Shown: positions 1 to 64,000 of the stretch, piece after piece
Layout: each line of letters opens with the position of its first letter
Numbering within the stretch: the first letter of the stretch is position 1
DNA from: Perkinsus chesapeaki ATCC PRA-425
Taxonomy: Eukaryota > Protista > Perkinsozoa
Assembly (NCBI GenBank): GCA_013115145.1
Contig: JAAPAO010000003.1
Coordinates: 1-64,000, forward strand
DNA: 64,000 nucleotides
Direction of reading: 5' to 3'
Translations under genes and position numbers: made by a program
The notes under the pieces: model-generated
Told to the model about the DNA's origin: nothing
What the model saw: the letters and a program-made list of their open reading frames with translations, nothing else
The model's database searches: none

Positions 1-3000
1 GCTGCATCAATGATGTCCCCGCAAACGAAGCGCTCCAAGGGTATGCCTACTATCTTCTAGTAACCGTTCACCCACCAGGAACTGTCCACCTATTTTGGCG
101 TGCGTTATTGTCCCACAGCCAGCATGTACAGTTCGTACTGATTCCTCATAGAATGGTCGACCGTTTCCCGAACTACTTCTGGGTAAAGATGACACACTTT
201 GCGAGTGTTTGGCCGTGGGATCACTTTAAAGTTTTTGCTGACGTCTTTCCCTACGCTCCGGCCGGTAAGTTGAGGGCTTCGATGAGGCTCAATATTTAAC
301 GATACATGCAGCAAAATTTTCGCAAATATGTCAGAACAGCTCCCGCGGATAGCAGCCGATTTTATCAACGATGATGAAGTCGCTCATAGTGTTACGTCGG
401 TCGAGATTAGGCGAGTATTCTACTACCACAAAAACACGCCAGATCATGGTGTAAGACTCTCAATAAAAGATCTCAACGATGCATGATCAACACAGGTAAT
501 TTTCGTCTACATAGAGACTATCTTTGACGTCCGAGACACTAACTGCGTCCGAACGCACTACAGAGCCGAAACCGTGGAAAACATGGAGACGGTTCCTGTA
601 ACACTTCTCTTGGCTGTATTTTTTGCGGCACTTGACGGAGGCGTACAGGTCCGAAAAGTATCAACCGGACATCATCCCTCGTGTCAGGTTATGATGATAC
701 TCTCGAACATCCGGCGCGAACGAGGTCGAAGATTGATGAGAGAGCTCAATCAGCTAGCAAAGCTCTCGGGTTCGGTCGGACACGTCTACAGCTACGGGGT
801 GCGACTGCAGACTGTTCGGCTCACATGCGAAATCGCCCCAGAGTCGGTGGCACTTTCCAATAATCTTTCAGAATTTGGCCAGCGATGTGACAATCATGGC
901 TCTCGGTGTTTTCCGTCTGGTTGTTGTGGCGAATGATTGGATGAGCCGCCGAATCACGGAACTCTTGGAGAACGATGGTAGCGTCGAGACGCGTCTCGAG
1001 AATTTATGGCGCGCTGCGGGGCTTGATGAGACTGTCTCATGCCAGGTTTGGATCCGCTGAGCGAGACAGGTGTGGAGAGTTACGTTGCCAGATTCGACGG
1101 GATGCGTGAAACAATTTACTGGATTCGCCTGGTGATTTGGGCGCAGTGGGAAATTCAGTATCTATCTATTGTAACCTTCAGATTCGGCGTGTCGAGCTGG
1201 TCCTCTTCATGGTTATAATATTCCGTCTAGTGAAGTTCCCCGCCGGGCACCCGAAGGTTGCGGCTTTAATTCGTATTTCACGTTTGGCAGGGAGTTATCG
1301 TATCAGACTGCTTTTCTAGGTACGATATCGCTCGCCTGGGATGAACTGGTTCACTTCTTCCTTCTTTTCTTTACTTTCCAAGCGGCTCTTCTGGTGGCTG
1401 CCCTAATGTGCTTTGGAGACACAGCAGAGCGATTCTCCTCTCCCTCGGAGCTCATGTATCCACGAAGCAAACTGAATTCGCGGAAAATTGCGGTGTTCAG
1501 ATTCCTTCAGTTTCAGCTTCTCACAGGAGAGTGGCCGTTCGACGATTTCGAGCAACCGATGCTATTGCGAACAACCGCCATGAGCCTTTGGATGACCACG
1601 TCCAAATACTTGCCCGTTGGGACGTTTGCGCAGTTGATCGCAGATACGGCCTCGTTGTGTTCTTCACACTCATCAACTTCTTCATTGCTATCATATCCCG
1701 AGCTTTCGGAGAAGCACAGGGCGAGCTGGAACATTACCCTGTAGCTCAGCAGTTCATTACAGTTAGCGATACCAAGCCGATGCTTAGTGAGGCTTGTCTC
1801 ACCATCAGGACATTGCTCATGTTTTCGGCACTTCCTGTGCCTCTTGGTTCCGTTTGAAGAGGTCTTTCGCCTACGATTATGCAGGCGAATCGCGCACGTA
1901 GTCATTGGTCTGGTCGGCAGGGTTCGGTATTCTAACCTGCCAGGTATACGTTTAAAGGCGGCAAATGGCCAAGCCGTGCCAGAGTTATCAGAGCTCTCGA
2001 CAGCATTGTTTACCGCACTGAAGGACATGGGCCGTCTCGGGGGGGCGACAACATAGTGCTGGAGGCACCATCGGCAGAAGAAGAGGTGTTGTCCAGTGAA
2101 CCCTACTGGAGAGGGCATTTTGCTATCTCAGGATGTTGAATCTCGGCCGCCAGCGAGCATGAATTGGGAGCGCCAAACACATGTTGATGTCATCCCCGAA
2201 CACGATAGACTGCAGATTGATGCAATGACCGTTAGCGTAGGGCCTTCGCAACCGTGCTGATATCCGACGAGGACCCCTGTTGATGATGCGCTCTTAGGCC
2301 CGAGAGATTATTAACCAAATACGAGAGAAACGATACATACGAGCCTTCGACGATGAAGGCATGCAGGACATGTTCATGCACTATATGAAGCTTTATGGCC
2401 GGCGAAAGGATCAATTCCTTCATCGTGATTTCCAGCTCCCCGAGCGTGATCCGATATTTGATCTACACACGGTGGTCCAAGGGTTCAGCAAAAGCCTGGA
2501 GACTACTTTGACGGTCGGCTTCCGGAGAACTATAAGCCTGCTCAAGGATCTGAGACAGTCCGAGCTTGACTGCCTTTCTAAGGCGAACGACATCGAGGAG
2601 CTACTCCCGAAGATGGAGACCGCGAAGTGCGCTAGTGAACAGCTTGAGCGCAAGGTGTTTGGGCAACCACTGACCGATGACATGGACCCTGCCGAGCTAC
2701 TAGAGCGACGGAGTAGGCATATGCATGAAGTGATTAATCGCCTTAACACTCATATAATGAATACGGCAAGTATGCTGGACCAATACCTCCCCCCGCCTGA
2801 CTGGAGGCCGAACCACACGGCGCCACGATCCAAGGCGTCGCCTACTAAGACTAGCACCGCTGTTGACAACGCTCTGCAAAAGAGACGCGTTGAAGCTCAG
2901 AAGAAGCGGCAAGTGGAGGCGCTGCTTGCCCGTCGCGCTCGCAGAGGTCCTCCCAGTCTCCCCCCTAAGCCATCTGGCCGAGTACCTCGATCAATTGGGG

Positions 3001-3131
3001 AAAGGTCAGGGGCCACCCGGCCGAAGCATACGTTGACAAAGGCGAACCCCAAGTTGCCAATGTATCAGCCGGCCTCTGCTGATGAGATCCGAAATATGCT
3101 GGAGCAGGCCAAGCGGTCACAGAAACCATGA
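1..3131 (+). CDS. PKD2: Polycystin-2/TRPP-like cation channel, multi-exon, 5' end outside window
   Basis: Exons read LVLFMVIIFRLVKF, GTISLAWDELVHFFLLFFTFQAALLVAALMCFGDTAERFSS, QFQLLTGEWPFDDF and GLVVFFTLINFFIAIISRAF, matching PKD2 S4-S5, pore and S6. ORF 2361-3131 (coiled-coil/basic) is assumed to be the C-terminal exon; that junction was not proven. Confidence 0.8.
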
Positions 3132-4087
3132 CTATTATTTCTCAGCTTCTTGTGGGCATATCTGCTCATGTAAAATGTTTTTCTCCTCTACACTTTTGTT
3201 GTTGGATTGCTGTATCGAATTTCTCCCAGCGGCATGGGGTCATATAGCTGCATTTCTGAAGCCAGTTCATAAGGAACTATGTTGCCTGCACTTCTTCCAC
3301 CGCAGTCAGTATTCTGTCACTCTTGCGGCGCCCGTAGTGATATCCCCGACTACTCTGAGGTATATGACCTGCGGAAATCGTGAGCTACTCGCTCTCAGGC
3401 ATCTAGCTCCTCCATCGCTTGCCCAGCCTGCGAGTCAGCTCAAACTGAGCTCTCGCCATACTTGCCAGGTTGGAAGCTTTATCTTCTGAGTTGCAGCATC
3501 AATCGCCGCCCTATCAGATACATATATCACGCGAAGGCCATCGAGGGATGAAGTAGCTGATGCACCGCCTCCGGGGGTAGCTTGAATCCACTAAAGCCTT
3601 GTTTGGTCGCATCCCCGTTTAGGGAAGGCTGTCCCGCCGCCCCTCCCTCATAGAGTCTGAGGAACACCAGGCGGCGGTCATAAGCCTAGTGAGACTGTAG
3701 GCAGACTAATTCGCACTGGACCCGGCCAAGTATCTCCAGTTACGAGCGGGGCCAGATTCCTGACGTCCGCTTTATCGAGCTACTGGCCGAGTTCTCCCGT
3801 GATGCGGATGATGCGCCTCCCGTCGATGCCAGAGGAGGCAGCGTAAGTTGCATTTGAGTTACTACTGAACCTTAATATGACCTCAATAGGAGCGCTACGT
3901 AGCATCCGCCGGGATGGCTCGATTCTGGAGGGCAGGAAGCTTGGGCCTCGACGACACGCCAGTTTGCGAGGCACTACTCGAGCGCCTTGAAGAATCAAAA
4001 CAGGCTGGGTATGAATACCCACCTCGGAAACCACTCACTTGTTGCCTTGCCTTCTCAGCTTCTGTACGATATGTTCAGATAGTATAA

Positions 4088-5000
4088 ATGAAAGAGACAA
4101 GGTGAGTATAGGCCGTACAAGTGTCGCGATTTTGTTTGCAGGCCATACAACTGGCCAGTGGCTGTGGTCACTTTTTTCATTCTGACTGCATCAAGCATTG
4201 GTTCACAAAGAGGAATACTTGCCCAACATGTCGGCATGAGTGAGTATTATCAACTCTATTCGGATTTCCGACTAGCAGTGCCCAAAATTAAGCACGGTGC
4301 TAGCCCGTGCAGATACCCGACTGATGGCGTCGAGTTTTTGAGATCAATTGGTTGCCATGAGGAAGCATATGAACTTGCCGTGAAGGCATTGTTGCAGCGT
4401 CAAAAAGCGCTCAAAGATGCGCTCGAGGTTTTAAGGTATACCGAGTCTCTGTGGTCGTGCGCATGCAGTCGCCCAAGGTACGTCCATCAAGAGCTCGCAT
4501 TGGCGAGTCGACGATCGTCCTTGAGTTCGGGAGTGCCCGAGTCTGACGACTTTGTACTTTGCAAGTGTTGCGCAAACGAACCGCTCTCGTCATTTTCAGG
4601 AGTTTTCGCATAGCTATCGACGCCCTAATCAATTTGGCGAAGATGATGAGTACTGCACGCTTCGGATTCACAGGGCCTTTTTCGCTTTTCCAGACGTTCG
4701 GGCTCCGACTGTAGCAGCGACGACGTCTATAGCAGTGGTGCAGACAATTGGGAGCACTTCCGAGCACGCAGCTACCCGGCGTCACCTAGAACCATGAACG
4801 TGAGCCCATGAAATCGAGTGGCAGCACTACTCCCCTCAGCACTATGGTCTTCATCGGCCACAAGAAATATCGACCTTGCGTATTGAAACCCCGAGGTTCA
4901 CAGGTTTTGTTGAGCATGACAATGCGTCCCTACTGTCCAACGAATCGGCGTTCATTGCCACGCACAGTCGGTCACGTTCGGCAGGTATAGTTTAGAGTAT
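4088..5000 (+). CDS. Hypothetical protein with N-terminal hydrophobic segment
   Basis: ATG at 4088 is followed by a GTGAGT donor and a TTGCAG acceptor, giving MKETR|[18 protein letters not shown], then [25 protein letters not shown]. The 3' end is uncertain. Confidence 0.35.
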
Positions 5001-5372
5001 AAATGGTCACGACTGGGCAATTATGGCAATCAGGCTCCGCACTTGACCGTGGTCGATTCAACATTATGCAGTACACAGTTGCATCCGTGCCATTTCACAG
5101 CACCGCTTACAGCACCAAAACAAGAAACAAGACTATCTGATTCTTTCTCGAAGAACTGCCGTTTTATTGCTTTATCTTTTACCATGAAACATAATGTTCT
5201 TTAGTTCAAGTCTGGGGATCGAATGCTCCACGGCCTCACTAAGAGAGAACCAATGTGCCGTTCGCGGTAAGGATCGATGTTCTCGCAATTTACTGAGTAT
5301 AACGAAACACACGAGCATATCTCTAGGTTGAATATCGTATATTAATGCAACACAAAGACGTCCTTCAATACT

Positions 5373-6572
5373 TCACGATCGCTCATACCAGCTCCTTCCT
5401 CTATCGGAATGATGACCACGATGATGTCGATCACGCGACCGGTCGCGAGGACGGGATTTGTCGCGATAGTGTCTGCGACGGTCCCCACTGCCAGATCGGG
5501 ACCTCCGTCTTGAACTTTCCCGGCGCCTTGAGCGGTCTCTAGACCTCTCCCGTGAACGATCGCGCTTAGACCCAGAAGCTGCGCGCCGTTTGACAGAAGC
5601 CTTGCCGGTAGGTTGGGGTTGAGGCTCGCGCTTCTTAGGCGCTGGACGAAGAACGACGGGACGTTCCGGCTCCGCCTCTGGCTCGGACGGCTCATTGATC
5701 ACTTCAGTTGGCCGTTCTTCGTCTAGTGTTATCGGAGAAGCTGCCGCCGAGCTCACTGAGGGATGCGGTGTGGCTGGTTGTTTCTGCTCCTTCGGAGGGT
5801 AGAGAGAAAAATAGGTCAACCTATCGGAAGACCTTCGTAGCCGAAGGATACCACCGATAAAGAGCTCCAGTTGATCCTGCGATACTCCTAGCGCCTCCCA
5901 CCAGGCGGTATCTGCCATTCCGCTTTCATCCGCTCGCTCGGCATCCGCCATGAACATTGAACCAGCAACGAGTGCTTCGGGAGGAAGGAAACATATAATC
6001 GGAGAACGATGGATATCAGTAAGAATAGGGCACGCCCGTCGAGCCACGCTTTTTGCTACACCATGCCCACAAGCACCGAAAACACTTTGGACCAAGGGAA
6101 CCAGCATCGAGTGGGCCGATGGGAAAAGCAGCTGGCCGATCTCAAACCCTAGCTCTCGGAGGATGTGCCGCTCAGCTCTCATAACATCAGCTTTCACTTT
6201 CTTGTAATCGTCACTTGTCAAATCGATAGCCTCCACCAACTCCCATGGGCGGCCGTCTGGTCTCGGTTCCACCTCTCTAAGATGCAGTAGCTCGAACACT
6301 TGAATCACCTTCCACATGGCCCTCGGGGTCTCCTCGTACTTGCAGCCCAGGAAGGTTGCGGCACACGAAACGACTTTGGCGTTGAAGGCGGCGAAGCCTT
6401 TGCGGAAATAGAAACGCTGTATTATGACTGCCGCGGCCAAGGGGACCTTCAATGGTAGCTTCAGGAGGAGGGCGGCCCTATATGATAGGTCGACAGCGTA
6501 CTCACGCATGAGCAGCGGGTCAACTGGGCAGGGATGCTCTTCTGTCGATGAGGGCAGCAAAGGAACCGACAT
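5373..6572 (-). CDS. CCNL: Cyclin L-like protein (cyclin box plus RS-rich tail), intronless
   Basis: Cyclin box AAVIIQRFYFRKGF...AATFLGCKYEETPR...RAERHILRELGF and an RS dipeptide-rich C-terminus. ATG at 6572, TGA at 5373. Confidence 0.9.
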   Translation of the reverse strand: MSVPLLPSSTEEHPCPVDPLLMREYAVDLSYRAALLLKLPLKVPLAAAVIIQRFYFRKGFAAFNAKVVSCAATFLGCKYEETPRAMWKVIQVFELLHLREVEPRPDGRPWELVEAIDLTSDDYKKVKADVMRAERHILRELGFEIGQLLFPSAHSMLVPLVQSVFGACGHGVAKSVARRACPILTDIHRSPIICFLPPEALVAGSMFMADAERADESGMADTAWWEALGVSQDQLELFIGGILRLRRSSDRLTYFSLYPPKEQKQPATPHPSVSSAAASPITLDEERPTEVINEPSEPEAEPERPVVLRPAPKKREPQPQPTGKASVKRRAASGSKRDRSRERSRDRSRRRESSRRRSRSGSGDRRRHYRDKSRPRDRSRDRHHRGHHSDRGRSWYERS

Positions 6573-6666
6573 TATGGTGAGGGCTGAGCAAAAGGCTTCT
6601 GTATGAATGAAGAAATGAGGAGATGTAACGCAAGTAAAGACTCTTGTCGCGGACAACTGGAAGGAA

Positions 6667-8551
6667 TCAACCAACTTTTCGCTTGAGAACCAGATTGTCA
6701 CTCTGCAGTCGGCTCACTAAGGTATCCGTGACAGGCTCATAATATCCCTGAGGGCTCTGGAGTTTCGTCGTTTGTATGAGTACGCTCTTACCTGACTGGG
6801 GTCTGCCTTGCACACTAATAGAGTATAGTAGCGTTCAAGCTCATCAGGGTCGACTTGCTGCTTCCTTGCTAGTAAGCCGATCACATCAGTTAGGGGCATC
6901 TGGAAGCTCCCCCTACAGGATTATGCACTCAAACCGGCTACCTCTTCGTCGACAAGAAGACTTGTTTTCGTCAGCTGCCCGGAGTTATCATAGCATTCAT
7001 CCCTATCCATGAGCTCCGGTGGCACAAGCTCTGCTGAAGGGTCATCCAGTACCCGAATGGTAAGTGTCTGAGTGACTAGTGCAATAACAACAACACACCA
7101 ACAAGCCAGAGCTACCCTCTGCTGTGTCGCGTGCGGTCGAGGTGCTGTCGCTTGTGAAGATATGCCGCTAGTGCTGGCCCGAGCCGCCGAGCTGCGAGTG
7201 ATGGAACGCTCCACCATAGAGCTGTGGGTAGATTCTATCTCGCCTGCACCGGGGTTACCGATGGACTCAACGTCGGTATCTGAATGAGTCGGAGCTTCCA
7301 ACAGCAAACTCTCTGCAGATAACCCTACCATCCGATTCGCTATCATCTTCCCAGTCCGAATAGCAGAGGCACAATTCTCGAGCATTGAGAGCTCCCACGG
7401 CTCGGTGACTATCCAACGCTGGCAGGTCCATATCAGGTTCTATGACGGTTCGGCCTAGGAACGCATCAGCAACCTCCGAGGACGCGAGGCCTACCGCCGG
7501 CATCCGAGCCGCCGCTGGCGACTTCATCATCATCGAGCCATCGTAGGTGATAGGAATGCTCCAAGGGCCTACAGGAGAGGTAAGGCAACTTTTAGGAGGC
7601 AGGAGAGAAGAGAAGTGGCGCCCAGACGTACTTGAGTCCGAACTCCTCAGTGTGCTGGTTGAGTATGAGGGTCTCGAGCTCCCCAACCTTCGTATCAGCG
7701 GGAACTCGCATCTGTAATAGACTCGCTGACTCATCAGGTCACCATGGAGGCAGCTTACCTTACATACACGCTTGGCGTCAAACGGTGGTACGTATATGTC
7801 AATATCGATATCCTTGCCTCCACCCATCTGAACGAGAGAAACGTCTGACGTGGGGGCCGGGAGCAGTACCAAGGTGCTGGCTGTAGGGGACACTTCACCG
7901 CCCAACCCGAAGAGGCCAGAATCCCCTCCGAGGCGCTCTATCCTGTGAATAAATTCTAACGGATGGTGTGGCGGTAGCCTACTCCCGCATGTGTCGAGCC
8001 CTTCTGGCCGCGTAATGGTCCACTCCGTCGAAGTCGTAAACCTCATCATCGCTGCTCTCCACAGGCTCTGGCACGCGACCTGAAAGCAAGGACTTCGCAG
8101 TGTGAAAGCGAGCGGGATAGCACTTACGACGAAAGAGGGGTTTCTTCGGGAAGAGGGCTCCAGTCTCACCAGGAGCGACGTTGGCTTTGAACGGCACAAC
8201 CTGGCAGGATCACCGTACAGAGGGCGGCGGCGGCGGCGGGGGCAAGTTCAAACCTGAGGCTGCTCCGTTTTCGACTCGGCCTGCATGAGCTCCATCTGTG
8301 GTCCAATATACCCTCTGTTACGACGCTGCATCCCTAATGTCGCCATAGTCCTGGTTCGTGGCCTGAGGGGAAGAGGACCGAGTGAAGAGGGATGGCGACA
8401 GTACGATGCAACGACCCGCGATGATCAATGAGTCATTCGAGCTGTTACGACTTAACCTTTCGGGGAGGTCCTCTCCGTCATCAGAGGGCCCCGCCCTGTA
8501 GTAAAGGACTGACTGTCCATGAGAAAATGAAGCGTTCCAGCTATCCGACAC
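6667..8551 (-). CDS. SIN1: SIN1/Avo1-like TORC2 subunit (CRIM + RBD), no PH domain
   Basis: In-frame spliced exons give IDIDIYVPPFDAKRVCK|MRVPADTKVGELETLILNQHTEEFGLK|PLEHSYHLRWLDDDE...|GRTVIEPDMDLPALDSHRAVGALNARELCLC (CRIM) and KTSLLVDEE|MPLTDVIGLLARKQQVDPDE (RBD-like). TGA at 6667; start codon uncertain. Confidence 0.72.
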
Positions 8552-8599
8552 ACTATTAGTGATAGCATTTATAACTGTTTTTACGTGTGTACAACTTTC

Positions 8600-9830
8600 T
8601 ACGAAAATTCATCGGCAAAATATCGATCTCCGACAATATGAACCCGAGGAGTCTCGAAGCACTTACAAGCCCGGAGAGTCCAGTTCCTTTCCATGGCCAA
8701 CCGATGCCTGATCATCATCATCCACGACATATGTAAGGTTAAACATCATCATCCTCCCGTTACCTGAGGGCTAAACTCGCCCATACGATTAACAAGCATG
8801 TCGGTCTCATCATAGTATCGCTGTGATTGGCGGGGGGAAAGAACTGAGAGACATCCATCACCGAGGAAGAGGCAGAGGCTGCTGCTGCTGCCCAGCGCCC
8901 GCCTACGCATGAGCTCCTCATAAGTGTACATCTCGGCATCGTCCATTAAGTCATCCACAGCTGAGTACCTGTAGTGGCATGGACGTATACTGGAGGAGGG
9001 AGAGGCTACCAAGGGAGACGCTCACTTGGAAGTCCTATCGATTGTGGGGTCATCATTGCCGTGGCCCAGGCGTGAGCCTTTAAGACCATCTCGTGTATCA
9101 AATAGGAGCTGCAGTGTGTGGGCTGAGGTGAAATCCATGCCTTAGCAAATCATGTGGTAAAAACACCAGGCCAACTTAAAGGTAGGATATGCTTCATGGC
9201 CGTTAAAGCAATCCCTAATCTGGTGGCAACCTAGTTGGCCCGAGCTCATAACACCTGTGGCGAATTCGCTGACAGCTGTCAGGTGGACGGTGGTAGTCCG
9301 TGAGCACTCAAGAACGCATCGATGAGAAACGGTATAGCTAATGCTTACGTAGAGGTACACAGTATCGCGATAATGGTTAAAATGGTAATATATTTCAACG
9401 AGTAGGGAGAGATCGAGAAGCAAGCCGATCAGCAACACCGGTATAGTCATCAGAAGTCGCTGTCGCTGCTTGCCGATGACGACGGCGGGGGTATGAGCTT
9501 GAATCGCTTGGCAGCGCGCTCGGACACAACGATGGTCTGCTGGCAAACGCGCTGCACGACAGACTCCAATCGCCCTCACCTGTGACTGGGGATCGGTGTC
9601 CCCGTGGTGCTGCCGCTTGCTTATGGCTCGGCTCCATAGACACGCCGATGGCTAACAAACATGCATAATCTTCTTGACGGAACAAATGAAGTCTCACCCC
9701 GCACGACTGCATCATCCGCGTAACAAATTTGGCAGCTTCCTCTGACTGAGTCATCCCCGTAAACTGGTTCATAGCCGAAGTTGCACCGGGGTTCTGTAAA
9801 GCGACACCTGAGGACGGTTAGCTTGCTCAT
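8600..9830 (-). CDS. Hypothetical protein, multi-exon
   Basis: Several exon-like ORFs bounded by GT/AG sites (e.g. RYSAVDDLMDDAEMYTYEELMRRRAL, SEEAAKFVTRMMQSCGVRLHLF). No family recognised. Confidence 0.35.
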
Positions 9831-9899
9831 CGCTCTATAGATTAGACCGAACAGCCTTTCGAGACAACCAAATCAAGGGCAATTTTCCGAGTTCCTCGC

Positions 9900-12390
9900 T
9901 TTGGGCTCAGCAACTGTACAGCATTTTTCATACCTGCACATTTGCACTTCCGGATCTCACTGTTCAGCACGACAGATTCCAACGTTGAAGGGCAGCGAGT
10001 CCGCCGGCCTCCTGGTCATTGGTGACCAGCGGAAAACAGACACGTAACTCGACCCCGTCCTTGTCCCGTAGGCGTGGGTCATTTCTCCTCCATGACCCAC
10101 CTGGATCTATCCGCAACCTGTTATGGATGGCTTCCTTCTCCCAAAGTGTGATCTGTGCGATAACATTCGCGGGTATGCCATTAATAAACTTCTCGCCTCT
10201 CGCCGCACCGGTATTCGCTGTGACTGCAGACCACCTCGGTGATGCCAGAGAACCCCGCCATATCGCTTACCGGTCGTAGCAGCAGCGGTGCCTCTGCCAC
10301 TTTGAGACGCCATCTGTAATGCTCGGGGATCCACGTGGCTTTTAAGATAGGAAATAATGTACTCTGACGTGACGCCCCTACAACAAGCACTAGGGAAACG
10401 AAAACACAGGATGGCCGAGCTTACCGCTGGGCCGCCGACTGGACTGATGTCTGCGTGAGGGTCCCTATAACGCAACCAAAGTCGTTGGGGTCATACTCCC
10501 GACCATCACCGAGCTGCCGTTGCAGCTGCACAAACGTGCCCAGAAGGCGCAGATCCAGGCTGGAGCTGTGAAGGGAGAAAGATACCGGAGATGGCGAAGG
10601 GGGGAAACCTACGTGGTGTAAGCGGTGACGGCAAAGTTACTGTCGACGAACAAGCGGCAGGATTTGTTGCTGATGGCGGAGTTGTCCTCGGCAGCCAGCT
10701 TGGAGCGGCTGGACTGCATAACGTAGATTGAACTGGACACCACCATACGAGAATCCGAGCTCACAAGAGGCAGCTCGTATTTCACCGACTCCCCTGATGA
10801 CAATAACGAGGATACCATAGCAAGCGATGAGGAGCTTTACCGTATTGGCTGTGCAAACTGGCTACTTTCCGGAGCTCGTCATCGTAGGTCGCCGGTACCA
10901 TAATGCCGAGGTCGGCTAAGGTCTCTAGCAAAGTGGTGACAGCCTCTCGGGCCCCAGGAGTGGCCATACCTACGAAACCCTCATATAGTGTAGTGCTGCG
11001 GAGCCGGAGACCAACATTGAGGATTCACTCGAAGTAAGGTGCCTGGAGTGAGCCTGTCGGGCTCGTGCTTGAGAGGGCGGGTGAGGGCCACAACCAGTCT
11101 GATCGGCGCTAGCAGCGACTGTATTCCATGCTGACGCTCGATCATGTCGAAGGCTCGCCGCACCAGCTCCCAGTATCTGCAGGAAGCAGGCGTGACGGCA
11201 GGGGGCCGAGGCGATGATGTTACTGGCTGGTCCGAGATGCTAACACAAACTGGAACAGTTGTCCCGTCGACGTGTTGGAGCTGCTCATACCGACAATTCC
11301 GGACAAACCTGGCAGATGGTCTCGGGCCGGGAATTGTCCAGGGATGCCTACCTTGCCGAGCCCCCTCCGGTCGAAGGGAAGCCTCTCCGACAGCTGCAGT
11401 CATACCATCAACCATCGCCCCCAATACATACTCCCACCGCAGTGCAGCATACTCATCCAGTCGATTCATGATGGCTTCCCGCGGGTCTCCATCCTCCACT
11501 GAAAAGAATTATGGACAGAATCAATGGGAGAGCTAAGAACACCTTTGGAATCAATTGGCGCATCAAGCTTAGATTCCTCTAGGATCTCCCAGGACGGAGT
11601 AAGCTGATCGTCGGCAGTATTCTGAGAAGAACATTGCCATTATTCACTATTCGGCCACTATTCCGCCAAGCGGTTCGCTACCTTAAGGATAACCTCATGG
11701 AGCCTCTGCCTGAAGTTCGAGCTCATCCGTAGGTGCTGACCTTTAGGATCCATTATCAGTATGTGCCTGTCAAACGACATCGTCTCCTAAGATCGGCTGG
11801 AAATCGACCCATCACAGTTTGGTGAGCTGAGCTAGAGCCGTCCGATACTTGCTGTGGTCGGGGTCATGCAGGGAGGAAATCCAGTGACGGATGACGCCTT
11901 GCTGGATCGGCCGGTGCACTAGTATCAAACGGTTGATGAAAACCTGCATTTAATGGAGCGATGAAGCTGAGCAAAGGGCACGGGGACCTTGCCAATGCCG
12001 CTGAGCCTGCCGTAAACATAGGCAACGACAGCGGGGTCCTTATAGAGCTCCTCGAAGAGATTGCCCAGCTGGTGAGAGTTACTGCCAGGAACCACTGGAG
12101 CACCTGAGGCAACATGGTATATAGAACTATTAATATTTAAAGACCAATACTTAGATACTCAAATGCAAAAGTCGAGGTTAGTAAATAGCATGACGATAGG
12201 ATGTGAATGAGGGAATATACGATTAAATAAAATTATGCTAATAGAGCTACAGCTGGGATGCACAAAAAGTCGTACCCCAAAAAGGGTACCTGGCGGGCGC
12301 TGGTAGAGAGTTGCTAAGTGCACTAGGTAGCCGAAGAGGTCATTGCCGAATGATGTTGGTTTAGATGTTGATACAGAGTTGGGGGCCATC
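9900..12390 (-). CDS. Hypothetical protein, multi-exon (one or two genes)
   Basis: Exons MAPNSVSTSK...LYQRPP|GAPVVPGSNSHQLGNLFEELYKDPAVVAYVYGRLSGIGK, EDGDPREAIMNRLDEYAALRWEYVLG and AREAVTTLLETLADLGIMVPATYDDELRK. No family recognised. Confidence 0.45.
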
Positions 12391-12473
12391 AACGATGATG
12401 GGTCCTGGGCCAAGCATACAAATGATAACACAACACATCGGTGCGCGAGAGGGGCAGTGAGAAACAACAAGTA

Positions 12474-15400
12474 TCATTTGAACTTAACAGCTACTCGATG
12501 AGCTTCCTCTACAGCTTCCTTCACGTACCTAAATCACCAACGCTCCGAAAACCACGGCATCACCAACGGTCTTCTCACCGGCAAGTTGCATGCCACTCGG
12601 GCGGAGTCCGCGTCATCCAAGACTCCATGGCGTCCTTTTCCGCCAGCAACACTTTGAGAACCCTTTCCCTTTTTTGCGCTTGCTGGGGTGATGTGCCAGA
12701 GGCCCAGAAATGCGATAACAATTCCCGAACTCGCTCTAGTAGCTGGTCAAGCTCAACGTTCACAGAGCTGTCGGCCATGCGACGGTATCTGGAAAGCACT
12801 CATTTCCTTGGAAGGCAACGATCCCTTACAGTTTGCTGCCTGGGTTAGTGCGGGCATTTATGGCCCCGTGGTCCACTCTAGATTGCCCTCCTGCTGTCAT
12901 CACATCGTTCTCCCAGATACGGACGCCAGGGACGACCAAGCCTAAAGAGTGGGTAGGTCGGAACGAAGTCCCATGAGCCAACATACCCGCGCCACTAACA
13001 GAGCCTCCTGGTCCCACAAGATGCACCAGCTCCTTCGACAACTCTATCGTCTCCTGGTCAACTTTAGTGAGAACCTCGTGGCTGGAGAGCAGCGGAGGAC
13101 AGCCCTCCTTAGATAGCTCATCGACCCAGCCCATGCACCTGGGCAAAGGCCAATAGAGCCCGGGTGGTGAGGGGGCTCAAAAGACCCACTTATCATCAAG
13201 AGCGTCGGTCTTGGTGATGCCGGCTGCTGCTGACACGGCAGACGATCCGTTTGTAGCATACCGAGCCATGAGCCTAAGAGGATATCATCGGTACACCAAA
13301 TCTGGACTTAGTAATAGCTGTAAAGATATTCGCTTGTCTTCTACAGTATATTTCAGCCTATCCTTTATTATCCTTAGCGTTCATTTATCTTAGCAAATAT
13401 TAATACAAGATACCAATTATTAATTATCGCTTTATTGCTGTAAAACGGACAGAAAATGAAACGGAAACCGCGATGGAATGTACTTGGGTATTAAAGAAAC
13501 ATCGGATGTGTTCGCTTCTTCAAGTTCCCCCAGGACTCTCTGCTATCATACTCACTCATACGGACCAGGGTGTGCAATATAGCCATGAGAATGTGGCCGC
13601 ACAGTTGTTATTATACGACTAGCTGGTATACCCATCATACTTGTTGATAGCCAACGCCCGAGCGTTGTTCCCATCACCCTCGGAATTTCGCAGGTCCGCT
13701 ATCTCCGCGCTCTCAGAGGAGTCCAAGGCTAGCTTCCGTCGCTTCGCTACAGACTCGACATCAACCGATGATTTCGTTGGCTCCGCCTTCGGGAACGATC
13801 CTATGGTAGAAGCCGTAGTCGGGTTCATAACCGTGCAGACGATCTCTTACCAGTGGCCTTGCCACTTTGGCTGTTGAAGCGATGCAGTAGACTTTGGAAG
13901 GTATCTAGAGGTTACGAGTAATCCATCCTCTTCAGTGACGGTAACCATCAGTCATACAGAACAGCTAGACGTTCCCAGAAGGAGCGCGTCTAATACTAAT
14001 GTTGGATCTGGGAACATATCCCCGAGTGTAATTTTTATTATCAACGTTATAAACCAGCCTTAGGCCTCCACTGGGAGCCCATTTCCGCCAGGGTAGATGA
14101 GTTGTAGCCCATGACCCACTGTTGCTGGCGAACGCATCTCCGGGCAGTGGTTGAATCTCGACACTGTGCTCGCCATGACCAGTGCTCACTTCAGCTTGGG
14201 TGAGATCGACCTGATGGCTGCTATGATACCCAAGGGCTACCAGCGTCGTCTACCTCAGGGTTAACCATAGACTCCGCTGTCCATGCATCAGGCCCGACCT
14301 CTTCCGCGGCTGAAAATAGCAAACAATCATCACTGACCGGGCGGAGCGATGCGATTTCTTACTTTTCTCCATGGCGTCGAACAAGGGATCATTAGGGACG
14401 TTCTTGGGCTTTTCCCGGCCCTGCGAGTTGTAGTAGTAACCCGACTGGAAATACTTCGTCCAGAACTCCTTCTCACTTAAACTCGTCGGGACCAGCCGCT
14501 CGTAGGCAGCTCTCACTTTGGGGTTTTGTTCGAAAACTTCCCGTTGCTGCAACAACGCGTAACAGCGCGTTGACGCCTAATGGCGTTCCCCAGGCCTCCG
14601 TACCGTCTCCGGAGTGATGTTGAAGATGCCTTTATCTCCCTGTTGAGGGTTCGCTATCTGCGAGGGCAGGTTGATCGGCACCGGAAGGCTTGCATGGATT
14701 CCCTCATCTAAAGGAAGACTTCAACTTTACCATTGCCGCTTTCACCCGACCTCCCTTCCGAATCGCTTGCTTGTGAAGGTGCAGCTCTAGTCGGTACCGG
14801 TCCCAGAACTCCTCCGCTGTCAAACACTTCGACCGCGTAACGAGGCGTTCGTATCTGAGGGCACCACCGCTCGCACGCGGCCGACCCCACCGAACCAACC
14901 TGTCCTTCATTTCCTTATTGCTGGCCAGGAACTCGGCCCGGTCCTTCGCCGCCTCCTGCAGCGCTCGCTGCCGCTTCGCCTGTCGTTCCTCCGCAGCATC
15001 ACCGGCGTAACTATGCACAGCCACCAATAGCCAGAGACATCCGGAAGATTCTTACTTCTTGAGCAAGCCCAATATAGTGTGCTGATCCTCCCAGGCCTGA
15101 GTCGGCGAGGTGAACTCAATGACCCTCTCTCGAGAATCCTCGCTTGCATGCTCCCTAATAGCAAACATCCCCCCTCAGATAGCCTTGACTGCAGCTTCAC
15201 CTATATGTGAGTTTGATCAGCGCTCTGTTCGATTTGGCCGGGTTGGGTTTATTGGCCACGAACCCGGCCACGAGGCTCAGCATCACTATAGTTGGCTCAC
15301 TGTGGGTGTTGTTGGCCGAGGGATTGAAAACTGAAACAAGTCATCACTGAGTTGTTGTTCGTAAGGCGCCCCTCCTCCAATCGCAGTAAGTATTAGAATG

Positions 15401-15626
15401 CATCCAAAGCCTCCATCACTTGAACGGTCGCCGAGATCCCGGCTCATAAAGATGCTAGCTTGTAAGACCCACCTAGCCGTTGAGTTGTGAAGTAAAGGTC
15501 CCAAGGCTGCTTCTTGAACCGTACAGGTGCCCTGGCCAGCACACGCTCCGTCGTGGGAGCCTCCGATGCCATCGCTTCTCCTCCTCCGGCACCACCACCA
15601 TTCATTGTCGGTGATGTGAAGGACAT
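12474..15626 (-). CDS. TFB1: TFIIH subunit p62/Tfb1 (PH + 2 BSD + C-terminal helices)
   Basis: N-terminal ERVLARAPVRFKKQPWDLYFTTQRL (PH); BSD motifs YERLVTRSKCLTAEEFWDRY and FEQNPKVRAAYERLVPTSLSEKEFWTKYFQS; C-terminal RELLSHFWAS...; spliced end YVKEAVEEAHRVAVKFK* (TGA at 12474). Confidence 0.88.
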
Positions 15627-15790
15627 GGCCCGAAGACCATCCAAAACACACAAGCACAACTTCGGCAGCATCAGTGGGGCATCCACGAGATAACTCGACG
15701 CTTCATGTCAACACGGAGGTTATACATAGATAGAGCCGTTAAAAAGTGATATGTCGACTTCGTCTCATTTGTTATTGAATTCTTTGCAAA

Positions 15791-18700
15791 TCACGAGGCT
15801 GGTGACGGGCGTGATGCCACAGCTGAGCCCTTGTCCGCCATGGCTGGTGCACCAGGCCTGCCATGAGGCTGCTGGAATCGGCTCTCGGCCATCAGCACGC
15901 CCAATCTACTATTGGGGTCTCGGCATAGGTCCTCCACGAAGCCGTCCTCCACCACTCGTCCTCCACGGGCCAGCATAATGACTCTGTCGCACATGTGAAG
16001 GACACTGGGCCGGTGACAGGTGAGGACCACCTGAGGGCCATAGCAGCTGGTAGTGCTGGCAGATTCGTACTGTTCCACATGCCTCAAAGACCTCCTTCAT
16101 AACTCTCTGTTGCGTCAGCTCATCGAGCGCGCTCGTGGCCTCGTCCAGGATTGCCAGGCGTGGGCGAGTGAGGATGATCCGTGCGAGCTATAGGAGAAAC
16201 TAACCTTGTCTTCAAGACTGCCATTACTTACTTCAACCCGTTGCCGCTCTCCACCGCTCAGCTCCTCAAGCTTACCATCCAACCCTAGGGACTTCACCTC
16301 CAAAGTGTACTCCAGCTGAGCCCGGGCCAGCGCCCCCAGAAGCTCTTCATCCGAGGCCGGCTGCGTCATACCGAACCTGACAGAGTGCTCAGTCGAAAGG
16401 TACAGACTTTCCCTCACCCTAGCGCTTCTCGTATGGAAGCTCTGTCCGACAGGGGACTCTCTTGCATCACACAACCAAGCAAAGCGGAGCTTCGCAGAGC
16501 TTGGGGGTTCAACAAGTCCAACGACTTACCGGACAGGAAGACCTGGCGAGGAGACACTTCCAAGGCCAGCGGGAGTGGGCTATTCTCTCACAACCCTTTC
16601 GAGTCGTCTTTGGTCGGGTACGAGTGGAAGCAGGGCAGAATTTCGCATAGTATCCTCCCTCAGCCACGCATCGATTGCGCGAATGCGTTCAAGCACATCT
16701 TCACTTCGAGGATCACCTTACCTGCCCTCGGTCAGGTTTAATGGCCTGCAGCAACACCTCCACCAGAGTAGTCTTGCCCGCGCCGCTCTCGCCAATGATG
16801 GCTACACGCTGGCCAGGAGGAATGCAAAAACTCACATCGCAGAGACCAGGGAAATCCGAGCCGCCGCGTTGGCCTGAAACTTGAGCTCTGAAGAATCTTA
16901 CAACATTTAACCTACCCGAAGATGCTCCTGGGTCCTCGTACTTAAAGGATACGTTGCAGACATCTACAACCAGCCCGTTAGATTCTCGAAAGGTCGGGGG
17001 CAACTGATCCTCGGCAACCTCCTCAACCTTGGTGTCCAAGGCCTTGACTATCCTACCTGACCAGCCATTAAGAGCTAATAAGGATGCTGGAGCTGCTGCT
17101 AGCCTTACAAGCATCATCAGCAGCTGAGGTGACTGCGTCTACTGTATCGAGGAGGGTGTCGATGCTACCCGATACTGATGCCCATGTACCTTGGGAAATT
17201 GTGAGCACTTTCAATTCTCGCTGTTTAGAATCCTGTAAACACTTATTTTTTTTCGAAAATCAACACTAACAATTCAATCAATTCGATACTGTATCACCTA
17301 CATTCTTATTCACAGATTGAATAGTAATAGTATAAATATTGGGATGAAACAACTATGCATCGGGAAGCTTACCTGCCTCACCCCCCATAGACTGCCCTAA
17401 GGCAGCTGTCATCACAGATGCCACAACACCGCTGCTGTCATCAGAGCCAGAGCCTGTCACTCCAGCGATAGCCGCCACTTCTGATAAATGTGCACAGGAA
17501 GTTAACAGCTGCACTAGTGGAAGGTGGAGAAGGGCTTGTCGGGAAGCATCGTATCTAAGGACCCGGGTTCGAAACCCAGTGACGATATTTTAAGACTTAC
17601 TCATTTCTTCGTTCCATCATTCTTATAGTAGCTTGGAACTGACGAGCCTCCAACTCAAGCCGCCCAAACGCTTTAACTTGAAGCATGTTCTGTGGAGAAT
17701 ACAGATGCCGCCATAACCTGAACCAACAGTGAAGTTTGTAAACTTGTGCACTGCGGAGAGCACAGAAAATTGATAATGCGGCAAGTCCAATCTTTCAACC
17801 ACATAGCGCTGAGATTCATACTTTGGGACTAATAAGAGCAAAGATAATTTACCATTTTTAAAATTTTAAAATAGTACTTTGTGACTTTTAACTACACACA
17901 GCTGTATAATTAACTTCCCTAGCTTCTCTTAATAATCAAAAGAGAAGTAAAGAGATTTGATTATATGACATTCCTCTACCATCATGCCACCCACCTGAGC
18001 ATCACAGGCCCCCCTCGAGGATCCACCACAGAGGTGTCCATAAGCCTCCAATAGATAAGGTATTCCATCACCCTCCTCTTAAAGTAAACCGAGGCAAAAA
18101 TGAATAACACCAGACCGATAAACCTGACACCGAGGAAGTCGAGGAAACGGCAGAGCTGACCTATTCTTACCGTCGCTTAGAATCACGCGCCTTGCTATAT
18201 ATGAGCCATAGTGTAGTAGCGGCCCCACTGACGCGAGTGGTGACCTTACTAGGCAAGCCCAAGAGCAATCGGCATACCGTGCCGCAACTGCCGATGGTTC
18301 GCCGAAGTAGGTCTAGATCGGTCGCAACAGCCTGGAGAGGATGACATGACCTCTCGCCTGCTGCACTTATATACTAATGCAAATTTAATACGAAGGTTGT
18401 TGTTGTTATTCTACAAGTTAATGAGACGCCAGTTAGATCTCATGAAATTGGGATATATCACAAACATCTGTGTAGTACCAGTACCAGGCTTCCTGCATCG
18501 CGCCATACATCAGGAACTCTCAGAACTCCTTTGAGACTCTATGTCCAAAGACGACCTCTCCAGTCGGAGCAGGATTGCACAATCACTTCACGTTCAGTAG
18601 GCTACCGTAGATATAGCGATGAGCTTACCTGTTTGTGGCTCATTAGGAGGGCTCGCCTATACAGCTCCCCCTTGAGGCTTGTTATCGCTTCATGCTGAGT

Positions 18701-20546
18701 GGCATCTAACAGTACCTCCCCAGCAGCACACAGGAATATCTGGGTCAACTCCAACCTGATAAGAACTAAACGCCATCCATTAAGCCCCCTCATTACCTGC
18801 CGAGCTCTACAAACATCCACAGCAGAGGGCGCCATTGACGCCCGGGGCCACTACTACTCCTCATGGCCTTCTCCATGATCTTACCCTTATGAGATACGCT
18901 CTCGGCTGCCAGCCATCCACAGGCTGCCGACATAGCCGTCGACAAGGCCATACCTGAAACAGCCCTCTATGCACATTGAGTTGGCAATACATAAAGAAAG
19001 GATGAGGCTTCCAGAACCTCAAAACCAAATGAGCCCCACAGGCGTCCATCGGAAATAACAATACAGATTTCACCGCTGACTGGATATCAGAAGTTAACAG
19101 AGACGAGGAGAAAGCCCAAAAAGCCAAGCCACTCACCGAGCAGCACTGTCGGTGAGCTGACAAGCAAGTGTCCCACCAGCCTGGTAGCCGTGCCACACTG
19201 TGATAAGGTCGCCAAATGCAGCTTCCGCCCCAAGGCATCCACCAGAGCTCGATCGGCGAATCCTACGAGCTCCCCTCGGGTACAGTAAAAGTACAGGTCT
19301 TTAGCGGAGGAACGGTACTTATGGTCTCCATTAAGAGCCTTAGTAACCTAATAAAATCAATAGTAATTTATACGTATTGTATAAAAGCCATAGAGATTTT
19401 AATCGGTACTGTAGTTTTAGAGACGCCGTTGACTATGCTGATAACCGAAGAGACTTCTGCCGATTTTGTCGCCTCCCATAATCAACAAATATATTTCCTC
19501 GGGGACGGCAAGTCCAGATGAGAAACTCTCTTTGGGCTATAGTTGATCCTCGGACTTCGCTCTCCCCAGCATACAGTGGCGCCTCCCTTGCCCCCAAAGA
19601 CTATTACCCTCGTTAAAGTCTCATTAACCGCCACTGTGAGTATCGATACAACCTTCTTATCGTTGGTAGAGCACCTATTAATAGTATGTCCGATCCAAAT
19701 CCTTGAGTTCCTAGGCGAACCTGTTGAACATTACCTTGCCAGGCCTAATAGTGCTGTAAGCAGCGTATCTGGGTCCTTCACATCCTCCATGGCCTGGGCC
19801 AGCGCCGCTCTCCGACGAGATACTTCAGCTGTTAGCCACTAAACAATAGCACCGCTATATAGCGTGACCCAAACTGTTATGCTTATCAACTTTTCCGGCA
19901 TAACTTTTCTACTCGACAAGGAATTTGTAAAGGTCTGGTCCATGGCCTTGGGATAGTACTGGTAAAGAGACTATCTGGAGAAGTTTAAAGCTTTGACTTA
20001 ATCACCGTCTTCTGTATACGATAAACTTCCAACTCATTGGTCCACCCTAACCTCATTCCAATGCAACGCCAGGTCCAAGTGGCTCGAATGTGTGAAACAG
20101 AAGCAGCCATTAAAAGTCTTAGGCGAAGACCAGCTATTTGCCGGAGAAACGTATTACTTTTTAGGACCGCACTACCTTCTACCGTTATGTGCGAGGGTAG
20201 ATGACTACGTGGCAATGATGAAATCAAAAGCATATCATTTAGCCTTACACCACGTCTATGTCCTGTACTGTGGCACAGTTAGAGATGCAGCAATTTATGG
20301 GACTGCAGCGCCCCCGCAAGTACTCAGACCATCGCCAGCAACGGAGCACACAATCACTGTCCCCCCGATGACTTTCCCCCTGCCCAGTAGTACTACTACC
20401 TCCTTCTCCTCATCGGTTAGCACTCGGAGATAGTCCATCCTTTTCTTTAATAAATACGCCAGTGCTATCAACGGCAGCACTCGGTAGGCCGTCAATGCCC
20501 ATTTCTTCCTATCACTAAGGCCTTTCCATTTATTCAATTTTGTCAT
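15791..20546 (-). CDS. ABC transporter, half-size TMD-NBD (ABCB/C-like)
   Basis: Walker A IIGESGAGKTT, signature LSGGERQR, Walker B LAILDEATSALD, H-loop LTCHRPS and TMD motif LQVKAFGRLELE. Assignment of the N-terminal exon (MTKLNKW at 20546) is inferred. Confidence 0.85.
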
Positions 20547-20627
20547 CAAATCTGCCTATATAATAACCACTCAGAAACACAACACCGAAATGAGCTGCAG
20601 AAGCCAATTCGCACTATATGAGACACT

Positions 20628-22360
20628 TTATTCTTCTTTATCTTCCCCACTCTCCTCGACGCCAACAAGGAGATGGTCATCTCTCTCATCAGTGGACAGC
20701 TGCCGCTTCAATAGTGTCGGTATCAAGGCCAGGCATCCCAAGCCCAGTAGCACCTAACCAATAGCTCTATAACTTCCAGAGGTATCTATTTGTACGAGGA
20801 AGTTCTTAGCGTTGAAGCCTCCGACATGCTGGATCTCTGCAAGCTCGCTGCCCATGTTAACCAATATAATGTTATTAGGGATAAGGCCTAGTAGCGTACC
20901 TGAGGAGAGAAATGGTTAAAGAAAGAGATGAAATTTACCGAAAAAAAATGTCGTGAAATCCATGCCCAGGTTGCCAGTGGAGATATTGATGAACCAATTA
21001 GGTACTATTGGTGTTATACGTAGGAAAAGCATGTACCTGAGGAAGGGGGATATTCATTGAAGCAGTTAACCACGTAAAAGATACACGTGGTAAAACATAT
21101 CGAGGCTCCGAAGACTGCCCGCTGAATGCGGAAAATGTGAGGCTTAAGGTTATAAAGCTTCCATGCCCGACTCGTTCTCGCCAATATAGCTCACCATAGT
21201 TAACATGGCGAAAGCTACGTCGGTGGATGCGTTATATTACTCTGAGGAGAGCCCCACTAAATCCCAGATGATCGTCGCTGCCGCCGCCGCCGCTCTACTA
21301 CCAGAATAGACTGTCACGCCTCTTATCCAATTGCTTCTTGAATCGAGACATAGCTGGTCGGAAGAAATGCATAACCAAGGGACGACCGACGACACGGAAT
21401 AGCAGATAGCATAGAGATGCACCAGCAGTAGCACAGGAAGATACTATTAAGAATCCCTTTACTCCTGAAAATAACAATATGCAATAAAGCCGCGAGTTAT
21501 ATAAGCCTTTATCGAGGCCTCGGTAAGGATTGTTGCTGTTTTCTGACTAGTGTATCAACGACATGACTCAAACATAACAATCTAATCCTGTCCTATCGGT
21601 TCATACGGGACAGTCAATTCTTCGTAGATGCTGAACTTCATAGAAAACAAATGAGATGAAGATAGATTTTCAACACGTCGACATTTTGCAGACGCGACAA
21701 AAGCAGCCATAGCTACTCGGTGGGAAATATATCCAACTATGGCAAGGTTTTAATAATAGACATCTTCGAGGTGTGAAGTCCCATACATTACTTCCAAATA
21801 GAGCTCCAGCCAATAAAGACAGGAATATCGGTCCTGGTATGGCAAAGGTCTGTAGGAGCGTATAGGAGGCACAAAACAGTACCATAACCTCCGTATAGTG
21901 ATCCCCAATGTAAAACTGTAAAGCATCTTGGACCTGCTTCATTGATTAACCCGGCAAGCTATATAGCATCCTTACCACTAGAAGATCCCGGCCTGTAGTG
22001 CTTGTCAAGAGCTGTCTAATTGTCTTCTTGCCAAAGGTATCATATAATTGAGACTTGTAGTGTGGTGTGAGTGGTGGGAACTTCTGGTATAGTCTCCACA
22101 TTGCGAAAACGGATATCACAAAAAATGTTGCTAGAACTACCTGATAGGAGATATGATGGAGACGCGCAGGATAGCAGGCTCCAAGGGGCACCAAAAAGGC
22201 AACGCTTTAAGGGTTATATAATTCCGTGGATATAATTCCGTGGATACATGATTGGTAAAAGCTGGTATCATATCATGAATTAATCAACGTCCATAATGAT
22301 GAATCGCAAAGGAAGAAACTGGCCACCGAAACTCCTGCTATTCCCTTCATTCTCGAATAA
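20628..22360 (-). CDS. TMEM41B: TMEM41B/VTT (SNARE-associated/DedA) membrane protein
   Basis: YTLLQTFAIPGPIFLSLLAGALFG and GTLLGLIPNNIILVNMGSELAEI are typical VTT-domain motifs. TAA at 20628; start approximate. Confidence 0.82.
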
Positions 22361-22599
22361 AGTGGTAGTATAGTGAGAACGAACGTGGATAGAAGTAGTA
22401 GAGTTCTGAGCTATCCAGTAGGCACATATTACTATAGAAAATATCTTTATGATATGTCTAATCCCTGCTCAACCTCTCCTCCTCTTCCCTTCTATTACCA
22501 ATGATGTCATGTATGAGCCAATGGATGTTACCCCGTCCTTATCAGCTGATGACCGTTTGACTGCCTAAAAGGAAATGCTAAGCTAAGACGGCCGGTTAT

Positions 22600-23800
22600 A
22601 AGGTTAGAATGGCTGAAATGCAGACGACGACCAGGAAGCTCCTTAATCGCAAATCTGGTGGCCAATTGTCAAGAAATCACACAATCTTCTGTTTCTATAT
22701 AAGAGATGGAGATCGGGTTTTATAACCCTCAGTCTCATACATCAATCTCTTAATGAAAATGAAGGAGGGGTAGCTCATCAATGATTGCTGAGCAAACATC
22801 CACCCAACTCACATGGTTTCGTTTTCCCCCAAAAGAAATGCAACCACATTCGTGAGTATCAGTTGGCCCGCCTCGGCTGCTATTACCTTTGCTCGTCTTT
22901 CATCACTCTCCTGTTCTCTCCCAGATAAACTTTCCGAATCTAGATTTTACAACGATGCGATATTGCCAGCGTCTAAGGAGCCTACTTGCAACAGCTGCTG
23001 CTAATCGAGCGCTCCTTCTTGGTCCTCCTACAGCCGATCCTGTATCCATATAAAAAGCAGCTACCCCTCAAGTCACGTCCACCACTGCCGTTCCACACGA
23101 ACCAAAGATCTTTACCAACCTCTTCCACCCGATGAAAGTGAAGTAAGCATTCGAATCCAGAACAACAATAATGCATCGATCCTTGCTATATTCTCGAATG
23201 AGACAATTTTTAGTAGACTCCATACCATTGGGTAATTCTGACCCTTCTACGTCCTATAGGAATCTGGACTTGTGCGCGGCGTTCTCGCACATAGTAACAA
23301 CATCAAAGATCTTTTTATATGTATAGTAGAAAGTGGGTATGATAACTTCCTAGAAATACAAGGAGGGATCTTATCTTTTTTGAAAGCGGTTATCTACCAG
23401 TGCTCCTACTAGACGCCAAATAGTTCCACTGCCAATCCAAAGCAGCAGGCACGGTCGTCTAGAACATCTTATATTCTTATATAGCTGGACATTAGGGAGA
23501 AGTTGGACACAGTAAAGATAGGAGTGTCAACTTATGTTACGATCAGAAACCTAAGGATACTTAACGAAGCTAGGTGGAAACGATATTTTTATCAGTTCAA
23601 GTTGCCACACCTACAACTATCGATACGAAGGAGATCCGAGCCCTGGACGAGTTAGCCGGTAGAAGTCTAGACGTGCGCGGTTTAAACGATTGGCGAACAG
23701 CAAGTGAATCTGCAGATGTATGTAATGGAACGTTTCGTTTGTTGAGGGACGGTGTTGCTTCACTTGCTGTGGTACACAGTAGGCATCTCGAAGCAGCATT
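22600..23800 (-). CDS. Hypothetical protein, multi-exon
   Basis: Exon-like segments (NLDSESLSGREQESDERRAKVIAAEAGQLIL, TTVPAALDWQWNYLASS) lie between GT/AG sites. No family recognised. Confidence 0.3.
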
Positions 23801-24157
23801 TGGCCTCCGATAGTGAAAGGGTTGTGGGGTGAGTTGTAGGTTTTATGGCAAGTGAAATTCTCTGAAGAGCGCAGAACTTCCTATATAACAACTTGGTATT
23901 CAATACGCGACTTTAGTTATACATTTGTGTACACCCACGAAGAACATAGAATTCATGGCGCGTGACTAATACGTGGGTGTGCGTGCAGCTATACGCGTGC
24001 GTAAATGACCAGTAACCCATCTGATCCAATGGTGTCGGCTTCTTTTCTCTCTTGATCAATTAATAATTCATCCACCTTAGCAAGCTTACCGTGATGCGCA
24101 AGGAGGAAGGGTTTTAGTGGTGTTGGTCCTGTGTCATTTTATTCAATCGCACTTCAG

Positions 24158-24207
24158 CACAAGTAGTCTACTTGTGAATACAACTCAACTCTACTTGAAG
24201 TAGAGTT
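24158..24207. repeat. Two adjacent perfect palindromes (9-1-9 and 10-1-10) sharing an AAGTAG/CTACTT core
   Basis: CACAAGTAG-T-CTACTTGTG at 24158-24176 and AACTCTACTT-G-AAGTAGAGTT at 24187-24207. Confidence 0.95.
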
Positions 24208-24249
24208 TACTCGTAAAGCAATTTGGAGAATATTTTATTGTAGATATCT

Positions 24250-24944
24250 CATAGCAGTCGCAGAAGTCCTTACGAAGACTTGAATGGCAAGTTTTTACAG
24301 CTTGTGTATTGTTAAGGAGCTCTGCGAAAGACAGTCTTAACTACGAGGATGTAGTTGACGTTCCATGCATCGCGTTCCAGTCTTACAATAACTAACACAA
24401 CACAAGAAGTGTATATGATGATACTCGTTGGTATTGACTAGACAGCTTCACGATATATTCGATATTTATGCTGGTATAAACGAGTAATGCATTGTCATCA
24501 TCATCATCATTCACACACTCCCGGTTAAACAACTATTGGTTCACCGTCGAAGTGATAGCAGAATACAAGTTCATTATTATTAAATCATCATTGTTTATCA
24601 TCGTCTACAACTACGAAGCAAAGCGATGTATATATCTTCCGCACACAAAAATAAGCGTTGCGGTGATACTTATATAGGACAGTAATAGCAACGACCATAG
24701 CGCCAGACGTACAGTATCATGACGATGAAACCAAGCTCTCAGCTGGGCAATCATTGGCCCTATATAGCTTATCATCATTGGTAGTGTCACAGTGGAGGAC
24801 GTTAGTAAAGGAGGCAGAAAGAGCTCCCTGAATTGCAGAGATACTCCTATCAGAAAATACAGTAGTAGCTTCGTTGATCATAAACAAAGCGAACAAAAAC
24901 ATAACAGATTTCAACCATTTTTGCCGAACCCGAGACAGGTTCAC
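24250..24944 (-). CDS. Small hypothetical secreted or membrane protein
   Basis: MNLSRVRQKWLKSVMFLFALFMINEA is signal-like. Downstream exons are uncertain. Confidence 0.35.
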
Positions 24945-24965
24945 AAGGTAATGGCCGTAGCCAAT

Positions 24966-25979
24966 TTATACACGGTCATAGGTTTCCACTTTGATCTCAA
25001 TATCCCCTAGAACGCACTGAAGACTTCCATGCGCACGTGCAATCAAAGCATCTGTAGGGTCAGAGAATACAACAAATCCCGTCTTAGGAGGCAGTGGCTT
25101 AGAGCTCCTTGTATTATAACGAGATTTAAGTGGCAGCATGAGCACCATCTCAACCGCATCTTTCTTACCCACCAGTTTATCAAAATAATCCTTGAGCAAG
25201 ACGCTCGACGATAAACCTAGCTTATGACAACGCTTGACCAAGAGAACTCGGCTCCTGCAATCCTCTTCATCTTGAGGTAGAAGGGACTTAACATCCGTCA
25301 GAGTCATGCTGCCACAAACACCAGTTCTTCCATTGGGAAGGGAGAACACTTTATCAATTTGCACCAACTGCTGTAGTGGAGTGTAATCGATATTATTGTT
25401 ACGGCTAGTAGTAGTAGAAGCACTGCTAGGAGAGATATTACCAGCACCTATGGGTAGGGAGACAGCATTACTTTGAGTGGTAGCTGGCGTTATTGGTATA
25501 TAGCGGCTCGCAGGGAAGCTACTCACGATGATAGAGCGCTGCTTGTTGTAAATATTTCCGTCGAACCACTGCCTCACTTCCTTGGCAACCTCCGACGAGC
25601 TCATAACGAATACAGCTGCAGTAACAGTGACGGTATCTTCTGCGGACTTGACCGGGTTAACGACGAACAAGCCTCTCGTAGCCCCACGAAATTGTTCGAC
25701 CAACCAAGAGAGGGTAGGATACGAGTAGCCTGGTGCCGGATGTACAGCAATCATAAGATCCCTCCATAACGGAAGCATTGCTTGTACGTCCTTAGCCAGA
25801 GAAGCTTTGTCGTTGTACAATTCAATCTCGGGCTCATCATATAACTCAAGATCACGAGCTTTAGCTGGGGTCAAAGATGGCGAACTGGAAACAGTAGATG
25901 AAGTCCTCGTAGACAGCGCACGCGGACTGGTATAACCCGACATAGTCGAGATCGGTGACTCGCAGGAATAAGCAAACAT
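24966..25979 (-). CDS. RRM-domain RNA-binding protein (alveolate-type), intronless
   Basis: 337-aa ORF with C-terminal RVLLVKRCHKLGLSSSVLLKDYFDK...VEMVLML...KTGFVVFSDP (RNP2/RNP1). Confidence 0.75.
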   Translation of the reverse strand: MFAYSCESPISTMSGYTSPRALSTRTSSTVSSSPSLTPAKARDLELYDEPEIELYNDKASLAKDVQAMLPLWRDLMIAVHPAPGYSYPTLSWLVEQFRGATRGLFVVNPVKSAEDTVTVTAAVFVMSSSEVAKEVRQWFDGNIYNKQRSIIVSSFPASRYIPITPATTQSNAVSLPIGAGNISPSSASTTTSRNNNIDYTPLQQLVQIDKVFSLPNGRTGVCGSMTLTDVKSLLPQDEEDCRSRVLLVKRCHKLGLSSSVLLKDYFDKLVGKKDAVEMVLMLPLKSRYNTRSSKPLPPKTGFVVFSDPTDALIARAHGSLQCVLGDIEIKVETYDRV

Positions 25980-26439
25980 GGAGAGTCTTTAACCGACAAT
26001 TATAGTATATGCCACAGACAAGCTGACTGATGAGGTGACCGCTGACGGTTCTCGTTAGTGATGGTAGCGTGGAGCTAGGATAAACAGGCCCGGAAATGTC
26101 ACAATATCTGTCCCGGTAATTCCAACACAGTTTCTGTCCCCACCTTTTATTGGTGGATGTGGCCCGTCTATGAGAGATGGATTTCGGACACAAATGACCT
26201 GTCCCGTGATTTTGTTACCTCCGAATACCCGGTCTGCTTCTCCATGAGTGTGGCAGAAAGCGATGGTGCTGGATGTATCATACATCCGATGTATGTCCCC
26301 CTGCGACCACCAGCTTGCCATTAGCTTGATTAGTGTTCACATTTGCACACTGTGTCCCGTCGTTTTGTTTGCTAACACTAGTCGCAGCGCAAGTCTTGAA
26401 CCGCTTGCTGAGTACTCTAGCAGTATTATGCTAGCTCCA

Positions 26440-29100
26440 TGATACTTGTGGGTTCCAACACAAGGATTCATTGCTTAGGACAACATTTTCACACATTTAA
26501 TGAGCAATCAGTTAAAAGCAATGTAAATTATTTATCAAGTTCTCCCGCCGCCAAATCTGATCTTGCCATACCAGCTGCTCTGTCTCAAGGGATCCATCTT
26601 CGCCGAGTAGCTGCTTGCTCCAGCAGCACAACCTACGCTTAGAAAGATCCTACAATGAATGCCCAGAACAACGTATCTCTTCGAAATCTCACCTCTGTAC
26701 TCCGCGTAAAGGGCAGGATCTAGTGTGCCATCAGACCTCCTGCATCGGCGGAGCGGCTTAGAGTCGGGTGGGGGCTGGTATGAGATCTCCCGATTGTCAG
26801 ACTGGCAATCAACGTGACCCGTTTGGCCTGTAACCGCCTACCATTGAACGGGGAATCGTTCGAGGAGGTATATCGGCACGATCGAACGATCGAGTCATGG
26901 TCTCCATGTTTTTCCGAGGGGCAAGCAACTCTAATAGATCCTTCGTCTCATATAGGGGCTGAGATTACAGCGGTGTACAGAAGTAGCGATGAGCGTTCAA
27001 GTACATTCAAGTCATTCTTGATAGGGGAATGAATGATTGCAGCATGAAGGAGCCCAGCGCCTGCCGCCGAGGTCCAGAATCCGGGGCCAAGGGGACCTGT
27101 CGAAACAGTTGCTCCCAACTCGTGAAGCATTTCGCTGCCTTACTCCGCTGGAAAGTGGGATGCCCCGCAAGCTTTCGCGCCAATCTGACCCCAGCTTTGA
27201 AGGTAAGACCCGATACGTCATTCGCGTCCTTGCCACGAATGCTTCCGCCAAACCTAATAGGATACTCCGAACGGCTAAATTCACAACTGAGCTACCCTGT
27301 TATTGGGAAGCCGGACTTCCGAATCTTGTCGTCGGCCTCGCCAGACGACCTGGTTGAAGCCTTACTATTGAAGTGAATTAGACTTGCTCCCCCCTACGCT
27401 CGTATGCGGGGCGGACCTCGCGTGAGTTCTGTTGCTAGACGGTTCTCCTTAGAGTGGACTGAGCTATGAATGTTTTCAGCTACTCGGCCAGGTATGAAGC
27501 CACCATAGCCGACGATGCCTAAAGCAATAGTTATGAGTTCGTCCGCAACAATGTTGATTGTAGTGGCGACGTCTCCTCACAAGAAACAGGTAAGGGTGCG
27601 AAGTGCAGAGGCAGGTGGCCGGCTTGTGTCCGGTATCCAGGCATCGACGCGCTTCGTCTTAAGAGGGACGATGTGCCGTGTGTGCACTGAGGCTGGTAAG
27701 TACGCCGATTTCGCGGACCGGACATGAAGGAAATCTTAAGGAATGAGCGGGAAAAATGTAAAACATGTTCCTCTGTTGTCGCGCGCCATGGAATAAACAC
27801 GTCGAATTCGAGCGCCGCTGCGGATTCGAAACGCACATCTGAGCGCGGGAGGGAGCTGCAAACCAACTGCAGTCCCGCGTTCGAGAGGAACCAACATAGG
27901 TAATAAACTCTTCCTGCAGTATTCCCTGACTTCCAAAACAAGATACGGCGGATGTACGGGACATTATCCCACGGTCGGTACACTGAGCGATGTCATTGTT
28001 GGCAACGGCCTAACCATGCCGACAAATCATCGACAATGATCGCGCTGGCAAATACATGTGGTCACAGGACAGAGCGACTATTGCTGGAAGTAATGATCAA
28101 TTATCTGTCAGTGATGAACCATTCCAGAATGACATATGGAGTAACGAAAAGGACAAGCAAAAAACTAACGAGGATACTGGATGCGGGGAATACTGCGGAA
28201 AGCATAAAGAGTTCGGCATAACCATATGACGCGGGCAGGTGACATGGAATTTGCGTACTGGAAAAACCAGAATGCTGGGAGCTCGGGAATTTTAATAAAT
28301 ATTGAAGGCTTCTCAAAGAAGGTGAACAACCTAATTTTGAGAGATGTAGAGAATCGGGGTGGCGAGAGGCGACCTTGCCACACTGAATGGCTCACAGTTG
28401 TAAGCTCACATTTTTCACGGCTTTGCAAGATGTACTGCTACATATGGCTTCTAGCTATACCGCTGGGCCAGAGCTAAACGGCCAAGAACGGGCCTGCCTG
28501 GGAACTCCGACAGGCCAATGGCCTGAGGCCATGTCGACAAGAGGATCCGTGTCCTCATAAGCTGCCTTCGAGTAGGTTGGCATGAGAGAACACGTTTAGG
28601 GATTCGTGACATGTACGTGATCTTCAGAACCCCTCTTTCTACTTTCGGTAAGTCGGAATTACTAATCCCATGCACGCGTTCTCTGCGCTCCACTTTGGCG
28701 CGAAGATCGGAGGCTCGCCAGAAGCGGACCTTTTGTGCAGCACAACGTGATAGGCAATTCAGCCATTCCAATTCTCTCAGCCTCAAATTTTCGTCTTCAA
28801 CCGAGTTGGTTTGACGAAAATAGCACTGTATGAAAATGCTTGTTATCTGGAAAGCTTCTGGTGGAAGCTCGGAGGCGTTATCGGAGTCTTTAAGAATAAA
28901 GGTCACTGCGGGGAGATTCGTTCCCAACAGCGCTACCTCGTGAGTTTGGGAGACGATAAAAACCGCTCAATGCCACTTCGAAAAGCGGCACTTGCTGGCA
29001 AGATGCTGCTCAGCTACACAGTGTGACGCCCCAACGTAACATGGCGTCGCGATCATCCGTTTGGATCAAGTTGTTTCATTAGCTGTAGGTTAGAGATAGG
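26440..29100 (-). CDS. Hypothetical multi-pass membrane protein
   Basis: Hydrophobic exons LFMLSAVFPASSILVSFLLVLFVTPYVILEWF, VYYLCWFLSNAGLQLVCSSL and GLLHAAIIH...LLLYTAVISAPI follow a hydrophilic N-terminal part. Weak ABC-2-like resemblance only. Confidence 0.4.
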
Positions 29101-29184
29101 AGGACAGGGAGGGCGATCTTTAAGAAGAGCGCTGAGGAATCTCAACGTCGGCAACCATGTGTGGCATGCTGCTTTGTCTTTACA

Positions 29185-29740
29185 ATGATATCTGCTTCCT
29201 GCATACTCGTCGTCATCACTATGTGCATCTCTCCGGGTGTGATGGGCCAAGGCATCAGGTCAGCAACGTATGTATCCTACAGTCCCGATATTGTCAGCCT
29301 GAGGAGCATCACAATCAACAACCATGCCAAAGATGCATTACTGCTCTTCAAGGACCCGGAAGAGGGGCTTCGTGCAACGTTCCAACTGGTTGGCGGTGAT
29401 CTAATACTGACATTCACTCGAAGAGACCTTAAGAGGCTGCTCCATAATCATCCCGAGTTCTACGCCGTCACTAGCGCAGACTCTCCCGCTGGCGACCATC
29501 TTGTCTTCAAGTATGACTACGGAACGGGGGTCATTAAGTATACTCTACGTAGCGGGAATACAGCTTTATGGCTCAGCCTTCCCCTGTGGAGGGCTAGGCG
29601 ACTGTAGAAGAAGCTATAGAACGGATGACATAGCCCTCCCCTCTGATTCAACAAGGCCTTTCGCGGCTATAGAAGGTGTCACAATGATGATACGCAGCAA
29701 AGTATCAATTCTGTACCAGCCATTTTGTACCCATACCTAA
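29185..29740 (+). CDS. Small secreted protein, family copy A
   Basis: Signal peptide MISASCILVVITMCISPGVMG; clear paralogue of 31049-31489. An optional 34-nt intron at 29586-29619 would extend it beyond the TAG at 29607. Confidence 0.8.
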
Positions 29741-29899
29741 TCGTGGCTTCATTTTCACAATCAATCAACCAGCTTTGCCTTGCGTAGCAAAAAGTGCATG
29801 AATTGCTGATATAATGGTGTACCGTAGCTCTACAACGTGAGCTGAGAGTATCCGAGGTGACTAGGTGAGAAATGCAGAGTAAGATACCTCTCCACTGCG

Positions 29900-31000
29900 A
29901 ATATGCCCTCTTGACGCACTCGAGTCCCTGAGTTGTGAGCATAGTTAGACAGAAACTGCTGTGGCCCTTTGTAGCTTCCAGGGACTTTCTCTCAGCCCAC
30001 AGGAGCGATCTGCCAACTAACGTGGGAACTGTGCACCACTCAGTTAAACTTGGCGATTCTCAGCGCGGAGTTCCCATGACGAACTCTACTAGATATAGGG
30101 AATACTCGAGGAGGCTTCTCGGAGGAGCCTTAACTCAACTAGGATGCCTATCGGAGTAGCTACAATTATGGTGATTCACGTCGATACAGAGCATCTATTG
30201 TACTACAATAGATACTCTGAGTCGCCGTAAGTTCACAGGCGCCCGCGAGACTCTGCAAACAGCACTCGACAAAAGGTAGCGCATTCTGCCGGCATGCATT
30301 CAGCGTACGTGACGTAGAATCTACGTACAAGTTCTCTTCCCATTTTACTTGCAAGTGTTAGCCTTGTTATAGAAGCCAGATAGGGGTAAATGTATTTATA
30401 CAACTTTGTAACTGCGTACCCTCACGAGTCGGAAAAACCCTTGTGAGAATGAGCCTGGGGAATTGTATACACTGCTGACTAATATACGAAGGGATTCGCC
30501 CCTCGTGTGTGTGGAAGATTACTCCACGCATGCGTACAGAGCTGTGGGCGCTCACCCTCCTGCCCGGGCGCGGAGGTTTGATGTCATCGTCTCAAAGTCT
30601 TTTAGAGTCACCTCAGCTGTCGAATCGACAGCGAAGAACCCTGGTCTACAGCCCGGGAGATCTCGCACTCGAATACGACCATAAGCTGGTTTTTCAAGTG
30701 ATTAACGAGATCCTCTCCTGTAATCGAGGGGCTCCCGAACGCGCAGCCGCGGGGGTTATCTCTGGTCGCCGTACGAGTACCGGATACAAACTGTAAGATT
30801 CTGCGGTATTGAGCGTTGAAAAGAACAGGGATAATCACCTGCATGGTTTCGGTTGCCAATAAGAACCGTTCCTTGCAGCTTCGACAATATCATTTGCTGA
30901 TTTGTGTTCCAATTCGGCAGTGTGGCCTGCTGCGAAGCCTGATTTAGGCGTCACGGTCCTGCGTGAGATTCGCGTAGCTATGGTGCAGCTAAAACACGAA
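29900..31000 (-). CDS. Hypothetical protein between secreted paralogues
   Basis: Exon-like ORFs 30166-30354, 30608-30859 and 30835-31017. No family recognised. Confidence 0.3.
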
Positions 31001-31048
31001 TAGTGGTAGGAAAACACCTCGAGCTATTCACTTTCGTATAACTCAACA

Positions 31049-31489
31049 ATGACCAATTCCGCCAGTATACTCGTCGCCATGAGCATGTATGTTGCTCAGG
31101 CAATCAGAGTCAGAGGGATTAGATCCGCAAGTTATTTCTCATACACTCCGGATCTTGTTAACCTGAGCAGCATCATGATCGACGGCAGTACCAAAAAGGC
31201 GATATTGGTCTTTGACGATCGTCAAGAAGAGTTTCATGCCACGTTTGAACTGACCGGGAACGGCCTGATATTCAGCTTCACCAAAAAAGATCTGCGAGTA
31301 CTTATTCACTATCATCCCGAGTTCTACGCCATCAACGAACACCTCATCTTCAACTATGATTATAAAACGCGGTTCGTCACCTATACTCTGCGGAGCGGAA
31401 GGAGCGCTTTATGGCTGAGCACACTCGTACCCTTCCAAGGGGAACCTGCCGCGGCTACAGAAGGTCTCATGATGAAGATCTACAGCTAG
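31049..31489 (+). CDS. Small secreted protein, family copy B, intronless
   Basis: 146 aa with a signal-like N-terminus. Shares GIRSA.Y.SY.PD.V.L, HPEFYA and YTLRSG..ALWLS with copy A. Confidence 0.82.
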   Translation: MTNSASILVAMSMYVAQAIRVRGIRSASYFSYTPDLVNLSSIMIDGSTKKAILVFDDRQEEFHATFELTGNGLIFSFTKKDLRVLIHYHPEFYAINEHLIFNYDYKTRFVTYTLRSGRSALWLSTLVPFQGEPAAATEGLMMKIYS

Positions 31490-32107
31490 TGGGAGCGAAT
31501 TTGTATTGCCGTCTCCTGTATCCCTGCCTAATCTAGCCTCCTCATGAGCTATTTCAAAGATCTCTGACTTGCGTAGTACTAAGTCAATGACGGAGGAGAA
31601 CGATTGAGGAATTGCCAGGCACGGTCATATAGGAGTGAACCGCTGCTCATCACACCTAACCCAGCTTCGGCGTTGAAAACAAGAGGCGATCTAATGGGAC
31701 CAAGGAAGGAGTACTCCGTCAGTGCTTTCATTGACACCCTCCGATTGATCAGCTCCAGCGATACAGATCAACCATAAGATATCCTGCCATCAACCCACAC
31801 ATGCCGGTGGTTCTGTAGGTAAGGAACTTTTTAATCGAGTGCAACGCTAAGCAGGCCATGCTTTTCGTTCATGCCTAGGCTACTTGTGACAAGTCGAGCT
31901 GGCAGTTTGACTCCATACTTTCGCAGGGGAGTAAGCTTTTACAGCCTATAATCAGCCATCGAGGGACTCCGCCTCATTGATGACGTAACGAGTGCGCAAT
32001 GAGAATGTGCACATCTGTCATGCATGGGAAGCTAAACGACAAGCATAAAAATAAAGGTATCGAACTCGATCGTAATGGATCGGATGAATGCTTGCATATC
32101 ATGCCAA

Positions 32108-35100
32108 TCATAGGTCGAATGCTCCAAACTTGCCTCCTGCGGTTGAAGCGTGAGAGGTGAAGATGCTACTAGTCTTTCTGCCTCTTGTTGTCATCCGGCG
32201 CTTGAGTTCAGCGCTGCGTTGTAAAGTGCGCAGGACAGTCTCTTCTGACTCAGCGAAGTGTCCGCTCCTGATCGCCTCGGATGCACTATGATAGCTATGT
32301 ACTCGGGCATAGGGGTCCTTGCCGGCCACCACAGCTCTTTCTCGCTTTGCCTTTTGTAAGCTGGCCTTGTCAGTGGCGTTGCGATCAGTGAGGGATTTCC
32401 GCATCACTACTGCCCTGAGGTGCTGTCGCGCCCTTCCCAAACGTGTCTGTGTAGAGGCTTCATCGTCTTCCAAGAGGAACAGGGCCGACATGCCCTCCAT
32501 GAATTGTTCTTCATCCTCGCTCTCACCTTCAATAGCATCAGGGTCTTGGTGCCAAGGGAAGACATCACTGGAGACGTCCCTCATGCACGGAGCACTCTCC
32601 CACATAGGTGTCTTGAACAATTCTAACTTTTGCCGTAGTCGATACCCTGTCAACCTCTGCAGTGTCGTGGCTGTATTGGACCCGGTGCCCCTTCTCGTGG
32701 AGCTCCTCAAGCGTATGCTGGTCTTGCATCGACGGATAGCCTTCTTCACAAACGATTGCTGTTCAATTTCATCCGACTCTATACCGGCGTCGATGCCCGA
32801 CGACTCGTCATCGGAAACCATATCGGCGATAACCTTCTCAGTCTCGTCCCTCTCTGAAGGTGTCACCTGCCGCGCCAGAGCATCTGCCTTGTCTACCCAT
32901 TCATGCCGTAGTCTTTGGTCACGAGGAACATCAGTGATGGCGTGCCCAGGGAAAATGATGGAGTGCATACTGGGTGACATCGGTTCCTCGTTTTCATCGA
33001 TCGCTTCATTCTCGCCACCTGGTTCGAGGTCAAGCTCGAGTGAATGCTCCACCCGAGCCAGCCAGCTTTCTCTTCTAGTCTTGTCAACTGGGAGGTCGGT
33101 TAGGAAATGACCACCTACAACCGAAGACCCTCCCACACTTTGGGATATGTCTTGGCCTGCCCAGGTGCCCCGTCTAGTCTTTTCAACAGGTAGCTCGATA
33201 ACCGGAATAATATTAGTTTTGCTTCTATACTGCTTTCGTGCGAAAGCGTACCGCATGTTGACGGAATCTACACTTCTTCTATTTCCGGAGATCCGCCCTT
33301 CCACAATTTCTGCTATCGCTTCCTGTCTCGCTGCTGGTCCGCTGCTGCTTTCTCCCAGTGCATCTTTCGAGGAGCTCAAATAACGGTTCAGAGCTTTCAT
33401 AGTATTCATTCTAGCAAAACGCAAGCCGCTTTTAGACCGCATTGGCCGTCTCCCCTGTGCGTCAACGTTTTTAGATTGCCGCGCTGGCTTGTTAGATGTA
33501 CGTTCAAGATTGGCGTTGATTATACCCGTCAACTGACAATAGGATAAGGAGGAACTGATATACACGCAGTTACTTGGCGCCGGTCCTCCTGAGTGGCCAG
33601 CACATCCCTCTGTCTGTCACAGCGCTTCCTTTTCACTCGCCGCTCCGCTGCTTCCAATAGGATTTTTCGAGCCATCTCTATGTAGCTGAAGTCCAGAGCG
33701 TTGCGACGGCGAAAGGGGCTATATTCTTACAAAGAGAGCTCTTGTGGGAAGTCCATGATCGTCTCGAGGAAATCGATTGTGTGGAGAACGTAGAACTCCG
33801 AGAAGGTGATGCACTGTGCCTGGTGAGCGTAAGGTTCAATTTAACGATCGAGCTTTTGTTACTTGGACAATGCGAACTGAGTTCACCAACAAGGATAGCT
33901 CTCCGAAGTGCGTATTGTATCCGTTTTCTTTCAGTGTCATAGATGCTCTCTGTGATTTATTAAGTAGACGTACCTGCGTAGCTTGACTGCGGTGGCGATG
34001 CCTCGGCAAGGCACCACCTACTTTCCCTCTCGATAAGAAGTACGCGCAGTCCGCGAGCTCCCCAGCTTCGAAGAGGATGTCGTTTGGACCGTATTCGACA
34101 GGAACTAGTTTCAGCACGAGGCTCGTCGGTAGCTGTGCGTCGACGTTGGGACACTCAGAAAACATGGGCAGCCTGTGGAACAAGTGCTGCTTACATAACG
34201 CGAAGAGATTAGTATCGTATTGGAGTGAGAGTCTTACTGGTTCAGGACACCCCCACGGATGTGCCGCTGTACTTCACAACGCAGTGGCAAGGACAGCATG
34301 TTGAGGATCTCATCGCACTCCGCTCGGTGGAGGCGATGCCTTGGCAAGACACTACTTCCATTAGAGTATACTTCTCTCACCTTTCTTCCTGAGCACGGAA
34401 GTAAGTTCGGACCTTCTCCATCAAGACTGAGGGCAAGCGGAGATTACGCTTGAAGTACGAGAGTGCACGCTTCTGTTCCAATTGAAAGTGGCTAAATACT
34501 ACGTCGGGTGGACTGTAGAGCGTTTGAACCTGGTAGAGGGCGATGGATAATAGAAGATGATAATAACATCGACAGCGGCAGGATTCGAACCTGCGTAGGC
34601 AGAGCCTAATGGATTTCAAGTCCACCTCCTTAACCACTCGGACACGCTGTCACATACAAAAACGAGCAGCAGTGAAAAGTGATGACTAGTTACTTCTGCC
34701 CAAACTCACATATCCCACAGTCAAGCCGAAGGCAGCACATCCCAGAAGCATTGCTATTATTGAATACAAGTGCTCACCCCAGTGCCGAGCATACACGTTC
34801 CCGTACCTAACACCACTTCTCAGGCAAACTCGTTGTCAACGAGATTGACACTACGAGTCTGATAGTATAAACCGCATGGCGACTACCCCTGCGCCTTCTG
34901 GCGGGAGACACCCCCTTACCCGACTGCTGCAATGGTTTGAAGGCTCCAAAACATGCTGCGAAGGTAGGCCTCAAAGACGTCTGGAACAACACAAATCCTA
35001 TCACCGGTGGCAGAATAACTGAAGGGAAGGTCCTCTTCGGTAACTTTTCGAATTGGAAAAGTACTCATTCCGGTCCGTGAAAGCGGTCGGTAATAGCTCG

Positions 35101-37130
35101 GCTGCTTGACTATTAGTACAGGGACGCTGATGCAGGGTCACCAGCTCAGCTGGGTATAGACCTGAACAAGCCATTAGCTATTCACAAAGAGTTCAAATTA
35201 TGAGATGCCCGGAATGAACTTCAATTTCCGTGGGTCTCATCACGAGTGTCCCTGGTCTCACTCCCAAGCTCTTATATGAGCATAGCTATCGCCACTGTTA
35301 TCCTAGGCAATCACAGTTTTGAACTCTTGCAGTCAACCGTATCCGAGACAGGTGGTCGAAGGACGTTAAGGCACCCACCCTTGAACTCTCCTAGTCCGTA
35401 GATCCAGTTTTCAGAGCCTGATCGGTAGAGCTCCCACCCAACCATGCCGAAGGCGCATGCAATCCAGTGTGCAATAAGCATCTGGTAACAAGCAGGCTAC
35501 TCAGTGCTGAAAGCCTCGACAGGGTTATGAGATAACTTACAACCAAGATGCTGAATTTGACCATCCCAATAATAGTCATGATAAACGACTCGATTAATGC
35601 AGTTCCGGTTAGCGACATTGACAACTCATCCATCACGCTCTTTAACTGAAGAAGCATGTGTCCAAGGCGCAGTGCTCATTCGGTTAAGAGATATAATGCC
35701 ATAGCCGTCAACGTACGGTGGCGCTGAGAGCTTCAGAGGCTTCTTGAAAAAGAAGTTCAAAGCTTAACTCCGTGGAGTCGCCTGATTCACTTAGCCTGAT
35801 TGTCCACTCTTTACCGTCTCTAGCGGATTCGAATTATTAACTCGGAAGCGGCAAGAATTAATGACAAGCTCACTGCTCACCTTAAGCACTCGGACGAGTT
35901 TCAGGCCACGCGCAATTCTGCCGACTCGAAGAATACGAAGTAGGTTCGGCCCACGAGCACCAGCCGACTAACAGACGAATCTTGTACGCAACATCATCGC
36001 TGGCTCTTACATCTGTTCCACCTATTGCAGTCATCATCCAGGCGTAGGGGAAGGAGGCTATGAGGTCCAGGATAAACCAGCCTTTCAGATAATGCAACGC
36101 AGCCTTAAGACACGCACGGTCGGACCAGTATTGATACCAGTGCCGACCTCTTTAGCGCCCATCTCAATGATGCCGTTTGCTTTTTGGTACCCAGTGCTGA
36201 AGTTAACCAATATGTCTATTATAAAGAACCTATAGCGGGGAGCAGAGATGCAGCAGCTTCTGGTGAGTCACTAGTAGTGGGAAGTGTGCGACGAATGGAC
36301 AGTAGTTGAGCGGATTAAGGAGAAGAGATTGTCAGGGATTTGTTTCTTACACTGTGACGATATGCTCGAACACTTCATAAGCTGGAGAGAGCTGAATATA
36401 TGGGAAGGCGATTATCACGGGAACGCTGAAAGCTTGATACAAAATAATGGCGAGTAGGAGGATGTCCCAAGTGCTGCGGAAACTGAGAAAGCATTGGTGA
36501 CCTATTAGGATATGCCCTATAGGCTCACGGGCTGTCTGGCCAGACAAGGCATTCTGATCTCAGCAGGAGCTCCTTAGCCTGAACTAATATCGATGGTCTC
36601 TCTTTGCTGAACGCCTTTTGAACGCTTTCTCCTTCAGGCGTCGCGTCATATAGAGTCGCAAGGGAGGTTCTGCCAGTCCCAAGGACACTTAGACCAGCAC
36701 CAGCTAGGTTGTGATCATCGCCAATCGTTTGACGCTTCCCTATGGTTTTCTGAGACGCCAAATGCCTATGATGGAGACATCAACAGCGACGCATGCGTAC
36801 TTCCTCAGCTATGAAGTGGTCTACACAATCTTCATCGAAATCGGTGAAGAAGCCCTCGTAGGTCCGCTTCATCATAGTATGCTGTTGAGTGTCACGATGC
36901 TTCAGCTGCTTCGCTATCGCCTAACAGGTGTGAGTAACTTCCATGACACGTGATGCCGAGAACCGAAACTTCCTCGCAAACGAAAGGGAAAACTCTGGTC
37001 TGCTTACGTTAAAACTCTTTTGGCTAAGCTTGCGAGCAGCAGCCGTCATTGACTTTACTCTTCTCCGACTAGCTGCTGTGTCATTTGACTCGCAGATCCG
37101 CACTCGACGACCTTCCCGAATACTGCGCAT
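32108..37130 (-). CDS. Cyclic-nucleotide-binding-domain voltage-gated cation channel (EAG/HCN/CNG-like)
   Basis: S1 WDILLLAIILYQAFSVPVIIAF; S3 HYLKGWFILDLIASFPY; pore YLRSMFWSLQTIAAVG|YGNV; S6; CNBD LVPVEYGPNDILFEAGELADCAYFLSRG...HFGELSLL; long final exon 32108-33532. Start approximate. Confidence 0.88.
34570..34651 (-). tRNA. tRNA-Ser(UGA), intronic
   Basis: 82-nt cloverleaf GACAGCG/CGCTGTC, anticodon loop CTTGAAA, long variable arm, T-loop GGTTCGAATCC. It lies in intron 34530-34709 of the channel gene on the same strand. Confidence 0.96.
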
Positions 37131-37669
37131 ACTGTAGCTCCCTGTATGAGGTGAGTGTACGCTAGATGCACTTGACTGATAATAATCACTCAGTAATCCA
37201 CGGTGAAAGCCCGACACAGTAACACAAAGTGTGTTTTTGCACGAGAAATAGAATTGTTGGTGCATGTTATCCTGCCAGTTGTGACGCGTGCTCGTACAGG
37301 GCTTGTAATGGGTGAAGCTCCCTCGTAATTAGTTCTTCTGGTGCACCTGATGCAAAAACAGAATGCAATATTCTCATGCTCATTCAGCGTTCGATATTTT
37401 ATATATGAAACGTTGAAGGAGCATGATACATGCTGAACATAACTTGTACAGTACAAGTACAAGTACTGCGCATGCGATGTCTGTGAGAGAAGGCGCTTGA
37501 AGTTGCAAGAAAACCCGAGTTGCTAAGAATGTGTTGCGCGGTGTATAGTCCATGTGTCGCAGTGCGACAGTCGCACGCGCGACGTGACGTGTGCGGACCC
37601 CGGCGGAATCACTCCGCACTGCGGAGCAGAGTCTACGTGAAGCACCGAAGTGAAGAAAGTTACGAAAAC

Positions 37670-37740
37670 TGCACCATCCGAGAATCGAACTCGGGTCACA
37701 ACGATGGCAACGTTGTATTCTACCACTAGACCAATGGTGC
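37670..37740 (-). tRNA. tRNA-Gly(GCC)
   Basis: 71-nt GCACCATTGGTCTAGTGG...CAACG-TTGCCAT-CGTTG...GTTCGATTC...TGGTGCA, followed by a TTTT terminator. Confidence 0.96.
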
Positions 37741-37846
37741 TGATGCTTACAACTTGCTCAAAGCACAATCACACCTCAAGAGTTCTAATCAAAGCAGTTT
37801 TGGAGGTCCACAGTATGTTACTACGGAAGCTAGCCTCATGTATAGT

Positions 37847-39428
37847 TCAGTATTCCTCAAGTGGGCGAAAGCCGGTTGAACGCCCGACGAAAACCTTCAC
37901 AGTGCGAAGAATTCGGGCCGCGGTCACATCTGCACCGAGGTCACAAGTACTGTAGTTGCGAAGATTTTCGCAGTTCTGGTACGAGTCCCAGGCACTAAAG
38001 ATCCCAGCTCTATCGGTTACCAACATATCTCGCGCAATCGACAGCATCTGCGACTTCGACCTCCGACTCTGCTGATCCCCAAAGGTGCCTTTCTACAGCT
38101 GCCCGGAGTCTGCTAATTCCCTCACTCTGTAGTGCTGTTACGTTTGCCTTCACTTGACATCCGGCTTGCGAGGCGACATCTACGTTATTTAGTGAAGCTC
38201 GTAACCTGCAGAACGCCGCTTACTGTTTGCGATCAGCCAATCTGCACACTGCAGTACCGCGTACTTCGTGGTATCACTTCGCATTAGAAATGCAGCCGCA
38301 CCCTCTACCTGTGACTACACGAGCACCTGGTGGCCTCCCCGACACAATGTTACCTTCTCTCGGGTCGCATTCGCTAGCCCACGCGCCAATACTTCTACCG
38401 CCTGCCATGGATAAGAAATTGTCAAGGCAACAAGCAGTGTTTCAAAGCGCCATGCGGAGTCAAATAACTGAGCGGGATGGAGGTTCGCTTCCTCAAACTA
38501 CTTCGCCCGCTTCCGGAACATTCTTTGGATCAAGTCCTGCACGCTCGAGCTTGACGAGAGCCTCTTTCAGAAGGAACCAAGCTGGAATAGGATTCATGCC
38601 AACAGAAAGCTCCTTCGCCTCAGACAAGTGTCTCTTCGCTGCCTATGAATAAAGTCAGCAATATCTCAACAAAAATTTGTCGCACTTCCTGTCGCTGATC
38701 TACAGCGACTTGCAGTTTCCTCTCGATCATTTCGGCGAGCGTTTTTATTTCGCTGTCGACTTCAAGCAGACCTTTCCTTTGTTCTATAGTCGTTAAAGCA
38801 TTCCGCATCTCGTCGATCGCGCCGTAATGGAACGCTTGGCGAAACGCTCTGAGTGTACAGAGATCACCCGATCGTATTTAGGACTCCAACCAGGAGCGCG
38901 CTCAGGCTCCCTATCGACGCCTTACCTCCGCGTCTGGCGTATTTTTCTCAACCGTTCCTCGCATCCCCTTAGCGCCTTCGCAACATCTTCCATCCAGCCT
39001 ATCCCTGATTGTTTTGCCGCAAGCTTTGCCGCAATCAACTCTTTCTCTGACTTCGCAGCCTGCAAACGCGCCACTTCTCTGAAAATTTATCCTTACCGGT
39101 CAAAACCGTCACAAGCAATCGAAACGACCAATTGGACGTTCAGACGCAAGCGGTATGGAGCGACTCTCACATTTCAACGTAGTTCTCCAGCCCACGGATA
39201 GGAGCGCCTCCGTAAGCGACCTTCGGCCTCTCTGGCTCTTTGCTGAGCCTGTCAAGTCTCATCAATGCATAAGAAGCAGGCACTCGCTCGACGAAGACTT
39301 GGTCTTCATTACGGTGTTTTACAAACCGTTTCGGAGAACACGAGCGGAGCCCGGAGCAGGGTAACGCCTGACAGGACCGAGAACACTGGTGAACCAGCCA
39401 CTGAGAGGAATGAGAATCTTCTAATCAT
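37847..39428 (-). CDS. Hypothetical coiled-coil protein, multi-exon
   Basis: MRNALTTIEQRKGLLEVDSEIKTLAEMIERKLQVAVDQRQE and EVARLQAAKSEKELIAAKLAAK are heptad-rich exons. Ends approximate. Confidence 0.45.
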
Positions 39429-40273
39429 AAAAACAGACACACCAGAATTACAAGTCACTAGACTAGGGTGATGAGAGCGGATGCAGCCATGATGTTGGAA
39501 CTACTATGCTACCCTACTCTATCGCTCGCGTCGAGTGTTTGCTTATAGCTAATAAATGGAAGGGGAGGGTTTGTAGAGAGGAAGACTGTATCTGATCGTG
39601 ATCAGTATGAACGATTCCGATATTCGGCTGCAGATATACCTTCAGCAGTCGACGCAATAGGCTCTGATTTCCTTCGAGGCCGCATGACATGCGATAACAA
39701 AAAACAGCGAACGCGCTTGTAGTAAAGTAATAGGGAACGTATTAGTCGCTTCATGATTCATCTCCCCAGTGTATCGCAATCGCACTCGTTCCAACTCAGT
39801 ACCACAGGCGAATCGGTGTCTCGTCCACTAACGAGCGGTGGTATGTAATAATTTCCTGAGTGTACGCTCGGTTCATCGCTCGTGTGGGAGATTGGATTCC
39901 ACTGCGTAGCAGCCAACTTGGTGTACTAGTGCGAAGTTAGTACAAACGCAGCTTTCGCACGTACATCGGTGGGTCGAGCAAATGCAGTTACTCGATGCCA
40001 TCGAGTCGATGGCCTCCTCGAATTAATTCAACCGGGTCCACCGTACACGAAACATAAAATAATGTTGATAACAAGTATGAATTGATAATCAACACCGATT
40101 TCGCTTAATCCTGCACACTATTTTACTGCAAAGCGTACTGTACGGATTACACGGCGAAAGCTGCGTGTTAGCGAGTAAAGCGTGTATGGACCGCTCATTG
40201 AATGATATGTAACGTGATTCCGTGGCTTGTTGATGAAGTACTTCGTTATGTTCCTCTTAGGCATTTCCCCTCC

Positions 40274-40657
40274 ATGAGAAGTACTCACATCATCGTCGCT
40301 GCCGTTCTGTCAACCTTCGCGGTTGTGATTGGTGATGAAGTTCCTCCAGGAACTTATGCTTTGATCACCCCTGACTCCGTCGACCTGCAGTCCCTCAAGT
40401 TCCCTAATGCAACTTCCCAGGTCAAGTTGTACTTCGCCGGCAAATCTGGAAGGAGAAACTTTGAAGCCACATACGAGCTCAGCGGCGAAGACTTGAAGGT
40501 GACCTTCAACAAGGAGAGTGACGTAGACATAATCCACAGACTTTATGCCGGATTCATGTCCCAAACCGTCAACCAGCCAGTCCTCGATTATCATGCCTCA
40601 CAAGAGACTATTTCCTATACCACTGCTGATGGAACTTATGCTGAGTATGCGTCGTAG
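40274..40657 (+). CDS. Small secreted protein, divergent family copy C, intronless
   Basis: Signal peptide MRSTHIIVAAVLSTFAVVIG. TYALITPDSVDLQSL and FEATYELSGEDLKVTF align with copies A/B. An AG acceptor lies 13 nt before the ATG. Confidence 0.78.
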   Translation: MRSTHIIVAAVLSTFAVVIGDEVPPGTYALITPDSVDLQSLKFPNATSQVKLYFAGKSGRRNFEATYELSGEDLKVTFNKESDVDIIHRLYAGFMSQTVNQPVLDYHASQETISYTTADGTYAEYAS

Positions 40658-41163
40658 GATTAAACCTATATCAGCATATCTTCCCTATTAGTATCATGGT
40701 CTATCCTTTTTCACTTCGCTCTCTGAAACGCTTTCTCGTGTTTGGTTCAGGAGTTCTTGTAAATACTTGTCAAGAAACAGTAACCACTTCGTTCTGTTAC
40801 AACACTGTCGATAGTTCTGAATCCGTTTCTTGTCTGGAGAACGTACTCGGGCTTATCTGGCCGAAGACTTGTACACGAAGGATTGAGGAGAACGAAGCAG
40901 CTCGCACTGGACGCCTCTACACTTTCTGTGACCTGATGAGGCTTCACACAGTCTCTACAATGCCGGATGTTCTGTGGTCCACTTGCTTCACGTTAGTTAT
41001 AAACTCAAAGGCTGCGAGCGAAGGAAATGAGCGCCTACGGTGGACACTGTTGCTGGAGCCGAGGCTCTGAATTGCTGCGAATGACATAGTCATTAACTCA
41101 TGCACATAATAATAATAAACACTTGACAGTGGTGTACTGCAACATTATCATATCATTGCTTCT

Positions 41164-43339
41164 TCAACCTGGGGAGTCCGGCAATCTGCGGCTGCCACAA
41201 GAGCAGGCCTTCCTCAACCGCCGGAGAGCCCGCGTGGAACGCTCTCTACTCTCTGATCCACACCGGACCAAACTGGCCAGTTGAGAGCGTCGCCCATGGG
41301 CTTTCGGAAGCACCTCGAGATTCCGTTGTACGTCGCTACTAATAATCGAAGATTCCTGATCTGACACAGCTACTTTCCGCTCGGGCGCAGTGGGGGGCCG
41401 CCCAGCATTTTTGCTGCGGCTTTTCGATTGCGGCCAGAAGAAGTCCTGCCTTCGCTGGTGAGCCTAAACAGTGAGCCTAGCTTTCATGTGGCATCCTCAG
41501 CTACCCTCACCCGAGGATCCTTAGCACGATGAAAATCAAGAAGTTCTTCTACTTCTTCCTCTCCAACAAACGCAGAGTCCTCAGACACAGGAGAGCCACT
41601 GGTATTCGCCCGTGATCCACATATGAGCAGCCACCGTTCTCTGAGCTGGTCTTCTGGAACAGCCGGACTGTCCCTTGCTGTCACCCTTTCAAGGCATATA
41701 TTGTCGTCAACAGACTCGGGATGGCACATTGCTGCAGGTAAGGTGAGCCGTTTTGGGCGGTCTGAAAGCAAAGATCATGGGAGCTCGTAGCGCTGTGCTC
41801 TCTGTTGAGAATCTCGACGCCTGTAGGCCGAGCCACGAAGCCGTCGCTATGCACGAAACGGCCTATCCTTTCGACTCTGTTTAGGTCTTCTTCAAGTTAT
41901 TCGCACGAACAGATAAGCCCATACTCCCCACCTGCCGCTGCGGCTTCTGCCTCCTTCTTCTGTCGTTCCTGAACGCTTCGCTTGAGGACTGCCTTTTCAC
42001 GAGCCAGTGACGCCTCAAGCTCTTTGATACGTAAGTCGAGCGCCGTTGAGAACTCCCTTTCATCGAGCTCAGAGCGCCCTGTCGGTGGCAGCCCCAGCAC
42101 ACAATCGGACGTGCTGATTGGACGGTCGGGCGCACTGAGCAGAAACACAGTAGCGCAGGCTGCATGGCAACCAGACCATGCGATGGGCTCGCATAAGCAC
42201 AGTGTCAGTCTCCGTTTCATATGCTTCCGTTATAAACAATGTCAAATCTCCATGACACTACCCATACCAGAGTCCCATATCATATGGGCTACAGTTGGGA
42301 ACGATAGCCGCGGTGAGTTATTTGAGCTTTCTAATGCAATCACCATTGCTGAACTCGATCCTGGAGTCAGTTTGGTCCCAAGACAGGTTAAATACCGTCT
42401 ACGCCGTGAAGAAGCGAAATTCGCTCACCTCTTATAGGCGACAGCTGTCGGTGTATCCGTCGTAATAGCGCTCATCTTCCTCTCTGATTTCACATCAACT
42501 GTATCCACGCTCTCATCATGGTACAGAAGCTGGTGGTGCAGAGCAGCCGCATCCATGCTGTTGATCACCGGCTTGGCCATAGCGACGCCTGAGGAGTCAG
42601 ATGACGCTTTATGAAGCTGTTCCATAAGGTCTGCGCACCTTCCCTCAATGCCAAAGACACATCGCGGAAGCTCTCACACAAACTGTTCATGGTGGCCAAA
42701 GCGACCTTGCCGGGCACACCGTCGGTTATTATTTCCAGGTAATCGCCCATCGCCCCGAAGGTAAGCGCGAGTTGGGTGCTCATCTGAAACGACGACGTAG
42801 GTGGATACTGAAGAACGTATATGCTATACGGTATACCACACTGAACAGGTCTCGGCCGGAGTGGTTTTTGGTACATTTCGCGGCCAATGCTACCATGAAC
42901 AAGAAGAATAAAACAGCTAAACACATAGAGGCCAGAAAAGCGCAACGGAAAAGGAATTGAATTTTACATTTAGTAGTCATTCTTTAAATTTTACTCTAGT
43001 CCACTGTACACTGTCACCGGAGAGCAGTCTTTCCAAACATACAAATTTCCGTTTTAATTCGGACGGTGATTCCCTGTGAACTCCTAGCACGGCTCTAGAA
43101 CATCTTACCTTCACCAGAGATGACGTAGCCAGCTGGTGAGAGCTCTCCTCATTAGGCTTCAATAACGAGGCCTCCTCTTCCAGTGCCGGAAGCAGCGCCT
43201 GCAGCACTCTATCACTGCACCCACCACTGTGGCACATGCCCACCTGCTCCGCTCTCAGAGCTGCCCGAGCCAGGCCAGCGATAACCTCACAAAGCTTCTC
43301 CTCTGGGTCTACTTGTGACGGCGCGTACAAATAACTCAT
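41164..43339 (-). CDS. Hypothetical protein(s), partly coiled-coil
   Basis: Exons MSYLYAPSQVDPEEKLCEVIAGLARAALRAEQ and EFSTALDLRIKELEASLAREKAVLKRSVQERQKKE. May be two genes, because 42565-42945 has its own signal-like start. Confidence 0.4.
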
Positions 43340-43549
43340 TCAACACTTCCTGCTCGTACGCGCCCGTCATACCGCTACTTTCTCCCAGAATCTCCCTCCA
43401 CTCAGAAAACGCAAAACTCAAAGTAAGGAAGGCAAGCTCAAGTTTCAAGAGCGCCTGTTATTATTAACAACAGCATGGCATTGGCCACTCAATCGTGTCA
43501 TAGACACGGTGCATGGTATAATGATTAATGACAACTCTCTCTCATTAGC

Positions 43550-44600
43550 ACTCCTCATCAGCAGTGCTAGCCCCGTCCGACTCGGCATCATGCGTCTTCG
43601 CGACAATCGCCTTGCCCAGCTCGCTCCGTGCCGATATGCCGGGTGCGACCATCAGCGCCGGAACGGCCTCGCGAGATTCGCAGACCGCCGTCGCGCTGTC
43701 AGGCCTCGATGGTTTCTGAACACAACAGTGTCCTCAATGCTTCATGCCCGATGCTTACATGTACTCCCCGGAATACGGGACTTAGGAACTTGCGAGATGA
43801 CAGCTTCTTCAGCCAGGCTGCTACGGCGTGACGGTATATTATCTAACGAGCAGGATTCCCCAAATTCGTCATAGGAAATCTCACCACGGCGACAGTCAAT
43901 AGTATAGCCGACATGACCAGAGAAATGATAACATTTAATAAAGCTTGAGCAAGGGGGAGTGGGAAGCTGGCGCGTCCATTCGGAACCGCACTTCCTCGTC
44001 TGAACACCGCAACAGTCGATAGCTCACTGTCGGACAGGAATTCTTCGGCAAGACCTACAAGGCAGTGTTGCTGTTGCTTTTCGGCGCCTCCACCGAGCCT
44101 GGGATGAGCGGCCATTGCTCCAAGGCAGTCTAAAGTCAAGGAGCTCTCGATAACCAGCTAAGATCCAAACTGTTACCATCACGCTCCTGTCCATGGATTC
44201 CTCCACCTCGTCCAGTGCGTTCAGTATCTTACTTGTAGCCGACACCTGAGCAATCACATTTTGCACTTAGCAACTTCAGATCTTACCAAGTCAGCAATCT
44301 GGCTTTCACCAGCTCGTCGACGCAAGGCCATGGCAGAGCCGGCAAACACGAAGCATGTGGTGTATTTCATTTAAGTACTGATTCCGTTAACTGCAACAGT
44401 GAACCCTTGTTCTTCGGACTTGGCCTGCTGCCAACTGGTACAGCCTATCGTATAGAACTCTTCTTCTGACTTCCCCTCTACTTTACATGACACTTCAGCC
44501 CATCTTTGTCGGCTCGCCATTCGCTCCTCAAGTGCTTATTTCTAGACTAGATCTATCAATGCTGCAATATTATCGACTTGATACCTCTCCACTGGGGCCG
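43550..44600 (-). CDS. Hypothetical protein, multi-exon
   Basis: Exon-like ORFs (ATSKILNALDEVEESMDRS, QHCLVGLAEEFLSDSELSTVAVF). No family recognised. Confidence 0.3.
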
Positions 44601-44993
44601 AACCATACACTCTATTGCTGCCTGACAACCCATTCCCAATGGTTGCCAATGTAAGGTTGACTAATACACACCGAGGCTTCACACTTTACTATGATAATGA
44701 TACAATATTAATGGACCAAATAGCAACGAATAGTCCTCAGTAATTGTCCGAAAATGAGTTCTGAGTATCCCACAAAAGCACTACCAAATACCTTCATCCA
44801 CACACAATACAATTGTCAACGACCATTTGAGCCATCTTTTTATTTTTGGGCGAGCGAGATTAACTTTGCGCTGCCTTTCGCCCCACTCCGCCGCCGTGCG
44901 AAGCTGTTGTTGTTGTTGGCAAACACTAGACTCGTTGTGTATAGGACAGTGAAACGACGTTGATGATGAAGGAGGAGAGGGAATAGTAAGTGG

Positions 44994-46061
44994 TTATCTC
45001 CGCTTCTTCCAGCTGTTCTTGGCGGCTTTGCTCTTCCGCTTCACTTTGTACGGTGCTCGCAACTTCGCCATTGTTTGGGCCTCGCCCAGACGACGTTGAG
45101 TCCACGCCTGCACAGTTGGATCCTTCAAGGCATCAGATAACAACGACACTCCGGAGCCTGCGGAGATACATTCTGACACCTCTAGCTGTCTCCAAGGCAT
45201 ACCTCGAGATCTCTTGTTATAGGTTCCAGCGGCCTGACTTTCAGCACCACCACCGGCCCTGATCTTGCCGCCGCCGACCTCCACTCCAACGTGAAAGTGC
45301 GTCGGCAGCTTGTTGCTGTCCAGTCTCTTCATGAACTTCTTCGGGTCCATGTATGGCTTCAACTTGAGAATCTAAAATCAATGGACTTCCCAGTGCACCA
45401 TTGATAGACAGCAGTGATCTTACCCTCAATTCGTTTTTCATCTGGGGCGTCAGCTGCTGGCGCGGCAATCCAAACCAGCCCTCCAGCCGCTCGTCCTTCC
45501 CTCGCTTAGCCTCTTTCCTAAACCATAAACGCCCGTGAAGGGACAGCAGCACACAATGGCACTTACCTTTCTGCTGCAGCCTGCACGACATCCGGAGCAG
45601 GCGCGTTCAGAGCCAGAGCGTCTCGCCTAGGCAAAGGCTTCGTCGCCGAGTCACCTATGACCTCCTCCGGATCGACATTCCACTCCCCTATACAATAATC
45701 ATTCCTTCTCCAGTTGAGCTTCTAGCCGCCCACCTGCTTTAGCTTTTGTGTTCAAGCCGCCCAGATTGATAGACGAGCTCTCACTGGTGTGGTCCGTTGA
45801 AGCGAACGTTCGTGGTGGCTGACGCGTCGTTGCCAAGGACAAGTCAAGACCACTGAAGAACTCCCCTCCAGCCTCCGCAGTGCCTTTCGCCACGCCCCTC
45901 TGAGGCTTCCCAGCGGTATCTGACAGCGCCTCCTTTGACAGTAAAGTGTGGTATAATGGAAACCCACCCTCAGCTGCGACCTTCGCCTTCAGCCTGTCGC
46001 TGACGAACCTCATAACGAAGTCATCATCATCATCGCTGTCATCCTGCAAAGTCGTCGACAT
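44994..46061 (-). CDS. FCF2: Fcf2/DNTTIP2 pre-rRNA processing protein
   Basis: GWFGLPRQQLTPQMKNELR|..LKPYMDPKKFMKRLDSNKLPTHFHVG matches the Fcf2 domain; basic C-terminus. Confidence 0.85.
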
Positions 46062-46463
46062 CAGAAAACAACAACTACAATTGGGACACATTGGCGTAAG
46101 GAGAGCACAAGCCACGGTGTCGAAGACAAAGGATTAGTGAAGGAGTGCGGGCAATGCTAAGCTGGTACTGGTTCATCACAGTTGAAGCCTTCGACTGTGA
46201 GCTGGAGCTCCGGTCGATACAAACACTGGCTCGTTAAGGAACGATGATCATCATCATCATCGACGTCTCCCACCGCCACCACGGCCTGCACACAACTGCA
46301 TCATCACACTCATTGTAATAGTGTGGCTAACACGATATCTATATATTAAAATGTATACAACATCACACTGTAATGATGATGATGATGATGAGCATAGGGG
46401 AATGACTAAGTGGGCGACGTGACTAACACTATATACAGGACAAGTGTGATGAGAGTAACACGC

Positions 46464-50405
<3,942 letters not shown>

Positions 50406-50644
50406 CTACAATCAACTTGAGAAGACCACGACAACCAAAGTCCAGGCCAACACAGCAACATGGGACATAAAAAACTGCGAAAAGTAGCCATGAAGAACTG
50501 CTGGACATTCGATCACGGACAGCACCGGGCAACCGACCCGACAAGACCAAGTCGATAGCGAACACCAGGTGATGAGAGTTACCAAGGCGTCGCAAATGAA
50601 CCGCATCGGAGAAGCCCATTTCATACCGCTCCTTCTCCTAATCA

Positions 50645-52714
50645 TCACATCTCATCATGCACCCCCACCCCGCCGCCTTTCAAGACCCTCCTAACAGCTT
50701 CCACCACCATCTCAACATTAACTAGTAATCTTTTCCTTCCCATTGCTCTATCATCCTCCCCAGCACCATCCACCAGCACCCGTTCATACCTCAACCCCAA
50801 AGCTTCAGCCAAGTACATATAATGCCACGACAAGGGCGTCGCGAATCCAAGCTCGATGACAGCAGTTCCCTTCCGACAGAACAGTATGTTCGACAACCCA
50901 GCGCCGTGCACGCCCACTACTACTGCTGCCCGCGAAAACAGCTCCACCGCCTCTCTTGGCCGCTGCTCCGCTCCATCAAACTCCTTAATAGTAATACCTT
51001 CCACCCGTTGAAGAGCTGCAATGAGCTGTCTTTCATTCTTAAGTATCCTAGACTCGTCTCGAGATGCCTTCCTCACCAGCCACACAACAATAGTCTCCCC
51101 AGGCCGCTCCCCCACTCCCCTAGTCATCGCCTCCCTCAATCTCCGGAGCAGTGGATCAGGCGTGACACAATGCAGCGGTAGATCGTACTTGGCATCGATT
51201 CGAGCTGGCCAAGTATATGTGACCGCCTCCGACACTTTGGCCCGAACATGCCTCCCTCCCTCAGTAGGATAGTACACTTTCTCTGCATTACCAATGCCAA
51301 GCCCTTCCAGCAGTATGTCCGTAAAACCATCCACAAAGCCTGCCCACGGCAGCAGTATCTGACATCGGTTACATCTGCCCGCGAGATGCCCCCTCCCAGA
51401 CCTTAGGCTTCGCCGCAGCTCGAATCTCCTCCTGCAAAGCAACAATGCGTGGCAAGGATTCCAGGAGGAAATGATAAAACATAGTCGACCGGTAGCCCAC
51501 CGTGACGAACACCTGCGACATCCTCCCATCAATCAGGCGCTTTCTCCTTCCATCACCTTTCCTTCAAAAACTCTCGGACGTCCCTGTAAGGGCGGCGGAG
51601 GCGTCTCACGAGCGGGATCAGGATACGGAAGATTGTCCCCTAGATTCAGATACAGATGAGCCGATAACCTGGAGTCCCAGAGATGCCATAGGCGTAGCTA
51701 ACTCTTTAGTACACTGTAAAAACGCAATCTGATTTCTGCAACATGACCGCATCGCCTCCTATAAGCTCCACATTTGCGAGCTCCAACCTGCCCTCTGCCG
51801 CAATGTCTTCCAGACGCCCTAATAGGACCCAAGTCCAATAGATTATGCGATCCCACGTTTAAAGTGATGAAGAGACTTCCCCGGTACTACCTTCGGTCGT
51901 ACAGCCTAACACCGGGCTTGCCAACTCGATCGCCGCAGCCTGCGCCTTTCGGAAGGCCTCCACTGCCAGTGTCCAGGCGCCACTAGGGTCCACTTCAGAT
52001 CGCATCATATACATAGTACCTATCAACAACTACACATAACTCAGGCAGCTGGTCAGTTGGCTCACCGAGATCATGGAGATTCAGAGGATGGTTGGGCACA
52101 AGTTCCACTTGCCTCTTTGCCAGTTCTATGCTCTTTGATATATTACCTTGCCCTTTTCTATACACCCTATCGCGCTCCATGGACACCTACCGCCTCGCCA
52201 TCACCGGCAGCTCCTCCATTTTCCAACCCACCTTCCCTATCAAGGTCTTCCTTTGTCGTCCAGCAATCTGCTCTCTGAGCTCAGTCGCCCGTTCACTAGA
52301 GATGCTCCTTCCCTCGGAGGCATCAACCGCGCGAGAGGCTGCCTGCTCGCCACTACTAGAAAACTTTAAAAAGGACACTGTACCTCCCACGCCTTCAAGC
52401 TGTTGTCCATATAGTTTGCGTTGAGCTCCAAGTTCGCCATGGTCAAGTGGGCCTGGGGCTCGTCCGGCTCCAGCTCAATCGCTTCCGCATAGAGCCCTCG
52501 CACCTTTTTCAAGTGCCCTGAGGCCCCAGGTTCGATCCCTAGGCACGGCATACTCACTCATAGCTTTCTGGAAGTCTGACCGAGCCGCAGCCTTATCCGC
52601 TTTCTCCGCCAGTGACAGCATCCTTTCACAGAGCTGCTCGTACCGACTATCCTGCGCGACTGCTGCTGAGAGCGCGCAGAAAATGACCTCTAAAACATAG
52701 ACGATGAAACGCAT
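50645..52714 (-). CDS. Signal peptide + TPR + glycosyltransferase family 61 (DUF563)
   Basis: Signal MRFIVYVLEVIFCALSAAVA; TPR-like LYAEAIELEPDEPQAHLTMANL and IELAKRQVELVPNHPLNLHDLG; GT61 motifs FYHFLLESLPRI and VVVGVHGAGLSNILFCRKGTAVIEL. Joining TPR and GT61 into one gene is inferred from co-orientation and splice sites. Confidence 0.8.
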
Positions 52715-53019
52715 CAACGCTGCCAATTCACAGGTATTCGGGGGTAAGTTTTCGGACCACAGTGTGATGTGAGAAGTTGTATGGTTTCCGAGACCATTAA
52801 AATACAGAGAAAGTACAAGCGTGGGGTTCGAACCTGTGCACTTCCTGCACGCGAGAGGAAAGGCACGCCAGTACAAATTGTGCCAGTTCGAGGCTCCAAC
52901 TTGCGGTCTCCAAAAGACCCCAATCTACTTTCCTCTAAGTACTAATTGATACGAACTCCGTGTGTGTTGGCTAGCTGTTGCAATGGCTCACTCCAGCGAC
53001 ACAGATATCGGACTCGTCC

Positions 53020-53348
53020 ATGAATGACACTTCTTCATCTTTCGGCACGTTCTCGAGTAGTTCTGAGGAGGAAAGCCAGAGACATTACGCTCACGCCGTG
53101 AATGCTCTCAGCCAGGAGCTACAATGCTCCATCCGCCAGGTTCGCTGATATGAGCCGATTCCTCCTCACAACCCTGCCAGTAGCTATGCACTGAAGCCTC
53201 GGCTACCAGATGATCCCATCTGTTCTGTCGAGCCTGCCTTCGTAGATGGCTAAGGGCGTCGGGTCGCAAGAAGTGTCCAGTTTGCCGATGCCGTGCCCAC
53301 TATCTTGATTATTCTCAAACTACGCATTGCTGGCGTCATGAATCATGA
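53020..53348 (+). pseudogene. C3HC4 RING (BRCA1-N-terminal-like) probable pseudogene
   Basis: MNDT...AVNALSQELQCSIRQ|LCTEASATR*SHLFCRACLRRWLRASGRKKCPVCR. Cys2 codon is CGC and Cys3 codon is TGA (53211-53213). Confidence 0.72.
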
Positions 53349-53819
53349 CCATGAATCAAGTTGTTTAATGCCGGAGATCATGACTTATGATATCTGCCAT
53401 CAACAACTTGGATACCACTGAGGTGTACGCATGCACATTGTGCACGGTTGGTATTTAGGTGCTGCCTGTCACGCAGATGCGGAGCTAATCAAAGCACAAG
53501 CGATTATCGACTCGATAATATCGAGTCATGTAGTCTTTCTAACCCCCACCAATTTCCTTCTATAATGTCGTTGTTGAGTTTGGCAGTGTCGCATACTGGT
53601 TCTGTCCTCACATTTGTCTTGTGCTGCACCACTTGTGCGTGTCACGTTCATTGGGATCTCTTTTCCTGTGTGTGTGAGCTTATAGTCCAAGACCGAGAAT
53701 GGCTTACACTATCCATTCTGCGTGCAACTCCTTCCGGGAGGGTTTAATACCTATACTGTGAACCTATTCGTGTAGCACAATCACGGCATCATTACCTATA
53801 TCGTTTAGGCCAGCATCAT

Positions 53820-54056
53820 GACGGCGGGTATAAATTCAGTATCATATAATCATATAGGCCTTTTGTATACAATTATATGATATAGATATATGATTATTAT
53901 CATAATTGGTATTGGTTATAGTGATTATATAATAACCATGTAGACCACCAATAGTATAACCCACGAAATATATACTATTGGCTGAACATATGTTATTCTA
54001 TACAATATATTATATAATATTATGAAGACTGTTAACATCAGAGCTTCAATTCCTAG
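53820..54056 (+). promoter_or_regulatory. AT-rich hairpin-containing region ending in an AG acceptor directly before THI4 ATG
   Basis: Markedly AT-rich. 11-bp IR CCAATAGTATA (53948-53958)/TATACTATTGG (53971-53981); TTCCTAG ends at 54056, 1 nt before the ATG. Confidence 0.45.
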
Positions 54057-54057
54057 A

Positions 54058-55194
<1,137 letters not shown>

Positions 55195-55299
55195 GCTTTC
55201 TTTATCTTTGTTTCCGGTCTTTACCGAATATTCCATTCTTTGTCAACAACATTTTATTTAACCCTCTTATGAATGAGTTTTTACATCACATTGACTTGC

Positions 55300-56420
55300 T
55301 TTATACAGTTATCGGGCAGCATCACCGAAGCTAATCACGAGCGCGGTCTAACGGGAGCCCAGACTTGCAACAACGCAACTCACCATCGTTCTAAGAAACG
55401 CAGTATACGTTGGATCGTCACCAAGGAACTCTGTCAGCTGAGATACTTCCGCTCGATCTCCTCCCAGTCGTCCTCTTCCGTCTGGTACGTAACGTGCGAA
55501 GTGTACGCTCGGAACCTGAGCGACCAACGAAATGCTCCCACAAAAAGGCTTCACCTACGCCTGTGCGATTCCACCCAACCCTTCCACTTCGCTGGCCGGA
55601 ACCTGCCGAATACAAATATACCGACCCTTCGTTAATTAAGGCTTACATAGCCGACCGTTGGTGCTTTCAGGACTGGCGACAAATCCACGCTGTCTTGCTC
55701 GGAAGGCATCGCCCCATCAGAGGCGCTCAGATTCATCGTTCGTCGGCCCAAGAGCAGCTCGGAGCTCAGCTTCACCGACGAGCCCTCTTCAGCTGCTGCC
55801 TGAATCACGCCGCGCTTACAGTACACTAAGCTGCCGTTGCTCACCTGGCTAGCATCCCCTCTTCTACTGGCCATAATATCTGCCCACCATTCGCTAAGGT
55901 CGACAGCATCAGCCACAGGGGCCCCGCTGTAGTTGGCGGCTTCCTCAACGTAATAGCACGCCACGGTGTCTTCATCTTCGCCGTCCTGGGAACTCGTGCT
56001 CACATCGGAACTGAGCAACATCCAAATAGCCGTTCGGCATTCGACAGCCACCTACAATCGCCGTTTGGTTGAGCGCCGTGAGGCCGATTTTTCCTCGAGA
56101 TCTACATCGAGCACGTTGGAGCTCGGCGCTGCGAGGGAACTCGGCACTGCAGAAACCTGGAAGGGAAGCAGTACGTTTTTCGTCTTCGGTAAACGTCGAT
56201 TATGCCTACCTTCCTAAACACTCGAGTTCGCTTCCGATGCGGTTCGCTGGCAACTCCGCTCTTCTCGTGTATGACTGAGGAGGCTATCATCAACAGGCGG
56301 CACCTGTCTCCTACCAAGGCCAGCTGGGAGGGAGTCTTCCGATGGTAACTCCAAGGAGCCGCCTCGGCAGCGTTTTCGGAATCGCAACACCAGGGGCTCT
56401 TCCATCACATCCGACGGCAT
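55300..56420 (-). CDS. Hypothetical protein, multi-exon
   Basis: Exons MPSDVMEEPLVLRFRKRCRGG and EDTVACYYVEEAANYSGAPVADAVDLSEWWADIMASR. No family recognised. Confidence 0.4.
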
Positions 56421-56571
56421 TTAGTTCGCTACTTCGTGACCAGTGTTAGTGACGTTGTTCCCGACCACTCGGAGATAACACAATTCTCTCGGATTAAAGA
56501 AAAGACTACACTCCTACGATGGTGATAGCATTCATAAGGATATACAGAAAACAACCAAGCATAAATCAACA

Positions 56572-58222
56572 CTAGCATTCAGAGAACGAGTCCAACCTCT
56601 TAATTCGGGGGGGCTCGCGTAATGGCGGCGGCGGGGAGCTTCCGGATGATGCCGAGGCAAGCTGCATCAACTTTTCGATCTCGCGACGAGTGGAGTCGAC
56701 AACCGGTTCAAAGGCGGGATATCTCTTCTGTAGTATTCGGGCGTCCCAGCACCTCAGTGCCAACGACAGCAGCTCGAACTCGACCGGACGGAGCATCCAC
56801 GGACTTCGGCCATCCTCAGCCACTGGCCGGGCCCACTCTGAGACATAGCAGTCCAGGACCTGCACAGTGTCCCCGTCGATGAGGGTGTCGTCGCCGGCTC
56901 GGAGGGCCATATGGAGGGACATTGCTGCCCGACCAGTTGCTTCGAGATTCCACTCCTCGGCAACACAAGGCGACGCCTCTGCCTCCTCCGAGCTGTCTTC
57001 CTCATCCATGTCGAAGTCAAGCGGCTCGAAAATCTCCTCCACAGTGTACCCACAGCTCGGGTTACCAGGAGGCGGGGTTTTCTTTGAACCCGGTTCGTAA
57101 CAAGTGAAATAGAAGCCTCCAACATACTGGTGCCCACCGCCACCGTAGGCAGTACATATCTGAGAATCAACGTCCTACTAGCAAGGCCGACTTTGAAAAT
57201 CTTACCTCAGCCACATCGACGTCCTCCCGGTCCGTGCTCATAGAGACTCTATAGCGCCTCGTCGTATCATCGAAAAAGTAGATCAGTGCCAGGTCGGCCT
57301 TGGGCTCCATCTCCTCCTCTGGCACGTCCATGCCGTCATCCCTTTTAGCTCCCCGTCCCCTGTACTCCAGCATTTCCCCCATCACCCTTCCCTTCAGAGA
57401 TTGACTGGAGCAGTTCACCACCCTGGCCAACAGCTTAGGGAACAGCTTCAGCCGGCGCAGCCTCGATCGCCACACGTGTTGCCGGACGTCATAGTAGTAC
57501 TCGTCCACCTCTCCCGAGCTGCCAGCCTCAATACACTCGTTCAGGAACTCATCGCCTCGGTCGACGCAATCCGCGAAGGCTCTAAGGCACTGTTCATCGA
57601 TCTTACCCGGAGTAAAGATAGGCGGCTCGTAGTCGACTCGCTTGCATCTAAACCCTGTTTGGAAGTAGCTAGAGTTGTAGTACGTAAACCTTGCAATATC
57701 GCAGTCCTCGATGTACCGGAGCAGCAGTGGCACTCGAGCTCTGCGGCCCAGGAAGTAGTCCCAGGCCAAAGTGCAGGCGCTCTGCCGTTGATTAATTATG
57801 TACTCCACACCGGGGACAGGCGCTGTCATCCACTGTGTAGCCGTGGACTGATGGTGGTCCAGGATAATGCAGCGCTTGCACTTCCTCCCCAGCTCCTCAA
57901 GGACAGCTCTGTCGGTGTAAACGAAGTCCAGCAGAACCACGTTTTTCCCTTCGTAGTCGAACTCGATCTCGGTCTGGCTGTGCACCTCCCCAAAAAATTT
58001 CGGCAATTGGTCCTCCCTCACCGGCGTCGGAGTCTTGCGATCTTCTGTATCGTACCAGGACTTCTCAGAGGCCTGCTCCCTGGACGCTGACCGCCGATGC
58101 CTCCGATACCTCTCGTTGAGCAGCCCCTGATAGACCGCGTACGCCGCGCCCATGCCATCGTTGCAGGATGCGTGGAACACCACGACATCCACTTCCGAAG
58201 CGAAGATACGGCCTGAGCTCAC
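56572..58222 (-). CDS. DHH/DHHA1 phosphoesterase (NrnB/COG2404-like)
   Basis: VVVFHASCNDGMGAA, VVLLDF, IILDHH, SACTLAWDYF and PLLLRYIEDCD, plus spliced EDVDVAE|ICTAYGGGGHQYVGGF (DHHA1 GGGH). The N-terminus continues upstream. Confidence 0.85.
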
Positions 58223-58258
58223 ACAACAGTTAGCATCGGAAGCAGGACAAGTATGCTG

Positions 58259-59671
58259 TCAGTAGGGCCTCCAAAAGGGCTTCGCTCTGTACATGGCTAA
58301 ACTTCTTCCGGGCCATGCACGGATCAATGTAGTCTCAAAAAGACCAGTGAGGAGAGAGATATTTCGACGTGACCCGCAACCGAGCCCAAGCTGCTCACCT
58401 TTGTCGCCGTAAGAATGCCAGGCCTTGGAGATCTTGCCTTCACTGGTGTCCATCACCGCATAAGTGCCAGGAGGGTCGTGGAAGAACTTTGCATTCTTCG
58501 AGACACCCGGCGGAGGCTTGTCATGATCGTAGAAAATTGTGCGCACTGTGGAGGATTCTTCCCCCCATTTTGGGCCGAGGTATATCTCCGAGGAATCGTC
58601 ATTCCATCCAGTAGAGGACCATCCGGCTGCTCCCGACCACTCCGCGGTCGTCTTAGTCTGTAGATCGCCAGAGCCTACAAAAACTGATGAGTCGTAATCA
58701 CTCTACTTGCAGAGGGCTCCGCTTCCGTAGCTACTCACTGCGAACCAATTCAACGACATAAACTATTATTTGGATCCCTTGTATACCCGATCTACAACAT
58801 GACGCTCGACTCCACTTAACCCTTAAGCTACATACCGTCTTCCCAAGTACTAGACGACACACGAGAACGAGCTGCGCTAGCTGCTGCTTCTAATGGCGTA
58901 ATACTCCGTTGCACATATACCGCACCAGCTACTACCTTCGCGCTTATCTTCCCACCCTTTTCCATATCCACGACCATTCCCGCTGTTCTTCCAGCCACTA
59001 CGAGCCTGGCTTCTCCACTGATCCCTAGGCGGCTCTGCAGTTCCTTTATGTTTCTTACTCCACGAATTCGACCCTCCTCGCGGCAACGCCGGCTCTCCGC
59101 TACTAGATACCCCGCCCCCCGAGGCTTTACCCTTCCGTCGCTTGCTGCCCTGTGGCGACCTCTCCAGCGGCAAGCTCAGTCGCGGCCCGCCATGATCGGC
59201 TCTTGGCTCCAGAACCACCCTGGGCTTCTCCGCCATTTCCAACGAGCTTCCATCGCACTCCGCAGAATCGCAGGCAGTAGTACTCTCGAAACTGATCTCG
59301 TTTCGTCCAGAAGTGGACCCTTGAGGACTTTGCCACTTCCCATCTTTCCCCTCGTTAGCCCTCATATCAGCAGCTCGGCCGACGGCAGGAGTCAGAACCA
59401 CCTTGGCGTCCTTAGATCTGTTCCGGCGTCGACCCTTGGAGCTCCGCCTCCTCGACGACGGGCCGGCAGAGGCATTTCGTTCGCTCCAACTGGCACCCTG
59501 GCCTCCACTACGCTCCGTGCCCGTACTCCTCTGTCTAGAGGATGAGCCAGGCTGTTGCTTGCCATTATTCTGGTTTCCACCCGCGTTAGGCTTCCACCGC
59601 AGCCGAGGAGCCCATTCCCCCGTTGAGGCATCCGCGCCGGACCGGCTGCCACTATTAGCGGTGGATCTCAT
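58259..59671 (-). CDS. Low-complexity R/G/S-rich exons, possibly N-terminal part of the DHH gene
   Basis: Long disordered ORF 58877-59671 and exon 58259-58546 are co-oriented with the DHH exon, which begins at a splice-like site without an ATG. Confidence 0.4.
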
Positions 59672-59799
59672 GCTCGGGAAAAGGCTCAAACTGCACACTA
59701 AAAACGGAGATGCAAACTAAGCGACTTCCAATCAGAGAATCCCCAACGACTCCACAAATACATTCGACTATGCTGACAGGTAACGCAAGAGAAGGTATG

Positions 59800-61816
59800 G
59801 CTACAAGATACGTTGGTAAGACGGGACAGATGTCACTGCGTCGTCGATCGAAGCTCCGCTGCCTTGGTGAGGACTTCCTGAGAATGAGCCCTCCCAATCT
59901 ACTCCCCAGCCCCTACTACCTCCACCAGTGCCTTATCCTCCGTACCCATATGGTCAACACTCTGAGTGAGACATCTCCTCAGAGTTCGCAACTGACCGAT
60001 GCAAATGCCTATACTACAGAGCTGCCTACCCGGGACTACCTCCTGCGGCCCCCAGGTGGCCCCTTCTCTCGTTCGCAGTGCCTCCACATCATCCCCGATA
60101 TCCTTTTCGGCGGTCGATGAGCAGCTGTCCAGCAATGCGTCCAGATACCAGTCCAGAAACTTCCTAGAGCTGCCGGTGCCTCCAGGTCGGCGCAAATCCC
60201 CGAGCTCTGCGACCTAAGCAAGCGAACTGCCGCAATGCAGCTCCTATAAGAACGCTACTGATTGGCCGCTTTGCTTCACTCCCCAAAAAACCCGGCGTTG
60301 AAGGGACTTCACTATCCTACCGAGGGGAAGGTCCTGCCATTCATCCCCGGCTGAGGCAACATCCTCACCGCTCGGCTCGTACCTGCCTGGTATATACAAG
60401 GGGGCGCCATATCCAAATCAGGTCCGAAACGACCATGAATTTCGGCAACCTAGAGCATTCCTCCGCTGTTGCAGAGCTCTACACGAAGAATAAGAGCCCA
60501 CTATTTTATACGTTGTACTATGCCCCTTCGATTGGTACGTATAACATCACCAAGCAGCCTATGGAAATTTAGAAGGGCGAGCCCTCAACTTTCGGGTACC
60601 CTGAATGCAACTAAAATTGGTATAGCATCCCTCATTGGCTGAAGTAGAAATAGAGTAGTGGTAATTATCCAGGCCTGGAGACCACCCCAACTTTCCCCAA
60701 ATTATTATACTACTTCTCCGCACTGCCAACCTGACCCAGCGCTCTCTCTTGAGCCCGTGTGGCCCGCACAAGGAGACTAAGCAGGTGCTCGGTGACTTGT
60801 GCGTGGCGGCGACAGAACTCCTCTTGCTCCTTGGCCGATAGGGACCCTTCAGCCTGATACCGTGAATCCTCAGCGAAGTACCGTAATGTTACCTTTTTTA
60901 GATTGGGGAGGCTGAATAGTTGACCAAGCGGCGCAGAGGACGAGTCAGGGAAGCGATGGCCGAACTCAGGCAGCTGGTCAGCTCCTAACAGCAATGTCCT
61001 TCAGCGGTGATACAGGAGACACCAATGCGATTTGCGTGCAGTAGGTCGTTAACATGTGACCGACATAGCACAAGTCGAATACCCATTTATTATTATTATG
61101 AATTGACACTCGTGACACTGAATAGCATATCCCTGTTGCGGCTACAATATGGAGAGGCCTTTTCATAAGCATTCCCTCCAACGACTCCGAAGCAGATGCC
61201 TGCCTATTACTGCAACAAGCACACAAAACTCAGTGTGAGGCAGGATAGAGTCCGCCTCATTCTGGTACCAATAGTGGTTTAATTAACCGAGTTCATGAAA
61301 CATTACTGCCAGCAATGTTATGCTCAACAGCGACTATCTGGCTATTCGCAATCCACGGATCAGAGTCGTGAGGGTTTCACAGTGAAGAGAATGCCACACA
61401 CTTTGGCCCAAACTTGTATTATGGACTTATCGAAAAACGAGGCGGGAGACATGAGCTTCACGATACAATATGGATTCAAATGAGGAGATCTGTTCTCAGC
61501 GAAAGCATCACAGCTCAGTGCATTCCTTTTGGGCTCAACATTTGATATCCGTTAGAGCCTCCCCCCTTATTACCAACACCGAGAGCCTTCAAAGTCTCTC
61601 CCAGCGCCAACCAGAGTGCCTCCACCTCCTCATCGGCCTCGGTAACCTCCGAAGAAGCCTCTGACATCTCCTCCTGAACACATCGCAGATTTCCTCTCCG
61701 CCGCTTGGTCCCCTGAGCACTACATCTGACGGCTCATCATCAGACTCTCTAATCTCCTTCAGGGAGGACGGCGTAGATTCCTCCATTTCGTAGTCTTCCG
61801 AAGCCTTTCGAGCCAT
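59800..61816 (-). CDS. Hypothetical protein with acidic N-terminus
   Basis: MARKASEDYEMEESTP...; LSAKEQEEFCRRHAQVTEHLLSLLVRATRAQ; KFLDWYLDALLDSC. Confidence 0.45.
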
Positions 61817-61894
61817 TATATGGACAGTAGCAAGCAGGGCTATAAAGGGACAGGGATGTCTCTCATCCGAGCTGGGAAATCGGCCCCGAACTTC

Positions 61895-62240
61895 CTTGAA
61901 CTATTTTATATGATGACCTACCAACTACAGTCGGTTCACTTTTCCAATAGCCATGGTTGCCAAGGCTTCACTCTATACGCGAGACATTTCTCTTCTCATG
62001 AACTTGCCCAAACAATAAGATATATTACCATCCATAAAGAGAATAGTCCTGAACCTCTATTACTCGAGATAAGTCTTATGACCTATTAATTACAGTCGAG
62101 TGCCCTTCTGCAATAGCTACAATGCTTGCCAAGGCTTCACGCTTACGCAAGACATTTTATTATTCATCGACTTCTCAGAAAATAAGATACATTAGCATCC
62201 ATAAACTACATGAATCTATTACTAGCTATTATGACCATAT
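61895..62240. repeat. Degenerate tandem repeat, unit about 165-169 bp, about 2 copies
   Basis: Shared blocks: TACAGTCG (61926/62091), TTGCCAAGGCTTCAC (61957/62126), AATAAGATA (62014/62181). Confidence 0.85.
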
Positions 62241-62370
62241 CAAATCCTATCGGGACCCTGGGACCGTCTAAGGACCTTTAGTCCCTCGAGGTATGCGAAT
62301 ACCAACTCAACTAGTATATACGAAAATGCACAAGAAGTGAGATGCTATAAATAGAAACATAAGGACAAGG

Positions 62371-62730
62371 TCAAGGGAGGCACCAAACCACAATGGCTAG
62401 GAGGATGAGTAACTGACATCACGACAAGGCTCCGCCGGCATATGGAGGGACACCGTACCAGCACCACAACGACAACGTGTTTGAATATCCGCCAACACTT
62501 ATTCTTTTTCTTCTTAGGATGGCCCTGCTGGGTGTCGTCAGGATCAACCTGAGTAGAGGGCAATGGCCCAAAGCAACTGGTATCTCAGTACACTTTCCGG
62601 TGTATGAGGCTCTGGAGCCTCTATGTCCTCCACAGTGGGGCCTGGGTCTGGCTCTTGCTCTTTGCTCTGAAAAGGGTGCAAATATTCCCCCAGTGACATT
62701 GGAAGTTATCTTTACATGGAATGCTCCCAT
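62371..62730 (-). CDS. 73-aa tail-anchored microprotein with N-myristoylation-like start (4 exons)
   Basis: Exons 62730-62716, 62666-62592, 62548-62459 and 62412-62371 with three phase-0 GT-AG introns (49, 43, 46 nt). Product: MGAFH|SKEQEPDPGPTVEDIEAPEPHTPES|VDPDDTQQGHPKKKKNKCWRIFKHVVVVVL|LLILLAIVVWCLP*. Confidence 0.75.
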
Positions 62731-62867
62731 ACTGGACCGAAGAGGGAGCGCTGAGGTACTTTAATTTGATGAAGACAAGCTCAAACATGAACTGCAAGAT
62801 TCCACTCCACTGTGCATCCCTGCAACACAACTCAACAAGCTACTGAAAGCTACAGAGACTAGTCGGC

Positions 62868-64000
62868 TCACGAAGGGAGAACAAAGAACACTATTATCCA
62901 CACAATGAGTATCTGTCATAGGAGTAATGGAGGCTCGGCGATGCCGTCCGGGCTTACCAACAGGAGGATCGATATACACGCTACTTTACGCCAAAAGTTC
63001 TTCTTCTTGCTGTGATGGGTCTCCTGTAGCTCCTCCACAACCTGCCAAAAATTAGTCAATTAGTTTCCCAAAATTTTCCGAGATTTTCACAAATTTCACG
63101 ATTTTCCAATGCAGTGAAGAGATTCCGATGCTCAACTCTGGATGCCTGATACCAGGCTGCCTCAGCAGCCACCAAGGAGTCATTAAGGGACACCAAATCT
63201 TGATATTCAGAGGAGCAGCGGGGTACGTGGCAGTGAGGTGAGCAAGGCGGACCTACACCGCCAAGAGTTCTAGTCCCGAAAACACAGCTACACTACTGCT
63301 GATATTTCTTGTCTCATTAGGAAAATATATTCTAGTGAACATCCTATCATTGGGGGCATCTGGTAATTTTTGAGGAACACCTTTCAGTAATGCTGGGTGA
63401 ACCCTAGCAGCCAGCACGATCTCCCTCGACTACCTTCCCAGTGGAATCCTTAGCTTGCTCCATTTGCTCGTCCACCGCATCTATCGTATCCTGTTGCTTC
63501 ACCACTTCACCATGCAATTGATGATACATATCCTAGCTCAAACCATGCACCTCGCTCTCAGCCTCCTGCGCTACTACCTGTACCACGCCCATATTCTTAT
63601 CGACCTTTTTAAGATCCTTCAGCTTCTGACGCTGCAATGCTTCATCCAGTGAGACATCTTGGTCCTGATCACCCACGGCTTAACCAACCTCCCCGACTGC
63701 ATTCCCACCTGCAGTAGAGGCTCCCGAGCGGATGAATAGGAGCTCGACGGTGTGAATGGATTCAACGACTCCGGGTACGGTTGCCGAGGCTCTGAAACCA
63801 CACAGGTTTACGCCGCTATCCCAACGCAGCGGCAGTGGATCGAGGCAAGAAATACAACGTGAGAATACGCCTCTCCCGAAGCATGGAGGAACACCAAATG
63901 TTGCCAGAAAGAATGCAATCGATACTTCTTTTTGCTCTAAAACTAACTACTCGTTCCAGATACCCAGCCTGTTGGACCAAGCTTCTGCCCCGGCCCATGG
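62868..64000 (-). CDS. Syntaxin-like Qa-SNARE (5' end uncertain or beyond window)
   Basis: Spliced QRQKLKDLKKVDKNMGVVQ|DMYHQLHGEVVKQQDTIDAVDEQMEQAKDSTGK|VVEELQETHHSKKKNFWRKVACISILLL|ILIVWIIVFFVLPS* contains a SNARE heptad with Q zero layer and a C-terminal TM. Confidence 0.85.

What the first reader, a model, noticed from the sequence alone, without database searches (positions are those of the whole stretch)
62371..63041. Hidden SNARE-less microprotein that copies the syntaxin tail and adds a myristoylation-like N-terminus
Seen: 138 bp downstream of the syntaxin stop lies a four-exon 73-aa gene absent from the ORF track. Its last two exons parallel the syntaxin's last two: both start with phase-0 GTT, both carry H.KKKN..WR, both have an intron inside the TM, and the ends are LLILLAIVVWCLP* versus ILIVWIIVFFVLPS*. 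The SNARE helix is replaced by an acidic Pro-rich linker, and the start MGAFHSK fits the Gly2/Ser6/Lys7 NMT consensus (established). Inference: a partial tandem duplicate anchored at both ends, acting as a SNARE decoy or membrane tether. Alternatively these exons supply a second C-terminal anchor to the syntaxin by alternative splicing.
Basis: partly seen in the sequence, partly recalled or inferred. Interest (0 to 1): 0.72.

Follow-up and report, generated by a model that had tools for sequence, protein, structure and literature searches.

The report
Tail-anchor-only copy of a SNARE gene

Summary
On the minus strand, 138 nt after the SNARE stop, four GT..AG-bounded exons (62730-62716, 62666-62592, 62548-62459, 62412-62371) read as 73 aa. 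The last two parallel the SNARE's last two exons in phase, intron position inside the membrane helix, and a polybasic-W-R-helix-LP end.

RNA contigs confirm every SNARE intron. They show that the "syntaxin" is a 141-aa mini Q-SNARE with no Habc domain. A roughly 87-91% identical transcript shows the copy's last intron spliced exactly as predicted.

The unit sits at the same place in Perkinsus marinus, with the same exon and intron layout. Synonymous sites are saturated between the two species. Even so, the last 33 codons keep frame, splice sites and stop (pN 0.28 against pS 0.71). They are the only conserved island in the roughly 1-kb spacer.

So this is not a decaying duplicate. Best reading (about 0.5): a 5'-truncated tandem duplicate kept as its own small tail-anchored protein gene.

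Still open:
- Use as alternative 3' exons of the SNARE (about 0.25).
- Introns 1 and 2 and the 5' end, none of which were seen in RNA.

Gly2 is not conserved (MTAPQ and MAAPQ in relatives), so myristoylation is unsupported.

The parts
62716..62730 (-). Tail unit exon 1 (putative): ATG + 4 codons (MGAFH) followed by a GTAAAG donor
   Evidence: No RNA support. It parallels the last five codons of SNARE exon 3 (ATG GGC GTG GTA CAG|GTA) at 9 of 15 nt. P. marinus has ATG-N12-GTA at L006 5061-5075 (MTAPQ).
62592..62666 (-). Tail unit exon 2: a 25-codon acidic, Pro-rich linker
   Evidence: It is 75 nt in both species, and the following intron is 43 nt in both. There is no sequence constraint (pN 0.62, pS 0.66). 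P. marinus has in-frame stops just upstream of its acceptor, so the exon must be spliced to an upstream coding exon.
62459..62548 (-). Tail unit exon 3: linker end, polybasic KKKKNKCWR and the first part of the membrane helix
   Evidence: Its C-terminal 20 codons are conserved in P. marinus (KKKKMAKCWKISKRIALILL; 0 of 20,000 shuffles reach the score; tblastx E 9.5e-8). The donor is used in a divergent transcript (X5 record 14).
62371..62412 (-). Tail unit exon 4: rest of the membrane helix, ending CLP + TGA
   Evidence: P. marinus reads LLIILIIVVTCLP*, with codon-position identity 0.79/0.86/0.50. X5 record 14 matches 62369-62413 with 4 differences and is joined directly to exon-3-like sequence.
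62958..63041 (-). SNARE exon 5: layers +6 to +8, polybasic linker and the start of the TMD. This is the parent of tail exon 3.
   Evidence: Both flanking introns are confirmed by RNA contigs in X1, X2, X3 and X5. The peptide is 100% identical in P. marinus.
62868..62912 (-). SNARE exon 6: rest of the TMD plus the stop. This is the parent of tail exon 4.
   Evidence: Intron 62913-62957 is confirmed by contigs.
63434..63532 (-). SNARE exon 4: core of the SNARE motif with the 0-layer Gln
   Evidence: Its closest solved relatives are the SNARE motifs of Sso1, Sso2 and syntaxin 1.
63578..63664 (-). SNARE exon 3, ending ..KNMGVVQ|
63709..63791 (-). SNARE exon 2 (..PRQPYPESLNPFTPSSSYSSAREPLLQ). Exon 1 (ATG at 64199) and the spliced-leader site at about 64226 lie just beyond the window.
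   Evidence: (joints at 63791/64172; spliced-leader loose end at L003 3726).
62828..62836 (-). GTTGAGTTG motif 31 nt after the SNARE stop
   Evidence: The same 9-mer lies 59 nt after the tail-unit stop (62303-62311) and 62 nt after the stop of the upstream ALDH gene (about 64249-64257).
62303..62311 (-). GTTGAGTTG motif 59 nt after the tail-unit stop
61816..61841 (-). 5' end of the next gene: spliced-leader acceptor at 61841, ATG at 61816 (MARKASEDYEMEE..). This bounds the tail unit downstream.
   Evidence: spliced-leader loose end at L003 1341. Its ortholog follows the tail unit in P. marinus.

Best explanation
The stretch is a 5'-truncated tandem duplicate of the neighbouring 141-aa syntaxin-like mini Q-SNARE gene. 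It arose before this Perkinsus species and P. marinus split. Its four exons mirror the SNARE's exon 3 end (..MGVVQ|), exon 4, exon 5 and exon 6, with every junction in phase 0. The copy of the SNARE-helix exon has lost all sequence constraint and become a short acidic, Pro/Gly-rich linker. Selection has kept the reading frame, the splice sites and above all the C-terminal module: a polybasic stretch, K-C-W, an 18-19-residue hydrophobic helix, then C-L-P and the stop. Most likely it is expressed as its own small mRNA, starting at the inherited internal ATG. The product would be a 73-aa tail-anchored protein inserted post-translationally with its acidic disordered part in the cytosol, probably in the same membrane as the parent SNARE because it kept the parent's anchor features. 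Shown: the anatomy, the conservation, the constraint on the anchor, and transcription plus splicing of intron 3 in a close homologue. Inferred: the independent 5' end, the start codon, the use of exons 1 and 2, tail-anchored insertion, and co-localisation.
For: The exon model and canonical sites are. Homology to the SNARE tail rests on a peptide similarity reached by only 15 of 20,000 shuffles, plus the same phase and the same intron position in the helix. In P. marinus (L006) the unit lies between the SNARE and the same downstream gene, with exon 2 of 75 nt, intron 2 of 43 nt, exon 4 of 42 nt, and exon 3 differing by 18 nt, a multiple of 3. Synonymous sites are saturated (SNARE pS 0.86), yet the tail's last 33 codons show pN 0.28 against pS 0.71, and exon 4 codon positions are 0.79/0.86/0.50 identical. 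In the shuffle test between the two species, 0 of 20,000 reach the score for exons 3 and 4. An unbiased tblastx of the whole spacer finds only these two exons, in the predicted frames, at E 9.5e-8. X5 record 14 joins exon-3-like to exon-4-like sequence exactly at the predicted junction. For an independent gene: exons 2-4 contain no ATG in this species, and P. marinus has in-frame stops before exon 2, so an upstream coding exon is required. Both species offer ATG + 4 codons + GTA. In X5 both SNARE contigs run unbroken through every candidate donor while the tail contig has similar depth. A GTTGAGTTG motif follows the stops of three consecutive units, including the SNARE and the tail unit.
Against: No read shows the exon 1|2 or exon 2|3 junction, a spliced leader, or a 5' end for the unit. 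In the spliced-leader-primed libraries X1-X3 both flanking genes were caught and the unit was not. The exon 1 region does not align between the species, and an ATG-N12-GT in a 390-nt spacer is only mildly unlikely by chance (my estimate, about 0.1-0.3). Tail exon 2 shows no significant similarity to SNARE exon 4, so the claim that the whole unit mirrors exons 3-6 rests on structure alone. The NCBI model of P. marinus (P0002) fuses the SNARE to the unit. The 134 unseen letters of X5 record 14 could attach it to something else. No homologue was found in the protein word searches.
Confidence: 0.5

Rival explanations
1. The unit has no 5' end of its own. Its exons serve as alternative 3'-terminal exons of the SNARE, spliced from the SNARE's exon 3 or exon 4 donor, or from the GT of the Val codon after ..FWRK in exon 5. 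This would give the SNARE a second membrane anchor behind a long flexible acidic linker, or a SNARE cut short at layer +5. Such an isoform would probably be fusion-incompetent and regulatory.
For: All these donors, and the acceptors of tail exons 2 and 3, are in phase 0 in both species. Tandem exon duplication typically begins life as alternative exons (established knowledge). The P. marinus gene model P0002 joins ..KKKNFWRK to the exon-2-like linker. Transcription in a spliced-leader organism reads through neighbouring genes. The unit was absent from the spliced-leader-primed libraries as a separate mRNA.
Against: No SNARE-to-tail joint appears in four runs, while every canonical SNARE joint was seen. 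In X5 the SNARE contigs of both alleles cross all candidate donors without a break although the tail contig is equally deep. P0002 is visibly ab initio: it omits the RNA-confirmed exon 2, drops the SNARE's own TMD and mis-splices the last exon into a frameshift. The start of tail exon 3 has no heptad pattern and carries Pro, and it is unconserved.
Confidence: 0.25
2. The unit is a transcribed but functionless relic of the duplication. Read-through transcripts get spliced at surviving sites, and no protein matters.
For: The linker (exon 2 and the start of exon 3) evolves as fast as synonymous sites. There are no relatives in the protein databases. It was not captured in X1-X3.
Against: At saturated neutral divergence, a relic would have lost its frame, splice sites and stop. 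Instead all six splice sites, the exon lengths (75, 42, and a difference of 18 nt) and the TGC CTC CCT TGA end are kept. Non-synonymous change in the anchor is well below synonymous change (pN/pS 0.40). The surrounding introns and spacer do not align at all.
Confidence: 0.08
3. One reading: an N-myristoylated, doubly anchored microprotein acting as a SNARE decoy or membrane tether.
For: In this species the spliced model starts MGAFHSK, which fits the Gly2/Ser6/Lys7 preference of N-myristoyltransferase (plus established knowledge of the NMT consensus).
Against: Gly2 is replaced by Thr or Ala in the best candidate start exons of P. marinus and a related strain. Ser6 and Lys7 depend on an unverified splice, and P. 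marinus reads MTAPQ|DK. A second possible start (ATG 62699, MSLGEYLHPFQ-) exists in this species. There is no SNARE motif with which to act as a decoy.
Confidence: 0.07

Closest known systems
Syntaxin isoforms with alternative C-terminal anchor exons (for example mammalian syntaxin 2 and 3 splice variants; from my own knowledge, not tested here)
   Same: Duplicated terminal exons encode a second polybasic linker plus membrane helix next to the original ones, in the same phase.
   Different: In this locus no junction from the SNARE to the second anchor was seen. The copy carries its own ATG exon and a linker exon, and the helical layers encoded at the start of the duplicated exon are destroyed.
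SNARE-motif-only regulators (tomosyn, amisyn; from my own knowledge)
   Same: They are SNARE-derived proteins that keep only one module of the parent.
   Different: This is the mirror image. Those regulators keep the SNARE helix and lack a functional anchor. This unit keeps the anchor and has lost the helix, so it cannot enter a four-helix bundle.
Small tail-anchored proteins (Sec61 beta, RAMP4/SERP1, phospholamban; from my own knowledge)
   Same: Under 100 aa, a disordered cytosolic N-terminal part, a single C-terminal helix with one residue beyond it, and a juxtamembrane basic/Cys patch.
   Different: There is no sequence relation. This one is demonstrably derived from a SNARE tail and is known only in Perkinsus.
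P. marinus gene model PMAR005269 (P0002, 'hypothetical protein' / t-SNARE coiled-coil homology domain protein)
   Same: It is the ortholog of the SNARE here (94-100% identical exons) and already contains the exon-2-like and part of the exon-3-like sequence of the tail unit.
   Different: The model fuses two units, skips the RNA-confirmed SNARE exon 2 and the SNARE's own TMD, and ends in a frameshifted ..MANY*. The anchor-only unit is therefore not recognised as such in the annotation.

Membership tests
SNARE proteins (Q-SNARE/syntaxin): the tail unit | A roughly 53-residue heptad SNARE motif with a central Q/R layer | tested here: not met
   Exons 2 and 3 read as an acidic, Pro/Gly-rich sequence with no heptad pattern. 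There is no Pfam hit and no significant similarity to SNARE exon 4.
SNARE proteins (Q-SNARE/syntaxin): the tail unit | A C-terminal polybasic linker plus a single membrane helix | tested here: met
   KKKKNKCWR followed by 18-19 hydrophobic residues and the end CLP*. It is homologous to the SNARE's own tail and conserved in P. marinus.
Syntaxin (Qa) family: the neighbouring gene | A SNARE motif with a 0-layer Gln and syntaxin-like sequence | tested here: met
   The heptad L-V-M-V-Y-L-V-Q-I-V-M-A-T-V-L-T can be read from the RNA-confirmed exons. The best solved relatives are Sso1, Sso2 and syntaxin 1 (E 1.3e-3). The Pfam SNARE domain scores only below its threshold.
Syntaxin (Qa) family: the neighbouring gene | An N-terminal three-helix Habc domain | tested here: not met
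   The RNA-defined gene runs from the spliced-leader site at about 64226 and ATG 64199 to the stop at 62868. That is 141 aa, with only about 37 residues before the motif.
Tail-anchored proteins | A single hydrophobic helix at the extreme C-terminus and no signal peptide | tested here: met
   Read directly from exons 3 and 4. The helix ends one residue before the stop, and the N-terminal part is acidic and not hydrophobic.
Tail-anchored proteins | Post-translational, GET/TRC40-type insertion | not testable with these tools
   This needs an insertion assay or localisation in Perkinsus.
N-myristoylated proteins | Met-Gly start with a small residue at position 6, and conservation of Gly2 | tested here: inconclusive
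   The consensus is met in this species if intron 1 is spliced as modelled. Gly2 is absent from the candidate start exons of P. marinus (MTAPQ) and of strain contig L007 (MAAPQ). The junction is unverified.
Alternative 3'-terminal exons of the SNARE | Junction reads from a shared upstream SNARE exon to the second anchor exons | tested here: inconclusive
   None appear in X1, X2, X3 or X5, although all canonical joints are present. However, these are contigs from small runs, which show presence and not absence.
Decaying duplicate (pseudogene) | Neutral evolution: loss of frame, splice sites and stop; pN about equal to pS | tested here: not met
   The frame, six splice sites, the exon lengths and the stop are kept at saturated divergence. 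The anchor shows pN 0.28 against pS 0.71.

The most novel reading that the evidence does not exclude
A SNARE gene has spun off a conserved 'anchor-only' paralogue. This would be a tail-anchored microprotein that shares the parent's membrane helix and juxtamembrane Cys/polybasic patch, and that acts at the membrane level on the parent SNARE. It could compete for sorting, palmitoylation or helix-helix contacts, or tune fusion. That would make it a class of SNARE regulator working through the anchor rather than the SNARE motif.
Probability: 0.15. Interest if true: 0.6.

Novelty: new variant of a known kind. Interest (0 to 1): 0.42.

Why it matters
If it is an independent gene, it is a clean natural example of a new microprotein born from a 5'-truncated tandem duplicate in a trans-splicing protist. 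The start codon would be inherited from an internal Met, and only the membrane anchor would be under selection. It would also be a SNARE derivative of the opposite kind to tomosyn and amisyn.

Practically, it shows that this unit is missing from, or mis-fused in, Perkinsus annotations: PMAR005269 joins two units and drops the SNARE's own anchor. Perkinsus species are important shellfish parasites, but nothing here bears on virulence.

Tried and rejected
1. Paralogues in the same assembly. DNA and exon-peptide searches of G000 found only the locus itself. The roughly 90% divergent copies seen in RNA are therefore not in the assembly.
2. Pfam on single exons gave nothing useful.
3. Word-based protein searches found no candidate. 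Queries were the 72-aa open frame around exon 3 and the tail part of P0002 (residues 101-147). A search with the whole of P0002 found only itself and a fragment.
4. The metagenome scan with P0002 had 208 pattern hits, none confirmed.
5. I tried to show that tail exon 2 descends from SNARE exon 4 by sequence. The similarity is not significant, so that part rests on exon structure only.
6. DNA similarity of introns and flanks between the two copies is not significant, so the duplication is old.
7. I tried reading SNARE contig ends as poly(A) sites and rejected it. The next gene's contig stops before its own stop codon, so contig ends are arbitrary.
8. The TTTT spliced leader in X1-X3 is not the organism's own. 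Perkinsus leaders read ..CCATCTTGG.. or ..CCATCTGG.. (PMC3101222), so the TTTT most probably comes from the DinoSL primer of those RT-PCR libraries.
9. Rfam found nothing in the 5.5-kb locus.
10. The spacer alignment around exon 1 between species is unreliable.
Full report
**What is there**

All genes in this corner of the window lie on the minus strand.
- MGAFH (62730-62716)
- a 25-codon acidic, Pro-rich exon (62666-62592)
- VDPDDTQQGHPKKKKNKCWRIFKHVVVVVL (62548-62459)
- LLILLAIVVWCLP* (62412-62371)

Together they make 73 aa. The neighbouring gene's last two exons read VVEELQETHHSKKKNFWRKVACISILLL (63041-62958) and ILIVWIIVFFVLPS* (62912-62868).

The three putative introns are 49, 43 and 46 nt and are bounded by GTA..CAG. 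That puts them in the class of short introns that RNA confirms in this locus. I treated the spliced model exon by exon and by reference. The joined 73-aa product was not searched or folded. In one search the codons of several exons were only pooled for counting substitutions, and nothing joined was printed or sent anywhere.

**The organism and the neighbouring gene**

Earlier notes of this scan call the genome a Perkinsus. I confirmed this through an ortholog with conserved gene order in P. marinus ATCC 50983 (GCA_000006405.1).

I laid four small runs on 60501-66000. X1-X3 are spliced-leader RT-PCR metatranscriptomes, and X5 is a run of the organism itself. The contigs confirm every intron of the SNARE gene:
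- 62913-62957
- 63042-63433
- 63533-63577
- 63665-63708
- 63792-64171

They also show a spliced leader joined at about 64226, just beyond the window, with the ATG at 64199.

The gene upstream is an aldehyde dehydrogenase that ends at about 64320. So the "syntaxin" is only 141 aa: a short N-terminal peptide with an NPF motif, one SNARE motif with a 0-layer Gln, a polybasic linker and a membrane helix. There is no Habc domain.

Its SNARE motif is closest to Sso1, Sso2 and syntaxin 1 among solved structures (E 1.3e-3). Pfam's SNARE model stays below its threshold.

The leader letters in X1-X3 carry TTTT, whereas Perkinsus leaders read TCTT or TCT (PMC3101222). The TTTT most probably comes from the DinoSL primer of those libraries. 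The joint at an AG acceptor still marks a trans-spliced 5' end. The next gene downstream has its own leader site at 61841 and its ATG at 61816, which bounds the unit.

**Is the parallel more than chance?**

Within this genome the evidence is moderate.
- The penultimate-exon peptides align with a score reached by 15 of 20,000 composition-preserving shuffles.
- The last exons alone are not significant.
- DNA similarity, introns included, is weak, so the duplication is old.
- The structural parallels are exact. Both exons start in phase 0 with GTT. The intron lies 10 residues after W-R inside the helix, and 13 or 14 codons remain to the stop.

**The decisive comparison**

A search with the 33-aa SNARE exon found the P. 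marinus model P0002 and a strain contig. The P. marinus locus (L006) has the same order: SNARE, tail unit, then the ortholog of the downstream gene.

The P. marinus unit consists of:
- a 75-nt acidic exon (DKNQNQTEGHTTDLEEQGGGTAGDH)
- a 43-nt intron
- a 108-nt exon ending ..SKKKKMAKCWKISKRIALILL
- a 47-nt intron
- a 42-nt exon, LLIILIIVVTCLP*

So exon 2, intron 2 and exon 4 have identical lengths in the two species. Exon 3 differs by 18 nt, a multiple of three. All splice sites and the TGC CTC CCT TGA end are kept.

The two species are so far apart that synonymous sites are saturated: SNARE exons 3-6 show pS 0.86 and pN 0.03. Introns and spacers do not align.

Against that background:
- The last 33 codons of the tail unit show pN 0.28 against pS 0.71.
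- Exon 4 is 0.79, 0.86 and 0.50 identical at codon positions 1, 2 and 3.
- No shuffle out of 20,000 reaches the observed peptide scores.
- A blind tblastx of the whole interval from the SNARE stop to the next gene returns exactly these two exons, in the predicted frames, as its only real match (E 9.5e-8).

The linker, by contrast, changes as fast as synonymous sites (pN 0.62, pS 0.66). It keeps only its frame, its length and its acidic character.

**Transcription**

No contig of X1-X3 lies on 62371-62730. In X5, record 14 (233 nt) matches 62369-62413, which is exon 4 plus the stop, with four differences. It then continues upstream with letters that are 25 of 31 identical to the end of exon 3, read as R-I-F-K-H-V-T-I-V-L-L. 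The join is exactly at the predicted exon 3|exon 4 junction.

X5 also holds a SNARE contig identical to this locus and another about 90% identical. Both are spliced, so X5 is RNA-derived and carries a second allele, paralogue or strain that is absent from the assembly. A close homologue of the unit is therefore transcribed and loses intron 3.

Its 5' part therefore remains unseen.

**How is it expressed?**

In this species exons 2-4 contain no ATG. In P. marinus two in-frame TAG codons sit just before the exon 2 acceptor. In both species exon 2 must therefore be spliced to an upstream coding exon.

I noticed that ATG GGA GCA TTC CAT|GTA parallels the last five codons of SNARE exon 3, ATG GGC GTG GTA CAG|GTA (..NMGVVQ|). 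The whole unit then mirrors SNARE exons 3(end)-4-5-6 with all junctions in phase 0. On this reading the start codon is an inherited internal Met.

P. marinus has ATG ACA GCC CCA CAG|GTA 172 nt after its SNARE stop, and the strain contig has ATG GCA GCC CCA CAG|GTA. This support is modest:
- The region does not align between the species.
- By my estimate such a pattern would occur by chance in that spacer with a probability of about 0.1-0.3.
- Tail exon 2 shows no significant similarity to SNARE exon 4.

The rival is splicing from a SNARE donor. The donors of exons 3 and 4, and the GT of the Val codon after ..FWRK, are all phase-compatible in both species. The P. marinus annotation uses the last of these.

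That model is clearly ab initio, however. It skips the exon 2 that RNA confirms in the window's genome, drops the SNARE's own helix and ends in a frameshifted ..MANY*.

Further points against the rival:
- No SNARE-to-tail joint was seen in any of the four runs.
- In X5 both SNARE contigs pass unbroken through all candidate donors while the tail contig has a similar depth. A de Bruijn graph assembly would not be expected to allow this if the two shared a branch point (this is an inference about assemblers).

Point against an independent spliced-leader mRNA: both neighbours were caught in the leader-primed libraries and the unit was not. Size selection or a non-leader 5' end could explain that.

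I put the independent small gene at about 0.5, alternative 3' exons at about 0.25, and a functionless relic at under 0.1.

**Myristoylation and "decoy"**

MGAFHSK fits the N-myristoyltransferase preference (established knowledge). But several points weaken it:
- Gly2 is Thr or Ala in the candidate start exons of the relatives.
- Ser6 and Lys7 depend on an unverified splice.
- This species has a second possible start (ATG 62699, read-through MSLGEYLHPFQ-).
- The Met-Gly is most simply a leftover of the parent's NMGVVQ.

Without a SNARE motif the product cannot act as a decoy in a four-helix bundle. Selection has kept a basic patch, a juxtamembrane Cys (a typical palmitoylation position; from my own knowledge), an 18-19-residue helix and a C-terminal CLP. 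The committed mechanism is therefore a tail-anchored microprotein with an acidic disordered cytosolic part, probably sharing the parent SNARE's membrane. What it does there is unknown.

**Comparison and novelty**

The closest known things are:
- syntaxin splice variants with alternative anchors
- SNARE-motif-only regulators such as tomosyn and amisyn, which are the mirror image
- generic small tail-anchored proteins

I found no description of an anchor-only SNARE derivative. Paper searches for Perkinsus with SNARE and syntaxin gave nothing relevant, and the protein databases hold no relatives. With these tools those blanks are weak evidence.

I rate it a new variant of a known kind: a partial tandem duplicate turned into a small tail-anchored gene. 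The interest is moderate.

Noticed in passing
L006 4001-5560 (P. marinus GG671811.1, gene PMAR005269 = P0002): The public gene model looks wrong. It reads through the first donor, skips the exon 2 that RNA confirms in the window's genome, and leaves the SNARE at ..FWRK so that the SNARE loses its own membrane helix. It then fuses to the downstream unit and ends in a frameshifted ..MANY*.
   Followed up: yes
window 62828-62836 and 62303-62311; also about 64249-64257 (L002 2249-2257): The 9-mer GTTGAGTTG lies 31, 59 and 62 nt after the stop codons of three consecutive units (SNARE, tail unit, ALDH). Only four exact copies occur in the 64-kb window, where about 0.5 is expected. With one mismatch there are 24 matches against 15.3 +/- 3.4 in shuffles. 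It may be a gene-end or intergenic processing signal. The two other exact copies (15479 on the plus strand, 24181 on the minus strand) could not be tied to gene ends.
   Followed up: partly
window 62009-62038 and 62176-62205 (spacer between the tail unit and the next gene): A direct repeat with a 167-nt period (two copies, 87% identical in the 30-nt core, longer by eye) inflates this spacer to 529 nt against 236 nt in P. marinus.
   Followed up: partly
L003 2381-3034 (window 62881-63534), RNA contigs X1 record 2 and X5 record 15: A second SNARE transcript about 90% identical to this locus, spliced at the same introns, is present in both studies but has no counterpart in the 41.7-Mb assembly. 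It could be a purged haplotype, a missing paralogue or a second strain. A variant 5' exon (letters TTTTTGGA at the 63791 joint) goes with it.
   Followed up: partly
L003 3291-3701 (window 63791-64201): Contigs X1 record 4 and X2 record 9 run unspliced through the 380-nt first intron of the SNARE in RNA libraries. This is either intron retention or pre-mRNA, or DNA carry-over.
   Followed up: no
window 63740-63760 (SNARE exon 2): The short N-terminal peptide of the mini-SNARE carries ..PESLNPFT.., conserved in P. marinus (..PESLNPFT..). NPF is the classic EH-domain binding motif (from my own knowledge).
   Followed up: no
L006 5076-5150: In P. marinus the candidate first intron of the unit begins directly with a compound microsatellite, (GTA)n(GAA)n(GTT)n(GTG)n. 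The related strain contig L007 ends in the same repeat.
   Followed up: no
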